64,000 bases of DNA from an uncultured delta proteobacterium (GCA_963804165.1 CAWDPO010000046.1:32001-96000); one strand, 5' to 3'. Shown: positions 1-64,000, numbered from the stretch's first letter. The notes: generated from the sequence alone by a model not told the origin. Program-made: numbers and translations.

Positions 1-42
1 GGTGAGAATCCCACGGAGTAAATTCCCCCTTTGAAAAAGGGG

Positions 43-1469
43 TGTATAGACCGGAGACATAGGTAACAGGTGTACTGGAGACATGGGTAACACTTTTGAA
101 GTAGCCAAAGGCATAGTTCTCCCTGAATCGGAAAGGGGGAAGAGATTATGTCTTGGGGAGTGGTTAGCCTCATGTCTTTGCGCCAAGAATTTGTGGGATT
201 GGCGGAGGGAAAAGCGGTGAGTTTCACTCAACTGTGCCAGCGTTACGGCATTAGCCGAAAGACCGGCTACAAGTGGCTGGGTCGTTATCGCAAACAAGGA
301 GCGCAAGGTCTGGCCGATCATTCGCGCCGGCCCAAGAAAAGTCCCAACCAATTGCTCCAGGCCACAGAACAACCGCTTTTGAGATTGCGTGAGAGCTACC
401 CGAGCTGGGGAGCGCGCAAGATCCGGCGTCTTTTGAAAAATCAAGGTCAAACCCAGGTGCCGGCGTGTAGTACGATTACCGCTGTGTTTCATCGCCACGG
501 CCTGATCGACTCCAGCAGTCAAGCCGCCAAGCCTAACTGGCAACGCTTCGAGCGTGAGGTGCCCAATAGTCTTTGGCAGATGGATTTCAAAGGACCGCTG
601 CCCACCGTGCGCGGGCCGGCCCATGCGCTCACCGTCTTGGATGATCACTCGCGCTTTAGTTTGTGTCTTAAGGCTTTGCCTAACCAGAACCGAGAATGTG
701 TTCAACACGCGTTGACCGAAACCTTCCGCCGCTACGGGCTTCCCAACTCGATGCTCATGGACAATGGCCCGCCGTGGGGCAACGATCCGGTTTACATCTA
801 TACACGGCTTACGGTGTGGCTGCTTCGCTTGCGGATCTCGGTGAGTCATAGCCGACCGTACCATCCTCAGACCATGGGTAAAGACGAACGGTTTCACGGC
901 ACGCTTAGCCGCGAGCTTCTCGCTAAACGACAATGGCAAGACATCCCCGATCTCCAAGGAGCCTTTGACCCGTTCCGCCACCAGTACAATTTCATTCGTC
1001 CCCACGACTCTTTGGGACTGCAAGTGCCGGCCTCTCGCTATCAAATGAGTTTGCGCTCGTTTCCAGAGAGCTTGCCGCCCATCGAGTATGACCCGGGAGT
1101 CATGGTGCGCAGAGTGCAACAAAAAGGAGAGATCTCGTTTAAAGGGAGAACTTTGAAAGTGGGTCAAGCTTTCTCGGGTTATCCCGTCGGGCTTAAACCG
1201 ACCTCTACCGATGGACTCTTTGATGTGGTGTTCTGTCATCACACGATTGGCCAGATCAATCTGAAAGAGCTTGAGACTGCGGATCTCCGTTCTTGAATGA
1301 CGATGATGAAAAAACGGCCTTCACATTTGGCTTATAACCAACGATCGCGATCGGCTTGGACTCTGAGTATCCCTCTCCAAACCACCTCCGAGCCCAATCC
1401 GATCCACCACCATGAAAACTGTTACCTATGTCCCCGGTACGTTTGTTACCCTTGTCCCCAGTCCGTACA
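43..1469 (+). mobile_element. IS481-family insertion sequence, complete, with 6-bp target duplication AAGGGG
   Basis: Ends are TGT (43) and ACA (1469). Each end has two copies of a GG(A/G)GACA(T/A)(A/G)GGTAACA motif, inverted between the ends. AAGGGG is present at both 37-42 and 1470-1475. Single transposase ORF inside. Confidence 0.93.
148..1296 (+). CDS. IS481-family DDE transposase
   Basis: N-terminal HTH (CQRYGISRKTGYKW) and integrase core motifs WQMDFKG, MDNG, GKDERFH, YNFIRPH. Confidence 0.95.
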   Translation: MSWGVVSLMSLRQEFVGLAEGKAVSFTQLCQRYGISRKTGYKWLGRYRKQGAQGLADHSRRPKKSPNQLLQATEQPLLRLRESYPSWGARKIRRLLKNQGQTQVPACSTITAVFHRHGLIDSSSQAAKPNWQRFEREVPNSLWQMDFKGPLPTVRGPAHALTVLDDHSRFSLCLKALPNQNRECVQHALTETFRRYGLPNSMLMDNGPPWGNDPVYIYTRLTVWLLRLRISVSHSRPYHPQTMGKDERFHGTLSRELLAKRQWQDIPDLQGAFDPFRHQYNFIRPHDSLGLQVPASRYQMSLRSFPESLPPIEYDPGVMVRRVQQKGEISFKGRTLKVGQAFSGYPVGLKPTSTDGLFDVVFCHHTIGQINLKELETADLRS

Positions 1470-1840
1470 AAGGGGGACAAAGGGGGATTTGAGTTCGACT
1501 TCAGCTGCTGCCATTGTTTGGACTTTTTAGTCGAACTTCTGAGACGCCAGACTAGCAGACCGCCGACAAAGACTCATCCGTTTTATTGAATGCGGTTGCT
1601 GCGCTGCAGATTGGCCAGTAATAGGCATCGATTCGGTTTACCCGTCCTACATACTAACATAGGAAACCTGTTCGGGAGTCCTCGACTACGCCTGAACTTT
1701 GGCGAAGGATCGTACCTCCCACGAAAGTTCAACCGCCACATTGGCAAAACCCAGCGGTTTCCGAAAAGATTAGGCGGTGACATAAGATTCCCGCTCACGG
1801 GCCGATATAGATATTAGCTGGTTCAGTGCGGTCATTCCCA

Positions 1841-2611
1841 ATGTTTATATTTCTCTTCATACTTCTGTGCGGCATCGTTCTCCTCGCGTGGCTGATCGCC
1901 CATATTTTCGGCCGGTCTTCTAAAGCGAAGCCGCCTGCGCTCCTGCCGCAAGTCGGCATGACCGCTTTCCGGAGCGTTTCTCCACCGGCGCGAGGCGGTT
2001 CATATTTATTGCCGTATCGAAGACAGCGAAGAGTCGCGGTTGTTGGTCCGCGTGTTGTCGGAGTTGGGCAAGTCTTCGCTCTTGGGGATGCGCGCCGGCA
2101 CACCCGGCCAGCTGGAAGTAGGCAACAATTGGCTACCCATCGAAGTATTAAACGTGAGCTTGCCCTGGGTCGTCGTGGAGGCGTTTGCCGGCCGTGCCAA
2201 GCCGATGCATCGGGAGTCGCTCCGTGTGCCGGCATCTTTTTCAGTTCGGTTTCGCGCGCAAGGCTTAGTGCACCACTGGACGCCCGGCACGGGGATCAAC
2301 ATCAGCGCCGGCGGTTTTTGTTTCTCTTCCAATTATGCCTCCCAGCTTCGCGTCGGCCGCTATTATGAAATTGAACTGACTCCCAGTGATGCACCAGGTC
2401 AAGGTACAGAGGCTTTCGTATTTACGCCGAGATGCGCTGGCTAATGCGCACGACGGAGGGAACCGTGGCGGGGCTGCAATTGGCCGATCGGTCGAAGCAG
2501 AGAGACTTGGCGAGATTTGTCTCTTACATGGAACACCGACTGACCCGCCATCCCGAAGACTACCTCATGGAGACGAACCCCAAACCTAATTTCTCGGAAC
2601 ATCATCATTGA
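1841..2611 (+). CDS. Membrane-anchored PilZ-domain protein (two apparent frameshifts, near 2020 and 2420)
   Basis: N-terminal TM (MFIFLFILLCGIVLLAWLI). A second frame has RESLR and NISAGG, matching PilZ RxxxR and D/NxSxxG. A third frame continues AEMRWL...GLQL to TGA at 2609-2611. Confidence 0.65.
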
Positions 2612-2720
2612 CGGCGGTGCGCTGTCGTCAGTGCGTGTCTCTGAAGTGCGTTCAAAATCTGACGCCGACAGGTGACTAGTTCCTCCCTACAAAAGGGCAT
2701 TTAAGCTACCGCAACTCTAA

Positions 2721-2758
2721 AAATCCCTCCTAACCTCCCTTTGTCAAAGGGAGGAATT
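2721..2758. repeat. REP-like palindrome (CCTCCCTTTG-T-CAAAGGGAGG)
   Basis: Perfect hairpin at 2734-2754; resembles the CCCCCTTTGAAAAAGGGG palindrome at the IS481 target. Confidence 0.7.
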
Positions 2759-3092
2759 CCAGAACAGTCCAGCGTGAAAGAGTCGGCGAACTTCGGAGAC
2801 GTCAGACCAGTCGCATTCAAGAAAATCAATCTACCGCGGATCCGCAAATAGGTTTTCAGCCTCATGTGAGCGGCTGCGATAAATAGCAGCGGCGGCTCTT
2901 CGATGGAGCCATCGAACAGCGCTTCGATCCAGTCATGGCGGCGGCAAGCGAGGAACCTTCTGGGTTTATCTGCTGCTTCACGCGCAGCATGAACAGTGCG
3001 CAAATATCGGTTGAAAAATCTCCTCGTTCTTGACACAGTTGGCCCGTCTTACCGGGGCTCGTTCACGTCTCGCGTTAAGAAAGGAAATTATC

Positions 3093-4844
3093 ATGGCGGA
3101 GAAATCCACGAAAACCGTTCCCGTTTCCAGCGGCGCCGAGGCTTTTTTGGCGCAGATGAAAGCGCTTGGCTCGGTGCGCTACATGTTCGCCAACACGGGG
3201 ACCGATCACGGCCCTCTGATCGAGGCGATGGCGAGGATCGCGAAAGAAGATCCGCGCGATATTCAACCGATCGTTGTGCCACACGAGATGGCGGCGGTTT
3301 CGATGGCGCATGGTTATTACAACGTGACCCAAAAGCCGCAGATGGTTTTGGTGCATACTCTGCCGGGCACCGCCAACGCGCTTGGCGGCGTCATCAATGC
3401 GGCGTCGTGCAACGTGCCGCTATTTCTCGTTGCCGGCAGAACGCCGATCACCGAGGGCGAGCTGCGCGGCGGCAAGAGCCAAAACATTCACTGGCGCCAG
3501 GAGTCGCGCGATCAGGGTAACATCGTGCGCGAGTTCGTCAAGTGGGATTACGAAGTACGGACCAATCAAAATCTCGCCGCGGTGGTGTCGCGCGCCTACA
3601 AGATCAGTATGAGCGAGCCGCGCGGACCGGTTTACATGACGTTGCCGCGCGAGTGGCTGGCCGAAGCGATGGAGTCGACTCAGTTGTTGTCATCGGACTC
3701 GTTGTCGCCGGCGAGCAAAACGCAAGCGGACCAAGTGTCGCTGGAGAAAGCGGCGGAATGGTTGATCGCCGCGGACAGCCCGCTCATCGTGACCAAGTAC
3801 CTCGGGCGCAATCCCGAAGCGGTGCAGTATTTAGTCGAGCTTGCCGAGTTGCTGGCGATCCCCGTGGTGCAACAGCTGAGCTATGTCAACTTTCCGACCG
3901 ACCACCCGCTTAACCTCGGCACGCAAACGACGAAATACGCCCGCGACGCTGATCTGCTCTTCTTCATCGATACTGACGTGCCGTGGGAGCCGCCGAACCG
4001 AAACGTTCTACGCGACGGCGTGAAAATCATTCATCTGGAACGCGACCCGATGTTCACCGGGATACCGGGTTGGGGTTTTCCGGCGGATCTGCCGATCACA
4101 GGCTGCTCGGAAGTCTCCCTGCCGGTTTTGACATCGATTATCAAAGCAAAGCTCGCCGCGGGCACCGTGACTACCGGCAAAATCGACGAGCGGCGCAAGA
4201 AAACAACGGCAGAGCATGATGCGATGATCCGCGAGATGGAAGCGAGCGTCGAAGCGGTCAAAAACCAAAAGCCGATCAATGCCATGTGGCTCTCCAAGTG
4301 CATCGGCGACGTGATGGACGACAAGACGATCATCGCCAATGAATCCGTAACTTCAAGGTTGGCGGAAGCGATTCATCTAAACCGTCCGGGCTCGCTATTC
4401 GGCACGCCGCTCGCCGGTCATCTCGGCTGGGGACTCGGCGCTGCCATAGGCATGAAACTGGGCGCGCCCGATGCCACGGTGATCGCCGCCGAGGGAGACG
4501 GTTCTTATATGTTCAGCGCGCCGACGGCGTGTCATTTCACGGCGCAGAAATATCAGATCCCGTTTCTGACGGTCATCTACAATAACCAGGTTTGGAACGC
4601 GAGCATGAACGCGGCGCGCGGTTTGTATCCGGACGGCGCGGCGGCGCGAACGCGCAATTTTCCGGCAACCGACCTGAGTCCGTCGCCGAATTTCGAGTTG
4701 ACGGCGCAAGCTTGCGGCGCCTACGCGGCGCGAGTCGAAGAGCCCGGTGAAGTTGCCGACGCGCTGGCAGAGGCGTTGAAGGTCGTAAAAGAAGAGCGCC
4801 GCCAAGCGCTGCTGAACGTCGTTTGCAAAAATCCGCTGGCGTGA
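3093..4844 (+). CDS. Thiamine-diphosphate-dependent enzyme (acetolactate synthase/decarboxylase-like)
   Basis: Catalytic Glu motif PHEMAAVSMAHG, PRGPVY, ThDP motif GDGSYMF...YNN; RBS AAGGA before ATG 3093. Confidence 0.92.
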   Translation: MAEKSTKTVPVSSGAEAFLAQMKALGSVRYMFANTGTDHGPLIEAMARIAKEDPRDIQPIVVPHEMAAVSMAHGYYNVTQKPQMVLVHTLPGTANALGGVINAASCNVPLFLVAGRTPITEGELRGGKSQNIHWRQESRDQGNIVREFVKWDYEVRTNQNLAAVVSRAYKISMSEPRGPVYMTLPREWLAEAMESTQLLSSDSLSPASKTQADQVSLEKAAEWLIAADSPLIVTKYLGRNPEAVQYLVELAELLAIPVVQQLSYVNFPTDHPLNLGTQTTKYARDADLLFFIDTDVPWEPPNRNVLRDGVKIIHLERDPMFTGIPGWGFPADLPITGCSEVSLPVLTSIIKAKLAAGTVTTGKIDERRKKTTAEHDAMIREMEASVEAVKNQKPINAMWLSKCIGDVMDDKTIIANESVTSRLAEAIHLNRPGSLFGTPLAGHLGWGLGAAIGMKLGAPDATVIAAEGDGSYMFSAPTACHFTAQKYQIPFLTVIYNNQVWNASMNAARGLYPDGAAARTRNFPATDLSPSPNFELTAQACGAYAARVEEPGEVADALAEALKVVKEERRQALLNVVCKNPLA

Positions 4845-4848
4845 GAAG

Positions 4849-4892
4849 GATTGGGGTGATGGAGTGATGGAGTGTTGGAGTGTTGGGTTGGG
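4849..4892. repeat. Degenerate 8-bp tandem repeat (TGGAGTGA/TGGAGTGT) after a stop codon
   Basis: ttggggtgatggagtgatggagtgttggagtgttggg; same family as 9789-9866 and 63069-63141. Confidence 0.75.
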
Positions 4893-4985
4893 AAGGAAGC
4901 TCGGATTTTGCGCAGAGAACGCAAAGAACGCGAAGGTGCGGAAACAATATTGCTGCGTAATTGATTGAAGTTTTCCGAGCGAGCG

Positions 4986-5990
4986 ATGCGCAAATCAAAA
5001 CTGAACGTAATCGCAATCGTGCTTGTCGCTGTGTTCGGTCAGACCCGCAGTCATGGCGCGGACAAACTCATCGGTCTTCACTCTGCGCCTGCGGTTTCAC
5101 AATCGCTGCCTTGGATCGCCCGCGAGGCGGGTGTTTTCAAAAAATACAATCTCGACTTCGACCTCGTCTATATTCAGGCAGCGGCAGCCGCTGCCGCAGC
5201 TTTAATCGGCGGGGACGCGGAAATCGGCCTCACCGGCGGGATAGGTATCGTACGCGCCTACCTTCAGGGGATTCAGGATTTTGTTTTTGTCGGCGCCAAC
5301 AAAAACGTTCTAACGCACAGCATCGTGGCGCGCCCGGAGATCAAGCGGCCGCAGGACCTCAAGGGAAAACGGCTCGGCGTGTTTCGGTTCGGCAGCAACA
5401 ATCATTACTTTGCGCTACAGGCGCTGCCGCGCTACGGACTCGATCCCAGCCGCGACGTCATTCTCCGGCAGACCACCGGAGGCGTGGGTGACGTGGCCGC
5501 ATTGGCGAACGGCTCGTTGGATGCTTCGGTCATGTTGACCTATGGCGAAAGCGCGGTGGCGCAAGGATTTCACTATCTGATTTACGGCCCCGATGTCCGG
5601 GTGCCTTATGCCGCAGCGGTCTTCGTCACCCGCCAAGCGGTTTTAAAGCGCCGCCCGCAGGTCATCGCTCAGTTCATGCGCGCCATGGCCGAAGCGGCAA
5701 AAATATTCCACACCGATCGCGGATACACTTACAAGGTGCTGGCAAAATATTTGCGCGTCGATGACCCGAAAATCGTAGAGGCGGTGTACAGGTACGAAGT
5801 CAAGGCGTTGGAACCGCGGTTGGACATCAAAGCCGAGGCGATTCAGGCAATTCTCGACGAGGTCTCAGCGAGCGATCCGCGCGCGAAAAACGTCAGTGCG
5901 CAGCAGATGATCGATCGTCATTATCTGAATGAAATGGACAAGAGTGGTTTTTATGAGAGTTTGTGGGGGAAAGTGAAGGATAAAGGATGA
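4986..5990 (+). CDS. ABC-type solute-binding protein, NMT1/THI5/SsuA-like
   Basis: Signal peptide; PWIAREAGVFKKYNL; IKRPQDLKGKRLGV. Confidence 0.9.
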   Translation: MRKSKLNVIAIVLVAVFGQTRSHGADKLIGLHSAPAVSQSLPWIAREAGVFKKYNLDFDLVYIQAAAAAAAALIGGDAEIGLTGGIGIVRAYLQGIQDFVFVGANKNVLTHSIVARPEIKRPQDLKGKRLGVFRFGSNNHYFALQALPRYGLDPSRDVILRQTTGGVGDVAALANGSLDASVMLTYGESAVAQGFHYLIYGPDVRVPYAAAVFVTRQAVLKRRPQVIAQFMRAMAEAAKIFHTDRGYTYKVLAKYLRVDDPKIVEAVYRYEVKALEPRLDIKAEAIQAILDEVSASDPRAKNVSAQQMIDRHYLNEMDKSGFYESLWGKVKDKG

Positions 5991-6073
5991 AGGCGGAAGG
6001 ATGAATTTCATTTCTCGGATTGATCTTTATCCTTCATCCTTTCGCCCTATCCTTTCCGAAAGGAGATCTAGAG

Positions 6074-7855
6074 ATGGCCGAAGCTGTTTCTCACGACGCG
6101 CGGTGGGGCGAATATGCCGCGGAAGAGTGGTCCGACGCGATGGTGCAGTCGATGAAGCTTGGCGGCATCGATCACTTGTTTTTTGTGTCCGGTTCGGAAA
6201 TCGCTTTTTGGCAGGAGAGCATTGCCAACGCGAACGAAAGAAATTGGCCGGCACCGAAGCTCGTCACCGTGCCGCATGAGAGTGTAGCGCTCAACGCGGC
6301 ACTGGGCAGCGCGATGATTCGCAACCAGCCGGCCGCCACCGCCGTTCATGTCGACGTCGGCACATTGAATTACGGCGGCGCGGTGCACACGGCGTGGCGC
6401 GGTAACTATCCCGTGTTGATCACCGCCGGCACCGGACCGCGCGCCTATGCGGGATCGATGGCCGGCGCGCGCAACAGCGCCGTGCAATGGGTGCAAGAGC
6501 CGCGCGATCAGGGCGCGATCTTGCGCCAGTACACCAAAGTCGATCATCGCCTGGAGCATCAGGATAACCCGGGATTTATGATCAGTCGTTTGCTGCAGGT
6601 GGCGATGAGCGAGCCCAAGGGGCCGGTGTATCTCACGGTGCCGCGCGAAAGCGCGATGCTCAAGTTTCCCGGCAAAACTTATTTTCCGACGCGCGACGAG
6701 TTGGGAATCGCGCGTCCGGCATGGCCCGGTCCGGCGGACGCAAAGCGCGCCGCGCAGTGGCTGATTGAAGCGCGCAATCCGGTGATTTACTGCGGCACCG
6801 CAGGACGCAATCCCGAAGCGATGGCGGAAATTTTGCGCCTCGCCGAATTGCTCGCATTGCCGGTGATGGATTCGGACCGCATCGACCGATTGAACTTTCC
6901 GAACGATCACGATTTGTACGGCACCGGTCCGGAAGTCAAGGACTCCGACGCGATTCTCATGCTCGAAGCGCTTGTGCCCTACATCGCGCCGAGCGCAGCG
7001 CCCAAGCCGGGGAGCAAAGTCATTTGGGCGGAGGCCGATCCGGTGATGTCCGCTTACAAGACCATGGATTTTCAAGCCGATCTCTGGCTGCCGGTGACAG
7101 CGGCGGCGGCGGCGCGGGCGATTCACGACGCGGCCACGGCGCTCTTGTCCAAGAGTGATATGAGCCGGGTCGCGGAACGGCGCGAACGATCAGCGGCGCG
7201 CAAACACGAGCTCATGCAGGAAAATGAAAGACAGGCGCAGGAAGCGGGGCGGCGCAATCCGATGCACCCGCGCTGGGTCGCTTATCAGTTGGGTAAAATT
7301 CTCGAACCTGAGACGATTTTGCTCGACGACGCGCTGAGCAATTCCGATTACGTCTGTTCGCATCATGGCCGGACGCGCGCAGGCACTTACTTCGGCAGCG
7401 GCGGCTCGTCCGGCGGTTGGGGCGCCGGCGCGGCGCTGGGGGCGAAGTTTGCGGCACCCGATCGCGACGTGGTGCTCGCCACCGGCGACGGCTATTTCAT
7501 GTTCGGCACGCCCATGCCCGCTCTGTGGACCGCGTCGCACTATAAAGCGCCGTTTTTGACTTTGGTCTTCGTCAATCGCTCGTACACGACCGGCACGAAC
7601 GGATTGGTTCGCACCTATCCGAAAGGCGTGGCGGTGCGAAACCAGAATTTCGAAGGCGGCGTTTTCGATCCGCCGCCGGATTTCGCCAAGCTCGCCGAGT
7701 CCGCCAACGGCTACGGCGAAACCGTGCGCGAGCCCAGCGAAGTCGCCGCCGCGCTCAAACGCGGCCTCGATCACGTGCATAAGGGAACGCCGGCGCTGAT
7801 CGCGGCGTATTTGCCGACGTTGGTCGATGAGATGAAATTAAGACAGGGGATGTAA
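6074..7855 (+). CDS. Second ThDP-dependent enzyme (acetolactate synthase-like family)
   Basis: VPHESVA, EPKGPVYL, GDGYFMF...VN; RBS AGGAG. Confidence 0.92.
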   Translation: MAEAVSHDARWGEYAAEEWSDAMVQSMKLGGIDHLFFVSGSEIAFWQESIANANERNWPAPKLVTVPHESVALNAALGSAMIRNQPAATAVHVDVGTLNYGGAVHTAWRGNYPVLITAGTGPRAYAGSMAGARNSAVQWVQEPRDQGAILRQYTKVDHRLEHQDNPGFMISRLLQVAMSEPKGPVYLTVPRESAMLKFPGKTYFPTRDELGIARPAWPGPADAKRAAQWLIEARNPVIYCGTAGRNPEAMAEILRLAELLALPVMDSDRIDRLNFPNDHDLYGTGPEVKDSDAILMLEALVPYIAPSAAPKPGSKVIWAEADPVMSAYKTMDFQADLWLPVTAAAAARAIHDAATALLSKSDMSRVAERRERSAARKHELMQENERQAQEAGRRNPMHPRWVAYQLGKILEPETILLDDALSNSDYVCSHHGRTRAGTYFGSGGSSGGWGAGAALGAKFAAPDRDVVLATGDGYFMFGTPMPALWTASHYKAPFLTLVFVNRSYTTGTNGLVRTYPKGVAVRNQNFEGGVFDPPPDFAKLAESANGYGETVREPSEVAAALKRGLDHVHKGTPALIAAYLPTLVDEMKLRQGM

Positions 7856-7864
7856 CGGTAAAAA

Positions 7865-7918
7865 TGTTCAAGGTTCAATCGTTCAAAGTTCAACGTGATT
7901 CAAAACGTTCAAGTCGTT
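7865..7918. repeat. Degenerate GTTCAA-based tandem repeat
   Basis: tgttcaaggttcaatcgttcaaagttcaacgtgattcaaaacgttcaag; related arrays at 16990-17045 and 53437-53545. Confidence 0.75.
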
Positions 7919-7984
7919 GGGCGGAGTTGACAGCGGTGCCCGTAACGATACACGTGACGGAAAGAATTCGCGGACGAGGAAAAT

Positions 7985-8695
7985 ATGCAGCAGCGTCGTG
8001 AACAGGTTGTTGTCGATAACAATGCGATGAACTTGGTGGTCAGCCAGCCGGATGGCAATGCATCGATCCCTGCGGTCGTCGTGATTCAGCATCAGTACGG
8101 GGTGGATAAGTTCATGGAGGAGATGACCGAGCGTTTCGCGCGCGATGGATTTTTCGCCGTATGCCCGGATCTGTATCATCGTGACGGGCCGGACTGTAAG
8201 GACGATGGGCCGACGCGGCGCGGGCGGGCGCGCGACCTGAACATCATCAAAGACGTCAATGCGACGGTTGCCTACTTGAAGTCGAACAAGATAGTCGACA
8301 GCCGGCGAGTCGCGATTCTCGGCTTTTGCATGGGCGGTCGCGTGGCTTATTTGATGGCGGCGGCGAGCACGGACTTCAAGGCAGCGATCACGTGGTACGG
8401 CGGCAGTTGTTTCCGGCAGTGGGGCGACGGACCGACGCCGTTCGAACGGACCGCGCAGATCAGTTGTCCGATCCAAGGCCACTTCGGCGAGACGGACCAG
8501 AATCCGACGCTCGAAGATATGGCGAAGCTCGACGCCGAATTGACCAAGCATGGCAAAGCCCACGATTTTTACGTTTACAAAGACACCGGGCACTCATTTA
8601 TGGATCCGCATCATCCGGACAAGTATGTGGCGCAGTCCGATCGTGACTCGTGGGCACGGGCGATCGAGTTTTTGAAAAAGCATTTGGCGGTTTAA
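7985..8695 (+). CDS. Dienelactone hydrolase family protein
   Basis: Nucleophile motif GFCMGG, CPDLY, GHFGETD, TGHSF. Confidence 0.92.
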   Translation: MQQRREQVVVDNNAMNLVVSQPDGNASIPAVVVIQHQYGVDKFMEEMTERFARDGFFAVCPDLYHRDGPDCKDDGPTRRGRARDLNIIKDVNATVAYLKSNKIVDSRRVAILGFCMGGRVAYLMAAASTDFKAAITWYGGSCFRQWGDGPTPFERTAQISCPIQGHFGETDQNPTLEDMAKLDAELTKHGKAHDFYVYKDTGHSFMDPHHPDKYVAQSDRDSWARAIEFLKKHLAV

Positions 8696-8702
8696 TCGAA
8701 TC

Positions 8703-8760
8703 GTAAGGGCGACCCTGCGTGGTCGCCCGTCCGAGGGCAGACACATAGGTCTGCCCCTAC
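8703..8760. repeat. GTAG-type REP doublet
   Basis: GTAAGGGCGACC...GGTCGCCC followed by the inverted unit GGGCAGAC...GTCTGCCCCTAC. Confidence 0.8.
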
Positions 8761-8790
8761 AAATTTATACGGCATGTGGAGGAAATAATC

Positions 8791-9780
8791 ATGGCGGATA
8801 AACCCAAAATCACCTTCAGCACCAATCCCAACCCGCGCAATCGCGCGCTGATCGACGGACTGATTCCGCTCGACGGTTACGATCTCGAATATGTCGGTGA
8901 CAAGTACTCGGCAGGCGAGATTCATTACCGCTTCGTTCAGGGCGAATTCGATCTCGCCGAGATGTCGACGGCAACATTGATGCGCGCCAAGGAAAAGGGC
9001 AAACGCTTCTTAGCGTTGCCGGTATTCTTCCAGCGCGGGCCGCGCCAGAGGAATATTTTTTATTGCGAAGGCAAGCTCAAACATCCGAGCGAGCTCAAAG
9101 GCAAGCAAATCGGTGCTTTTCGCTACGGCGCGACGGCGGTATCTTGGGCGCGCGGATATCTTTTGGATGAGCATGGGATCAAGACGACGGACGTCGGTTG
9201 GTTCGTGTCCGGCAAAGAAGTTTTTATCGGTAACGAACTGCCGGTGAAAGTCGAACGCCTCGATCCCCCGCCGCCGTTCGGACAAGAGAAGCCACATCTC
9301 GCCAAACTTGTCGGCGACGGCACGCTCGGCGCCGCGCTCGTCGCTGGTGATTCCGGTTACCCGGGTTTATTCGGCGGCGGCGTGCTGCCGGAAGTCATGG
9401 GTCAAGTATCGGGTGTCAAGCCGCTGTTCGAGGATACTGAAGAAATCATCGGCTATGTGAAACGGACGCAGATCTATCCAATCATCCACATCATGACGAT
9501 CAAAGAAGAAACCGTGGAACGGTATCCCGATCTCGCGGCCAAGCTGATCGAAGCTTTCCGTGAGGCGAACCGGCTCGCGGCGAAATATTTCAAGAACGGT
9601 GACACGGCAGGTTACGCCAAGGAGCGAGACGTCCTCGGCTACGATCCCTACGCCTGCGTCCTCACCGAGGCCGATAAAAAGAGCATCCAGGCATTGAACC
9701 GCTATCAAATCGAACAAGGATTGGTGAAGCAAGAGCTGCCGTTGGAAAGCTTGTTCGTGAAGGAAGCGTTCCGGATGTGA
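8791..9780 (+). CDS. 4,5-dihydroxyphthalate decarboxylase-like, PBP-fold protein without signal peptide
   Basis: RALIDG, FDLAEMS, LPVFFQR, ATAVSWARG, IYPIIH, DPY...LNRYQIEQGL motifs typical of this family. Confidence 0.75.
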   Translation: MADKPKITFSTNPNPRNRALIDGLIPLDGYDLEYVGDKYSAGEIHYRFVQGEFDLAEMSTATLMRAKEKGKRFLALPVFFQRGPRQRNIFYCEGKLKHPSELKGKQIGAFRYGATAVSWARGYLLDEHGIKTTDVGWFVSGKEVFIGNELPVKVERLDPPPPFGQEKPHLAKLVGDGTLGAALVAGDSGYPGLFGGGVLPEVMGQVSGVKPLFEDTEEIIGYVKRTQIYPIIHIMTIKEETVERYPDLAAKLIEAFREANRLAAKYFKNGDTAGYAKERDVLGYDPYACVLTEADKKSIQALNRYQIEQGLVKQELPLESLFVKEAFRM

Positions 9781-9788
9781 AGCAAGAA

Positions 9789-9866
9789 TTGGAGTGCTGG
9801 AGTAATGGAGTGGTGGAGTGATGGGGAATTCCGAAACCCAATACTCCAGCTCTCCATTACTCCAAC
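9789..9866. repeat. Inverted pair of 8-bp tandem arrays, (TGGAGTRN)n ... (NYACTCCA)n
   Basis: tggagtgctggagtaatggagtggtggagtgatgg ... ccaatactccagctctccattactcca, directly after a stop codon. Confidence 0.8.
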
Positions 9867-10337
9867 TTGTGCATTTATCGTAAGGAACTTTAGACAAATT
9901 CGCCTGACTCATTTCCGTAATGCCGGCAGACATGAAAAAGTCGCGATTTTCATTGAGATGTCGAAAACACTTGCGTCCCGAAGAGTCAGTGCGTCTGTGC
10001 AGCTCAATTGAGCGTTCGGGCATGCTGATATTCCCGCCACATCTGAGCCACCCCTAAGTCAACCACGAGACCGGCAGGAGCGCTTAGCGATATGTTCGCT
10101 GCGATGATCTCACGCGCTCGAGAAGCCGGCCCCTCATGATTCTTAACCTTGCGCGATTTCTGCCGATAGATTCTAAACGCCAGCGCGAGTTCGCGGCGTT
10201 TCAAGGGTCACGATCAGGCCACCGCGCAATCGAAAACAGACGCGCCAAGAAATGCTAAAAATTTCCAAAATGCTCAAAAAGCGAACCGGCGCGATTCACT
10301 TACAGAGCGCTTATGATCTCGCCGGCGCGTAAGAAAT

Positions 10338-11623
10338 ATGACTCCAGAAGACTTCGGCACACAAAAGTGGATTCCCATAGGCTTGATTAGACCGGGCATG
10401 TACATCACGAGCCTGGACCGGTCTTGGCTGGAGACGCCGTTCTTTTTTCACCGCAAGCTGATTAAGAGCCTCGAAGACATCGAGTTGCTAAAAAGGCACG
10501 GCATTCGCAAGTCGTTATCGATATCACGCGGGGGTTGGACGTGGAGAGCGCGCTGGCGGTCACTGAGACCCGCGTCGCGCCGTCGATGGCGACCACGAAA
10601 ATCGCCGCGGCAACTCAAAAAGACTTGAAAACGCGCGCTCCGTCCGCCGCGGAGACCGCGTTTCGGCCATTAGCCATGGAGCTCGACGCGGCCCAACGGA
10701 TTCACGAAGAAGCGCTCGTGGCCGCGAAAAGTATTTTCGACGGAACCCGCGGCGGCGCGCCGATCCGGTGCGAAGTCACCAAGAAAATCGTCGGTGATCT
10801 TTTGACGAGCATTTCACGCTCGCCGGAGGCGAACTTGTTGCTGATGCAGATGCGCCGCTTACAGACGGATCTCTTCAGTCATGCGGTCAACGTTTGCGTG
10901 TTGTCACTGGTGGTCAGCGTCCTTGAAGAATTGGATGTCGACATCTCGGCGTTGGGGATGGGCGCATTGCTTCATGATATCGGCGAAACTCGTATTCCGC
11001 GCAACCTGCTTCGAAAAAAGGAAAACTTTACGGACTCGGAACGCCGCCTCGTCCAAGAGCATCCGAAACTTGGCGCGATGCTCTTGGAACAAAGCGAGGA
11101 AGTGCCGGCGTTGGCTCGGCAAATCGTGCTCGAGCATCACGAGCGTATCGATGGCTCAGGCTATCCCAACCGCGTTCGGGGCGCGGATGTTTCCTTTTTT
11201 AGTCAAGTTGTCGCGATCACCGATGCCTACGACGATATGCTTTCCGGCCGCAATCAGGCGATGCAGCCGCCCAACGAGGTGCTGCGGCAATTGTTCGTGC
11301 AGAGCAACGCGGGCGCGTTGGATCGGCAACTGGTCGCGCGCATCATTCGCTGCCTGGGAGTCTACCCGATCGGCAGCCTCGTTGAGCTTAGCACCGGCGA
11401 GCGCGGTATCGTCGTCGCGACCAATCGGGCGGATACTTTGAAACCCACCGTGCGGATCGTCACCACGCGCACGGGAATGAACCAGTCGAACGGTCCGGTC
11501 ATCAGCTTGGCGGACCTAAGCGCGGGGACAATGGAGCGACGCATCATCGGCGCACTCGATCCGGGACGCGAGCGCATCGATCCGATCGCGTACTTAAGAT
11601 TGGCGCAAGCCGTTGCGGGATGA
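10338..11623 (+). CDS. HD-GYP cyclic-dinucleotide phosphodiesterase with DUF3391-like N-terminus (frameshift near 10510)
   Basis: N-terminal ORF has [20 protein letters not shown]; main ORF has [33 protein letters not shown]. Confidence 0.88.
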
Positions 11624-13202
11624 GTAATATGACCTACCCCATTCCTTCGCGTGACCGGTATGATGTCGAGGATGCCGAGCGAAAAGTCATGCAGCTGCTA
11701 CTCGATGCGCTGCCATGCGCGGCAGTTTTGGTCGATCACCAGGGCAGCGTGGCAATACTCAATCAGCAAGCGGAGCTCGCTCTGGGCTGGACCGCCGCGA
11801 CGCTCGAAGGCCAATCCGCGCACGAGGCCTTCGACTGCTGCGTGGAAGACAGCTCAAATTCGCTGGAAAACTGCCCGATCGGACAAGCGTTGGCGGGCGA
11901 TCAGCTCGCGCAGACCGCTCGCATGACTATCCGCTGCCGCGGCGATCGACAGAAGCCGGTCGAATATCGCTGCACGCCGTACCCGACCGGCAGGGGGGTC
12001 GGTGTCATCCTCGCTTTCAGCGATATTACGCGCCAATTGGAAGTCGAAAAGGATTTGCGCAGTCTTGCTTCAATCGCCGAAGCGAGTCCGATTGCGATTG
12101 TCGAACTCAATGAAGACGGCAATCTTATCCATGCCAACCCCGCCATGATGGCTCTCATGGACCAATTCGGCTTCAACGACAACGTCCGGCCAATTGTCTT
12201 GCCGGCCAATATCGAGGCGCTCATCCGTGCGTGTTTGTCGACACATGCCGATGTCGGCGGCATCGAAGTGTGTGTTCGGGATCACTACTATGAATGGAAG
12301 CTGGTGCCGGTGTCGGGCGAACGGATGGTGCGCGGTTATGGCGTCGATCTGACCGCACGTAAGCGCGTTGAACTGGAACTCCTGCGCGCCAAGCTCGAAG
12401 CCGACGCGGCGAACATCGCCAAGTCGGAGTTTCTCGCCAATATGAGTCATGAAATCCGCACGCCGATAAACGGTGTCGTCGGTATGGCGGAGCTGCTGGT
12501 GGAAAGCGAGCTCGACGACGAACAGCTCGAATACGCGAAGACGATCCAATCCTGCGCAGAGTCCTTGCTGCTTGTGATCGAAGAGGTCCTCAACATAGCG
12601 GAGTTGGACTCGGGCAAGATGACGGTGGCGAAAACCACCTTCGACGTGGCCGATTTTTTGAATCAAGCGACCGCGCCATTTCGGCGCCGGGCTAAAGAAA
12701 AAGGGCTGCAATTTGATGTTTCGGTCGCCAGTACCGTTCCCCGGTCGGTGCATTGTGATCGCCGCCGTGTCGGGCAAGTGTTGGGTAACTTGGTGAGCAA
12801 CGCGATAAAGTTACCGAACAAGGCCAGGTCGTCGTCGAAGTCGTTTGGCAGACAAGGTCAACGCAAACCGGTCAAGCCGAAGAGAACACCCGGTGGACCG
12901 TCGCGGAAAGTCTCTATTTCTCGATCCGCGATACCGGCATCGGGATCGCTCCCGAGAAACAAAGCGTTATTTTTGATTGCTTCACGCAAGCGGATAATTC
13001 GAGCACTCGACGTTACGGCGGAACGGGCTTGGGTCTGACGATTGCGAATCGGTTGGTCGAGCTGATGGGCGGTTCCATCGGCGTCGCGAGCGAGCCGGGG
13101 AAGGGCAGTAGTTTCTGGTTTACGTTACCGATCCAAGACGAAAGCAAAGTAGCCGGCGCCGGTGATGGTGAGTCTCTGCAAAACCGCTTAAGCCAATCCT
13201 AG
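11620..13202 (+). CDS. PAS-PAS sensor histidine kinase (frameshift near 12812)
   Basis: H-box [16 protein letters not shown] and N-box NLVSNAIK; the alternate frame continues [27 protein letters not shown] to TAG 13200-13202. ATGA overlap with the HD-GYP stop. Confidence 0.9.
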
Positions 13203-13212
13203 TCACTGTTCA

Positions 13213-15084
13213 TCACTCCGCCAAGGCGCGGATCTCGGCATCGGCGCGGCGTAGACGAGCGGAAAGCTCCCGTCCAATGTTAAAAATTAGTTTGCTTTGT
13301 ATTTCCGGATGGCTGCGCGCCAAAGTATCGAGCTTGGCGGTCGGCAGGACGTAACAAAGCGTCGGCTCGTCGGCGATCACGTCGGCCGAACGGGTACCGC
13401 CGTCCAGTAGCGCCAAATCTCCAAATGCCAGTCCGGGCGTGAGCGTGCTTAGACGCTGCCGCCTCGAGCCGGTTTTTATATTCAAGCAGATGCTCACCCG
13501 GCCCGCAGCCAAGAGATAGAGTGAGTCGGCGACATCGCCTTCCCGAATGATCGTTTCTCCCGCAGAGTAGCGCAATTCTTTCAAGATTGACTCGACGAGA
13601 CCAATCTCTTGCCCGCTGAAACCGGCAAGGATATCCATTTCAGACAGCGGAACTTGGCGACCCTCGCGTAGGAGCTCGGGTCGCTCCTGGTGCAGCAGCT
13701 GATCTTCGCACCATTCTAAGGCCGAATCGATATCGGCAAACAGGCTTTCCAACTGCCATTTGCTTTGTCCGCTATCGGCGAAGAGTTCGACGCAACTCTC
13801 CGGTAAGTGAGTCAGCAGGAGCGTCTTGTTCTGCAGCTTCAGCACGCTGTGCATCTGGGCCAACAGAGTCACCGCACATTCGTCGATTTGCAGCACCCGC
13901 TTCAGGTCAACGATCAGAAACGAAAAGGAGTCGATCTCGCTGGCGATCTGTCTGAGTACTTGCTCCACGGTACTAAAGAAAAGATTTCCTTGAAGCTCGT
14001 AAACGCAAATCGTTGAACCCTTTTGGGCTAGGATCGATTCCTGAGCGCTGCCGCGACGCCGTTTCGAGCGCACCGTGATCGCCCGATAGCTCCGCCGAAC
14101 CACGACTGAGGTGGTGAAGCGAGTCTTGAACATGTGCAGCTTGAAACGCTCCGAAAGCTCTTCGCAGACCTGGATTCCGCGGCAGCTGTTTCCTTGGTCA
14201 TCCAGCGGTGCTGAGAAAGTTCCGATGCCGAACTGGCCTGGAAGCACGGCGATAATCCCGCCGCCGACGCCGCTTTTGGCCGGCAGACCGATACGGTAGC
14301 TCCATTCGCCGGCGTAGTCGTACATGCCGCAGCCGTGCATCACGCTGAGGACGTTTTTGACATGCTGCTCCTCGAGGGCGCGTTTGCCGGTAAGCGGGTT
14401 GATGCCGTTATTGGCGAGAGTTGCCGCCATGACCGCGAGGTCGCGCGCGCCGACCAGGATCGAGCATTGTTCGAAGTAGAGATCGAGATGTTCGTCGACC
14501 GGCTCATCGATCATGCCGAAGTTGAGCTCGAGATAACCGATGGCCCGGTTGCGGTGGCCGGTGGTGCGCTCGGAAACATAAACGGCGTGGTCGATCTCGA
14601 TGTCTCTTCCTGCGAGATCCGAGAACATGCGGAGCAGGCGGGCTAGGCGTTGATCATGGCCCTTTCCCTTGATCAGAGCGGTCGTGGCGATGGCACCGGC
14701 GTTGACCATAGGATTGAACGGCCGGTTGCGGCGCTCGTCGAAGATGATGGAGTTAAACGCTTCGCCGGTCGGCTCGACGCCGACCTTGCCCAGCACGTAG
14801 TCGACCCCATGGTCTTCGAGTGCGAGGCCATAAACAAACGGTTTCGAAATCGACTGGATGGTAAACAGGTGATCGGCGTCGCCGACCTCGTATATCTGAC
14901 CGTCGGCGCTAACCAGCGCGATGCCGAACAAACTCGGATCTGCTTTAGCCAACTCGGGGATATAGGTTGCGATCTTGCCGCAGAAGTTTTGTTGGTATTT
15001 GGCGTGAATTTCCTTAAGCTCAGCGAGGATTGGAGAGACCTCGGTGCTTTGATAGTCAATGGCTGGCGCTAATTTCGGTTGCAT
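13213..15084 (-). CDS. glsA: Glutaminase A fused to STAS and cNMP-binding domains
   Basis: YIPELA, FTIQSISK, EPTGEAFN, NPMVNAGA, PAKSGVGGG; then LQGNLFF...VDLKRV (STAS) and IIREGD...FGDLALLDGGTRSADV (cNMP). Confidence 0.93.
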   Translation of the reverse strand: MQPKLAPAIDYQSTEVSPILAELKEIHAKYQQNFCGKIATYIPELAKADPSLFGIALVSADGQIYEVGDADHLFTIQSISKPFVYGLALEDHGVDYVLGKVGVEPTGEAFNSIIFDERRNRPFNPMVNAGAIATTALIKGKGHDQRLARLLRMFSDLAGRDIEIDHAVYVSERTTGHRNRAIGYLELNFGMIDEPVDEHLDLYFEQCSILVGARDLAVMAATLANNGINPLTGKRALEEQHVKNVLSVMHGCGMYDYAGEWSYRIGLPAKSGVGGGIIAVLPGQFGIGTFSAPLDDQGNSCRGIQVCEELSERFKLHMFKTRFTTSVVVRRSYRAITVRSKRRRGSAQESILAQKGSTICVYELQGNLFFSTVEQVLRQIASEIDSFSFLIVDLKRVLQIDECAVTLLAQMHSVLKLQNKTLLLTHLPESCVELFADSGQSKWQLESLFADIDSALEWCEDQLLHQERPELLREGRQVPLSEMDILAGFSGQEIGLVESILKELRYSAGETIIREGDVADSLYLLAAGRVSICLNIKTGSRRQRLSTLTPGLAFGDLALLDGGTRSADVIADEPTLCYVLPTAKLDTLARSHPEIQSKLIFNIGRELSARLRRADAEIRALAE

Positions 15085-15173
15085 CTGAGTCAAAACGTCA
15101 GTCGTCCTATGCGATTGCGGATCAATACTGAGTGTCCAACCGTGAACAGCTCGGGCAAAGCTTCGCCCAATAA

Positions 15174-15190
15174 AGCACTCTTCATGCCAG
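15174..15190 (-). promoter_or_regulatory. Putative sigma-54 (-24/-12) promoter for glsA
   Basis: Minus strand CTGGCATGAAGAGTGCT has GG-N10-GC spacing, about 90 bp upstream of the likely start. Confidence 0.5.
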
Positions 15191-15451
15191 TAATGCACAA
15201 GCTTGGTCGTCGAAAATTAGCTAGTAATTGTCGTGAAGCGCGAAGCGGCGAGAGCGGTCGCGGAACACCGTTGTGTATTTCTTAAGCACAGGGCTGGCGT
15301 AAATTTAGGCAAAGGTACAATCTGGCCGCGACCGGTGGAGCCAATGAGAATGGCCGCGCTACGCGTGAGTCCGGTAAGCGACAATGGCTGCCGGCGGGTC
15401 GATTGTGAGCTGTGGTGGATGCGCTGCTGTGGAGAGTTTAGCGCGGAAACC

Positions 15452-15808
15452 CTACCGCGGTGATCTGATTTCCAATTCCAGGCCGTTTGGATCTTTCACG
15501 AAGATCGTGGTGAGCTTACCGTCACCGTCTCGATTTTCGCGCAGGATCTCGGCGCCTTTTTCCTTGAATTCTTTCGCAACCTGATCGATATCGTCGGTCA
15601 CATAGCCGTAATGATGAACGCCGACTTGGCCGGCGGATTCCATCAGTTGTATCGACGGCGCGCCGGCGATTCTCACGAAACAGAACCCATAGCCAGCGCT
15701 GCCTTTTCTGATGGGTGTAGCGTGGCCGCCGAAGAATTTTTCGTAGTATTTGATCGACTCGGCGATGTCCTTGGTGTAAATGGCGACATGCTCCAGTTGA
15801 TAATTCAT
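15452..15808 (-). CDS. VOC/glyoxalase family protein
   Basis: LEHVAI, IQLME, VHHYG, DPNGLELEI. Confidence 0.9.
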   Translation of the reverse strand: MNYQLEHVAIYTKDIAESIKYYEKFFGGHATPIRKGSAGYGFCFVRIAGAPSIQLMESAGQVGVHHYGYVTDDIDQVAKEFKEKGAEILRENRDGDGKLTTIFVKDPNGLELEIRSPR

Positions 15809-15851
15809 CGAAATCTCCCTCTGAGATCTGCGGCCGATCTTTTTCGTCAGC

Positions 15852-16937
15852 TCAACTCAAATTGATGACGGCTTTCACCACCGAGTAGCTCGCCATCGCC
15901 GCCATCGCTTCATTGATTTGATCGAGCGGGTAACTCTTGCTGATCATTTCCTCGAAAGGAAAAGTTTTTCTGCGTGTGGCGAGAAAGTCGATGGCTTGCA
16001 GCCAGTGACGCGGCTCGGCGGAGCGCACGGTGATGAAAAGCATTTCCTGCGGTATTTTTTCCACGGCGATGTTCGCCTTGCCGCCGGCGCCGATGTTCAA
16101 GTAGCGGCCGCCGCCGCGCAGCAGGGTGAGGCCTTCGGGCACCGCCATGTTGTTGGCGACTTGAATGACGACATCGGCGCCACGGCCGTCGGTGTGGTCG
16201 CGCACCCACTTGCGCCGGTCTTTTTCATCCGTGACTTCTTCGAGATTGAGCACAGCATCCGCGCCCATACGCTTGGTGACTTCCAGACGGTTCGACGGGG
16301 CGCCGATGACCAGCACCTTCTTGGCGCCGTGATCTTTGGCCACCGCGGTGGCGAAGTTGCCGAGCGGGCCACTGCCCTGGATGACCACGGTCTCGTGGCT
16401 TTTGAGCGCGCCCAAGCGGTCGAAGCCGTGCATTACAGTGCGATAGGCGCAGGCCGAGGCCGCCGCCGATGCGGAGGAAACGTCATCGGGAACTTTGATG
16501 ATCAGACATTCTTTGGGCACGTACATGTACTCGGCGCAGCTGCCGAGGAGATACGGATGCTGGTCGCTGCGGTTGTGTCCCCAGGAGGCGCGGCCCGGGC
16601 AGATGCACGGTTGCAACGCCACGGCGCAGTAATAGCAAGATCCGCAGGCGACGTAGCTCCATACGATTCTGTCGCCGCGCTTCACCGGGTTGCCGAGGAT
16701 ATCGGTGCGCTCGCCGGCGATGTCTTCGACATAGCCGCAGGGCTCGTGACCCGTGATGATCGGCAGCGTATCGCCGTCACTGAGCGGGCCGTGCCAGCGA
16801 TGCACGTCGGTGCCGCAAAGCGTGGAGGCGGTGATCTTGATCAGCAACGATCCAGGGTCGAGCTTGGGGATCGGCACCTGCTGTATCGTCAACGGCTTGT
16901 TATGTTCGGTGATAACAGCGGCGCGACAGGTATCCAT
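15852..16937 (-). CDS. Zinc-dependent medium-chain alcohol dehydrogenase
   Basis: LCGTDVH, GHE, CGSCYYC...C structural Zn site, QGSGPLG. Confidence 0.93.
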   Translation of the reverse strand: MDTCRAAVITEHNKPLTIQQVPIPKLDPGSLLIKITASTLCGTDVHRWHGPLSDGDTLPIITGHEPCGYVEDIAGERTDILGNPVKRGDRIVWSYVACGSCYYCAVALQPCICPGRASWGHNRSDQHPYLLGSCAEYMYVPKECLIIKVPDDVSSASAAASACAYRTVMHGFDRLGALKSHETVVIQGSGPLGNFATAVAKDHGAKKVLVIGAPSNRLEVTKRMGADAVLNLEEVTDEKDRRKWVRDHTDGRGADVVIQVANNMAVPEGLTLLRGGGRYLNIGAGGKANIAVEKIPQEMLFITVRSAEPRHWLQAIDFLATRRKTFPFEEMISKSYPLDQINEAMAAMASYSVVKAVINLS

Positions 16938-16989
16938 AGCAATTCCTCATCATTCGCTAACGTAAGTTATCCTCTTACACGGCTGGAGC

Positions 16990-17045
16990 GACTGGAACGG
17001 TTCCAATGGTTCCAAAAGTTCCAACGGTTCCAGTTGTTCGAATCG
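16990..17045. repeat. Degenerate 9-bp tandem repeat (GTTCCA core)
   Basis: ggttccaatggttccaaaagttccaacggttccagttgttcgaa. Confidence 0.65.
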
Positions 17046-17067
17046 TCGCATTGGGATATCTGTTGAT

Positions 17068-18153
17068 CTATAGCGGCAGCTTGTAAAACGTTTCGGCGTT
17101 GCGCCACAACATGGCCGCTTTGTCGTCGTCGGTAATCTCGTCACTTTCCAACAGCTCGCTCAGATCGTGCTTGCAGCTCTCGTGGGTCACTTCGTGCGGA
17201 AAATCGGACGAATAGAGAAACGGCTTGTTACCGACAGTCTTAATGGCGAATGGCATCGTTAGTTCTTCGGTCTCGATGCCCAGGTATAAGCGATCTTCGT
17301 TGATCAGTTTCTTTAGGTAACGGCTCGGTTCTTCGCCTTCGCGGATGCCAAACTCGCCGAACGGGATATGTTGAAAGTGTGTCTCATGCGACGCGTGTAG
17401 CCGTTCGAGCAAAAGGAGCAACCAGGCGCTGCCGCCCTCGAGGAACGCGATGCGTACGCGCGGGAAACGATCAAAGATGCCGTTATAAAGGATGTCCGCG
17501 CAGCTGATCGTGAGACCCCAGGGATGGCCTAGGGCGTGCACCGGCACGTACATGTTCATATGATCCATGCCGAAGCGGTCGTGTGCGCCGCCGTGAACCG
17601 CCAGGCAGCAGCCCAGCGTGTTGGCTTCTTCATAAATCGGCCAGTACATCTTCGAGCCGAGCGGATGAGCGAGTCCGTTGGACGGCATCATCGCGCCGAG
17701 CATGCCGAGCTCCGTCACGGCGCGCCGCAATTCTTTCGCGGCTTCCTGCGGGTCTTGCATCGGCAGGATCGCCATCCCGTTAAAGCGCGGATTGAACTTG
17801 ACGTAGGTTTCGTGCAGCCAATCGTTGTAAGCCTTGGAGACTGAGACGGCGTAATCGAGGCTGACGATTTTGCCGTAGGCGAGCGCTGTAGTTGGATAGA
17901 GCACCGTCCATTCGATGCCAACGTCGTCGAGAAATTCGAGCCAACCTTGAGGCCCCACGGGCGCGCGTTGGTCGCGCTGCGGCGGCGTTTCCACCGCCCT
18001 TCCGCTATGCAAGTGGTCCAATGGCGGGAAGACCACGCCCTTTCGCGCGGCGATGTCCCGATAGGGAGATTCCATGTGCGCGATGATGGCCGCGTTGTCC
18101 TCAAAAATATGGCCGTCGCCGTCGATGATTCGGCTGCTGAGTTTGGCTGACAT
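17068..18153 (-). CDS. Amidohydrolase_2 family metallo-enzyme
   Basis: IIDGDGH, LYPT, AYNDW, AVH, FLEGGSAW, SSDFPH. Confidence 0.92.
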   Translation of the reverse strand: MSAKLSSRIIDGDGHIFEDNAAIIAHMESPYRDIAARKGVVFPPLDHLHSGRAVETPPQRDQRAPVGPQGWLEFLDDVGIEWTVLYPTTALAYGKIVSLDYAVSVSKAYNDWLHETYVKFNPRFNGMAILPMQDPQEAAKELRRAVTELGMLGAMMPSNGLAHPLGSKMYWPIYEEANTLGCCLAVHGGAHDRFGMDHMNMYVPVHALGHPWGLTISCADILYNGIFDRFPRVRIAFLEGGSAWLLLLLERLHASHETHFQHIPFGEFGIREGEEPSRYLKKLINEDRLYLGIETEELTMPFAIKTVGNKPFLYSSDFPHEVTHESCKHDLSELLESDEITDDDKAAMLWRNAETFYKLPL

Positions 18154-18414
18154 TCTCCGATACCTCCAGGCGCGTTAAGTAGTGTCGTGATTCGATACCA
18201 TCCCCTTTATAGTCTGACTTTTGCGAGCGGATCAAGCCGCAGCGCGGGTTGAACTACGCCGATGCTTGAAAATTGAATCGTCATTTTCGTTGCAGGCTGG
18301 AATTGGGCTGTTTTTCTAGTTTAAAATAAAATACAGTGAGCGCTTATTTCGGCTTGGTGGTATTGCAAGCCGACGAATAGAAAACCGCAAACTGACTGAA
18401 TTCTGGGAGGCGAT

Positions 18415-18666
18415 ATGGCGGAAGAAACAGCGGAACAAAAACTAGCTCGTCTGGAAGCGGAAAACAAAACGTTGAAAGAGCAGATCGAGCGCAAGCCCGG
18501 CCAGCTGCGTTTGAAGGTCAGCGAAAAAGGCGGGTTGTCTGTCTATGGATTGGGCAGATTCCCCGTCACCCTCTACAAAGAACAGTGGACGAGGCTGCTC
18601 GATCATGGCGATGAAATCAAGAAATTTCTCCAGGAGAACGACCAACAATTGAAGGCGAAGCAATAG
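18415..18666 (+). CDS. Small conserved hypothetical protein (coiled coil plus KVSEKG...GRFPVTLYKEQW domain)
   Basis: Strong RBS GGAGG; protein-like composition. Confidence 0.85.
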   Translation: MAEETAEQKLARLEAENKTLKEQIERKPGQLRLKVSEKGGLSVYGLGRFPVTLYKEQWTRLLDHGDEIKKFLQENDQQLKAKQ

Positions 18667-18736
18667 TGATTTGATGTGACTGCGGCCTTGTTCGGGTTTA
18701 GCCCGGCGTTGTCCAATCGCAGCAGCCCGTCTCGCA

Positions 18737-19666
18737 TTATCTCGCCGGAGCGTAGAAGGTTTCTAATAGCCGTCGGCGCATGGTCTCTTCGCCTCCCGGG
18801 AGCGGGTCGAACTTAGTCGTGTTGTCGGCGTTCTGGAGAATTTTTCGGCCTTCCCCGTCCTCGTGCATCGCCTGTAAAAGCCCGGCGAGACGTTCGGCTG
18901 CCTGCGTCGCCAGATCCTTGCGTACCGAGACCAGATGGCGCGGCAGCAACTCTGTCTGAGCGAGTATAGTGAGCTGCGTTTTCTTTTTACCGTCGAGCGC
19001 GGCGAAGTCGTCATCGCTGATCGTGACGGCGGCTACCTGTTTCGCGAAAATCATTTCGTACAGTCGATCCAGACCGTTGGCAAAAACGTAGCCGATTTCT
19101 GCCGCGCCGGCTTGCGCCCCGGGTCCGGACACTTGCGCGAGCTTGAAGCCGTTTCTCTGCAGAAACAACTTCGGCAAAAAGTAGCCGGACGTGGACTCGG
19201 GGTCTTCGAAGCCGATAATCTTGCCGCGCAGGTGATCAAGGCGGTTGATACCGCTGTCTTTGGTGGTGGCAATCAAGCTGCGGTACTCCGCCATGCCGCT
19301 CTTCCAGCGCCGCAATAAGAGCTTGCCGGCGCCGTGAACCTGGTTGACGACGTAAGTCGGGTAGGGGCTCTCGAAATAAAAATCGATCTTTCTTTGTTCG
19401 AGAAGCTTGGCCAGGTCGCTCAATGTCGAGACGATCAGCACTTTTCCCTCGGCATCCGAAGCGGTGAAAAATTTGCGCGACACGTAAGCGACAAAATCGC
19501 GGAAATGTTCCTCGATCTCGCGCTGGTGCGATGCGGAGACGATCCCCAGCGTGATGCTATTTGTCGGAATTTGATTCGCTGTTTGAGCGGCGGCGTTCGA
19601 ACCAAACATCGCGCTGAACAAGTAAACAACCGCCAGCACAGAAAAGATTGCCGAGTAGTGTTTCAT
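18737..19666 (-). CDS. PhnD-like phosphate/phosphite/phosphonate-binding protein
   Basis: Signal peptide; EYRSLI; DPESTSGYFLP; RBS GGAG. Confidence 0.88.
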   Translation of the reverse strand: MKHYSAIFSVLAVVYLFSAMFGSNAAAQTANQIPTNSITLGIVSASHQREIEEHFRDFVAYVSRKFFTASDAEGKVLIVSTLSDLAKLLEQRKIDFYFESPYPTYVVNQVHGAGKLLLRRWKSGMAEYRSLIATTKDSGINRLDHLRGKIIGFEDPESTSGYFLPKLFLQRNGFKLAQVSGPGAQAGAAEIGYVFANGLDRLYEMIFAKQVAAVTISDDDFAALDGKKKTQLTILAQTELLPRHLVSVRKDLATQAAERLAGLLQAMHEDGEGRKILQNADNTTKFDPLPGGEETMRRRLLETFYAPAR

Positions 19667-20111
19667 GGACTCTCCAAAGCGGCCCGAAGACTCCTCATGT
19701 TCCTACCCAACCGCGGCCGCCTTGGCAAGAACAAAGAGCAAATGCGGCGACGCGGCCAATCTGTTTCGTAGGTAGAACGAGGGCGATTTTTGATTGAAAT
19801 CCTGTCGAATCCAGTGCCGCTGTTGATCCTCGCGGTTCGTTGCTGACATATGTGGATACCGGCACTCAGAGATCTTTTCGTTGGCGTAACGGCGGCGTTT
19901 GCGCTTTGAACAGTCCTTCGGACTCCGCATTTGGGGCGCGGTCCTGCCGGCCCTTTTCTACTCCAGGGTAAATCCTGTAAACTCGGCGTATTTTGGAGTA
20001 TAAAATTTTCCGGGGAATTTCTTTGGCAAAATCCCGTCCGTAGAGGTAAAATACCTGGTCTCGGTCGGCGCAGCCCGATTGAGTCATGACCTCTGCATAA
20101 CATGCGAACGC

Positions 20112-23100
20112 GTGAAAAAGTTGTCGTTGTCGCTCGTCGTCGCCACCCTAATTTTGGGTGTCCTCATCTACTTCGCATTTAGAGATAACGAACTCGAGGC
20201 CAACTACTTCCGCTGGCTTTTCGCCAATAATATCAAATATGGATTCTCTTCGCCGCTAAAATACCTGTCCGAGGAATTGCCATCCGGCACTCTTTTTTAC
20301 GGTAGTCTGACGATCTTTGCCGTGGTCATGTTTATTGTTTTCTTGAAGATGACGCGCGACGGCGAAATCCAGGCGCTTAAAACCCGGCTGTTGGACTTGA
20401 TCACCGAAAAGCGTGAAACGGAAAGCGCGCTCCAAGAGGTCGTTTGGAAAGGCAAGCACGAACGGCAAGCCAAAGACTCGGTGATGCGGGATCTCGAGGG
20501 CAGCATCGAGAAAATCGAAGCGCTGCTCGGCGAACTCAGCGAAAAGGAACGGCAACTCAAAGCGCGCGATGTTGAATTGGTGACTATAAAGTCCAATGCG
20601 CTCGCCGAAACTGACTCCGGGCTCGCCAGAACGCCTGCCGATCGTCTGCTTCGCGAAGAGCTCAAAAAGAAAAACGAGATCCTCCAGGCGAAGGATGCCG
20701 CGATCAAAGAACTTGAACAACGGTTAAACGCGAAGACTCGCCTGTGGGAGAGTCAGTTGCGCGAAAAAGACGGCCTATTGAAAGGCCGCGACGGCGAGCT
20801 GGATGGTCTCCGGGTGGAAATCTCTGATCTCAACGGGCGGCTTCATGATTCGGAAAGCGCCAAAAAGCGCGCCGACGAGCTGCTTCACGACGAGTTGAGA
20901 AAGACGAAGGAAGTTCTGGAAGCCAACGATCTGTCGATGCGATCGGAGGAGAAACGTTTAGCCGATAAAATTCGGGCTCTGGAGAGCCAGCTGAGCGAGA
21001 AGGACAAACTCTCAAGAACCCGTGATACGGAGCTCAACGCCTTCCGGCGCCAGCTGGGCGAACTCGAATCCGCCAAGGAGCAAATGGAGGGCCGGCTCCA
21101 CGAGGAACTTGAAAAATCACAGCAGGATCGCCACGCGAAGGACCATCTCATCAAAGATTTAGAGCAACGGCTGAGCGCGAACATTCATGCGGTGCGGACG
21201 GAAGTCGGCGAAAAGGATCTGCTGTTGCAGGTACGCGACGGTGAAATCAGATCGCTCAAGTCAGAGGCCCGGGCGATTTCATTAAGACTCAGCGAGATGG
21301 CCGCTGCAAAAGTTAGAGCGGAAGAAGCACTGCAAGAAGAGCTCAAGAAGGAGAAAGAGCAACGGCAAGCGGAGAGCGCCGCTCATCGAGAGTTCGAGGA
21401 GCGCCGCGGCAAGGAAACGAGTCTCCTGACCACGCAGCTGGGCGAGCGGGAGGAATTCGTTAGGCGCCGTGACGCGGAGATACAGTCGCTCAAAGAGGAA
21501 CTTCATGCCGTTTCGCAGCGCTTAGGCGAGGCTGGCGCGGCGAAGGAGCAAACCGAGAGCTTGCTGCGCGAAGAGCTAAAAAAAGAAAAAGCGCAACGGG
21601 AGTCGCGAGAGACCGCCAGCCGCGAGCTGGAACAGCGCTATGGCTTGGAGGTTCAGACACTGAAAAGCCAGCTGGGCGAGAAAGATGAATTTCTCAATAG
21701 CCGTAACGAAGAAATCAAATCGCTAAAAACCCAGGTTGCGTCGCTTGCCGAGCAACTCTCGAAAGTCGGCTCGGCAAAGGAGCGTGCTGCAAGTCTCCTC
21801 CAGCAAAAGCTTCGGGCGGAGAAGGAAGGCCTCCAGGCAAGTGATTCCGCGGCCCGGGAGCTCGAACAAAACTTTAAGGCCAAAATCGACGCGCTCGAGG
21901 AGCAACTGGCGAAGAAGCAGGATCTCGTTGGCAGCCGAGACAAGGACGTAGCGGCGCTCAAGTCCGAACTGACATCGCTCCACGATAGAATGAACGAGCT
22001 GGCGGCGTCCAAAGAGCGTGCGGAGCGCCTTTTCGACGAGGCCGTCAAAGAGAAAACTGAGCTCACAGCATCGAAAGACGCCGGCGCCAAGAAACTTGCT
22101 GAGGATATGAGTGGCCGGATTCGCCAGATGGAAAACCGGATTCGAGAGCAGGCGGAACTACTCCACAGCCGTGAGTCGGAGCTGAGCGCGTTCAAACATC
22201 AGTTCGCGGATCTCGCGAGCTCGAAAGAGCACGCGGCGCGCGCGCTGCATGAAGATCTCAAACGGAAGGCGGAGCTGCTCGACGAGAAAGAAGCCGCCAT
22301 CAATGCTCTCGAGGAGCGCTTTAGTATACGGATCCATACGCTTGAAAGTGATCTCGGCGAGAAACAAGAGCTGCTTGAGACCCGCGATCAGGAACTCAAG
22401 GAACTGATGGCGAAGGTTAACGCACTGTCCGGCGATGTGGCGGAGATCCGAACGTCCAAGGACTCCGCAGTGCGTACGCTTCAGGACGATTTGAAGCAAA
22501 AGACCGAATTACTGGACGCCAAAGAGTCTGCTCTCAGCGCCTTGGAAGGACGCTTGAACCGTCAAAGCCCGGTCGCTGGAAAATCAGTTGCAGCAAAAGC
22601 AAGAGCTTTTGGCCGCGCGTGACACTGAGCTTGACGCGCTGATGGTGAAGGTCAGCGAGCTCAGCCAAAAGCTCAGTGAAACGGGCGCGGAGCGGGAACG
22701 GTCGGATCGTCTACTCCAGGAAGAGCTCCGTGAAAAGACCATGCTGCTGCAATCCAGAGAGGCTTCGATCGGAGAGTTGGAAGAACATTTGAAAGGCAGG
22801 GTGGAATCCCTCGAACGCCAGGTTGTTGAGAAGCATAGACTGCTGGAGTCTAGCGGCGTTGAGCTCGGCGAACTGCGCGGGCAATTCAATACCGTCACCG
22901 AGCGCCTCAACGAGGCTGAGGCTGCGAAGGTAGCTTTAGATGGCTTGCTGCAGCAAGAACGCAGCAAGAACGACAAAGCGCTCACCCTCGTCGAGGCCCC
23001 CGAGAAAGACGCCGATGAGGGACTCAACGGCGTGGCGAATGGTCTGGAAACTTTGTTGAGCGAAAGAGAGCAGCTGCTGCAAGCGCGCGATAAATTGATC

Positions 23101-23235
23101 GAAAATCTAATGACGGAGCTTAAGGAAAAGAAAACTCAACTTGCCAGGCAGGAAATCGATGTCTGGCAAAAAATCGAACGCCGTGAGGCATGGAAGCATC
23201 GGCTTTCGAAAATCGGCATTCGAATGAAGGACTAA
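20112..23235 (+). CDS. Large membrane-anchored coiled-coil repeat protein, ~1040 aa (one apparent extra base near 22560)
   Basis: Two N-terminal hydrophobic segments, then ten 78/71-aa E/K/L-rich repeats. ORFs 20079..22622 and 22588..23235 join with repeat length preserved if one C is removed at AACCGTC. Start codon uncertain. Confidence 0.85.
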
Positions 23236-23355
23236 GGTTTCGTCACCCGGGCTATTTTTTGCCGCCGCAACGAAAATTTTTAATATCCGCTCGGTAACTT
23301 CGATCTCTGTCTATTTATAGTCTCCCAACGCGACGCTGAGCGGGGAAGCTCCCGG

Positions 23356-24363
23356 TTATTTTTTCTTGCCATAGAGGCTGTCGATGTAGCCGCTCTTGTC
23401 GAATTCTTCGACGAAACGAGGATCGATGAAGTCTTGCGGTTTTGCCGTTTTTGCCTTGGGATTAGTTGACGCGAGCTGATCGATGATCATCTTCAGCCCT
23501 TCCACCGTCGGATATTGTTTCATCGGCAGCTTGTTTTCGTCGATCGAGCTTTCGTAAGTCTTCTTCAACAGCTCCGGATCTTCCAAACGCAGATACTTTG
23601 CCGCGATCTTCATTCCCGTGGCGCGGTCTGTCTTCAAGCGATGGACCGCCTCGATGTACGATTTTACGAAGTTCCGAACGGTGGCCGGATTTTCCCGTAG
23701 AAACTTCCTTGTCGTTACGCCGCCTTGGTGCTGATACGCCAAACCCAGCGCGGCGACATCGGCGAGGAGATGAAAACCCTTTCTTTGCGCGATAAAGGTC
23801 GCCGGTGGCACCAGCGTGCTCCCCGTGACACGGCGTGCTTCCATGGCGGCCAAGCGTTCTGGTGTGCTGCCCGTTTGTACGATGGTGACGTCTTTACCCG
23901 GATTCAGTCCGAGTCTTGCTAGCGCGTAGCGCGCGACAAAGTCGGCCGCGCCGCCGAAGCGGGCGACCGCGATCGTGCCGCCTTTTAACTGCTCCGGGGT
24001 TTTTATTTCAGGTTGGGTCATCAGCCAGTAGTCCAAGCTCACGATGCCGCCGACGACATAGACTGGATCGGAGCCGGCCAGTCCGGCGCTGACGATGCCC
24101 GGCCCAGACGCTTGAATCAGCGGCGTATCGCCGGAGACCATTGCGGTTACCGACATCGTCCCACCGGTAAAATAGATCGGTTGCGCGTCGAGATTGTTCT
24201 TCGCAAAGATGCCGGTGTCTTTGGCGACCCAAATGACCAGTTGATCGGCGCTGATGCCGCTGTAACCGATGGCGACTTTGGTCATCTGCGCCGCTGCCGG
24301 AGTGCACCAGCCAAAGAGCAGAAGAGCGAGCAAAGTTAATTTTGATTCAGATTTGAAATTCAT
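23356..24363 (-). CDS. ABC-type solute-binding protein, NMT1/THI5-like
   Basis: Signal peptide; WVAKDTGIFAKNNL; IKTPEQLKGG. Confidence 0.9.
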   Translation of the reverse strand: MNFKSESKLTLLALLLFGWCTPAAAQMTKVAIGYSGISADQLVIWVAKDTGIFAKNNLDAQPIYFTGGTMSVTAMVSGDTPLIQASGPGIVSAGLAGSDPVYVVGGIVSLDYWLMTQPEIKTPEQLKGGTIAVARFGGAADFVARYALARLGLNPGKDVTIVQTGSTPERLAAMEARRVTGSTLVPPATFIAQRKGFHLLADVAALGLAYQHQGGVTTRKFLRENPATVRNFVKSYIEAVHRLKTDRATGMKIAAKYLRLEDPELLKKTYESSIDENKLPMKQYPTVEGLKMIIDQLASTNPKAKTAKPQDFIDPRFVEEFDKSGYIDSLYGKKK

Positions 24364-24527
24364 GTTTATTCGTCCTTTGTTGCTTCGCCCAAGTATATGG
24401 GGCAGCGAAAAAGTTCAAACATCCAGCGCGGCAAAGCCGCAACTGAAAGAGTCGGAATATCTCCAAAAGCCTACCCAAGCAAAATCAAAGAATCGCAAGT
24501 CTGCCAGGAAAAAAATCCTTCGCGATG

Positions 24528-24618
24528 TGTCATGCTGACGAAGTGAAACATCCGTTTGGCTCTTTTCTCCTTCGGTCACGAAAGCAGATTCTTCGTCGCC
24601 ATGCTCCTCAGAATGACA
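24528..24618. repeat. GTCA-type REP pair (TGTCATGCTGA ... TCAGAATGACA)
   Basis: Inverted ends, with an internal GATTCTTCG...CTCAGAATGAC unit. Confidence 0.7.
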
Positions 24619-24774
24619 TGCTAAAATAAAGCGGACGGCTGAGCCTTCTTAGCCCGGATGGAGCGTAATGAAATCCGGCGCCCTTTTCTAGGAAGATTCG
24701 CTCAAGGCGCGAAAACTCGCGGCTATAGATTTTCGAAGATCATGAAGACGTCGGATCCCGGCGGCGATTGATTG

Positions 24775-25389
24775 TTATTTCAGGAGGTAGCTCGCCGGCA
24801 TCGGCACCCGCAGAATATTGATTCCTTCGGTCTCTTCGACGTAGCGAATGAAGTGATACTTGTTTTCGAGCTCGTCGTATTGCAGCGGCGGTGATTCGGC
24901 GCGGCCGGCTTCGATGCGCGCCCAGATGAAGTGGGGGCCGTCGTGCGTGAGAGAATGGCTTACGGCTTGTTTGAGCTCTTCCACGGTCGTCGCGCTGTGG
25001 GAGCTCTTGATTCCGGCGTTGCGCGCTACGCCGGCGAAGTCGATCTTGCCCGCGGTCGCAACCGTGGGCTCGCCGCCGGACGACTCATACTGTTGGTTAT
25101 CCCAACAGATGTGGATCAAATTTTTCGGCTGATGCAGACCGATCGTCGCGAGCGAGCCGAGATTCATCCACAGCGCGCCGTCGCCGTCGAAGACAAAAAC
25201 CTTGCGCTTCGGCAGCGCGATCGCGACACCGAGACCAATCGATGAGCATAGGCCCAAGGTCTTGACCTGGATGTTGCCGTCGCTTGGATGCACACCGTTC
25301 CACTCTGCAGTGGCGCCCCCGGCGGTGGTCACGAATAATTCGTCTTTGATCAACGGCGCGATCGCCTGCAGGCATTCGAAGCGTTTCAT
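24775..25389 (-). CDS. comE: Sulfopyruvate/phosphonopyruvate decarboxylase beta-subunit-like protein
   Basis: ThDP C-terminal module only: LGLCSSIGLG, DGDGALWMNLGSL, DNQQYESSGGEP. Confidence 0.75.
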   Translation of the reverse strand: MKRFECLQAIAPLIKDELFVTTAGGATAEWNGVHPSDGNIQVKTLGLCSSIGLGVAIALPKRKVFVFDGDGALWMNLGSLATIGLHQPKNLIHICWDNQQYESSGGEPTVATAGKIDFAGVARNAGIKSSHSATTVEELKQAVSHSLTHDGPHFIWARIEAGRAESPPLQYDELENKYHFIRYVEETEGINILRVPMPASYLLK

Positions 25390-25398
25390 CTCTTATCC

Positions 25399-25893
25399 TT
25401 ACAAAACGGCTCGGCTGAGCAACAACGCCACTGGTCGTTTCGAGCTGTTCGCCAAGGTTACCGCTCCGGCAATATCTTGTTTCACTTTGGCCGGATCACG
25501 CATGACAATATACTTGATTCCCAGTCCTTGGAGCACCGGCTCGGTGACCAGTCCCACCATATGAAATGCGTTGTCGCCGATATCCCCGGCGTAGTAAATG
25601 AGCAGCAAGATCGGCATGCCGAATTGCAGCGCCGTGGTGGTGAGGCCGTTGCAGCTGTTCAACAGTCCGCCGTTTTGCATCAACAGCGCCGGTTTTTTTC
25701 CGCCCAGGTGAGCGCCGGCACAAACGCCGACCCCTTCTTCTTCACGCCCCACCGGCACGTGGGTGATCTGTTTGTCTTCGTAAAGTAAATTGATCAGCTG
25801 CAGCATGTTGATATCCGGAACGCTCGAAACCAAATCGATCCCGGCTTCCTTCAGCCCGGCAAGAATCTGCTGTGCTCCGGCGACGGTCCCCAT
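25399..25893 (-). CDS. comD: Sulfopyruvate/phosphonopyruvate decarboxylase alpha-subunit-like protein
   Basis: SVPD, REEEGVGVCAGAHLGG, LMQNGGLLN; directly upstream of the beta subunit. Confidence 0.75.
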   Translation of the reverse strand: MGTVAGAQQILAGLKEAGIDLVSSVPDINMLQLINLLYEDKQITHVPVGREEEGVGVCAGAHLGGKKPALLMQNGGLLNSCNGLTTTALQFGMPILLLIYYAGDIGDNAFHMVGLVTEPVLQGLGIKYIVMRDPAKVKQDIAGAVTLANSSKRPVALLLSRAVL

Positions 25894-25925
25894 AGTCCAT
25901 ACCTCTAAATCTTGCGCGCTGCTCC

Positions 25926-26001
25926 CTTCTAAAAATTATCGGCGATTCTGTCAAGCAGAGGACGGATTTGTTTGACACCCCGTGGGAGATTCTGTTAGCA
26001 G
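25926..26001. promoter_or_regulatory. Possible back-to-back sigma-70 promoters for comDE-like and tctCBA
   Basis: Minus strand TTGACA (25949-25954)-17 bp-TAGAAG; plus strand TTGACA (25972-25977)-18 bp-TAGCAG preceded by TG. Confidence 0.4.
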
Positions 26002-26031
26002 AGAGTGCGATTCAACATCGGAGGTGAAGTC

Positions 26032-27024
26032 GTGAAATTTTTTCCAGCGATTCGAAAATTGCGTCGTGATCTAAGCCTACTTGCAGCTTCTCTTCTCCTC
26101 ATTATGTGCAGCAGCATGCCAGCGCCGGCGCAGGATTACCCGACAAAAACCATCCAGATCATCAATCCTTTTCCTCCGGGAGCGGTCACCGATATTGTTG
26201 CACGCATCCTGGCGCCGAAAATGTCCACGCTGCTCGGACAGCAAGTCGTCATCGTCAACAAGGCGGGCGGCGGCGGTGCCGTCGGCATTCAGGCCGCGCG
26301 CGACTCCGCGCCGGACGGATACACGATTCTCGTTACGCCGCCGCCGATCGTGCTGATTCCGATCGTCAACAAGAATTCCGGCTTCGCTTTGAAAGATTTC
26401 GTGCCGCTCACGCTCGCAACCAGTAGCCCGAACACGACGGTGGTGAAAGGCGACGCTCCGTGGAAGTCACTTGAGGATGTACTTGCCGAAGCGAAGAAAA
26501 ATCCCGGGCAGCTCACCTATGGCTCCGCCGGACCGGGCACGACGCCGCATTTCATCGGCGAGCTGGTCAAGTTGAAGACCAAGATCGATATGACCCACGT
26601 GCCGCTGGGCTCCGAATCCGCCGCCGCGACCGCGGTTTTGGGCGGCCATGTGAATATCGCGTTTCTCACTTTGGGCACGACACGCAGCCACATCGAAGCC
26701 GGCACCATGCGCGCGCTGGCGGTGGCCTCCAATCGCCGGCTCAAGGATTTTCCAAACGTGCCGACGACGGTGGAAAAAGGATTCTCGGAGCTCAATCTCA
26801 AAATTTGGGTCGGATTTTTTGCGCCGGCAAAGACGCCGCCGACAATCGTAAAACGGTTAGCGGGAGCGATCGGGGAAGCCCTGAAGGATCCGGAAGTTGG
26901 CGCACTGATCGAGAAGGCGCAGGCACTCGTGGAGAATCTCGGACCGCAGGAAGCCGCGAAGTTTCTCGCCGAGGAAGAGCGCAAGTGGTCCGAAGTCGCC
27001 AGGGTCGCAAAGATCACAAATTGA
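26032..27024 (+). CDS. tctC: Tripartite tricarboxylate transporter substrate-binding protein (Bug/TctC)
   Basis: YPTKTIQIINPFPPG..TDIVAR, NKAGGGG, PDGYT, YGSAGPG; followed by tctB and tctA. Confidence 0.93.
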   Translation: MKFFPAIRKLRRDLSLLAASLLLIMCSSMPAPAQDYPTKTIQIINPFPPGAVTDIVARILAPKMSTLLGQQVVIVNKAGGGGAVGIQAARDSAPDGYTILVTPPPIVLIPIVNKNSGFALKDFVPLTLATSSPNTTVVKGDAPWKSLEDVLAEAKKNPGQLTYGSAGPGTTPHFIGELVKLKTKIDMTHVPLGSESAAATAVLGGHVNIAFLTLGTTRSHIEAGTMRALAVASNRRLKDFPNVPTTVEKGFSELNLKIWVGFFAPAKTPPTIVKRLAGAIGEALKDPEVGALIEKAQALVENLGPQEAAKFLAEEERKWSEVARVAKITN

Positions 27025-27228
27025 ACCACCCTCGGCTCCAAGCCGAGAGGTTCTGAATTTGCCGACTGGAAGTCGATTCTTGATTCGTCATTCCGGCGGA
27101 TGCCGGAATCCATGCGGTTTTTGAATTTGAACCAGAAGGAAATCTGGATGCCGGCGTTCGCCGGCATGACGAGCTCTCACTTCGCCTGTAAGGCGAGGGT
27201 TTGCAACCATCCCCGAAAGGACAGTAGA
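27021..27228. mobile_element. Probable non-autonomous hairpin-ended element (IS200/IS605-like ends) enclosing a CGTC-type REP pair
   Basis: Left hairpins CTCGGC-TCCAA-GCCGAG and CGACT-GGA-AGTCG; right hairpin TCGCCT-GTA-AGGCGA; central CGTCATTCCGGC...GCCGGCATGACG (27086-27171). Confidence 0.5.
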
Positions 27229-27260
27229 GGAACGCAGGCGTTCATCTTTCAGCTCTCACA

Positions 27261-27713
27261 ATGCGGTCCGATATAGCCGTTGCCGCGATTTTGCTGGCGT
27301 TAGCCGGCTACATTTTCCTAACAGCGAGCGCACTGCCGTTCGGCACGGCGCGCGTGCCGCAGACGGCATTTTTCCCGATGGCGCTGGCGGTCTTGCTGGC
27401 GATTCTATCTTTGGTCTTGCTGGCGCAGGCGCTCGCGGGAACAAAGGCGCCGTTCGATGCCGATAAGATCGGTTCGGCCGGCTGGTTTAGGATCGTCGCG
27501 ACGCTGGCGACGTTGGTCGGCTTTGCGCTTGTCCTCGAACGCCTTGGATTTTTGTTAGCGACCTTTCTCCTGATGATTTGTCTCTTGCGCGCGATCGAAG
27601 CGCAAAGTTGGGGCAAAGTCATTGCCGTGGCGCTTGCGACTTCGCTGATCACCTATGGGCTCTTTGCCTGGCTGCTCGGTGTTCCGCTTCCCGCTGGAGT
27701 GTTAGGAATCTAG
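27261..27713 (+). CDS. tctB: Tripartite tricarboxylate transporter small subunit
   Basis: Four to five TM segments; FFP, LERLGF, LLGVPLP. Confidence 0.9.
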   Translation: MRSDIAVAAILLALAGYIFLTASALPFGTARVPQTAFFPMALAVLLAILSLVLLAQALAGTKAPFDADKIGSAGWFRIVATLATLVGFALVLERLGFLLATFLLMICLLRAIEAQSWGKVIAVALATSLITYGLFAWLLGVPLPAGVLGI

Positions 27714-27714
27714 C

Positions 27715-29235
27715 GTGGATATCCTCGCCAACGTCGGCTTGGGTTTCACTGTAGCGCTTACGCCAACAAATCTCCTGTTCTGTTTCCTCGGCGCGCTGGT
27801 GGGCACGCTCGTCGGCGTGCTGCCGGGATTGGGCCCCGTCGGCGCGGTGGCGTTTTTGTTATCGCTCACATTCAAGATGGAACCGGCGAGCGCGATCATC
27901 ATGCTCGCGGGAATTTACTACGGCGCCATGTACGGTGGCTCGACGACTTCCATTCTCGTCAATATTCCCGGCGAAACCGCGTCGGTCGTTACTTGTCTCG
28001 ACGGCTATCGCATGGCGCGGCAAGGCAGGGCCGGCGCCGCGCTCGGCATGGCCGCGTTCGGTTCGTTCATCGCCGGCACGTTCGGCGTAATCGGTCTGAT
28101 GTTTTTGGCGCCGCTGCTCGGCCGAGCAGCGCTGAGCTTTGGACCGCCGGAGTTTTTTGCCCTTACTCTTACCGGTTTGACGCTTGTCGCTTATTTGACT
28201 CAAGGCTCGATGATCAAAGCATTGCTCATGGCCGTGCTCGGGTTGTTGGCCGGCACGGTGGGAATGGATCCGATCTCCGGCCAGGAGCGCTTCACCTATG
28301 GAACATTGACGTTGCGCGATGGCTTCGGTCTCGTGCCCGTAGCCATGGGGCTTTTCGGCGTCGCCGAGGTGCTCGACAATCTGGCCCATATCGGCTCGCA
28401 ATCGGTCTACGAAACCAAAATCAAAGGGCTGCTGCCCAACTTACAAGATTGGAAGGACAGCGCGCGACCGATCGCGCGCGGCTCCCTGCTGGGGTTTTTC
28501 CTTGGCATCTTGCCGGGGCCAGGGCCCGTGATCGCGTCGTTTGTTTCCTACGCGATGGAAAAACGCCTGTCGCGTTATCCGGAAAAATTCGGCACCGGTG
28601 TCATCGAAGGCGTGGCGGGACCGGAGGCCGCCAATAATGCCGCGACCGCCGGCTCGTTCATCCCGCTGCTGTCGCTCGGCATTCCCACGAGCGCGATCAT
28701 GGCCCTGTTCATGGGCGCGCTGATGATCCACGGCATCCAGCCGGGGCCGCTGTTCATCGCCCGCTACCCCGAGCTTTTCTGGGGTTTCATCGCCAGCATG
28801 TACGTCGGCAATGCGATGTTGCTCGTGCTGAATCTGCCGTTGATCGGCATGTGGGTGCGCGTGTTGAAAACGCCGTACGGCATTCTTTGCCCTTTGATTC
28901 TGCTTTTCTGCCTCATCGGTGTCTACAGTCTCAACGCCAACGTGGTCGAAATCACGATCATGCTCGCTTTCGGCATCGGTGGATTCCTAATGCGCCGCGC
29001 CGGTTTCGAGGGCGCGCCGTTCATCCTTGCGTTGGTCCTAGGCCCTATCATGGAAACCTCGCTGCGCCAGTCCTTGCTGATCTCGCGCGGCAATTTCGCT
29101 ATATTCATCAACCGGCCCATATGCGCCGTGTTGATCGTCCTGACAGCGGCATTCTTAATTTGGCCGCTGATTCGGCGAAGAAAAAGCGGCGTTGAAGCCA
29201 GAGCTAAGGGGAACGCATCTCGAGTTTTATTTTAG
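27715..29235 (+). CDS. tctA: Tripartite tricarboxylate transporter large subunit
   Basis: [36 protein letters not shown]. Confidence 0.95.
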
Positions 29236-29275
29236 CAGAGTCACTTCCTCCCTCTCTAAGGACAGCCGTGATTGC

Positions 29276-30260
29276 TTATTTGCCTTTCTTTAGTTCTTCG
29301 TGCAGCGCGCGCATTATCGTGAAGTCATAAACCTGCTCGGGAGCCACTTCGCGCTCGATCCTCAGCGATCGGCGCTGAAAGGCGATCATCTTTTCCTGGA
29401 GGTTACGGGGGATCGTTCCGTCGGTGGACATGATTCTTAGCGCTGATTTATAGACCTCGCCGGCTTCGCTCTCGCTGATCTTCATCGCCGCGGCAAATTT
29501 CGGCACGACTTCTTTTTCATTTGATTTAAGCCAGAGAAAGCCCTTGAGCGTGCCGCGGAGCAAACGCTGCACCAGTTCCGGCTGTTGCGCTAGCGTCTTT
29601 TCCGCCACAACGACGCCCGCGGTGACAAATTCCAGATCGTCGCCGTAAAAGAGTAGCTCGTTAAAACCGTTCTTTTTGGCGATCAGCCGATCCATTTGAT
29701 TTAATACCGTGGCATCGATGGTGCCGGATAAAAGCGCCGCCAGCCGACTCGGCGTCGGCTCAATGGCTCGCAGCACAACGTCGCGTTGCGGGTCAATGCC
29801 GTGCTTTGGCAGCACCTCGCGGGTCATTTGATCCAAGGCAGCACCGAAGCTCGACACCGCGATCTGCTTCCCGCCTTTGAGATCCTGCAGCGTCTTGATG
29901 TTTTTGGCGGCGTAGAGCCAATTGAGCGAGCGCGTGTCGAAAACCATCACGATCTTGAGCGGTAAACCGCGCAGCACCGCGCCGGCGCCCTGACCGAGGA
30001 TCTGACTAAAGTGAAAGCTTCCGCCTACCAGGCCCTGAATGCCTGGCAGCATGCCGCTTGAACGAGCAAAACATCCAAGCCTTCTTCGCGGTAAAAGCCT
30101 TTCTCTTTGGCAAGGCGATAGAGCAATGTGTTGGGACTGTGCCGGCGGAGATATGCACGTTGACCTGATCCAAAGCGGATGCCTCGCGCGCAAAAACCAA
30201 ATGGATCACGGCGAGCGCTACAACCGACATTCCCAAGCGCACAAACAATTGCTGCTTCAT
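29276..30260 (-). CDS. ABC-type solute-binding protein, NMT1-like (two apparent frameshifts, near 30135 and 30055)
   Basis: Signal peptide MKQQLFV...ASA, AKEKGFYREEGLDV and IKTLQDLKG lie in three different frames; RBS AGGAG. Confidence 0.8.
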
Positions 30261-30284
30261 TCGCTCCTGAATCATTTGCATCAC

Positions 30285-31328
30285 CTAGAATCCGTATTTC
30301 TCCTGAGCGGCAAGCGCGATGTTCAGAGCCGGCTTGAGTTGGGGCCGCGCACTCACTGCGCGGTAAGCCTCTTTTACCGGCTCGTCGCGCAAAATATCTT
30401 TGACCGGAATCGGGCGCGCGAGTTTCCCGGCCTTGACCATTTCGTCGACGATTCTTTCGATCGCCGAGGGTGCCACGGCGCCGTCGACGGGCAGTGCCCA
30501 ACTCTCCACCCGGTCGGGCGAGGTGACAATGGCCACGACGCCGCGCTCGTCTTCGTTGTGCGTGCTGGATTTTCTGAGCCGCGCTTCGAGATCCTTGAGG
30601 TATAGGAAATTGTTCACGTCGCGCATGAACCAGAAGGCGCGAATGATCGCCCGAAAGTAAGCTTTCAGCTCGTCGCCGCGTTTCTCGATCATCTGCCCCG
30701 TTGCCATGGTCAGTTTTCCGGGCCGGCGCGGAAAAATTTTGTTCGGATCGAGAATCATCGGATAACCTTCGCGCTCGAGCTGATCGGCAAACGGCGGCTG
30801 GGAAGTGACGGCATCGATTTTCCCCGCGCGCAACATCTCCATATGCGCCGGATTATTGCGATAGCCGTAAACCGGATTGTACACCCATTGCACTTCTCTG
30901 AATGGCTCGACGCCGGCTTGGCGCAGCGCGTCGGTGATGAACACTTCCACCAGGCCTTCCTTTTCGCGCATGCCGATCCGGCCGCCGCGCAGCTTGCTCA
31001 TGTCCGTCACGTGCTTGGCGCCGTACCATTTGAGAAACGGCGTGTAGCGCCAGCCGCCGACGATATAAATGTCCGCGCCCTGAGTGCGCTGATGAATCGC
31101 CGCTTCGACATCCACGGCGGGGACAATGTCCACGCCGTGGTTCTTGATTGCCATCGCCAAACCTTCGCGCTCCAGGGGGCCGGGAATGAGACCGCGGGAA
31201 TCGTAGTCGTATTCGTTTAGACCTTCGTCGCTGAAAAAGCTTTGCTCTGTGGCGACGGCGATGGCGATGTGATGGCCAACGTGATAGTTGCTGTTGGCAA
31301 TCAAAATCGGCTGATCGAGCGTGCTCAT
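30285..31328 (-). CDS. NMT1/PBP-fold protein lacking a signal peptide
   Basis: AVATEQSFFSDEGL, KLRGGRIG, AGKIDA, REGYPMI; polar N-terminus; RBS AAGGAG. Confidence 0.8.
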   Translation of the reverse strand: MSTLDQPILIANSNYHVGHHIAIAVATEQSFFSDEGLNEYDYDSRGLIPGPLEREGLAMAIKNHGVDIVPAVDVEAAIHQRTQGADIYIVGGWRYTPFLKWYGAKHVTDMSKLRGGRIGMREKEGLVEVFITDALRQAGVEPFREVQWVYNPVYGYRNNPAHMEMLRAGKIDAVTSQPPFADQLEREGYPMILDPNKIFPRRPGKLTMATGQMIEKRGDELKAYFRAIIRAFWFMRDVNNFLYLKDLEARLRKSSTHNEDERGVVAIVTSPDRVESWALPVDGAVAPSAIERIVDEMVKAGKLARPIPVKDILRDEPVKEAYRAVSARPQLKPALNIALAAQEKYGF

Positions 31329-31382
31329 GGCGGCTCCTTTTTTGTGATCTGTGCGGTCAAATTTAAGTCAATCAATCGCCAT

Positions 31383-32372
31383 TCACTTTCCGTATTGCCG
31401 GTTCATCTCGTCGAAGAAGCCCGAGCTTTCCAGTTCATTGACGAAGCGGGGTTCAATGAAACCTTCCGGATTCACCCCGGCGACTTCGGGGCTCGAGCGC
31501 GACAATAGATAGTGCATCGATTGGGCAACTTTCGCGGTCGGCGTGGGCTTCGTCATGAGCCGTTCTTTGTAAAGATTGTAGATCGTGCTCAAAACTTCCG
31601 GGTCGTTGCTCGCCACGTATTTTCTTAGCGTTGCCAAAGCGAAGTCGGGCTTAGCCCGATATAGATATAGTCCTTCGATCCAGGCCTTAAGAAATCTGAG
31701 CGTGATGTCCGGATTTTTGTTGACGTAAGACCGGCGCACGAGGATACCGGAACCGGAGATTTCGATCGGCAGTTTGGAATAGTCGATCAGCGGTTTGAAT
31801 CCCATCTTCGTCGCTGTCACGGTCTGGATGCCGGCGATGATGACGCCGTGGAGGCGACCGGTCTGCAGCCCGCTCAAGCGGGCGCCGAGATCGCCGACCG
31901 GAAGGATCGTCACGTCTTTATCCGAAATATTGTTAAGCCGCAGCCCTTCGCGCAGAAGAATATCGGTCAGAGAAGCGGCGGTGCTCATGCCCAGCACTTT
32001 GCCGCGCAATTGCTCGATGCTCGTGATGTTTTTCTGGACCACCAACGAATGTTCGAGTTGGTTGTTGGGCGAGGCGATGAGTGCCGTGTCCGCGCCGCGT
32101 TGATAGGCTTCCAGAGCGGGCATGCCCGAATGATTGACGAATTGCACGCTGCCGCCGATGAGCGACATGATGCTGCGCGGCCCGCCGGAGATGTAGACTA
32201 GATTCAGATCCAGGCCGTGCTTTTCATAAAGCCGCGCTTCCTTGGCGACCCACGTCTGCGCCATGGAGCCCGAGATCGCGCCGTAGCTCGCGTTTACTTT
32301 TTCCAACGCCGCAGCGTCGACGGGCGCCGACAATATCCCGATCAAAGCAAGAACGCTCATTAGTTGCCCCAT
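31383..32372 (-). CDS. ABC-type solute-binding protein, NMT1/THI5-like
   Basis: Signal peptide; WVAKEARLYEKHGL; ITSIEQLRGK. Confidence 0.9.
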   Translation of the reverse strand: MGQLMSVLALIGILSAPVDAAALEKVNASYGAISGSMAQTWVAKEARLYEKHGLDLNLVYISGGPRSIMSLIGGSVQFVNHSGMPALEAYQRGADTALIASPNNQLEHSLVVQKNITSIEQLRGKVLGMSTAASLTDILLREGLRLNNISDKDVTILPVGDLGARLSGLQTGRLHGVIIAGIQTVTATKMGFKPLIDYSKLPIEISGSGILVRRSYVNKNPDITLRFLKAWIEGLYLYRAKPDFALATLRKYVASNDPEVLSTIYNLYKERLMTKPTPTAKVAQSMHYLLSRSSPEVAGVNPEGFIEPRFVNELESSGFFDEMNRQYGK

Positions 32373-32497
32373 CTAGTTTCTCCCATTGGCTAATACGACG
32401 CTAAGGTGATTTGCCGGCCCGGCGCAGTTTGCATTCCTCGACTTGCGCTATATATTAGCAACGCATTTCCCGCTTTGGTAACGGAAAGGAGAGCGCT

Positions 32498-33523
32498 ATG
32501 AGTTTTCTCTTAGGCCTTTTCTTTTTGTTGGCAGCAAGTCCGGGCCTTCAAGCCCAGCCTTTCTACCAAGGGAAGGGCATCAAGCTCATTGTCGGCAGTC
32601 CCGCCGGATCCAATTACGATCAGTACTCCCGGCTGATCGCTCCCTATCTCAGCAAGTACATTCCTGGAAATCCCGAAGTGATCGTCCAGAATATGGGGGG
32701 CGCGGGGTCTGCAATTGCCGCCAACCACGTTTATCGTCTGGCCGCGCCGGATGGTTTGACGCTCTTGTCGATCCTTCCGGCGATCTACTTCGATCAGCTC
32801 GTCGGTCGCAAGGAGGTCCAGTTCGACTATGCCAAATTCGCCTGGATCGGCAGCACCGACCGATCGAACAATCTGCTCATTATGCGGGCCGATACTCCCT
32901 ATAAGACGCTGCAAGACGTGCGCGGCGCGTCCGAGCCGCCCAAGTGCGCAGCCACCGGCACCGGCTCGATCGCTTATTACATGCCCAAGCTGTTGGAGGA
33001 AGTGATCGGCACGAAATTCAATGTGGTGGTCGGCTACCCCGGGGGGCCCGACATGGATCTCGCGGTGGAGCGAGGCGAAGCACAATGCCGGGCATTTACC
33101 CTTTCGGCGTTTTTGAGCGACCGCGATCCGTATCGGACCTGGCGCAAGAACAATTCCGTTCGTGTGCTGGTGCAGACCGGTTCCAGTCGCGATAAAAGGC
33201 TGCCGAATGTGCCGACGCTAGTCGAGCTGATGGATGAACTCAAAACTCCCGAGCCGTCGCGGCGCCTGGCAAAATTGATTTTGGCCTCCGGCGATCTGGG
33301 CCGTCCGATTATCGGACCGCCCGGGATTTCCCCAGATCGGGTAAAAATTCTGCGCCAAGCGTTCATGAAAGCGCTGACCGACCCGGCGCTTCTCGCGCAA
33401 GCCGAAAAATTCAATATGGAAATTGAACCCACCGGCGGAGAGGAATTGGAGACGCTGGCCAGAGACGTGATGACCCAGCCTCCCGACGTGATCGAACGGA
33501 TGAAAAAATTGCTCGGCAAATGA
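32498..33523 (+). CDS. Bug/TctC-family solute-binding protein
   Basis: FYQGKGIKLIVGSPAGSNYD, PGNP..VQNMGGAG, PDGLT, GYPGG. Confidence 0.9.
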   Translation: MSFLLGLFFLLAASPGLQAQPFYQGKGIKLIVGSPAGSNYDQYSRLIAPYLSKYIPGNPEVIVQNMGGAGSAIAANHVYRLAAPDGLTLLSILPAIYFDQLVGRKEVQFDYAKFAWIGSTDRSNNLLIMRADTPYKTLQDVRGASEPPKCAATGTGSIAYYMPKLLEEVIGTKFNVVVGYPGGPDMDLAVERGEAQCRAFTLSAFLSDRDPYRTWRKNNSVRVLVQTGSSRDKRLPNVPTLVELMDELKTPEPSRRLAKLILASGDLGRPIIGPPGISPDRVKILRQAFMKALTDPALLAQAEKFNMEIEPTGGEELETLARDVMTQPPDVIERMKKLLGK

Positions 33524-33568
33524 TGGGCGCCAGCAACGCGCAGTAACGGGAACTAAGGAGGTAGCGCC

Positions 33569-34597
33569 ATGAAGAGAATAGTCCTCGGGCTGTTGTTTCT
33601 TGTCGCTGCAAACTCCGAGCTTTGTGCCCAGCCATCTTTCTTCGAGGGCAAGAGCGTGCGCGTCCTCGTCGGATTTACTCCCGGCGGCTCTTACGATCTC
33701 TGGGCCCGCCTCATCGCACAACACATGAGCAAGCATGTTCCTGGAAATCCCAGTTTCGTCGTGCAGAACATGACGGGCGGCGGTTCCATGGTCGCGGCGA
33801 ACTACATTTACAATGTCGCCAAGCCCGACGGCCTGACCTTCGGAGTCGTCACTCCGGGTCTGTATATTGAACAGCTCTCTGGACGAAAAGAGGTGCAGTA
33901 TGATTGGGGCAAATTCAGCTGGATCGGGTCGCCGGAAAGAACCGACCGCATCTTTTATATTCGCGCCGATACCCCCTACAAAATACTTGAAGACCTGCGC
34001 AAAGCGGCGGAGCCGCCGAAGTGCGGGGCTACCGGAGTCGGCACGGCAAGTTATTATTGGCCCAGGCTTCTCGCCGAGACCTTTGGCTTCAAGGTGAATA
34101 TTGTGGCGGGTTATCCGGGCTCGAGCGATGTCAATCTAGCGATCGAAAAAGGGGAGGTGCATTGCTGGGGCGGCACCGTTCAGGCTTTTTTTGGCAGCGA
34201 GCCGGGTCGAACTTGGGCCAAGACGGGCTATGTTCGCGTGCTCACGCAGGGAGGGCAAAAACGTCATCCGCAACTCGCCGACGTTCCGACCGTGTGGAAC
34301 CTTATGGACAAGCATGGTGCCAGTGAACCAACGCGGCGGGTGGCTAAGGTGCTTCTCTCTCCCGACGACCTCGGCCGCCCTTTCTTTGGTCCGCCGGGCG
34401 TCCCAGCGGACCGAGTCAAAATCTTGCGCGACGCGTTTGCGAAGGTCCTGAATGATCCCGACGTAGCGGCGGAAGCTCAAAAGAAAGGGCTCGACCCCAG
34501 TCTGGTCACCGGGGGCGAGATTGAAAGTTTGATCAAAGAGCTTGTCGGCCTGCCGCCTGAAGTCACCCAGCGGATGAAGAGACTTGTGGAGCAGTAA
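33569..34597 (+). CDS. Bug/TctC-family solute-binding protein (tandem paralogue)
   Basis: FFEGKSVRVLVGFTPGGSYD, PGNP..VQNMTGGG, PDGLT; clearly paralogous to the preceding gene. Confidence 0.9.
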   Translation: MKRIVLGLLFLVAANSELCAQPSFFEGKSVRVLVGFTPGGSYDLWARLIAQHMSKHVPGNPSFVVQNMTGGGSMVAANYIYNVAKPDGLTFGVVTPGLYIEQLSGRKEVQYDWGKFSWIGSPERTDRIFYIRADTPYKILEDLRKAAEPPKCGATGVGTASYYWPRLLAETFGFKVNIVAGYPGSSDVNLAIEKGEVHCWGGTVQAFFGSEPGRTWAKTGYVRVLTQGGQKRHPQLADVPTVWNLMDKHGASEPTRRVAKVLLSPDDLGRPFFGPPGVPADRVKILRDAFAKVLNDPDVAAEAQKKGLDPSLVTGGEIESLIKELVGLPPEVTQRMKRLVEQ

Positions 34598-34879
34598 GTG
34601 TCAGATGGTGCAGATTGCCATCTGTGCAATCGCTCCATCTTTTTTAACAGAGTGTATGCCCGGAACTCGTCCGATGAACGGACTTCGTATTTCTTTCGCG
34701 GATGAAGTCGATGTCGCCGCGCACGGCGTCATCGGAGATAGTGCCGTCGGTGAAAAGATTGTTACGATGTCACGCAGAGAAGCTTCCGCGGTTTTCGGTC
34801 GACTGTAGGATAACGCAAAAGTCAAACGATAAATAAAATCATTCGTCTTGCCATCGGCGCTGTCCCTTCCGCGGATCAA

Positions 34880-36125
34880 TCACTTATCTGAAAAACGTGG
34901 AATCTGGAACTGCCGCACTCTCGGGAAGCTCGCGGCGACAACGATAAGGACGAACAGCGTCGCTATGCCGCCGGTCAAGGCGGATAGTTGCGTGCCCAGC
35001 CAAGCTGCAACAACGCCGGACTCGAACTGGCCGAGTTGTGGCCCGCTGCTCGTAAAGATGCTGTTGATCGACGACATACGTCCGCGCAACTCGTCGGGAG
35101 TGCTGAGCTGGTTGATCGTCGAACGCAATATGGAGCTGATGGTGTCGCCGGCGCCGGTCAACATCGAGCATGAGAAAGGAAAACCAGAAAATCTGCGAGC
35201 CCGCGAAAAAGACCGTCGAGAGCCCGTAGATCCCGATGCCGAGAAAAATCCAGCGGCCGCTGTGTTTCACCGGACCGAAGAGAGCCATGGCGCCGGCGGC
35301 GAGCAAAGAGCCGATGGCGCGCGCGGCGTAGAGAAGGCCGAGGCCGGTGGGGCCGACAAGCAAAATGTCGCGCGCGTAAATGGGAAACAGGCCGCGGACG
35401 TTGCCGAAAAACGTCGCGCTGAAATCCAGCAACATGAGCGGAAAAATAACGCCGTGCGACCAGACAAATTGCAATCCTTCGCGCAAGCGAAGTCAGAGAA
35501 ACCGTTTTCCAACCTCCGCCTTCCGGTATTTTTGTTCGCAGAAGCTTTAGGGCGCCGAGCATAGCGAGCCAAGAACAGGCGTCGACGGCATAGCATGCTG
35601 CCGGACCCGAGAAGGCCAACACGAGGCCGGCCAAGGATGGGCCGGCAATGATCGGCACGTAGCGTTGCGTGCCTTGCAGCGCAAGCGCTTGCGCTAACTG
35701 TTCGCGCGGCACCAGGCTCGGAATGATCGATTGGCGCGAGGGTTGTTCGAGCGAGGTAAAAAGTGCCAAGCAACACCGTCGCGACGTAAAGCATATGCGG
35801 CGTGGCTCTGCCGGCGAACGTCAATAGCGCAAGCGTCGTCGAGACGCCAAACAGGCCGAGCTGCGTGCACATCATCAGCTTGCGGCGGTTCGATCGCGTC
35901 GGCGAGCAGCCCGCCGACGAGCAGAAGGGCGATTTGCGGCACCGCCCGCGCGACGCCGAGCAGCCCGATCTGCAGCGGCGAATTGGTCAGCTCATAGATT
36001 TGCCATGCCATCGCGACCGTAGTGAATTGCGTGCCGATGCTGGAGAAAAAGGAGCCGGTCCAGAAAACACTAAAGTCGCGATGGCGAAAAGGCGAAAAAT
36101 AATCTCGTTCGGTTTTTTCAGGCAT
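34880..36125 (-). CDS. MFS transporter (EntS/DHA3-like), about four apparent frameshifts
   Basis: FRHRDF..FWTG, AWQIYELT.SPL, PSRQSIIPSLV, REGLQFVW, TPDELRGR..S are spread over several frames. A true pseudogene cannot be excluded. Confidence 0.8.
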
Positions 36126-36444
36126 TCAGTGATGGAGCGGTTTTCGCGTCGTAGGTCGTTCTTATCCCAGAGGCGAATCGATGTCTATTCGACGTGGGGA
36201 TTTCCCCTTGACGAGAAGGCGCGATTGGACCTAGCGTTCCAAAAAGCTGCAACTATCCCGGTCACGGAACTGTTGAAGAAATAGGAGGACAGTGGATTCA
36301 TCCAAAAGACTTTTAGCGCCTACGGAGTGAAGTGAGGTTGTTGGTTTCCTGCTTTAGATAGGCGAAGAATTCGATTTTAATTGTATTGCGCGTCGCCGCG
36401 CTAATTAGTATTTATCGATATCGGAAGAAAAGGGCTTCCAATCA

Positions 36445-36714
36445 TTGGTTAAATACAACCCTCATCTGCAGAAAGCCATTTTTGACGTGATCGATAAGCA
36501 AATTAAGGAGAACGATCCTCCGGAAACGCGCGAGACTTTTAACCGGCTTGTGCGCGAAGGGCACTCAAAAACCGAGACGAGAAAGCTGATCGGGTGTGCC
36601 ATCGCCGTGGAGATCTACGATATCATGAAAAACCAGAAGCCCTTTGACCGAGAACGGTTCGTTGGCAATCTCAGAAGACTGCCCGAACTTCCGTTCGATG
36701 ATGAGGAGGAGTGA
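36445..36714 (+). CDS. Small conserved hypothetical protein
   Basis: Helical 89-aa protein, QIKENDPPETRETFNRL...EIYDIMKNQKPFD; TTG start uncertain. Confidence 0.75.
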   Translation: MVKYNPHLQKAIFDVIDKQIKENDPPETRETFNRLVREGHSKTETRKLIGCAIAVEIYDIMKNQKPFDRERFVGNLRRLPELPFDDEEE

Positions 36715-36846
36715 AAGGATCGAGTTAACTATTTGCGCCATGGAGCTATTCATGTGCACGGCCAGATTGCTCGATTGCTCTACGACGTCCTTTCCCAAGG
36801 CTTCGAGTTCTTGCCCGTCGATTGATCTCCAAAGACTTCCCCATCT

Positions 36847-37815
36847 CTACCTTTTCATTTCCCCCAACACTTCTTTCAATATTCCATAGTCCACCACTTG
36901 GGCGAGGGGAATCGCTGTCTTCAGTTTATTCTGTTCGCGGATGAAATCGATGTCGCCGCGCACGGCATCATCGGCGGTGGTTCCGTCCTTGGAAAGATTC
37001 TTTACGATCTCGCGCAGGGACGCTTCGGCGGTTTTTCGGTCGAGTTGGAAATCTTCCATGATGAAGGGAATGACTTTTTCCTGATTGGCGGAATCTCTGG
37101 CGAAGTCCATGCCGCGCAGCGTTGCACGAACCACGCGTTTAACTTGTGCGGGATTCGATTTGATACGTGCATCGGAAGTGCCCAAGCCGGCCAACACCGT
37201 GCGCAAATAATCCGCCACGTTCCCCAGGCTTCGGTAACCTAAGTCTTCCGCCTTGTAGTTAAACGGTATCGAAAGCAAAGCGGCCGCGGCTGCGCCGCCC
37301 TGCAAAGCGGCGAAGGCATTTGCCGTGCTGCCTGCGGCGATAATAGTCAGGTCCTGCTCGGGACTCATGCCCGCCGCTTTCGCCATGGCGCGCGCGCCGA
37401 CCGCATCGGTGGCGGCGATAGCGGTCACTGCGACGGCCTTGCCTTTGAGGTCTTGAATACGTTTTATCTCGGGCCGCACCATCATGTGAAATATCGGTTT
37501 GTCGAGGGTAAACATCAGCGCCTTTACCGGCAAACCGGCGGCGGCCCCGCGAAGAACCGTGCCAGCCGCGGCGATATACTCCATTTCGCCGCTCACAACT
37601 GCCGCCAACTGCACGTCGGCTTTGCCTACCGGAAGGCTCACTTCGAGTCCTTCGTTTTTAAAGAGGCCGAACTTGTCCGCCAAGTAGTAATTCAAGAACG
37701 TCAGGCTCTTCGACGGCATGGCCACGCGTACGGGCTCGGCCAATGCCGTTGCAGCGCCCAAGAGAATCGCGAGAGCGAGTACGATTGCGGTTACGAAATT
37801 ATTCTTATGCCTCAT
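36847..37815 (-). CDS. ABC-type solute-binding protein, NMT1-like
   Basis: Signal peptide from MRHKNN; GLFKNEGLEV; IKRIQDLKGK. Confidence 0.9.
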   Translation of the reverse strand: MRHKNNFVTAIVLALAILLGAATALAEPVRVAMPSKSLTFLNYYLADKFGLFKNEGLEVSLPVGKADVQLAAVVSGEMEYIAAAGTVLRGAAAGLPVKALMFTLDKPIFHMMVRPEIKRIQDLKGKAVAVTAIAATDAVGARAMAKAAGMSPEQDLTIIAAGSTANAFAALQGGAAAAALLSIPFNYKAEDLGYRSLGNVADYLRTVLAGLGTSDARIKSNPAQVKRVVRATLRGMDFARDSANQEKVIPFIMEDFQLDRKTAEASLREIVKNLSKDGTTADDAVRGDIDFIREQNKLKTAIPLAQVVDYGILKEVLGEMKR

Positions 37816-37920
37816 AAAGCTCTTCAGAAGAGAGCCCGATCGGCAACGTAGAGCCGCGGCAACGTGCTGGCCTTGATTATCGACGCAGCGAATGGAATCA
37901 CTATTCACGAACGCGATTTC

Positions 37921-39051
37921 TCACACTTCGCTTTCGAGAATCTCCAATCCGTCCAGACGATCGATCAGGTACAGTAAGCCGTTGTCGGCGCGATAAACAT
38001 CGTTGCTCTTGACGGTCTTTTGTCCGCGGCCGGGAGCCGGCACGTAGCAACCGATCTCGGTCGGGAGATAGGGATTACTGACGTCGACGACGCGCAGGCC
38101 GCCGCTGAACCAGGTGACGAACATCTTGTTGTCGTAAACTTGTTCGGCGGGTTGGTGCGCGCCGTATTGATGGCCCGGTTCGATGCCGTGAGCTTCCGCC
38201 GTGTTGAACGTCGAGATTGGCACCGGACGAGTTTCGTCGGTGATGTCGACCATCCACATAAAGGCATACGGCATCGGCGCCCGCTTGCCCGCTTCTTCGT
38301 CGGTTACGACCATGACATCGCGGTTCATCAGCTTCCACGGGATCGGCAAGGTCGTGTGGATCGGCGAGGGGTAGGGCGGCGACCAGTTGAGGCCGCTGAT
38401 GAATTTCGGGCGGCTCATGTCGGCGATATCCAGGATCACGAAACCGCCGTGCCAGTAACTCGTGTAGAGCCGATCACCGCGCCGGATCGGATGGTGGCAC
38501 TGATGCGCGGTGCCTTCCCACGACGGTGTCTCGCCGCCGCCGATCCACTGACCGGGCATCCACCATCTTCCCACTTCTTCCGGATGCGCGGGATCCTTGA
38601 GATCCACGATCATCACGATGCGTCCGACATATCCGTCGATATGCGCCGAGATGTAAGCGTAGTCGCCGTCGAAGGTGAAGCGATGAACGCCGCCGTTGGT
38701 TTCGAAGAACGCGATCTCTTTGGGCCTTTCCCGGTTGGAAATGTCGTAGACTTTGAGCCCGGTGGGCTGCTTCTCTTTGCTCCGGTATCTTTCCAGATTC
38801 ACGAGCATGATGTCGCCGCTGACCCGGACTTTGTGCGAATGCACGCCCTGGGGAATTTCAATCTCCGCGATAACCTTGGGATGCTTCGGATTTTTCACAT
38901 CGACAATCGACGTGCCGTGCGGCGGGTCCATGTGACCGACAAATGCGTAGCCGTTCTCGACCACCACTTGACCGCCGCCCGCCAAGTCCGTCCGCCCGAT
39001 CCGTTTTATATTTTTGCTGATGCCAAATTCAGGCGCGTTCAGTTGGCTCAT
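37921..39051 (-). CDS. LVIVD-repeat beta-propeller protein
   Basis: Repeated units IVDVKNPKHP, VYDISNRERP, IVDLKDPAHP, ILDIADMSRP, VVDVSNPYLP. Confidence 0.88.
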   Translation of the reverse strand: MSQLNAPEFGISKNIKRIGRTDLAGGGQVVVENGYAFVGHMDPPHGTSIVDVKNPKHPKVIAEIEIPQGVHSHKVRVSGDIMLVNLERYRSKEKQPTGLKVYDISNRERPKEIAFFETNGGVHRFTFDGDYAYISAHIDGYVGRIVMIVDLKDPAHPEEVGRWWMPGQWIGGGETPSWEGTAHQCHHPIRRGDRLYTSYWHGGFVILDIADMSRPKFISGLNWSPPYPSPIHTTLPIPWKLMNRDVMVVTDEEAGKRAPMPYAFMWMVDITDETRPVPISTFNTAEAHGIEPGHQYGAHQPAEQVYDNKMFVTWFSGGLRVVDVSNPYLPTEIGCYVPAPGRGQKTVKSNDVYRADNGLLYLIDRLDGLEILESEV

Positions 39052-39234
39052 GAATTTTTCTCCTGTTCGATTCGAGTAGGTTCTTGTACCAAGCCGGAGG
39101 CAAAGCGGTCAACCGGATACAGCGCCTATTCGCAAAATGCAACGATCGCAGAACGGGTGTGTGAGGCCACCATCGATAGCTGATTGACCTCACCTTAATT
39201 TTGCGATAGAGGCAGGCTAACGGGAGATCGTATT

Positions 39235-39723
39235 ATGCTTTTTCTTCCTGATTACGCGGGTGTCCTTCGCTGTATCGGTCAAGCGCTGCAAAACCAAGAA
39301 ATCGAAGTGTTTGAACTAGTATCCCACGCTAATGAGTTCCGCCTGCAATGCGGCGATCCGAATCCTCCCTACGTGGGCTTGAAAGAATTTAGGTTTTCGC
39401 TTGAGCAGATAGAAACTCTTGATCGTGAAGGTCAAGCACGGCGTGGTCAAGCAAACGCCGGGATACGATTCGACAGTGTTGCCGAAATGCTGCGCGCGGT
39501 GGGAGGCTACCTTAACAATAAGCGCGGGCATTTGCGGCGGGTCAACAACAGTTGCGCTTCAATCACCGATGATCCCGTTGTCGAGATCGAGTATGAAACT
39601 CGGACCGGGGTTCAGTCGGAAAATCTGACCGTGAGCTTTATCCGTGAAGCCAGCGTGAGTATGTACAAGAAGCGAACGCGCCTCGCGCACCCCGTCAGCG
39701 TTCTTCGCGGCGTTAGCCACTAA
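39235..39723 (+). CDS. Hypothetical protein with a two-fold internal repeat
   Basis: YAGVLRCIGQAL resembles VAEMLRAVGGYL; RBS GGGAG. Confidence 0.75.
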   Translation: MLFLPDYAGVLRCIGQALQNQEIEVFELVSHANEFRLQCGDPNPPYVGLKEFRFSLEQIETLDREGQARRGQANAGIRFDSVAEMLRAVGGYLNNKRGHLRRVNNSCASITDDPVVEIEYETRTGVQSENLTVSFIREASVSMYKKRTRLAHPVSVLRGVSH

Positions 39724-39912
39724 CTCTTCGACAAAAGAAAATTTCCACTGCCGCGCCCTTGGCTGCCGCCTGGCTCACTGCGCGGCAGAAGGTCGTCAAA
39801 CACCAGCTGAAGCGGTGTATGGCGAGGTCAGCGCCTGTAACATCAGGCGGGGGGGCAGAGAGTGGCGGTGCGGTTGCAAAAAAATCACCGGATTAATAAT
39901 TGGCACCGGTGA

Positions 39913-39941
39913 TTGACAGTACCGCAGTTAACACGTAGAGT
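39913..39941 (+). promoter_or_regulatory. Sigma-70 promoter for the RRM gene
   Basis: TTGACA (39913-39918)-17 bp-TAGAGT (39936-39941). Confidence 0.65.
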
Positions 39942-40143
39942 GAAATTCCTACTTCAGTAATAGGCCTTCTGAAAGAGGATGACACAAACGTTGAAGGCCT
40001 CTAATCCGTCTCTCTCCTTGCGAACGATACCTAAAGGATAATCCGACCAGAGCGTGGTTTCAGTCATTCACTAGCCCATGTTCTGCCCACTGGCAGTCTA
40101 ATTCTCAGGGTCATAGACAACAATTTTCTCATTGGAGGAGAAC

Positions 40144-40449
40144 ATGGGTACTAAATTATATGTTGGCGGTCTGCCTTATTCGGTAACCGAAGGGCGGCTG
40201 CAAGAAATCTTTTCAGCGCACGGGGCCGTCGAATCGGCCAACGTGATCTCGGACAAGTTTACCGGACAATCCCGGGGCTTCGGCTTCGTGGAGATGGGTT
40301 CCAGCGGCGAGGCTCAGAAAGCCATCGAGTCGCTCAACGGCACGCAGCTCGACGGGCGCACGCTCACCGTTAACGAAGCCAAGCCTATGGTGCGGCGCGA
40401 CAACGGCGGCGGTGGCGGGGGCCGTGACAATGGACGCAATCGCTGGTAG
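40144..40449 (+). CDS. RRM RNA-binding protein with Gly-rich tail
   Basis: RNP2 LYVGGL and RNP1 RGFGFVEM; RBS GGAGGAG. Confidence 0.95.
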   Translation: MGTKLYVGGLPYSVTEGRLQEIFSAHGAVESANVISDKFTGQSRGFGFVEMGSSGEAQKAIESLNGTQLDGRTLTVNEAKPMVRRDNGGGGGGRDNGRNRW

Positions 40450-40475
40450 TCTTTTCGTCATCTAGCTAGTCCACT

Positions 40476-40510
40476 GGGGAGCAACAGGTCGGGTTGCTCC
40501 CCTCTTTTTT
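40476..40510 (+). terminator. Intrinsic terminator
   Basis: 10-bp stem GGGGAGCAAC/GTTGCTCCCC followed by TCTTTTTT. Confidence 0.85.
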
Positions 40511-40691
40511 CACTTCACGCTTCGGCTTGCTGCCGACTTTGGCGGAAGGGGCATTTTTCTTCCGCGATTCCGCTGTTGGCTCTCTGTCAGTCACACCGGA
40601 ATAGATTTGTCCTTACCTCATTTGTTTTCAGCTCCGAGGACATCCGGTAACTTGGAGGCTTTTTTATTGGGCCGTAAACCACGGAGGTTCC

Positions 40692-41060
40692 ATGACCGAA
40701 CAACAAGCGGTTAAACAGAGCGCAGAATTGCTGAGAACGATCATCCGAAGCATCGACAAAAAGCTCGAGTATACTTTCATCGACCCGTCGCAAGAAGGAA
40801 GATTCTCGCTTCGACTGTCGACGCGCGGACGGGCGGGTATTGTTTCCCTGCTGACGAATGACCTGCGGCTGGCCGTGAACGATAACGTGCGCAAGAACGG
40901 GATCCGCCAAAAGATCAAAAGCACGCGCGACCATTTGCTATCGAACTACGTGGTCGACGTCATGGGAAGAAAGGTTACGCGGATGCTGAAGCAGTCGGCC
41001 GGCGGAAAGGACGAGATTAAGTCATCCTTTTTCTATAGACGCCCGCAGGGAAGAAGATAG
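40692..41060 (+). CDS. Hypothetical basic protein
   Basis: RBS GGAGG and a 122-aa ORF; no recognised motif. Confidence 0.75.
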   Translation: MTEQQAVKQSAELLRTIIRSIDKKLEYTFIDPSQEGRFSLRLSTRGRAGIVSLLTNDLRLAVNDNVRKNGIRQKIKSTRDHLLSNYVVDVMGRKVTRMLKQSAGGKDEIKSSFFYRRPQGRR

Positions 41061-41226
41061 CCGGTTTTTGACGATTCGGCTGCGGATCCCGATTCAACTT
41101 TATTATTGAATCGGGAAGCAGATTCTTCGCTCCATTTCATTTCATGTGGGTGGGATCGTCAAGAATTGAAGGCCCAGCCCAAAAACCGTTTCAGAAGCCA
41201 TCGTAACTGCCAACCGAAGTCTACCC

Positions 41227-41409
41227 CTAGTGTGCGGACTCAGAGATTCGCAATATAATTCGATCGTCATTCCGGGCAACCCCGGATCACAGTCCGGGGT
41301 AGCGCGACCCGGAATCCAGGAATTTCAAAGGCATCTGGATACCGGCGTCCGCTGGTATGACGGCCAAGCGTGAACACTCGTTTAACAAACTTCCGGGCCA
41401 CGACACGAG
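41227..41409. mobile_element. MITE-like element enclosing a CGTC-type REP pair
   Basis: Degenerate inverted ends CTAGTGTGCGGACTCAGAGATTCG and CAAACTTCCGGGCCACGACACGAG; internal CGTCATTCCGG...GGTATGACG. Confidence 0.55.
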
Positions 41410-41916
41410 GTCACCCATGTGTCCTCTTAATTAGTAAACCCAACTGCCGTAGTAAATTGTCGCTATCACGATCTCTGCAATCGGCATTCTTACCACCGAG
41501 GCACTGAGACAATCCGACACGATGAAGGTAGAAATCTCGATGCGTCGATCGTCTAGCCGTGGGTTCCCCAACGGGCGAAAAATCCGCGGTTCGCGTTTCT
41601 TATTGCTAGGGTTGGTGAAACCGTGTTAAGCGGCATGTGCCGCAATAGCATGAATTTGGGGTGCGGCTCTGATGAGCGAAACTCCCGATGTTTCAACTGA
41701 TCAACGGAACCATAGAATGCGCTGAGTGCAGGCACGAGATTCGCCACGGCGATGAATTCAATTGTCATTCCTGCGGGGCGAGTATCTGCGACAGTTGCCT
41801 CTTTTATCATGAAGATGGGTGCCTTTTGGCAATTCCAGGCGAAAAGAATTTTCATTGACTAGAAAAATGATTTTATCGGCTACTTGATAAAAGCAGGATT
41901 TCCCGCAGAGGAACAG

Positions 41917-42060
41917 GGCGGCGAAGCCGCAACCGAGACTCGGATTATCTCGCGCAAAGACGCAAAGGCCGCAAAGGTCGGAGAAAATGGGTCAAAATCA
42001 TTTTGTAAGAGTTTTTATCTTTCCCCTTCCAAACTTGGCGACTTTGCGCCTTGGCGGGAG
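41917..42060. repeat. CGCAAAG-periodic inverted repeat element
   Basis: TCTCGCGCAAAGACGCAAAGGCCGCAAAG ... CTTGGCGACTTTGCGCCTTGGCGGGA. The preceding GCGGCGAAGCCGCAAC resembles 24428-24443. Confidence 0.65.
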
Positions 42061-42131
42061 GAATTTCCGACTCCGAGTGCTTTCAGCCGTCCGACGTCGG
42101 ACCGTCACGATTCACGAGCACGTACACGGTC

Positions 42132-42905
42132 TTACTGCTTGCCTGCCTCCTCATTCAGATCGAACTCCGCGATAACCGGCGCATGATCACTCGTCCCCAC
42201 CTCGCGATAGGCGGCGCACCGGGCGGCTTTCACCGCCAAGGGTTGGCTCGCCAGGATGTAATCGATGCGCCAACCGATATTGCGCTCGCGCAACTTGCGC
42301 CAGGGCGCCCACCAGGTGAAAAGATTCTCATTGTCCGGGTCGAGCGCGCGGCCGACATCGACAAGTCCGCGCGCCAGGATGCGCTCGAAGATTTCTCTTT
42401 CCTCGGGGCGCTGTCCCACCACGTTGGGGTTGCGCTCTTTGGGATGCACGTCGCGTTCGCTGCGCGCGATATTGATGTCGCCGCACAAGACGACGCGCAT
42501 GCCGCCGGCGTGAGCTTCGCCGATGAACGCCTCCATCTGCTGCAAAAAGTCCATCTTCGCGGGAAAATCTTTGCCGCCGTTCGGCACATAGACTGAGGCG
42601 AAGAGAAGATCACCGACCTGCGCTGTCACGATACGAGTTTCGACGTCGAAGGTGGGATGGCGAAACAACGGCTCGTCGGCAAATGCGTCGCGCCGGATGT
42701 GGAGCCCCACACCCGAGTAGGCGCGCTCGCCGTGCCAGTAACAGCGATATCCCTGGAACTCGCAGAGCGCCGCCGGCACCTGGGCCACGGTCGATTTGAG
42801 CTCCTGCAGGCAGACCACGTCCGGCCGCTCGCGCTCGATCCATTCAAGAACCTGAGCCCCGCGCGCACGGATCCCGTTAACGTTCCAGGTGGCGATTTTC
42901 AGCAT
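42132..42905 (-). CDS. xth: Exodeoxyribonuclease III
   Basis: TWNVNGIR, LQELK, YSGVG, YVPNG, GDINIA, WRIDY, SDHAP. Confidence 0.95.
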   Translation of the reverse strand: MLKIATWNVNGIRARGAQVLEWIERERPDVVCLQELKSTVAQVPAALCEFQGYRCYWHGERAYSGVGLHIRRDAFADEPLFRHPTFDVETRIVTAQVGDLLFASVYVPNGGKDFPAKMDFLQQMEAFIGEAHAGGMRVVLCGDINIARSERDVHPKERNPNVVGQRPEEREIFERILARGLVDVGRALDPDNENLFTWWAPWRKLRERNIGWRIDYILASQPLAVKAARCAAYREVGTSDHAPVIAEFDLNEEAGKQ

Positions 42906-42980
42906 TTGGCAAAATTATAGAAAGAGACCAGGCGATGTTCAAACACGGGGGACGACTGAATGAAAGATTCGGATCGTTCA

Positions 42981-43088
42981 CCGCGGAGGTGCGGCGTGGT
43001 GCGCCGCCGTCGGTTTTGTCCGGCACGCGTGATTTACCCAGGTCTTGAACCGCCATCCATGTCGACACTCTTAATCAGGCGGCCAACT
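42981..43088 (-). repeat. Diverged copy of the Y1-transposase 3' end (direct repeat of 45188-45294)
   Basis: Encodes VGRLIKSVDMDGGSRPG* versus VSRLIKSIDKDGGSRPE*, plus about 55 nt of shared downstream sequence. Confidence 0.85.
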
Positions 43089-43250
43089 TTGTGTGCTAAC
43101 CTATCGGTCAACTGTAGCCGCCAAACCCTAAAGCCCAAGATGTTGTGCTTTGTGATAGGTTTTTGGAAAATCCATTTCACAAAATGAACGGAATGTTTCG
43201 CATCAATTGATAAAACCGACATGCCATAGAAAGTGGGAGACATACCAACC

Positions 43251-45107
43251 ATGAACTCAGCTGAAGGCGGCGGTGCGTTAGATGTGTCTATAGCAGCCGC
43301 GCAGTTTTTCGGCGCGAGCACGTGGATCACGCTGGGAGCAGCACTACTAGTGAGCACGGCCGCTTTCGTGGTCATGCGTCTCTACGTGCGAACGGTCTTC
43401 CGCGAGAGCCAGCGTAGCGCGTCACTTCCGCAAGCTGGCTCAGGTGTGGAGGACGGCGCTCGGCCGCCGCTACTATCGGCGCTCGGTCCTTTGGAAATCC
43501 AAACCGAGAAGCCTGGTGGGCCTGCCGGTCCACCGCCTGCGCGGTCGCCGACCTTCCAGCATGCCGAAACCGCTCTGCACCGTGCGGCGCGTTTCTATGC
43601 TCTCGGCGGCTCCATCCACGCTGCGACATCCGTGGGCTTGCTCTTCCTATTTGGGATCTATTCCCTCCCGTCCATATCATCCCGGTTGACGACGTTGGCG
43701 TGTTATGCGGCCGTGTTTTGGTCGTGGTCTTTCATCACGATGATCGCGCTCGCTCTGTTTTTGGGCCCGGACCGCCGCCTCCGTGGACTCCTTATCTTGG
43801 GGTACGTAGGCACGCTTCCAGCAATGGGCGTGCTACTGCAGCTCGCGGGCGCTCCAGCGCTTCCCCTGCCAGACGTCGGACTGATGCCGAAGGACCAGGC
43901 AGCTCTACTACTTTCGTTCGCCAGCGCGGTGACGGGGCAGCAGGTTACCGCTGAAGCAGTGACGTTCTCGCCACTCTCACAACCGATTCTATTCTGGAGC
44001 CTGAGCGCAGCCCCCGTGATAATTCCCTTTGTCGCCTTTAATCGATTTATTCGCGGGACTGTAGGACCGTTGTTTATCATCCTAGCGCTGATGATGGTTC
44101 TGTCGAGCTTTCTGATTATAGACCTGGTCCTCTACACATCTCCAGGCGTTTGGCTCGCGGGCCATATCAAGGGAATATTTGGTAGGTTTACCCATGGAGT
44201 TCTGATGGTCATCAGTCTCATGCTGTCGGCGGTCGTTGCTTGGTTCGGGCTGTTGTGGATCGCTCGCCGTTATCGCCGCATGCAGTTGAGCGATCAGACC
44301 TTCCTTTTGGATGCCCTGTGGCTCTCGGTCTCATTGTGCGTATCCGTCTATCTCCTAGGCAACAACGACCAATTCCGCTACTTGCTCGGATTACTGCCCT
44401 TTGCCCTTTACAAGATTACCGTCGGATATGGACTAAAGCGAATTGCGGCGCGTGCGGAACCCCTGCCGAAGGCGCGCCTGCTTTTTCTTCGCGTCTTCGG
44501 GTCACCGAGCCGATCCGAGAGGCTGTTCGACCTCCTCGCCGCGCGCTGGCGGTATGCGGGTAGTATTCAGCTTATCAGCGCTACGGACGTGGCCCGCGGT
44601 CGTTTTGAGCCCGACGAGTTCCTTGATTTTCTCAGCGGGCGGTTAGCCAGCGCCTACATCAGCACGGGCTCCGATCTCGACCGGCGTGTTGCAGGGCTCG
44701 ACGTTCGGCCCAACCCCGATGGGCGCTACCGTGTCAACGAATTCTTCTGCCGCGTCGATACGTGGCAGCAAACGGTGATAAGGCTGATGGCGCAGAGCGA
44801 TCTGGTGGCCATGGACCTGCGTGCTTTCACCTCCGAAAAGAAGGGTTGCATCTTCGAACTCGGCGCCCTGATCGATGAGGTGCCGCTGCACCGCGTAGTG
44901 CTGCTGATCGACCAAACCACCGACGAGCCGCTCTTGAGACGGACGCTCGCCGATCTGTGGCGAAGGATGAACCCTCAATCGCCCAACGCCTATGGCGGAA
45001 TCGCGCGCGTAAGGATGATCGATCTCGCCTGCGGCTATTCTGCCGCGGTACGTCGTCTCATGCAGCTTGGCGATGAGGTCATCGCATGCAACGGCATAGC
45101 GAACTAG
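43251..45107 (+). CDS. Multi-pass membrane protein with a C-terminal TIR-like Rossmann domain
   Basis: About ten hydrophobic segments, then LLFLRVF...DTWQQTVIRLMAQSDLVAMDL...GCIFEL...RVVLL. The gene call is solid; the domain call is inferred. Confidence 0.7.
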   Translation: MNSAEGGGALDVSIAAAQFFGASTWITLGAALLVSTAAFVVMRLYVRTVFRESQRSASLPQAGSGVEDGARPPLLSALGPLEIQTEKPGGPAGPPPARSPTFQHAETALHRAARFYALGGSIHAATSVGLLFLFGIYSLPSISSRLTTLACYAAVFWSWSFITMIALALFLGPDRRLRGLLILGYVGTLPAMGVLLQLAGAPALPLPDVGLMPKDQAALLLSFASAVTGQQVTAEAVTFSPLSQPILFWSLSAAPVIIPFVAFNRFIRGTVGPLFIILALMMVLSSFLIIDLVLYTSPGVWLAGHIKGIFGRFTHGVLMVISLMLSAVVAWFGLLWIARRYRRMQLSDQTFLLDALWLSVSLCVSVYLLGNNDQFRYLLGLLPFALYKITVGYGLKRIAARAEPLPKARLLFLRVFGSPSRSERLFDLLAARWRYAGSIQLISATDVARGRFEPDEFLDFLSGRLASAYISTGSDLDRRVAGLDVRPNPDGRYRVNEFFCRVDTWQQTVIRLMAQSDLVAMDLRAFTSEKKGCIFELGALIDEVPLHRVVLLIDQTTDEPLLRRTLADLWRRMNPQSPNAYGGIARVRMIDLACGYSAAVRRLMQLGDEVIACNGIAN

Positions 45108-45239
45108 GGTGATCCAGGCAGAAAGCCGTTTCAGAGCAGCGAACAGGGTCACCCATTAGCCGGCAGGTCAAGTAGGCACAGACCTTCCCGCGGAGGCGCG
45201 GCGTGGTGCGTCGCTGTCGCTTTTGTCGAAACGGGTGAT

Positions 45240-46112
45240 TTACTCAGGTCTTGAACCGCCGTCTTTGTCGATACTCTTGATCAGTCGGCTTACCGTCGAA
45301 TAGTGGAGCTTTAAATGGCGGGCGACTTCGATCTGACTGTAGCCGTGTTGGTCAACCGCATCTCGGATTGTTCGGTCCCGTGCCGTTTTCTTTTTCCCAC
45401 GCCCTTCAAATAGCTTCTCCAGACTGGGGCGATCGATAAGTCTTTGCCCCTTCGGTATCTCTCGGACATTCTGCTTGCTGGTTACATGGCCGCGGAGTGC
45501 ATCGGCGAATCCTTCCAACCCCAAAAGGCTCTGTGCCTCCAGATTTTCCCAGATGGTGGTGCCGTTGACTCCTTCCGTTACGTAGCTCCGGTATTTCTCC
45601 TGAGCCGGGCCTCGCCTCTGGCCAAAATGGCTGAGGATTTCTTCGACCGTTAGACAACGGGGAGACGCGGTTAGTCCGCCGGTCGCGCGGTAGCTGCTCC
45701 ACGCCCACTCTCTGGGATGCTTGACGGCTTTGGCCCTTACCGGATTGAGCACCACGTAGCGGCAGACTTCGAGAAAGTGGCTTTCTTTCTGAACCAAGAT
45801 CCCTTTAAACCGTCCCTGAAATAGATGCCCGACTCGATGGTGGCGTCGATTGAATGCTTGAGTGTAAACGCCATTCAGCTGGCGCATTCCCTTGGATAAG
45901 TTCCCATCCGGTGTCTCGATCACCAGATGGTAGTGATTGTTCATCAAACAGTAAGCGTGGCAGAGCCAGTGAAAGCGCTCAGTGACTCGGAAAAGGGTAG
46001 CGAGAAACAATTCGCGGTCGGTATCGTCCCTAAATATCGCTTTTCGCTCGTTACCTCGAGAAGTGACGTGGTACAGCGCTCCGTCGTATTCGATCCGTAG
46101 TGGGCGAGCCAT
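45240..46112 (-). CDS. HUH Y1 tyrosine transposase (RAYT/TIRYT type) with C-terminal HTH
   Basis: MARPLR, YHVTSRGN, HUH motif CLMNNHYHL, GHLFQGRF, RYVVLNPVRA (catalytic Tyr), WSSY; HTH YSQIEVARHLKLHYSTVSR. Confidence 0.95.
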   Translation of the reverse strand: MARPLRIEYDGALYHVTSRGNERKAIFRDDTDRELFLATLFRVTERFHWLCHAYCLMNNHYHLVIETPDGNLSKGMRQLNGVYTQAFNRRHHRVGHLFQGRFKGILVQKESHFLEVCRYVVLNPVRAKAVKHPREWAWSSYRATGGLTASPRCLTVEEILSHFGQRRGPAQEKYRSYVTEGVNGTTIWENLEAQSLLGLEGFADALRGHVTSKQNVREIPKGQRLIDRPSLEKLFEGRGKKKTARDRTIRDAVDQHGYSQIEVARHLKLHYSTVSRLIKSIDKDGGSRPE

Positions 46113-46120
46113 GGATGGGA

Positions 46121-46167
46121 AACATAGGAGGAACAAGCAAAATTGTCAAGAGTAAAGACCTGACCCC
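46121..46167 (-). promoter_or_regulatory. Terminal motif GGGGTCAGGTCT with adjoining sigma-70 promoter of the transposase (near-leaderless)
   Basis: Minus strand GGGGTCAGGTCTTTACTC-TTGACA-17 bp-TATGTT-8 nt-ATG; no Shine-Dalgarno. Confidence 0.75.
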
Positions 46168-46188
46168 TTTGACCCCTTTGATTTTTTT

Positions 46189-46257
46189 GTAGGGGCGGGC
46201 CATAGCTGCAGACTTTAGGCGATGACTTGCCAATTGTCAAGATTAAAGACCTGACCC
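46189..46257 (-). mobile_element. Truncated 5' end of a second related Y1 element
   Basis: Minus strand GGGTCAGGTCTTTAATC-TTGACA-17 bp-TAAAGT-8 nt-ATG GCC CGC CCC (MARP); similarity then stops. Confidence 0.8.
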
Positions 46258-46446
46258 TAAGACGTTTGACCCTAAGACGTTCTCTCTCTAAGACGTTTGC
46301 AATTGTGATTTCTCGTGGTTACACGTGCTACGAGAATCCCGAATCCTCGTGTCGTTTTGGTTGGTTTGGATTGTGATTTGACTCACTCTGGAGTTGCGGG
46401 CTATGCCTCGGGGATTGCACAGCCCCGAGGCATAGATGGGCATTGG

Positions 46447-47586
46447 TTAACGAAGATTCTGGAAACCGAGGATTTGACTCATGATGTTGTCCAAGATCGA
46501 ATAATTTCCGTCATCGTTGCGGCCATATCGATAGCGGCTGTTGTATCCATCCTCATAACCGCGTCGGAAACCCTCACGGAAGTAGTGGTTGTAATCGGTC
46601 CGGTTTACGTAATAGCCGTTATAACCGTAGTTTGCGTCCCGATAGGCATAAGAGTCTTTGTAGCCGCCACCGCGCCAACGGTCGTCGCGGTCTGCCTTGC
46701 CGGCGCGGAAGCCTTCTTCATATCCATATCTCACCGCCTGGCGTAGCGTCCTCGCACCATACTCATTGGTTTGGTAGTACTTGCCGCCACGGTTGTAACG
46801 ATAAATCGGCGCCGAGTAGAAATATGGGTCATTATCGTAGTCGAATCGATGGTCCCGTAAATAGATCTGCTGCTGCCGTAGGCGCGCGAGATACTCTTCT
46901 TGAAAGCGATACTGGGCCATGCGCTTTTGTTGCTGTAGCCGGGCTGCATGCTCTCGTGCGAGACGTTCCTCCTGTTCCAGATGTTGCCGGTATTGCGCTA
47001 CCAGTTGTTGCTGCTCTCTTATCCGCTGTTGTTGCTGCTGTTGGGACAGACGTTGTTGCTGTCTCTGTTGCTGAATCTGATCTTGCCTCTGTTGCTGCGC
47101 CCGTTCCTGCTGGATTTGCTGGGACTGGCGCTCAATCCGTTCTTGTTGCTGCTGTTGGCGCGCGCGTAGTTCCTTCTGGTACTGCTCCGATTTTCGCTGC
47201 GAGCGCTCGAGCTGCTGCTGGTCTTGCTTCTGCTTTTGCTCTTGCTGCTTCTGTTCCTGCTGAACGCGATGTTCCTGCTGCTTCTGCTCTTGCTCTGCTT
47301 TTCGTTGCGTGCGCTCGAGCTGCTGCTGGTCTTGCTTCTGCTTTTGCTCTTGCTGCTTCTGTTCCTGCTGAACGCGATGTTCCTGCTGCTTCTGCTCTTG
47401 CTCTGCTTTTCGCTGCGTGCGCTCGAGCTGCTGCTGATCTTTTCGCTGTTGCTGCTTCTCATCCTTTGCGCGCTTTTGTTCTTCCTGCACGCCTTGTTGC
47501 CCTTCGGCCGCTAAGACGAGCCCCGGCAACGCCAGGGTGCCGACTACAAGCGCAATCACTATCCGATCTACGATATCACTTTTCAT
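46447..47586 (-). CDS. Secreted Gln-rich protein with Tyr/Gly/Arg-rich C-terminal domain
   Basis: RBS AGGAGGAG; signal peptide; poly-Q/E/K coil; C-terminal GYEEGFRAG...FREGFRRGYEDGY. Confidence 0.88.
   Translation of the reverse strand: MKSDIVDRIVIALVVGTLALPGLVLAAEGQQGVQEEQKRAKDEKQQQRKDQQQLERTQRKAEQEQKQQEHRVQQEQKQQEQKQKQDQQQLERTQRKAEQEQKQQEHRVQQEQKQQEQKQKQDQQQLERSQRKSEQYQKELRARQQQQQERIERQSQQIQQERAQQQRQDQIQQQRQQQRLSQQQQQQRIREQQQLVAQYRQHLEQEERLAREHAARLQQQKRMAQYRFQEEYLARLRQQQIYLRDHRFDYDNDPYFYSAPIYRYNRGGKYYQTNEYGARTLRQAVRYGYEEGFRAGKADRDDRWRGGGYKDSYAYRDANYGYNGYYVNRTDYNHYFREGFRRGYEDGYNSRYRYGRNDDGNYSILDNIMSQILGFQNLR
47203..47436. repeat. 108-bp intragenic tandem repeat (about 2.2 copies)
   Basis: Near-identical units encoding QQQLERTQRKAEQEQKQQEHRVQQEQKQQEQKQKQD. 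Confidence 0.85.
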
Positions 47587-48336
47587 GGTTCTCCTCCTGA
47601 ACATTCGGGCACATCCATTGAGATCAAGCGTAATCGTGAACACTTTCACGAGGCGCTAACCTCGGTGCCGTATTTTGTTTCGCTACATCTTCTTAGACGG
47701 GTTAGCGTCGATTATCTTGCAATCTGGGCAAAGAATGACGGCCGACTAAACTCTCATGAGGCATTGCCGCCTCAACGAATCAGAGTTCGGCGAAAGTTCC
47801 GATTGATGTTCCGCTTTTGGGAAACAGAGCGACTTCAACCCATTGAAACAACTCGATTACCGGCGCTTGCTGGCTCGGTGCGATATTGTAACGCGCTTCG
47901 CCAAAAAGCGAGTTGACATAACCCAATCGAACGAATAGTGGTCCCACCCGCCAAACTCAGCAGAGTTGTGGACCGCTGCCGGTGCTACAGACATTTCGGG
48001 CAAAGAGCCGTTCTCCCGGCGTGGCGGGTTGCGGAAAGGAACGGGTGATTGTCCCAGGGCCGGGGCGTCGGAACTGCTTGATGGCGGTTCGACGCACCGG
48101 CTTCCGATTCTTCAGTGCCATCGCGCATTTTTGTTTCTGGCAAAGCACTCGCAGAGTGGTGAGATTTTTCACGTTCCCAGGCATCTTTACTGGAATGCAA
48201 GACAGATGTCTTGCCGAACCATATCGGCGAAGGCCGCGTACCAAGGCGAGGGCACGAATTCCGTAAACCTGCTTCTGGGATGACCGTTTTAAACCCTAAT
48301 TGCCTACTGAGTGCGTTCCGAGCTATTGATGGGGTC

Positions 48337-49067
48337 ATGCCCCAGGTTGGTTTCGATTACTTACGACAATTCGAGGTGAGCGATTCTTCGCTTGTGCTTC
48401 GGCGCTATATGAGCCACTGCAAATTCAGCCAAACTGTCAAGTCGGGCACTCTCTACTTTGCAGCTGCATCTTCTTTTTCGGACGAGCTAGAAGGCCATCA
48501 TACCAACCTTGACAATGATCTATCTGATGCCCAATTGGCGCGATGGGGGCTCGACCTCAAAGCGCGGACAGTCGCATCGGAAAGCAGGGCCATCGTTGCA
48601 AAACATAACCAACAAGCAGTTGTAATTAGTTGCTGGACCGGTGGAATCACGAGAGTCTCCGGATGTGGTCGGAGTATGCACAAGGCGCGGAAGCTGTTGC
48701 GATCGAGACAACCGTCGGCGACTTGAGGCGCGCTCTAGGACCCGATTTTCTGATCGTTTGTGTTCGCTATCTTGATTTTTTGAAGCAATCGGTACCAAAG
48801 GAACATTCGCTTTTACCGTTCTTTTTCAAGCGCCGTTGTTATGAATGGGAACAGGAAGTCCGTGTTATTGGCGAAATGGAGGTGGGGAAGCGTGTTGGAA
48901 GCCCACGCCTGGTGCCTATAGATCTACACGCCACGCTAGGGAGAATTGTAATTTCTCCATTTGCATCAGCCGATTACTCCCAGACCGTTGGGTCACTGCT
49001 TAATGCACGATCAGTCTCGTTGCCAGTGCACGATTCTACGCTTCGGAGAGATTTACCTGTAAAATAG
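48337..49067 (+). CDS. DUF2971-like protein (frameshift near 48640)
   Basis: LRRYMS..KF...LYF...FSDELEG, then ISCW/HESLRMWSEYA...VAIET, FFKRRCYEWEQEVR, IVISP across two ORFs. Confidence 0.7.
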
Positions 49068-49264
49068 CGCTCACGAGGTTTTACGATATAAGTCGAAGCG
49101 AGAGCGAATCCAACTTCCAGTCGTGGCTACCGAATCAACCGCGTAGTAGGAATGTGCTGCGAAGAGGATCCACAATCCTCATGTCGGCTGGGTTCTATCC
49201 TCCTGTTCACAGGCACCCTTTCTACCGCCACGCCATGTTAGGGGACCAGAGAGCAGGGCCGTAA

Positions 49265-50158
49265 TCAGTGCTTCACCTTCACCGCCAGAGCGGCGATCCC
49301 GTCCAACTCTGCTAAGGTTTGCGGTGACAGTGTCAACTGACCGGCGGCCATGTTCTCGCGGAGGTGGGCGACCGATGACGTCCCGGGGATCAACAGGATG
49401 TTGGACGACCGGTGCAGCAGCCACGCCAGCGCGACCTGCATCGGCGTGGCCCCGAGTCGGCCCGCAGCGTCCGACAGAGTCGACGACTGCAGCGGCGTAA
49501 ACCCACCGAGCGGGAAGAAGGGCACGTATGCGATGCCCTGCCGGACCAAGTGGTCGATCAGGGCGTCGTCCTGGCGATAGACCACGTTGTAGTTGTTCTG
49601 CACGCACACAATGTCGGTGATCGCCTGCGCCTCTGCTACCTGGGCGGCCGTGACGTTGCTCAGACCGATATGACGGATCAGCCCCTTGCGTCGGAGGTCA
49701 GCCAGCACCGTCACCTGCTCGGCGATGGACCCCTCCTCGAGGCCGTGGCCCGAACCCATCACGCGGTAGTTGACGATGTCGAGCGCGTCCAGGCCCAGGT
49801 TACGGAGGTTGTCATGGACACCGGCGGTCAGGTCTTCGGGCGAGATGGCCAGCTGCCACGACTTGTCGGGCGGCCGGCGGGCTCCGAGCTTGGTGACGAT
49901 CACCAACTCTGTCGGGTAGGGATGCAGAGCCTGCCGAATTATCTGGTTAGTGACGTGCGGGCCATAGAAGTCAGACGTGTCGATATGGTTCACGCCAGCC
50001 GCGACAGCCTCGCGGAGGACCGCGACGGCACCGTCCGGGTCGTTGGGCGGTCCCCACACGCCGGGGCCGGCCAACTGCATCGCGCCGTACCCTATCCGTT
50101 GGACCGTCAATGACGTGCCGGGAAACGTGAACTGGCCGCCGAGCTTGGATTCGCTCAT
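49265..50158 (-). CDS. Aldo/keto reductase
   Basis: IGYGAMQL, IDTSDFYG, IVTKLG, HIGLSNV, VQNNYN, IPGTSS..HLREN; RBS AAGGAG. Confidence 0.93.
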   Translation of the reverse strand: MSESKLGGQFTFPGTSLTVQRIGYGAMQLAGPGVWGPPNDPDGAVAVLREAVAAGVNHIDTSDFYGPHVTNQIIRQALHPYPTELVIVTKLGARRPPDKSWQLAISPEDLTAGVHDNLRNLGLDALDIVNYRVMGSGHGLEEGSIAEQVTVLADLRRKGLIRHIGLSNVTAAQVAEAQAITDIVCVQNNYNVVYRQDDALIDHLVRQGIAYVPFFPLGGFTPLQSSTLSDAAGRLGATPMQVALAWLLHRSSNILLIPGTSSVAHLRENMAAGQLTLSPQTLAELDGIAALAVKVKH

Positions 50159-50367
50159 TGTGTTGCTCCTTTCCAGTGCTGACAGGAGCAAGCAAACGCG
50201 ATACGTTACAGAAGTCAAATACTGCAACTAATAATGTGAAACCAAAGCTGGCTGGAACTCTTCGGTAAGCTGATTTGTTGTATTGCGTCGCAGTACTCGG
50301 CATGAGAATCTGCAATCCTCATGTCCTTTGTTCATTCGAAGCGGGCGAGCGAGCGTGATACTCGGAG

Positions 50368-50610
50368 TTAACCCTTCTCGTCTTTCAGTACTTCGCGGAT
50401 ATAGTCACGGCTTTTCCATTCAGGTTCGGGAGGTGTGTAATCGCGCCGCGGGGAATAGACAGACTCGTCGATGAACTCCATCTTTGGAATATAGCGTGGG
50501 CAGTTATAGAAGATGTACTCGGCGGTCACACGCATGAGCCGTTTTGCACCAGGCAGTTCGGCGATCGCCTCTCGGCTCTCGTCGAGGTACGCTTTGCCCG
50601 TGATCCGTCT
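50368..50610 (-). pseudogene. 3' fragment of a pyridoxamine 5'-phosphate oxidase-like (split-barrel flavoprotein) gene
   Basis: RITGKA...IFYNCPRYIPKM...PEPEWK is a C-terminal pattern of this family; the N-terminal half is absent. Confidence 0.65.
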
Positions 50611-50848
50611 TAAGGCAGTGGGACTTGATAGATCTAACACTGCCTGTCCTCGACCAGATAAGTATTTCTTATATCTCTGGACTTTGTTTCGTTCAGGTTA
50701 ACTCTGGCGCGGTGGCTGGAGATGCGTCGACGTGAAACCAAAAAAAGTAGACAGGTTTACAGATGGGATTGAGGCTTGCGGTTCGAAGGCGGTTGATCAA
50801 TACATCCCTGTTGTGGTCCAATCTGAGCTCTTCAGCCGGTTTGGAAAT

Positions 50849-51993
50849 TCACCGTTTTTGAGACCTCTCGTGCAATCCCGGAATGCTTGCTTGACCGCTT
50901 CCGTCAATCAGAGCACAAGCAATTAGTCGCATCGAATGACTGCTGAACGGATTGACGCGCATTGAATGACTGTGAGCGGGTTGAGGGACTCGACAAAATT
51001 GTAACGAATTTCTCGGATTGCGGGATCGTTGGCCGGCGGGGGATTAACGTAACTCAGGAGCAGACGTGCGTAGGCCAAGATCTCGCCATGTTCGAAGATT
51101 CGATCGATTTTTAATCCCTTTCGCGTTCGGAGTTCGAACCTTGCTCTTTACGGAATACCATCCGGTAACTGGCGAAGGGTCGAAGGCGTATACATTTGAC
51201 ACGCGCGGGAGAGTACTGCCGTCGGACGATTGAATTTCTGGAAGCGCGTATGCGAGATGCTGGGCGAGCCCGCCACCCAATGAATGGCCGGTTGTGATGA
51301 TGCGGACATTCTTGTAGTGGTCTCCTCCATTTTCGATTCGGGTCTTTAGATTCTCCAGCACTTCCTTTCCTGTGTCCTGGGCGACGACGGTATATTGGTC
51401 CTTGTACGTCGGCAGAAACCGTAGCAGCCAGCTAAACCAACGGAAGTTTGACATCCAGTCGCTCCAGCTGAAGAATTCGGTTCCACGAAAGACGACAGCT
51501 ACTAACGGAGGAGGGCCGGTCTTTTCCCAAACTTCCATATAGAGTCCAACGTCGCGGGCTTTGTCGCGCAATGGTTCGGAAGGGAAATTCTTCCACATTT
51601 CCCAGCCGTACAGTGGAAGCTTCCCTTCGGGCGGGCAAGTCGCTGAGTAGGCTTCTAACTTTTCGGCGCTTCGCAAGGACATGGTGTCCGATGCGCGCTC
51701 ACTGGTTCTAGGAGTCGGCACGCTCCAACCGTCCGTGTAAACGTTTTCACTGAGAACCGCGTATTCCCATAGTTCTTTGGCCGATTCAGAGATGCTCACG
51801 GCTGGGTTATAGGTTCTATTTCCCGGTTCGCGTATGAGAACTGTTTTCGGGTCTTGGGACATGGCGGCGCATCCTGAAATTAATATTTGAATTGACAACA
51901 GGAAGATAAGGGATTCAGCCGATTTGCTTTCGCACTCGTCCTGTCTTCGAAGTAAAAGTTAGCACTCCGGGTTTTTCGATTACCCCTGTTCAT
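50849..51993 (-). CDS. Class-3 lipase / alpha-beta hydrolase, probable lipoprotein (about three apparent frameshifts)
   Basis: ILISGC lipobox-like; VVFRGT...DWMSN; TGHSLGGGLA; FDPSP; alternate frames continue IDRIFEHGEILA and SHSMR. Ends approximate. Confidence 0.7.
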
Positions 51994-52005
51994 ATAGCAG
52001 ACGCT

Positions 52006-52803
52006 TCAGACCGCCACCCCAGGCAGCTTAAACTTTCCGAGTGCCGCCAAGTCTGCAGCTTCGGCAGGGCGGAATTCCCAGTGCCAAGGTTCCTTATTCA
52101 CGGTCCGGATGAAACCAAACTCTGGTCCATGAACTTTGAGCCAATCGTAAACGGGATTTCCGTCAAAGCCGCCCACGTCCAGGTCAAAAGCAGTTCCGTT
52201 CTGATGATTCGAGCGCCCGGGTTCCGCCGCCAGCGCAAACTTTTTTGGATTGGAGTTAAAGAGGCTAAACAAGACAACTTGCTCCGGGAACGAGCGAAAC
52301 CCACTTCGTATAGAGATCGTAATACCGTCCTTCGCCGCGGCGCTCAACATTTCCAGATAAGGTTCTACGTTGTCTTCGGTGATCCTTTCGGTTTCGTTGT
52401 GACTGCCGACAATTTCGACGAGAGTTGCCTGTCCTACGAATCGGCCGTTTTGCCAAAGCGCGTTCGGACCCTTTCGATCATCATCGATGGGCTTAAGTCG
52501 CCCGATCGTCTCATTGAGAAACTTGCTTTCAAGGTTATCTGCGGATGTCCAACCGATGGTTGCGACTTCATCGTCGGTCGATTCCGTCAGGGCAAAAGTG
52601 AGTTTTGTGTCGATCGATTTTGCGTTGGTGATTCGAACTTGCGTTCCTTGTGGGATGATCTTTGGATCGCCAATCTTTCTCCCTGGAGGGAGTGTGTCAG
52701 AGGGGCCGTAGACAACATATTTGAGCAAGTTTCCAGACTGCCGAATGCGAGCTTCCGGATCTCTTACTGAAAATGTTTTGTTGAGATAGCTTCTTATGGG
52801 CAT
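52006..52803 (-). CDS. M15B (VanY-like) Zn D,D-peptidase with N-terminal SH3-like region
   Basis: SGFRS..EQ, PGRSNHQNGTAFD, EPWHW; N-terminal IPQGTQVRI...IGWTSADNL. Confidence 0.88.
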   Translation of the reverse strand: MPIRSYLNKTFSVRDPEARIRQSGNLLKYVVYGPSDTLPPGRKIGDPKIIPQGTQVRITNAKSIDTKLTFALTESTDDEVATIGWTSADNLESKFLNETIGRLKPIDDDRKGPNALWQNGRFVGQATLVEIVGSHNETERITEDNVEPYLEMLSAAAKDGITISIRSGFRSFPEQVVLFSLFNSNPKKFALAAEPGRSNHQNGTAFDLDVGGFDGNPVYDWLKVHGPEFGFIRTVNKEPWHWEFRPAEAADLAALGKFKLPGVAV

Positions 52804-52994
52804 GATTTAAACTCCGGGACCTGAACTACTTTAGCCGTAGGTCCCATCGGAAGAAAATAGGGATTTTTGTTTTGGGTGTCGATTTTGTCGCCCGGATTGG
52901 CGGCCAGGTCGACTTTGTTCGACTTGACAATCGCGCATGCCTGAGAAATTAATGATAGCGCAAGCACGAAGATGTAGTCGAGCCACTTGAGCAA
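52794..52994 (-). CDS. Small putative lipoprotein or gene fragment
   Basis: Hydrophobic N-terminus ending SQAC; overlaps the M15 gene start. Confidence 0.35.
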   Translation of the reverse strand: MLKWLDYIFVLALSLISQACAIVKSNKVDLAANPGDKIDTQNKNPYFLPMGPTAKVVQVPEFKSCP

Positions 52995-53436
52995 GTAAGA
53001 TTTTTCATTTCTGCCTCACTTTACGATCAGCCTCAAAGCTTAGCACGACGTCAACGCTTACATTCGCTTTCTCGAATCGATTACTTTGCTCTGCATTTAT
53101 CATTCCCGATTTTTGGGACGCCCGTGTGGACCTCGATATGAGTCGGCCGCGGATGTTAAAAACTCCGGTCGTGGTTGCTCCAATGCATGATTCGTCCGAC
53201 ACTGGACTATAGTTTTCTCATATTTGTCGATCGTGTATCGTTTGCGAGACGACAGAGCCGGACTTGGACTCAGCCTCTGGCGGGTACATAAGGGCTCGTC
53301 CGCCCCATAGATCATCGCTGGACGCCAGCCAAAGTTTCCTCGGAATCTGAATCGAGCCGCGCAACCCTCGTTTACAACACGTGTATCCAAAAGTTGCAGG
53401 AGTGAGTACGTTCAATCGCTGATTAAGGCCGCGGCC

Positions 53437-53545
53437 AGTTCAAAACGTTCAAGCCGTTTGATCCCGCCGGGGCCAGTTCAAAGGTTCAAGGTTCGAATGT
53501 TCAACGCCTTCGGCCGTTCAAAGTTCAAGGTTCAAACGTTCAAGG
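53437..53545. repeat. Degenerate GTTCAA-based tandem repeat at the island's right boundary
   Basis: Roughly ten GTTCAA/GTTCGA units, with GGCCAGTTCAAA occurring twice. Confidence 0.8.
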
Positions 53546-53726
53546 ACGGACGGGGGAACTGCGAATAGCGTCTGAAACCTTTAGGCCGGTCACAGCATCC
53601 CGCTCAGCTCTTCGCGGGCATTGCTCGACTGCTCCTGGCCGCGATCGTTCTTTGTCGAATTGAGCCAAGCGGAGATTTCCGAATCCCGGGATCGGCTTGA
53701 GATGGCAGCTTGGAGTTATACACTGA

Positions 53727-55467
53727 ATGAGGTATGCGATCAGTGGAACTGCAGGAAACCAGGCAGTGACGAATAGGTTCGAGATTGCCGCGGAGCTGCG
53801 GGCGATGGCTCGGCTGCTCACGATCAAGGGCGCTAATCCCTTCAAGGCGCAAGCCTATGTGCGAGCGGCGAGCGCGCTGGAAAATCTCGACGGCGATCTC
53901 GATGCGCTGGTCAAAACAGGACGGCTGAAAGAAATCCCCGGTGTCGGCAACGCGCTGGCGACGACCATCGAGGAGATTTACCGCACCGGCGAATGTTGGA
54001 TGCTCCAGCAACTCCGCCAGGAGTTGCCGCCCGGGGCCGTCGAGCTCAGCGAAGTGCCGGGCTTGAACCTAAAAAAGATCATCGCTCTCAACGAGGCATT
54101 GCACATTGAAAACATTGGTGATCTCAAGGCGGCATGCCAGCAAGGCTTAGTCAGCAAGGTTAAAGGCTTTGGACTCAAGTCTCAGGCGAAGCTGCTCGCC
54201 GATATCGAAAAGCTCGGAATTCACAAAGAAGACGGCTCTCTGCTGCTTCCTCATGCCCGCGAACAAGCGGAAAAAATGCTCACGCACCTGCGGATGTGCC
54301 CGGAGCTAATCCGAGCGGAGATCGCGGGAGCGCTGCGGCGGCACAAGGAAATCGTCGAGCAGATTGTGATCGTGGCCGCCAGCGATCTGCCGCGTGCGGT
54401 GCTCGACCAGTTTTTGCGCTTTCCCGCGCTCGCCCGAACTGCTGAGCTTGAAGAGAATCGATGTCTTGGATTCCTTGCCGGCGGCATTCGAGCGGAGCTT
54501 ACCGTCGCTGACGCTGGATGAGTTCGTCGCTACGCTTCATGCGCGGACCGGCGCGCCAAGCCATATCGCGAAACTTCAAACCATCGCGCGCGCGAAGGGG
54601 ATGACTTTGCTCCCCGAAGCGCCGAGCCCAGGGCTCAAGAGCGAAAGCGAAATTTATCAGCACCTAGGGCTTGAGCATATTCCGCCGGAGCTCCGTGAAG
54701 ACGAGGGCGAAGTCGAAGCCGCCATGGCTGGTACTCTGCCGCAACCGGTAGAACTGGAAGATATTCGCGGCATGACGCACTGTCATACGGTTTATTCCGA
54801 TGGCCGGAACAGCATCGAAGAGATGGCGCTGGCGGCCCAAGCGATGGGCATGCGTTATCTCACGATCACCGATCATTCGCCGAGCGCTTATTACGCCCGC
54901 GGCGTCACCATCGATCGGTTGCGCGCCCAATGGGATGAGATCGCGCGGGTGCAAGAGCGGGTTGAAATAAAACTTCTCAAAGGAACCGAATCAGACATTC
55001 TCGAAGACGGCTCGCTCGACTATCCCGATGCTTATCTGGAGCAATTCGACATCATCATCGCGAGCATCCATTCGCGTTATAAGATGGATTCCGATCAGAT
55101 GACCCGCCGGCTGTTGCGCGCGCTCCAACTGCCGTATTTCAAAATCTGGGGGCATCCGCTCGGCAGATTAATTCAATCGCGCCCGCCTTTTGCTTGTCGC
55201 ATGGAGGAAGTGCTGGACGCGGTCGCGGCGTCCCGATGCGCGATCGAAGTCAATGGCGATCCGCACCGTCTCGACCTGGAGCCGCGCTGGATCCGCGCGG
55301 CGCGCGAGCGCGGTATCAAGTTCATCGTTTCTACGGATGCTCATTCCACCGGCGCACTGGAAAATCTCGCCTACGGCGTCTCCACGGCGCGGCGCGGCTG
55401 GCTCACCCGTGGCGAAGTTCTAAACACGCTCGATACCGAATATTTCATGAAGGCGGTTCGTCCGTGA
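53727..55467 (+). CDS. polX: PolX-PHP family DNA repair protein with degenerate polymerase site (frameshift near 54515)
   Basis: NPFKAQAY..AA, HhH motifs IPGVG, VPGL, VKGFG; IPPELRE; PHP motifs HCHTVYSDG, TDH, GTE, SIH, GHP, STDAH. Confidence 0.92.
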
Positions 55468-56120
55468 ACCGCGTGTTTGTGCTGTCGCCGGCCAATTGTA
55501 ACGGTCTGCGCGCCCGCTGGGTGCTCAAGAAAAACAGTCGCTCGGATCTGGCGATAAGACTGCGCCGCACCGGCGTAGCCTTGGGAGAAGTTTTTACCTA
55601 TCTGAGCGCGCTCTACTTTCGCGGTAAGCTTGCTTATGCTCAGGCGTATGCCGAGCCGCCGCCCGGTTGTCCGGGGGTCTTGATCATCACGCCTACCGCC
55701 GGTCTGGTGCCGCACGATGTCTTGATTCAACTGCCGCAGTTGCGGGGATTTGGCCGCGTGCCAATCCATCTCAAGAACCGGCGCTATTGTTCTTCGCTTC
55801 GCCGTAGTGCCAGAAAGCTTGCGCTCGACATCGGCCCGAACTGTGAGCTGATACTCTTGGGAAGCGTTGGCACCGGAAAATATCTCGATATCCTCGCGCC
55901 GATTTTCGGCAGCCGGCTGCGCATTCCCGCGGAATTTGTCGGTCTCGGCGACATGAGCCGCGGCGGGCTTTTGCTTCGCTGTGTACGGGAAAATCGCCAG
56001 CTGAATTACACCGATGCCGCATCGGTGATCACTTCCGGCCCGAAGCGATCCCGTATCAATAGGCGAAACGCCGGCAATCTACCCGAGCGGCAAAAGGCCC
56101 TAGAAGATCTTCCCGGCTAG
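55464..56120 (+). CDS. Conserved hypothetical protein translationally coupled to polX
   Basis: GTGA overlap with the polX stop; LSPAN, LSALYFRGKLAYA, ITPTAGL, LLGS..TGKY, GDMSRGGLLL. Confidence 0.8.
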   Translation: MNRVFVLSPANCNGLRARWVLKKNSRSDLAIRLRRTGVALGEVFTYLSALYFRGKLAYAQAYAEPPPGCPGVLIITPTAGLVPHDVLIQLPQLRGFGRVPIHLKNRRYCSSLRRSARKLALDIGPNCELILLGSVGTGKYLDILAPIFGSRLRIPAEFVGLGDMSRGGLLLRCVRENRQLNYTDAASVITSGPKRSRINRRNAGNLPERQKALEDLPG

Positions 56121-56300
56121 CGCCCGAAGCAAATAGTTGCCACAACGAACTCGCCAAGGCATGAGCAAAAAAACGAAAGGAATAGGCCGCGCAGGGAGAA
56201 TTAGAGCCTGATCTTGGATGCGAAGCATCTCTCAGGACACTTCGCCCCATAGGAAAATTCAGAATTTCTCTTGTGACCGATTGGGATCGAAGGCGTCGAG

Positions 56301-57113
56301 TCAAATACTAAACGGTTTCTGTCGTTCGTAGCGCGAATTCGCCGCGCCGATGAAATAATAGTTCGGCGTTTGCGTCGACGGCATCTGCGAGACGATCTTG
56401 TCGCGCAGCTTGCGGTAACCGCCCCTAAATTTGCCGCCGTTCCAGACTCTCTTGAGCATTCCCGTAAACGCGCCGTTGTCATCGCCGTCCATGGAGGTTT
56501 GATTGTCCATGCAGCCGGAGACCAGCAGGATGCTGGCGTTGACCCTGGTTTTTTCCGCGCCGCGATTTTCTTTTTGGATCGCGCGATAGAGCGCGCTGTT
56601 GGCGTTTTCCACCTCGATACCGACGGCGCGCGGCATGGCGCGCGGACGCGGGCCGATGCCTAAAAACTCGGGGATGTCGCGCGTGACCGTACCGCTGTGG
56701 CAACTGTCGGAAAGAACCAGGATGCGCACGCCGGCTTTGAACTTGCTCCAGATCTTATAAAGCTCGTCGTCGACGAGCTGGCGATCGTAGAGCACCCAGG
56801 TTTCGTCCATGCGGTCGTTGTCCTTTTCGTCGCTGTTGGTGTCGCGGACCTGGCCGCCGTGGCCGGAATAGGTGAGAAACAAGATATCGCCTTTGACCAG
56901 TTTTTTCGCGGCATCCAAAAGCGCCGCGCTCACCGCGGCGGCGGTTGCCTGACCGTCGAGGAGCAGCGTGTTACCGCTGAACTTTTTCTTCTTAGCCAGC
57001 GCGCGCATGTCGTTGGCGTCGGCGATGCATGCGTTGAGCGCGCCATCCCAGCCTTGGTAGTGAGCGGGGTCGACGTGATTCAAGCCGATGTGTATAGAAA
57101 TACCTTTCGCCAT
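56301..57113 (-). CDS. Metacaspase (peptidase C14)
   Basis: IGLN...LNACIADA, catalytic His in YSGHG, catalytic Cys in SDSCHSG, SGC..NQTS.D...GAFT. Confidence 0.93.
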   Translation of the reverse strand: MAKGISIHIGLNHVDPAHYQGWDGALNACIADANDMRALAKKKKFSGNTLLLDGQATAAAVSAALLDAAKKLVKGDILFLTYSGHGGQVRDTNSDEKDNDRMDETWVLYDRQLVDDELYKIWSKFKAGVRILVLSDSCHSGTVTRDIPEFLGIGPRPRAMPRAVGIEVENANSALYRAIQKENRGAEKTRVNASILLVSGCMDNQTSMDGDDNGAFTGMLKRVWNGGKFRGGYRKLRDKIVSQMPSTQTPNYYFIGAANSRYERQKPFSI

Positions 57114-57251
57114 AAAGCCCCCTGTTCGAAATGAAATGTTTGAAGTGAAAGTGTAGATGCCGGCGCTTTCACCTGTCAAGAAAATTTGCCGGATAGTTTC
57201 GCGGATTGTCTATTATGTCGAGAGTTTCCGCTTTTCGATCAATTTTTGCGA

Positions 57252-58208
57252 TCACGGTTTCCAAGCCTGTTTATTCAGCTGCTGCTCGGCCTGGCGCGCG
57301 AAGCTGAAATCATAGGCTCGCTGCGGCGGCACGACCGTGCTCACTTCGGCGACCAGCGCGACGATGGCGAGATCGTTTTTCTGGGTTTGCTCGTCGACGT
57401 AACCAGCCTTCGTAAAAGTGCCGATCAAATCGTCGTACATGCGCGTCGCCAGGGCGCGATCCAATTCGCTAAACTTCGTTACCGCGGCGATGGTGCCTTC
57501 GCGGTCCTGGCGCGCCACCCGGAGGCCCTTGAGCACGGCGCGGGCAAACCCCGCCATGAGATTCGGCTGTTCTTTAATGAAACGCTCCGACGTGGCGAAG
57601 GTGCCCCAGGAGTTTTTCACTTCCTTGCCGATAAAGATCAGATCCCTCATCCCTTGATCCAAGGCGGCGTAGCGCTCCTCGGGGCTGACGATGGCGGCGT
57701 CGACCGCGCCGGATAGAAGCGACGGCAAACGATTGACCGGGCCGGGATCGATCAGCACGATGTCTTTGGGAATGTTATGTTTGGTCAAAATATTTCTGAA
57801 CATGTAGGCCGCGATGGAGGCGACGCCGGTGGTGGCGACTTTTTTGCCGCTTAAATCTTTCATGGTTTTGATATTGGGCCGGACGACGATCCATTGCAGC
57901 ACTTGATCGTTGAACGCGAGCACGGTTTTCAGCGGCGCGTTGCCTTTCGATATTGCCACGAGCGCGCTGCTGCCGGAGCCGGAAAACTGTACCTGGTTGG
58001 CAGTCAGCGCCTGCAGGCCGGGGGCGTTTTGCATGAAGACGAGCTTTAGGTCCAGGCCCTCTTCTTTCATGTAGCCGCGGTCCTGGGCGATGACCAGCGG
58101 AACGTACTGAAACGCCTTCGACGTAAGCGCGGCGGTGACGGTCTCAAGGGCGAGGGCCAAGCGCGGCGCAAGAAATAGAACCAGGAGTAGGACGACCTTC
58201 TTGAGCAT
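57252..58208 (-). CDS. ABC-type solute-binding protein, NMT1-like
   Basis: Signal peptide; IAQDRGYMKEEGL; IKTMKDLSGK; RBS AAGGAG. Confidence 0.9.
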   Translation of the reverse strand: MLKKVVLLLVLFLAPRLALALETVTAALTSKAFQYVPLVIAQDRGYMKEEGLDLKLVFMQNAPGLQALTANQVQFSGSGSSALVAISKGNAPLKTVLAFNDQVLQWIVVRPNIKTMKDLSGKKVATTGVASIAAYMFRNILTKHNIPKDIVLIDPGPVNRLPSLLSGAVDAAIVSPEERYAALDQGMRDLIFIGKEVKNSWGTFATSERFIKEQPNLMAGFARAVLKGLRVARQDREGTIAAVTKFSELDRALATRMYDDLIGTFTKAGYVDEQTQKNDLAIVALVAEVSTVVPPQRAYDFSFARQAEQQLNKQAWKP

Positions 58209-58345
58209 GAAAGCAAAATCTCCTTGAATGTTTAATTACTGCCGATTTGATTTTCCGCAGTGTAACACGGAAAGTTCATCGTCACGAAGAATAGTTCGGA
58301 ATCGGATTCAACGTCAAGAATGAGACGGGCGGAAAGATTACGGAG

Positions 58346-58496
58346 CCCTTCGACTCGGCTCAGGGCGAACGGATAGTTATTTCATTTTCGAATAAAATCC
58401 ACCGTTAGTGGTGAGCAGCCTGCCCTGAGCCCTTCGGCTTCGCTCAGGATAAACTCCGTCGAAGGGAACCATGAACTGAGTTTTTACACAGTCTGA
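58346..58496. repeat. CCCTTCGAC...CTCAGG REP-type cluster
   Basis: CCCTTCGACTCGGCTCAGGGCGAACGG ... CCCTGAGCCCTTCGGCTTCGCTCAGG...GTCGAAGGG. Confidence 0.75.
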
Positions 58497-58578
58497 CAAA
58501 GTGAAGAAGCTGGCGAGAGTCGCTACCTGCGGGAAAATAAACTTCTTGCTCTCGGGGCGATATGATATTCTTCGGCGC

Positions 58579-59220
58579 ATGACGATTGCTAAAATCTTTA
58601 TCCTACTGGTTTTGGTTACGCTGTACGGCTGTTCCGCCGGCGGTGCGGTTACGCCGGGCGCGACGCTTTTATCGGGGATCGACCAGTATGAAGGCGACAT
58701 GCAGAGGCTCGACAGCTCACTTGGCCGCTGGCCTGAACGGCAACGGGCGGGCGGCACGTTAAAAGCGATCATAACGGCCACCGTCGGCGGCTCGCGCGAG
58801 TTTTATCGCCTGGTCGATCTCGACGTCCGAAAAAGAGAGTTTTTGATCACCATGCGTGACGGCGCCGTGCGCGCGGATCGCCTGCAGGAGATGAAAGACG
58901 AGTTAGTCAAAATGGACGAGGAAATCGCCGCTTTGAAACCGATCGTGCGATCCCAGGTAGCGGTGATTCCAGTGCGGGGGGAGTCGCAATCGCGAGTCGA
59001 GAGCGCGGCCGCTTTGGGACTGCTCAGTCTCGCGGTGGAAGGATTTTCATCGGACACAGCGCGTGGATTCGAGGCGCCGTCCACCAAAATAGATCAATAC
59101 GTGGTTACGGATCTCGGTTCATTCGCGACGGTGCGCGGGCCTGACGGCCAAACCCATCGCTGTACGATCTATGATATTCCAGATGAAGGCGCCGGCCTCA
59201 GGTGCGAACCGGTCAGGTAG
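58579..59220 (+). CDS. Hypothetical lipoprotein
   Basis: Lipobox LYGC after a hydrophobic stretch; central coiled coil; C-terminal Cys pair. Confidence 0.8.
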   Translation: MTIAKIFILLVLVTLYGCSAGGAVTPGATLLSGIDQYEGDMQRLDSSLGRWPERQRAGGTLKAIITATVGGSREFYRLVDLDVRKREFLITMRDGAVRADRLQEMKDELVKMDEEIAALKPIVRSQVAVIPVRGESQSRVESAAALGLLSLAVEGFSSDTARGFEAPSTKIDQYVVTDLGSFATVRGPDGQTHRCTIYDIPDEGAGLRCEPVR

Positions 59221-59225
59221 AGTTA

Positions 59226-59369
59226 CTAATGAACTGTAACAGTTGATTCGCGTCTAAAGTCGAAGAACCCTTCGACGAGCTCAGCGTGAGCGGTTGAGCC
59301 ACAAGCCGTTCGTGGTGAGGCTCTTGAACCATGAACGGCGAACGCTATCCAACTGTTACACTCCACTAG
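59226..59369. mobile_element. MITE-like element enclosing a CCCTTCGAC REP pair
   Basis: Perfect 11-bp inverted repeat TGTAACAGTTG (59235-59245) / CAACTGTTACA (59350-59360); outer CTAA and CTAG. Confidence 0.65.
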
Positions 59370-59418
59370 TCTTCAGTTTTGCCAAACCCGCGAGCCTTGT
59401 GCGCCTCTCCTCGACGCG

Positions 59419-60582
59419 TCAATGATGCGCGCGGATGAGATTTTGTCCGAGGCGCCAGCGCAGCACTTCGTTGGCGCCTTCGGTGATGCGCGTGCTGCGG
59501 ATTTGCCGGTACCACCATTCCAGCGGTAGTTCTTTCATCAAGCCCAAGCCGCCGTGAACTTGAATGGCCCGATCGACGACGCGGCCGGCCATTTCGGTGG
59601 CCATCACCTTGACCATGTAAGAGAGATCGCGCACGTCTTCGCCGCGATCGACACGCCAGGCACACTCGTAAACCATGTTGCGCACAGCGTGCAGCTCCAT
59701 CGCCGAGTCGGCGATCATGAACTGGATCGCTTGCCGGTCGGCGAGCGGCCGGCCGAAAGTGACGCGCACTTTCGAGTATTCGATCATCATGTCGAGAGCC
59801 CGCCGGGCGATCCCCACCGGGCGCGCGCCGTGACCGCGGATGCGACCTTCACCGATCCATTTCTGCGCGATGGAGAAACCGCCGCCGACCTGACCGATCA
59901 CGTTCGCCGCCGGTACGCGCACGTTGTCGAAGACGAGTTGCCAAGGCGCTTCGCCCATCATCGTTGGCCACTGCCTTTCGAGAAGCACCCCCGGGCTTTT
60001 CAAGTCCACCGCAAAACAGGTAATGCCGCCGCGTGCGCGCTTCTCAGGATCGGTCACGGCCATAAGCTGGGCGTAGTCGGCGCGGCCGGCCGCCGTGATG
60101 AAACGCTTGGTGCCGTTGATGACGAAGTCAGCGCCATCCTGTACCGCGCGCGTGCGCATGTTCGCCGGATCGCTGCCGGCGTCGGGTTCGGTCTGGGCAA
60201 AGCAGAATTTCAATTCACCGCGCAGCACCGGCTCGAGAAATCTTTTTTTCTGCTCCTCGTTGCAGTGAAACAAGACCGGCCGCACTTCGGGTCCAAACAA
60301 CTCCAGGCTACGAAAGGGAAGAGACGCGGCGCGGGCGATTTCTTCGTGGATGATGCATCGGGGCAGGAGACCCAAACCGGCGCCGCCGTACTCCGCCGGC
60401 ACATCGAGCATCCACAGCCCCATCGCCTGGGTCTTTTCCTGCAGCGGTTTGAGCAAGTGATCCGGCATCGGCCCTTCGCTGTCGTGGCGATATTCGCGCT
60501 CCAGCGGGATCAGCTCCTTATCGACGAAGCGGCGCACGGTTTCTCTGAGGATCTGAATTTCTTCGGGTAGGTTGAAGTCCAT
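59419..60582 (-). CDS. Acyl-CoA dehydrogenase
   Basis: FAQTEPDAGSD, INGTKRFIT, RVTFGRPLADRQAIQ, QVHGGLG, ITEGANEV. Confidence 0.95.
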   Translation of the reverse strand: MDFNLPEEIQILRETVRRFVDKELIPLEREYRHDSEGPMPDHLLKPLQEKTQAMGLWMLDVPAEYGGAGLGLLPRCIIHEEIARAASLPFRSLELFGPEVRPVLFHCNEEQKKRFLEPVLRGELKFCFAQTEPDAGSDPANMRTRAVQDGADFVINGTKRFITAAGRADYAQLMAVTDPEKRARGGITCFAVDLKSPGVLLERQWPTMMGEAPWQLVFDNVRVPAANVIGQVGGGFSIAQKWIGEGRIRGHGARPVGIARRALDMMIEYSKVRVTFGRPLADRQAIQFMIADSAMELHAVRNMVYECAWRVDRGEDVRDLSYMVKVMATEMAGRVVDRAIQVHGGLGLMKELPLEWWYRQIRSTRITEGANEVLRWRLGQNLIRAHH

Positions 60583-60608
60583 GGCTAATCCTTATTATGA
60601 AATATTTT

Positions 60609-60905
60609 CACCACGAAGTGTTTCCTGATCTTACTTTCGCCAGGAGAGAATGAAAACGGGGATTTCGGTCCAGGTACTGCTCTCCACCGCCCGTCATTCC
60701 CGCGCACGCGGGAATCCAGGTTGGTTCTGCCGAATTGAGCCTGGATACCCGCTTTCGCGGGTATGACGGATATAGGCAGACTCGTTGTTTTCATCCCCGC
60801 ACCGGGCATTTTCAAAGGTAGGAAACGAAGATCACGAAGTTGTAGGGGCAAGGCGTGCCTTGCCCTTTCGATCAAAACCTTCGTGTCCTTCGTGCCTTCG
60901 TGGTG
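60609..60905. repeat. Nested composite of several palindromic repeat families
   Basis: Outer CACCACGAAG...CTTCGTGGTG; then GTTTCCT...AGGAAAC; then ATGAAAAC...GTTTTCAT; core CGTCATTCCCGCG...CGCGGGTATGACG; plus a GTAGGGGCAAGG..CCTTGCCC unit. Confidence 0.75.
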
Positions 60906-60944
60906 GGACCAATGGCCGGTTTTATTTCGTGACAGCAGTAGTAC

Positions 60945-61952
60945 CTAATCGCTCGCCACGATCTTGTTCGCCAACGCGCCGATCTTCGACGACGAGACTT
61001 CGACCGTGTCGCCGATTTTCAAAAAAAGATCGAGCGGTCGTTTGCCGTCGGGGCTGCGGCGTGATTTGTCCGCGGCGGTGCCCGCCGACGTGCCGCCGGC
61101 GATGACGTCTCCAGGCACGAACGTAAAATCCTGGGAGAGATATTCCAGCACGTCGCCGAACGACCAGATCATTTCCCGGGTATTGTAGCTCTGCCGCACG
61201 ACGCCGTTGATGCGGGTCTCGGCGTCGACGTCTTGATGGTCCATTTCATTGACGACAATGCACGGTCCCATGGACACCGCACCGTCAAAGTTTTTCTGCA
61301 AGTTGTAACTGACCATGCGATCCGTGCCGCCGCCGTCACGAATACTCCAGTCATGAAACAGAGTGACGCCCCAGACGTAGTCGCGGATTTTCGCGGCCGG
61401 AATATTTTTCCCCCGTTTACCGATCACGATGGCGATCTCGCCTTCGTAATCGAAATAGGTGACGCGCTTGGGAAAGGGAATCGTATCTCCCGGTCCCGCG
61501 ACTTCGGCCGGCACTTTCCAGAATCCCCACTGGCCGGCCTTCTTCGCTTCCTCGGTGATTTGCTCGATGCTGACGTCGGTTTTGCCGAGCCGGTTCGCCC
61601 ACATGCCGGCAAGGTGAGCCGCGTAGTTGCCGCCGACGCACGCGATGCGCCGCTCCGGCCACGGCGCGTGGAGCTTCACGTCAGAGGCGTTGTGAACGAC
61701 TTTGTTTTCGCCGCCTTCGTTGGGCGATATTTTGCCGGATTGCTCGACCACTCGCTGCGCTTCTTCCAGCGCGGGCGCGCCGCGCTCGATGAAAGATAGA
61801 AGGCGCGCCGGCAGACGGCTCGCCGCCAGTTGCTCCGGGTTCGACTCGCCGCGCTCCCGGAGTTCACGCGCCAGCCCGCGATTGAGATCGATCACTCTTT
61901 CCCCAACCAAAGCGCCGACGCGCCGTTCCGGTCCGAACACTACGATCTTCAT
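60945..61952 (-). CDS. Fumarylacetoacetate hydrolase family protein
   Basis: CVGGNY..H, DYEGE, HDWSIRD, KNFD...MGP, PGDVIAGGT. Confidence 0.92.
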   Translation of the reverse strand: MKIVVFGPERRVGALVGERVIDLNRGLARELRERGESNPEQLAASRLPARLLSFIERGAPALEEAQRVVEQSGKISPNEGGENKVVHNASDVKLHAPWPERRIACVGGNYAAHLAGMWANRLGKTDVSIEQITEEAKKAGQWGFWKVPAEVAGPGDTIPFPKRVTYFDYEGEIAIVIGKRGKNIPAAKIRDYVWGVTLFHDWSIRDGGGTDRMVSYNLQKNFDGAVSMGPCIVVNEMDHQDVDAETRINGVVRQSYNTREMIWSFGDVLEYLSQDFTFVPGDVIAGGTSAGTAADKSRRSPDGKRPLDLFLKIGDTVEVSSSKIGALANKIVASD

Positions 61953-62026
61953 GTTTGTCCTCCCGCTTAGGCTCGTGTGAGATGGCGTAACATCTTGCTC
62001 GCGTTCCGGTCAAGAGTTCGGCAACG

Positions 62027-62226
62027 ACTCGAAAGTTCGTTGTATAAATGCCGCTTCATTCCGGTTGAAAATCTCCCCTTCCGCTCTTTGGTAAAGAGGG
62101 GTGAGAATCGCATGGAGAAAAATCCTCTTTGAAAAAAGGGGTGTTCGGACCGGGGACAAAGGGAGAATTGAGTTCGCGTTCAGCAACTGCCATCGTTAGG
62201 ACTTTATAAACGAACTTCCACACTAG
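62027..62226. repeat. Second copy of the repeat element that hosts the IS481, carrying an 18-bp IS-end-like segment
   Basis: 62100-62141 aligns with 1-42 and 62152-62226 aligns with 1473-1555; TGTTCGGACC lies between them. Confidence 0.8.
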
Positions 62227-62337
62227 CGGTCACGGTGATTTCTTGACGTTTGCCGGGCTTGCGCCTATGTTTACGGCGCGCGTGCGGTCGCCCGTCGTTG
62301 TGCGACGAGCACGACTCCAATTCAGCGGGGGTGAAAA

Positions 62338-63060
62338 ATGTTCGACAGTTGGCGAGGCGTTGTCGGCGATATCAAGCCTACCTATCGGCCTGGCTCGTTG
62401 GAGGATTTTATTCGCTTGCTTCCCGAAGGCATCGGCGTGATTCCACTCACGGTCGGCATCAGTTCCGGAACCGAACAGGAGTTTCGCGACGTGCTGGCGG
62501 ACTACCAGCAGAAGGCGGTGCAACTGGCGGAGCTGGGCGCCGACTTGATTCACATCGGCGGCGCACCGCCGATGATGGTGCACGGCTTTCACGGCGAGGA
62601 TAAAATCGTCAAAGAGCTCGAGGCCAAGATCGGCGTGCCCGTCAGCACTTCGGGCAAATCTCAGGTCGAGGCGATGCACGCGCTGGGTGCCAAGAGCTTG
62701 GTCGGCGTTACTTACTTCAATGACAAATTGAATCAGATTTTCAGCCGCTACTTCAGCGAAGCGGGCATCGAAGTGAAAGCGATGGAGGGAATCGAAGTCG
62801 CTTTCAAAGACGTGGGAAAGCTATCGGGAGAAGAGATCTACAAACACACCAAGAAGGCGTTTCTCAAGCATCCCGACGCCGACGCGATCTATATGCTCGG
62901 CTCGGGCTGGCGGCTGCTCAAAGTGGTGCGCCTGCTGGAGCAAGACCTTCAGGTGCCGGTCATTTACAATCTCGCGACCAAGCTCTGGGACGTGCAGAAG
63001 CGGTTTCACGTGCGCGAGCCGGTGAAGGGCTACGGCCGATTGCTGGAGGAATTGCCGTAG
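62338..63060 (+). CDS. Maleate isomerase/arylmalonate decarboxylase (Asp/Glu racemase) superfamily protein, Cys-free
   Basis: GVPVSTS...EAMHALGAK...VTY, YFSEAGIEV, PDADAIY, LEQDLQVPVI, GYGRLL. Confidence 0.85.
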   Translation: MFDSWRGVVGDIKPTYRPGSLEDFIRLLPEGIGVIPLTVGISSGTEQEFRDVLADYQQKAVQLAELGADLIHIGGAPPMMVHGFHGEDKIVKELEAKIGVPVSTSGKSQVEAMHALGAKSLVGVTYFNDKLNQIFSRYFSEAGIEVKAMEGIEVAFKDVGKLSGEEIYKHTKKAFLKHPDADAIYMLGSGWRLLKVVRLLEQDLQVPVIYNLATKLWDVQKRFHVREPVKGYGRLLEELP

Positions 63061-63068
63061 CGCCGTGG

Positions 63069-63141
63069 TTGGAGTGCTGGAATGATGGAGTACTGGACTC
63101 TTGGGTTGGAAATCCATCACTCCATTACTCCAATACTCCAG
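63069..63141. repeat. Inverted pair of 8-bp tandem arrays between convergent genes
   Basis: tggagtgctggaatgatggagtactgg ... ccatcactccattactccaatactcca. Confidence 0.8.
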
Positions 63142-63159
63142 TTCGATTATTGCCCCCGG

Positions 63160-64000
63160 CTATCGCGCCACAGGAACGCGAAAAGTTTCTTGATGTTCTT
63201 TAAGCCACACCTGGATGCGCTCGCTCACTTTGGCGTCGGGCGGCGCCGGATGTTTGATGCGATCTAAGCCTACTCGCGGAAAGAGCGCTTTCACGCCGGC
63301 GTGCGAACTGGTGAAACCCTCTTCGGTGAAAAGCGTCTGGCCCTCCACCGACGCTAAAAAGTCATAAAAAAACCTGGCCGCGGTAGGGTGAGGCGCTTTC
63401 TCGGAGATACCGGCAGGGTGAATGCTGTAGACGATCGGATTGGCTTCGGCCGACCAATCCACGGGGGCGCCTTTGGCGCGCGCAAGCTCGATCCGGTGCG
63501 CCCGGATGATGGCGACGGGAAACTCGCCGGCGACTAAAAGATTCGCCGTGTTGGTGTAGCCTTGTTGCGTTTGCGGATCTTGCTCCGCCAGCGCCCGCAT
63601 GAAATCACGACCCGTCTTGTCGCCCAGATAGGCGACCATGCCGCCATACCATTGATAGGCTTCGGCAGGAACGCCGATTCTTTTTCCTTTCCATTTAGGC
63701 TCCAACAGATTCTTCCAGTCCTTCGGCGCGTCGGCCGGCTTAACCATGCGGGTATTCCAGCCGATGGTGGCGATGGCGCCATAGAGGCTGATCCAGGTGC
63801 CCGCGGGGTCGCGGTGCGGTTCGGCAAATTTCTGAAACTCCGGGGTAAAATACTTCGCCAGCGCGACATGTTTAGGGAGTTGGAAAAACTGCACATACTC
63901 GGCGGTCGCGATATCCCAAAGAAATTTTCCGGCCCGCGCTTCGCTTCTGATCCTTTCGATCAGTCCGGCGCCGCCCATGCGCAGGTACTTGACCTTGATC
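63160..64000 (-). CDS. ABC-type solute-binding protein (Fe3+/polyamine-like family), 5' end beyond the window
   Basis: WNTRMV...PKDWKNLLEPKWKG, AGEFPVAI, KGAPVDW, APHPTAARFFYDFLASVEGQ. Confidence 0.88.
   Translation of the reverse strand, partial: IKVKYLRMGGAGLIERIRSEARAGKFLWDIATAEYVQFFQLPKHVALAKYFTPEFQKFAEPHRDPAGTWISLYGAIATIGWNTRMVKPADAPKDWKNLLEPKWKGKRIGVPAEAYQWYGGMVAYLGDKTGRDFMRALAEQDPQTQQGYTNTANLLVAGEFPVAIIRAHRIELARAKGAPVDWSAEANPIVYSIHPAGISEKAPHPTAARFFYDFLASVEGQTLFTEEGFTSSHAGVKALFPRVGLDRIKHPAPPDAKVSERIQVWLKEHQETFRVPVAR

Follow-up and report, generated by a model that had tools for sequence, protein, structure and literature searches.

Layout of the locus

The window, meaning the whole stretch of DNA that was analysed, is 64,000 nt from an uncultured delta proteobacterium (GCA_963804165.1 CAWDPO010000046.1:32001-96000), and positions are counted from its start. 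The source genome is a draft in 46 contigs, with a completeness of 81% and a contamination of 5%. We compared the locus with 80 metagenome loci that carry related Y1 elements (L048, L049, L051, L053, L055 and L093 among them) and with contigs from four public runs (X1-X4), an assembled form from which rare variants can be lost. For its history we relied on short contigs and on 31 genomes from the genus, of which many are incomplete. The features are as follows, with the basis of each call in brackets.

42132..42942, minus: xth and its promoter, the conserved left flank
42132-42905, minus: xth gene, exodeoxyribonuclease III family (Pfam Exo_endo_phos, E 2.4e-30)
42942-42914, minus: xth promoter, TTGAAC-17-TATAAT (promoter scan)
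42981..43088, minus: 3′ orphan E1, the last 17 codons, degenerate repeat and tail of an old resident sister element (nucleotide alignment)
42991-43017: terminator-like feature inside the E1 tail, as in the E2 tail (promoter/terminator reading)
43089..43194, no strand: 106-nt spacer that separates the cargo cassette from the 3′ orphan
43195..45128, plus: imported gene cassette (homology to nine loci elsewhere is limited to this span)
43233-45107, plus: cargo ORF, 624 aa
45146..45195, no strand: the scar, 50 bp from the outer end of an IS110-family element (nucleotide match to full copies)
45188..46166, minus: intact TIRYT-type element E2, 979 bp (Pfam, NCBIfam)
45188-45239, minus: E2 tail, 52 nt (direct reading)
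45198..45224, plus: terminator-like hairpin and T run in the E2 tail, on the strand opposite the transposase gene, towards the cargo gene
45233-45252, minus: E2 interrupted 3′ repeat (direct reading)
45240-46112, minus: E2 Y1 transposase gene, 290 aa (Pfam and NCBIfam matches)
46149-46121, minus: E2 promoter, TTGACA-17-TATGTT (promoter scan)
46155-46166, minus: E2 5′ repeat, 12 bp, GGGTCAGGTCTT (direct reading)
46167..46188, minus: junction stretch directly outside E2, an A7 run and then a 9-nt unit, TCAAAGGGG, twice (direct reading)
46189..46257, minus: 5′ orphan (direct reading, nucleotide match to E2, promoter scan)
46203-46189, minus: ATG and four codons of the 5′ orphan
46240-46212, minus: 5′ orphan promoter, TTGACA-17-TAAAGT
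46246-46257, minus: 5′ orphan 12-bp repeat, GGGTCAGGTCTT
46258..46300, minus: stutter array of direct repeats outside the 5′ orphan, unit AACGTCTTAGGGTCA twice and a third, partial unit (direct reading)

The first-pass annotation had described four parts, namely two orphan ends, an intact element and a membrane-protein gene on the opposite strand. Direct reading found all four at the coordinates above, and they are not chance matches. The IS110 scar and the direct-repeat arrays are additions to that reading. Its placement of the unit at the left edge of a mosaic island is also borne out: the island is real and lineage-specific, with xth and polX 10.7 kb apart here versus 3.1 kb in genome G045. 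A promoter scan of the region gave seven promoter-like sites versus 1.5 +/- 1.3 in shuffles.

The intact element

Pfam Y1_Tnp matches the E2 protein (E 1.6e-11), and NCBIfam scores it at 89.4 bits for REP_Tyr_transpos (cut-off 80) and at 13.9 bits for transpos_IS200 (cut-off 55), making it RAYT-type, not IS200-type. The residues H60-Y-H62 and Y119 (in RYVVLNPV) are invariant in 11 sequences, and a profile of the family aligns them to the HMH and YIYINPV of TnpAREP (4er8_A, E 0.0027). About 150 residues follow the Y1 domain. The sole helix-turn-helix match in this extension is HTH_38, whose 19.3 bits fall short of the cut-off of 27; in the C39 paralog Bac_DnaA_C reaches 28.1, below 31.5. A conserved ...HYSTVSRL... 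block would be compatible with a helix-turn-helix. We count E2 as a working gene because its dN/dS is 0.09 against L048, 0.08 against L051 and 0.09 against L049, and it is intact and under purifying selection. The other Y1 genes of the source genome (23 matches) have at most 54% protein identity to E2, and no second E2 copy was found there; there has been no recent copying of E2.

At the 5′ end of E2, GGGGTCAG lies inside GGGTCAGGTCTT and fits GGGGWSAS, and the repeat is fused to the element's own -35 box. This repeat was recognised at 66 5′ ends of the family, and in G008:C7 a perfect inverted-repeat pair lies 934 bp apart. The 3′ repeat is not recognisable in 29 of 68 loci; in the intact copy here, which had been credited with a clean 3′ inverted repeat, it is actually interrupted (AAGACCTGA-GTAAATC-ACCC). 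Both ends and both tails are free of significant folding (z-scores -1.06 to +0.61) and of REP-like hairpins, and the ends have no Rfam match. The label TIRYT-like given at first pass holds for the gene, by its two family matches, and the ends fit GGGGWSAS.

Stutter duplications at the ends of the family

A second GGTCA occurs no more than 34 nt upstream at 22 of the 66 5′ ends (1/66 in a reversed control), and 10 of 39 3′ ends have a second TGACC on their downstream side (0/39 in the control). Of 65 5′ ends, 20 carry exact tandem duplications; in 9 of these 20 the periodicity breaks off precisely at GGGTCA/GGTCTT, and in 18 it does so within -6 to +2 of that point. The window has short direct-repeat arrays outside both 5′ repeats (46167-46188 and 46258-46300), and the exact 15-nt periodicity of the latter likewise stops at GGGTCA/GGTCTT. 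Occurring as they do at both element ends across the family, such duplications suggest that the inverted repeat is cut at its centre. The pattern could also stem from slippage during replication where a protein is bound, rather than from cutting.

The xth flank and the 3′ orphan

Aligning 42981-43088 with 45188-45289 gave 85.4% identity over 103 nt (E 7e-25). The orphan encodes KVGRLIKSVDMDGGSRPG and a stop codon, and the intact gene ends ...VSRLIKSIDKDGGSRPE and stop. In G043, another species of the genus, E1 lies flush against xth at the same base and retains residues 127-290 (164 codons); the G043:C59 junction, ...GGATTGTTCA/CCGCGGAGG..., is identical to the E1/xth junction of the window. 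No cargo gene was found in the 9 kb of G043 DNA compared at this locus. The earlier view of the 3′ orphan as the remainder of an older resident element is upheld by an ortholog at the same junction. E1 already lay flush against the xth promoter when this species and G043 diverged, and each has since shortened it on its own, G043 to 164 codons and the window to 17.

Homology of the flank with G001, G043, G044 and G045 extends to 42980-42983. No empty site can be reconstructed, because G001, G044 and G045 each have different DNA past the xth promoter. Contigs of runs X1, X2 and X3, which come from three studies, extend from xth through the E1 stub into the region upstream of the cargo gene. All three include the spacer 43089-43194, lengthened in X1 and X3 by 11 nt inserted at 43153; the spacer has no match in the genome or at the cargo loci.

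The cargo gene

The cargo protein has eight hydrophobic segments in residues 32-375 (about eight membrane helices), in keeping with its earlier description as a membrane protein, and a C-terminal domain of 225 aa; Pfam, NCBIfam and PADLOC gave no family match. Nine full-length homologs in other genomes share 53-87% amino acid identity with it, the five closest being 80-92% identical in nucleotides. The close relatives sit in genomes labelled as other phyla, in unrelated contexts, and all flanks differ. The 30 other genomes of the genus have only partial paralogs (28-45% identity) or none. The dS to the closest homolog is 0.19, though the flanks of that homolog share no DNA with the source genome. 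Neither a Y1 gene nor the end motif GGTCAGGTCT was found at any of 10 cargo loci, within at most 4 kb per side and less at contig ends. By these comparisons the cargo is evidently a single gene acquired horizontally, independently of Y1 ends.

The IS110 scar

The scar between cargo and E2 is 100% identical to C28:26429-26478 and C26:26736-26785. The full copies, of about 1565 bp and 91% alike, match DEDD_Tnp_IS110 (PF01548, E 2e-12 / 2.7e-13) and Transposase_20 (PF02371, E 1.1e-16). An IS110-family element once inserted just past the cargo gene and left its outer 50 bp, truncated inwards at CCGCGGAG, eight bases that are common to the scar and the end of the E2 tail. An IS110-family element recurs at or near Y1 elements in the window, on C26 (where it abuts a Y1 N-terminal fragment) and on C39, and the 50-bp end lies near a Y1 gene in 5 of 80 metagenome loci. 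That it targets TIRYT ends is only a suspicion.

Whether the unit moves as a whole

Parts of the unit recur in the four public runs. The L048 contig is 96% identical in nucleotides over 46173-45042, so that E2, its tail, the scar and the cargo 3′ end are linked there; its homology begins at 46173, with a different 5′ flank beyond. The contig of run X1 departs from the window at 46168 into a third sequence.

The first-pass annotation had read the two orphans as the ends of one older element whose interior was replaced by a sister element and cargo, giving a mobile composite that targets its own kind. The orphans are indeed collinear and in the correct order, and on either side of the cargo stand a full copy and a 3′ end copy, forming direct repeats of 108 nt. 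Family members do cluster, as had been proposed: separate extra fragments or paralogs lie no more than about 3 kb away in 6 of the 80 metagenome loci. Three flanks at the E2 5′ edge in three data sets are also what a mobile end would give, and since the right end of L048 is out of view, a second location of the whole unit is conceivable. Against this, the composite is single-copy, a sequence search of the contigs of the source genome finding no second one; the scar lies inside the unit; the cargo is without Y1 ends, within at most 4 kb per side, in 9/9 other genomes; and the DNA at the E2 5′ edge in L048 and X1 lacks the 5′ orphan in both. The xth junction, the right one when the unit is read along the minus strand, is constant in the window, G043 and X1-X3, and only the left flank varies, which argues that the unit did not move whole. 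No circular or excised joints were seen in contigs of the four runs, from which rare forms can drop out. With the 5′ orphan also outside the E2 clade (below), we consider a mobile composite very unlikely.

A narrower form of capture would act at the 3′ end: a circle or fragment with the cargo and an E-type 3′ end would have entered the tail end of the resident by xth, either through recombination between the 3′ ends of 108 nt or through action of the Y1 enzyme at CCGCGGAG, leaving a cassette between direct 3′-end repeats. The segment from 45187 to 42981 begins after ...CCTCCGCGG and finishes with ...CCTCCGCGG, and the same point of the IS110 consensus reads CCGCGGAG. The L048 3′ end has the letter of the window orphan, and not that of the window E2, at about 10 positions; several of these orphan-like letters are also in X2-X4, which suggests exchange between the repeats. 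The eight-base identity, however, may reflect no more than element sequence together with deletion-site microhomology; the element beside xth in G043 is E1, about 87% identical to E2, and not E2 itself; the native flanks in G044 (CCGCTGAGC) and G045 (CCGGGATCG) are only loosely motif-like; and the lack of joints or excised forms noted above, in contigs that can lose rare forms, counts here too. We think this route unlikely.

Origin of the 5′ orphan

On the minus strand the 5′ orphan runs GGGTCAGGTCTT, TTGACA-17-TAAAGT, 8 nt, ATGGCCCGCCCCTAC, and its start region ATGGCCCGCCC-CTAC matches ATGGCTCGCCCACTAC. The promoter geometry had been described as identical to that of E2, and the scan recovered both promoters with that shared geometry. 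In an alignment of the 5′ ends, 46232-46257 and 46141-46166 agree at 25 of 26 bases (E 0.003), and with the 3′ alignment above both orphans are genuine relatives of the intact element. Tandem 5′ ends also occur elsewhere, in L093, in L055 and, 36 nt apart, in G044:C19.

The orphan is about equidistant from all compared lineages (52-55 of 70-71 aligned positions), and members of the E2 clade share 62-66 positions with E2; it evidently lies outside the clade of E2 on these counts.

Both orphans may nonetheless be halves of E1, E2 having inserted at the fifth codon and later IS110, cargo and deletion events having replaced codons 6-273, with no mobility of the whole unit implied. This structural version of the earlier reading fits the collinearity and orientation, E1 is a genuine old resident, and the stub matches E2 at 25/26 bases across its repeat and -35 box. 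Opposed to it is the relatedness of the two stubs. The E1 body, seen in G043, is 87.5% identical to E2 in nucleotides, nearer than L051 (81.7%), whereas the 5′ stub and the E2 5′ end share only about 73% identity, against 62/72 for L051; the best match of the stub is L053 (55/70), whose gene is only 79% protein-identical to E2. L048 and X1 are without the stub beside E2. We hold this version to be a real possibility that falls somewhat short of even. It is compatible with the explanation we favour, a decaying nest of elements; the two part ways only over where the 5′ stub came from.

The 5′ orphan is known from this assembly only: positions 46174-46255 are uncovered among the contig pieces listed from the four runs. 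This, the other DNA at the E2 5′ edge in L048 and X1, and the draft state of the genome would all suit an assembly error at 46188/46189 that joined two loci via the shared 26-nt repeat. But 26 nt is shorter than usual assembler word sizes, the contig is 420 kb long, and tandem 5′ ends recur (L093, L055, G044:C19), so we rate an error as extremely improbable.

Comparison with known systems

IS200/IS605 elements (IS608, ISDra2) have a Y1 HUH enzyme and insert beside a short specific sequence, with no target duplication expected. E2 has such an enzyme, and CCGCGGAG, common to two 3′ junctions, would suit sequence-specific insertion. We rejected this identity since E2 has no subterminal hairpins and no identical copies, and scores 13.9 against a cut-off of 55 with the IS200 model. 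IS91, ISCR and Helitron elements have two tyrosines or a helicase, use rolling-circle replication, and can capture genes by one-ended read-through. The layout of a full element, foreign DNA and a second 3′ end copy is like theirs. Here, by contrast, the right junction does not vary between populations, and the unit has no second copy.

TIRYT is a known element type (TIRtron; Di Nocera et al. 2013, PMC3733652), here found inside a 10.7-kb lineage-specific mosaic, and has been equated with TnpA-Y1 subclass 2.1 (Quentin et al. 2018, PMC6006769), with C-terminal extensions of the Bac_DnaA_C, HTH_23 or HTH_28 type. Going by the available text of these accounts, E2 resembles TIRYT in its RAYT-like Y1 protein, whose C-terminal extension may hold a helix-turn-helix; in short terminal inverted repeats that fit GGGGWSAS (here GGGGTCAG), without REP hairpins; in a 3′ repeat that overlaps the gene end; and in repeats that also occur singly or grouped, with several diverged copies per genome. 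It differs in that its 3′ repeat is interrupted and leads into a 52-nt tail peculiar to the lineage. The available text of PMC3733652 and PMC6006769 mentions neither short stutter duplications whose inner edge is fixed nor a -35 box fused to the repeat, and we found no biochemical data on any TIRYT in the accessible part of its literature.

RAYT, or TnpAREP, accompanies REP-BIME in E. coli (PDB 4ER8; PMC3333891, PMC3479197, PMC8266576, PMC5581495 (Bertels et al. 2017)). E2 belongs to the same HUH-Y1 fold family, the HUH and Y..NP motifs aligning, and is like RAYT, as the available portions of those papers portray it, in usually not multiplying as identical copies and in purifying selection as on a host gene. 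Unlike RAYT, its ends have no REP hairpins or significant folding, its protein is much longer, and the source genome has more than 20 diverged paralogs versus the one or two copies typical in the same portions. In Pseudomonas putida, ISPpu9 of the IS110/IS1111 family inserts into REP-like repeats (PMC8450116); in terms of the accessible text of that report, the case here is similar in that an IS110-family element lies repeatedly at or near Y1 elements, and dissimilar in that the window keeps only a 50-bp scar.

A probable decaying nest of elements

From the first-pass annotation we retain the TIRYT-like gene, the related ends, the old resident, the clustering and the mosaic edge, and give up gene capture. 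In our judgement the locus is probably a decaying nest of TIRYT-type elements in a hyper-variable xth-polX spacer and not a gene-capture vehicle. Successive insertions and deletions with breakpoints at element ends (46167 +/- 1, 45188-45195 and 42981) would have built the present layout, in the order 5′ stub, E2, IS110 scar, cargo, E1 stub, xth. Some observations pull the other way. Breakpoints exactly on element ends are also expected from a composite or from one-ended transposition, and the two orphans are collinear and ordered like the ends of one element split by insertion. Both 3′ ends finish CCGCGGAG(G), and the IS110 cut-off carries the same eight bases, so site-specific insertion rather than random deletion could have been at work.

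How the ends of such elements come to be breakpoints we can propose more tentatively. The putative C-terminal helix-turn-helix may bind the promoter-overlapping repeat, which would make the gene self-regulating. The Y1 enzyme may nick single-stranded DNA in the middle of the repeat (GGGTCA^GGTCTT, AAGACC^TGACCC) and then rejoin it. Nicking and rejoining of this kind would leave short stutter duplications at many ends, and the ends of these elements might thereby become hot spots of turnover for neighbouring DNA.

Layout of the locus

The first-pass annotation had described a 5′ stub, a complete Y1 element, a gene on the opposite strand and a 3′ stub, nested as a candidate gene-capture unit. 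Direct reading of 42700-46600, with its ORFs listed, finds this four-part layout in place.

Features of the locus (window positions)
46300-46258, minus-strand order: direct-repeat array outside the 5′ stub
46257-46189, minus strand: 5′ stub, with the 12-bp repeat GGGTCAGGTCTT, TTGACA-17-TAAAGT, 8 nt and then ATGGCCCGCCCCTAC
46188-46167: A7 run and two 9-nt units between the 5′ stub and E2
46166-45188, minus strand: complete element, E2
45195-45146: 50-bp repeat (IS110 scar) between E2 and the cargo
43233-45107, plus strand (opposite to E2): cargo ORF, 624 aa
between the cargo ORF and the 3′ stub: 106-nt spacer
43088-42981, minus strand: 3′ stub (E1), which reads KVGRLIKSVDMDGGSRPG*
42942-42132, minus strand: xth promoter and gene

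Aligning the paired ends, as the annotation had proposed, gave 85.4% identity over 103 nt for the 3′ ends of the E1 stub and E2 (E 7e-25) and 25 of 26 bases alike for the 5′ repeats of the 5′ stub and E2, whose promoter geometry is identical. Rfam returned no family over 41500-48000.

Both tails carry a terminator-like hairpin and T run on the plus strand, opposite the transposase gene (42991-43017 and 45198-45224); the hairpins differ at one stem position, paired as G-T in one of them and as G-C in the other. The E2 tail hairpin would end the cargo transcript. A 70-bp repeat at 46300-46369 has copies at 82-97% identity on four other contigs of this genome (three on C30, and on C21, C22 and C23). 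It is multi-copy in public runs also, where it has loose ends at either side, at 46316-46318 and 46353-46354.

An old resident element next to xth

We compared ten xth orthologs (70-90% amino acid identity) with their flanks. None has the 43-62 kb genes of the window next to xth, and in five the upstream gene is an ortholog of C12:7067-8149. The ten loci share no common right flank, so the empty site that the first-pass annotation had suggested looking for next to xth was not found. One of the ten, L024, comes from an unpublished genome (G005), which also supplies L002 (a 3′-repeat example) and L014 (a row of the cargo-family alignment); the conclusions depend on none of the three.

A genus-wide DNA search, extended by five further loci, found an E1 element at the identical xth junction, ...GGATTGTTCA|CCGCGGAGG..., in a related genome (G043, contig C59). 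It keeps residues 127-290, with nucleotide identity of 87.5% to E2, 86.7% to L048 and 81.7% to L051 (two metagenome loci). Upstream lies unrelated hydrolase-like DNA, with no cargo within the 9 kb fetched. The junction is the same and the truncation different, so what survives as the 3′ stub is left over from E1, an old resident that was shortened independently in the two species.

Three further genomes (G001, G044 and G045) keep the xth promoter to 42980-42983 and then run into different DNA, with no significant likeness to one another or to the window DNA right of the 5′ stub (a score as good came from 114-170 of 200 shuffles). A gap of 3.1 kb separates xth from the polX block (window 53696 onward) in G045. 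Window 42984-53695 is therefore a lineage-specific mosaic, and this bears out the placement of the unit at the left edge of a mosaic island of about 10 kb.

A 400-aa ORF at 46447-47649 belongs to no family and shows extreme AT skew (-0.74 at 47000-47499); it has a paralog at C45:89181-90460 (78% nucleotide identity), and its homologs in G002 and G014 sit in a C45-like neighbourhood. The polX-like gene (HHH_8/HHH_5, then DNA_pol_B_thumb and PHP) reads as two overlapping ORFs, 53727-54521 and 54394-55467, a split that may reflect a frameshift or a wrong start call. Short repeats rich in TTGAAC/GTTCAA fill several intergenic regions of the genus, including the ancestral spacer upstream of xth; they occur upstream of xth in L023, L024 and L031, and at C12:8150-8300, C34:126850-126920 and C34:131170-131290.

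The E2 transposase and its class

The E2 protein matches Pfam Y1_Tnp (E 1.6e-11) and scores 89.4 bits with the NCBIfam model REP_Tyr_transpos (cut-off 80); it falls far under the cut-off of the NCBIfam IS200 model. An alignment of 11 relatives shows no change at H60, H62, Y119, N123 and P124. A profile search matches E. coli TnpAREP (4er8_A, E 0.0027), with HUH and Y..NP lined up; a PDB search with the single transposase sequence gave no match. The E2 5′ flank contains GGGGTCAG, which fits GGGGWSAS, the motif that text passages of Di Nocera 2013 (PMC3733652) give for the TIRYT/TIRtron class, itself TnpA-Y1 subclass 2.1 in those of Quentin 2018 (PMC6006769). E2 is like that class in having a GGGGWSAS-type end. 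Folding of the element ends gave nothing significant. Against three relatives the dN/dS of the E2 gene is 0.08-0.09, which shows that selection maintains the gene.

Copies and nests

In the genome of the window (7.5 Mb, 46 contigs, 81% complete) the E2 protein gave 23 matches, all but E2 itself at 54% identity or less, and there is no second copy of E2 or of the composite. Of 41 related genomes, 35 gave a match to the E2 protein. The first-pass annotation had proposed searching the genome and its relatives for the end motifs; for the 5′ repeat, this genome has four exact copies of the 12-mer, two in the window and two on C34, and 23 of 31 genus genomes together have 57, compared with four for a reversed control. 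Many of the genus copies are solitary and geneless, and they include a 196-bp inverted pair and some tandem ends. On C34 (126925-126955 and 130247-130277) a solitary 5′ repeat lies 3.3 kb upstream of the Y1 paralog; the two have the same orientation, are 87% identical over 31 nt and are both flanked by TTGAAC-rich repeats.

Clustering of these elements with their own kind is seen elsewhere. Among the best 80 of 549 metagenome relatives, nine loci had more than one match, three of them through frameshifts within one gene, and six through separate pieces or paralogs no more than about 3 kb away (L068, L069, L070, L073, L080 and L082; L068 and L070 are one locus in two samples). Between the intact Y1 gene of L068 and an internally deleted remnant there is a convergent 422-aa gene. 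Y1 clusters also occur in G015, a related genome, and on C34.

One element or two

The annotation had assigned both stubs to one older element. They are collinear. In a gapped global alignment the 5′ stub and the 5′ end of E2 are about 73% identical; the stub matches L053 at 55 of 70 positions and other lineages at 52-54, and the 5′ ends of L048, L051 and L091 agree with E2 at 62-66 of 70-72 aligned positions. This places the 5′ stub further from E2 than expected, because L051 is more distant from E2 than the E1 body is. Part of the divergence could be due to decay of a dead copy. We hold it somewhat doubtful that the two stubs are one element.

Populations

Part of the stretch is present in 20 public runs from 14 studies, and four runs, from four studies, were examined as contigs (X1-X4). 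Contigs bridging xth, the E1 stub and the cargo upstream region were found in X1 (42799-43200), X2 (42712-43154) and X3 (42921-43223). E2, its tail and part of the scar are present in X2 (45166-46173), X3 and X4. L048, a contig of 1294 nt, spans 46173-45042 (96% nucleotide and 98% amino acid identity) and takes in E2, its tail, the IS110 scar and the 3′ end of the cargo; the 163 nt with which it opens bear no relation to the 5′ stub and contain three 17-nt stutter units. At 46168 the X1 contig departs from the window and continues as a third sequence. The X1-X4 contig pieces listed all leave 46174-46255 uncovered, which is not evidence of absence, and no joints were reported in these contigs. 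The bridging contigs and the varying 5′ flanks show that the right-hand arrangement is shared and that the DNA at the E2 5′ edge turns over.

The L048 3′ end and several X2-X4 letters agree with the E1 stub against window E2 at about 10 positions. Such agreement points to exchange between the pair of 108-nt repeats, or else to local divergence.

Element ends and stutter duplications

The metagenome scan kept the best 80 of 549 relatives, and genus loci were added. The 5′ end varies little across these loci: it reads ...GGGTCA|GGTCTTTACTCTTGACA, in which the repeat and the -35 box are fused. Of 68 loci, 39 have a 3′ repeat, AAGACCTGACCC, that can be recognised and 29 lack it; the E2 copy is interrupted. 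A second GGTCA lies upstream, at most 34 nt away, at 22 of 66 5′ ends (control 1/66), and a second TGACC downstream at 10 of 39 3′ ends (control 0/39).

Exact tandem duplications reaching the repeat were found at 20 of 65 5′ ends, with units of 6-33 nt and unrelated unit sequences. The periodicity stops exactly at GGGTCA|GGTCTT in 9 of the 20, and within -6 to +2 in 18. At 3′ ends such duplications occur in 12 of 38, starting at -1 to +5 in nine. At both ends of the element the duplicated unit is flank plus the outer half of the repeat, and the inner edge is fixed. The loci include window 46167-46188 and 46258-46300, and L048, L053, L056, L080, L091, L092, L115 and L121; close kin among the rows (L061, L062) mean that not all are independent events. 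We read these stutter duplications as the mark left when the repeat is cut and rejoined at its centre, which would make them a possible natural map of the enzyme's cut site; replication slippage is the alternative source. Text passages of two works on TIRYTs hold no description of them that we found, and their figures or supplements may show them.

The IS110 scar

Window 45146-45195 is 100% identical to the ends of two repeats of about 1565 bp (C28:24914-26478 and C26:25221-26786), full IS110-family copies each split into two ORFs, which carry DEDD_Tnp_IS110 and Transposase_20. Further copies of the end lie at C26:7982-8025, C26:28647-28713 and C39:55555-55605. Every other copy continues past CCGCGGAG as AAGAATTTC..., so the window copy is cut off exactly where the E2 tail starts; the eight bases CCGCGGAG are common to the cut-off point and the E2 tail.

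Simple insertion of E2 into an IS110 element was considered and rejected. The IS110 interior was compared with the X1 and L048 flanks, where it would be expected. The X1 flank has a weak likeness (12 of 13 bases; shuffles scored as well in 10 of 500 for the first 200 nt and 29 of 500 for the whole element), and the L048 flank has none (156-163 of 500).

This IS110-family element directly adjoins a Y1 fragment on C26 and, on C39, is found 220 bp upstream of the Y1 paralog, and the 50-bp end occurs near a Y1 gene in five of the best 80 of 549 loci (L056, L059, L077, L087 and L093). The IS110-family element may target Y1 elements. Separately, a repeat of about 2.03 kb in five copies at 97-99.9% identity (C46:412780-414805, C3:318328-320353, C2:244232-246244, C6:77240-79241 and one on C28) is probably an active insertion sequence of another family.

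The cargo gene

The cargo protein has eight hydrophobic segments in residues 32-375, followed by a 225-aa C-terminal domain. It matched no family in Pfam, NCBIfam or PADLOC and nothing firm in a profile search of the PDB, and an ESM Atlas search gave unnamed clusters only. Weak Pfam matches among 16 family members (SRP54 in four, Nuc_deoxyrib_tr in two, Pycsar TIR in one) serve as leads only. The C-terminal domain has 2176 representative relatives at E ≤1e-3 and 696 at 1e-30, most of them 550-600-aa proteins of the same layout; in a sample of 25, weak TPR matches appeared only in longer forms (about 920-990 aa).

The genus has only partial paralogs (28-45% identity), which occur in 18 of 24 genomes and in four of five further genomes; at the DNA level, a search of G020, G042 and G043 turned up no cargo. 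A scan with one genome per species gave nine full-length homologs at 53-87% protein identity, with DNA identity of 80-92% for the closest five. They lie in MAGs that the database records label Blastocatellia, Chthoniobacterales, Verrucomicrobiae, delta- and beta-proteobacteria and Acidobacteriota. Homology ends at the limits 43195-45128, and the flanks differ at all homolog loci and share no DNA with the genome of the window. The neighbours are unrelated, one locus lying between IS5-like DDE transposases, and no Y1 gene or end motif was found near the nine within up to 4 kb a side (less at contig ends). Confined homology, unrelated flanks and the lack of Y1 ends in the stretches covered together show that the cargo moves horizontally on its own. 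Its dS to the closest homolog is 0.19 and its dN/dS 0.26-0.45; GC (0.59, GC3 0.68, against 0.56 for the genome) is not diagnostic.

Discussion

The locus holds an element of a known kind, in a decaying nest that is well resolved. Its most likely history is that of a hot spot where insertions and deletions took place at the ends of elements. The gene-capture proposal is not supported here, given the single copy of the composite and cargo homologs free of Y1 genes and end motifs within up to 4 kb a side. Since the locus shows no gene capture, it is not to be counted as evidence for capture by TIRYTs.

In a livelier reading, which we consider improbable, TIRYT ends would recombine: the enzyme would cut the centre of the 12-bp repeat and rejoin, giving stutters and rapid turnover of neighbours, and a foreign gene would now and then be trapped between a full copy and a 3′-end copy next to a common CCGCGGAG. 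The segment from the E2 5′ repeat to the end of the E1 tail would then be movable as one piece by read-through, as with IS91-type elements.

E1 offers a dated natural series: one junction in two species, truncated differently, with the DNA at the sister's 5′ edge changing among close populations. The cargo belongs to a family of membrane proteins of about 600 aa with more than 2000 representative clusters and no annotation, one member of which, as a bare single gene, has passed between genomes whose labels name different phyla. The TIRYTs form a very large branch of HUH/Y1 enzymes. The family-wide stutter footprint ending at GGGTCA|GGTCTT predicts the position at which the enzyme would cut.
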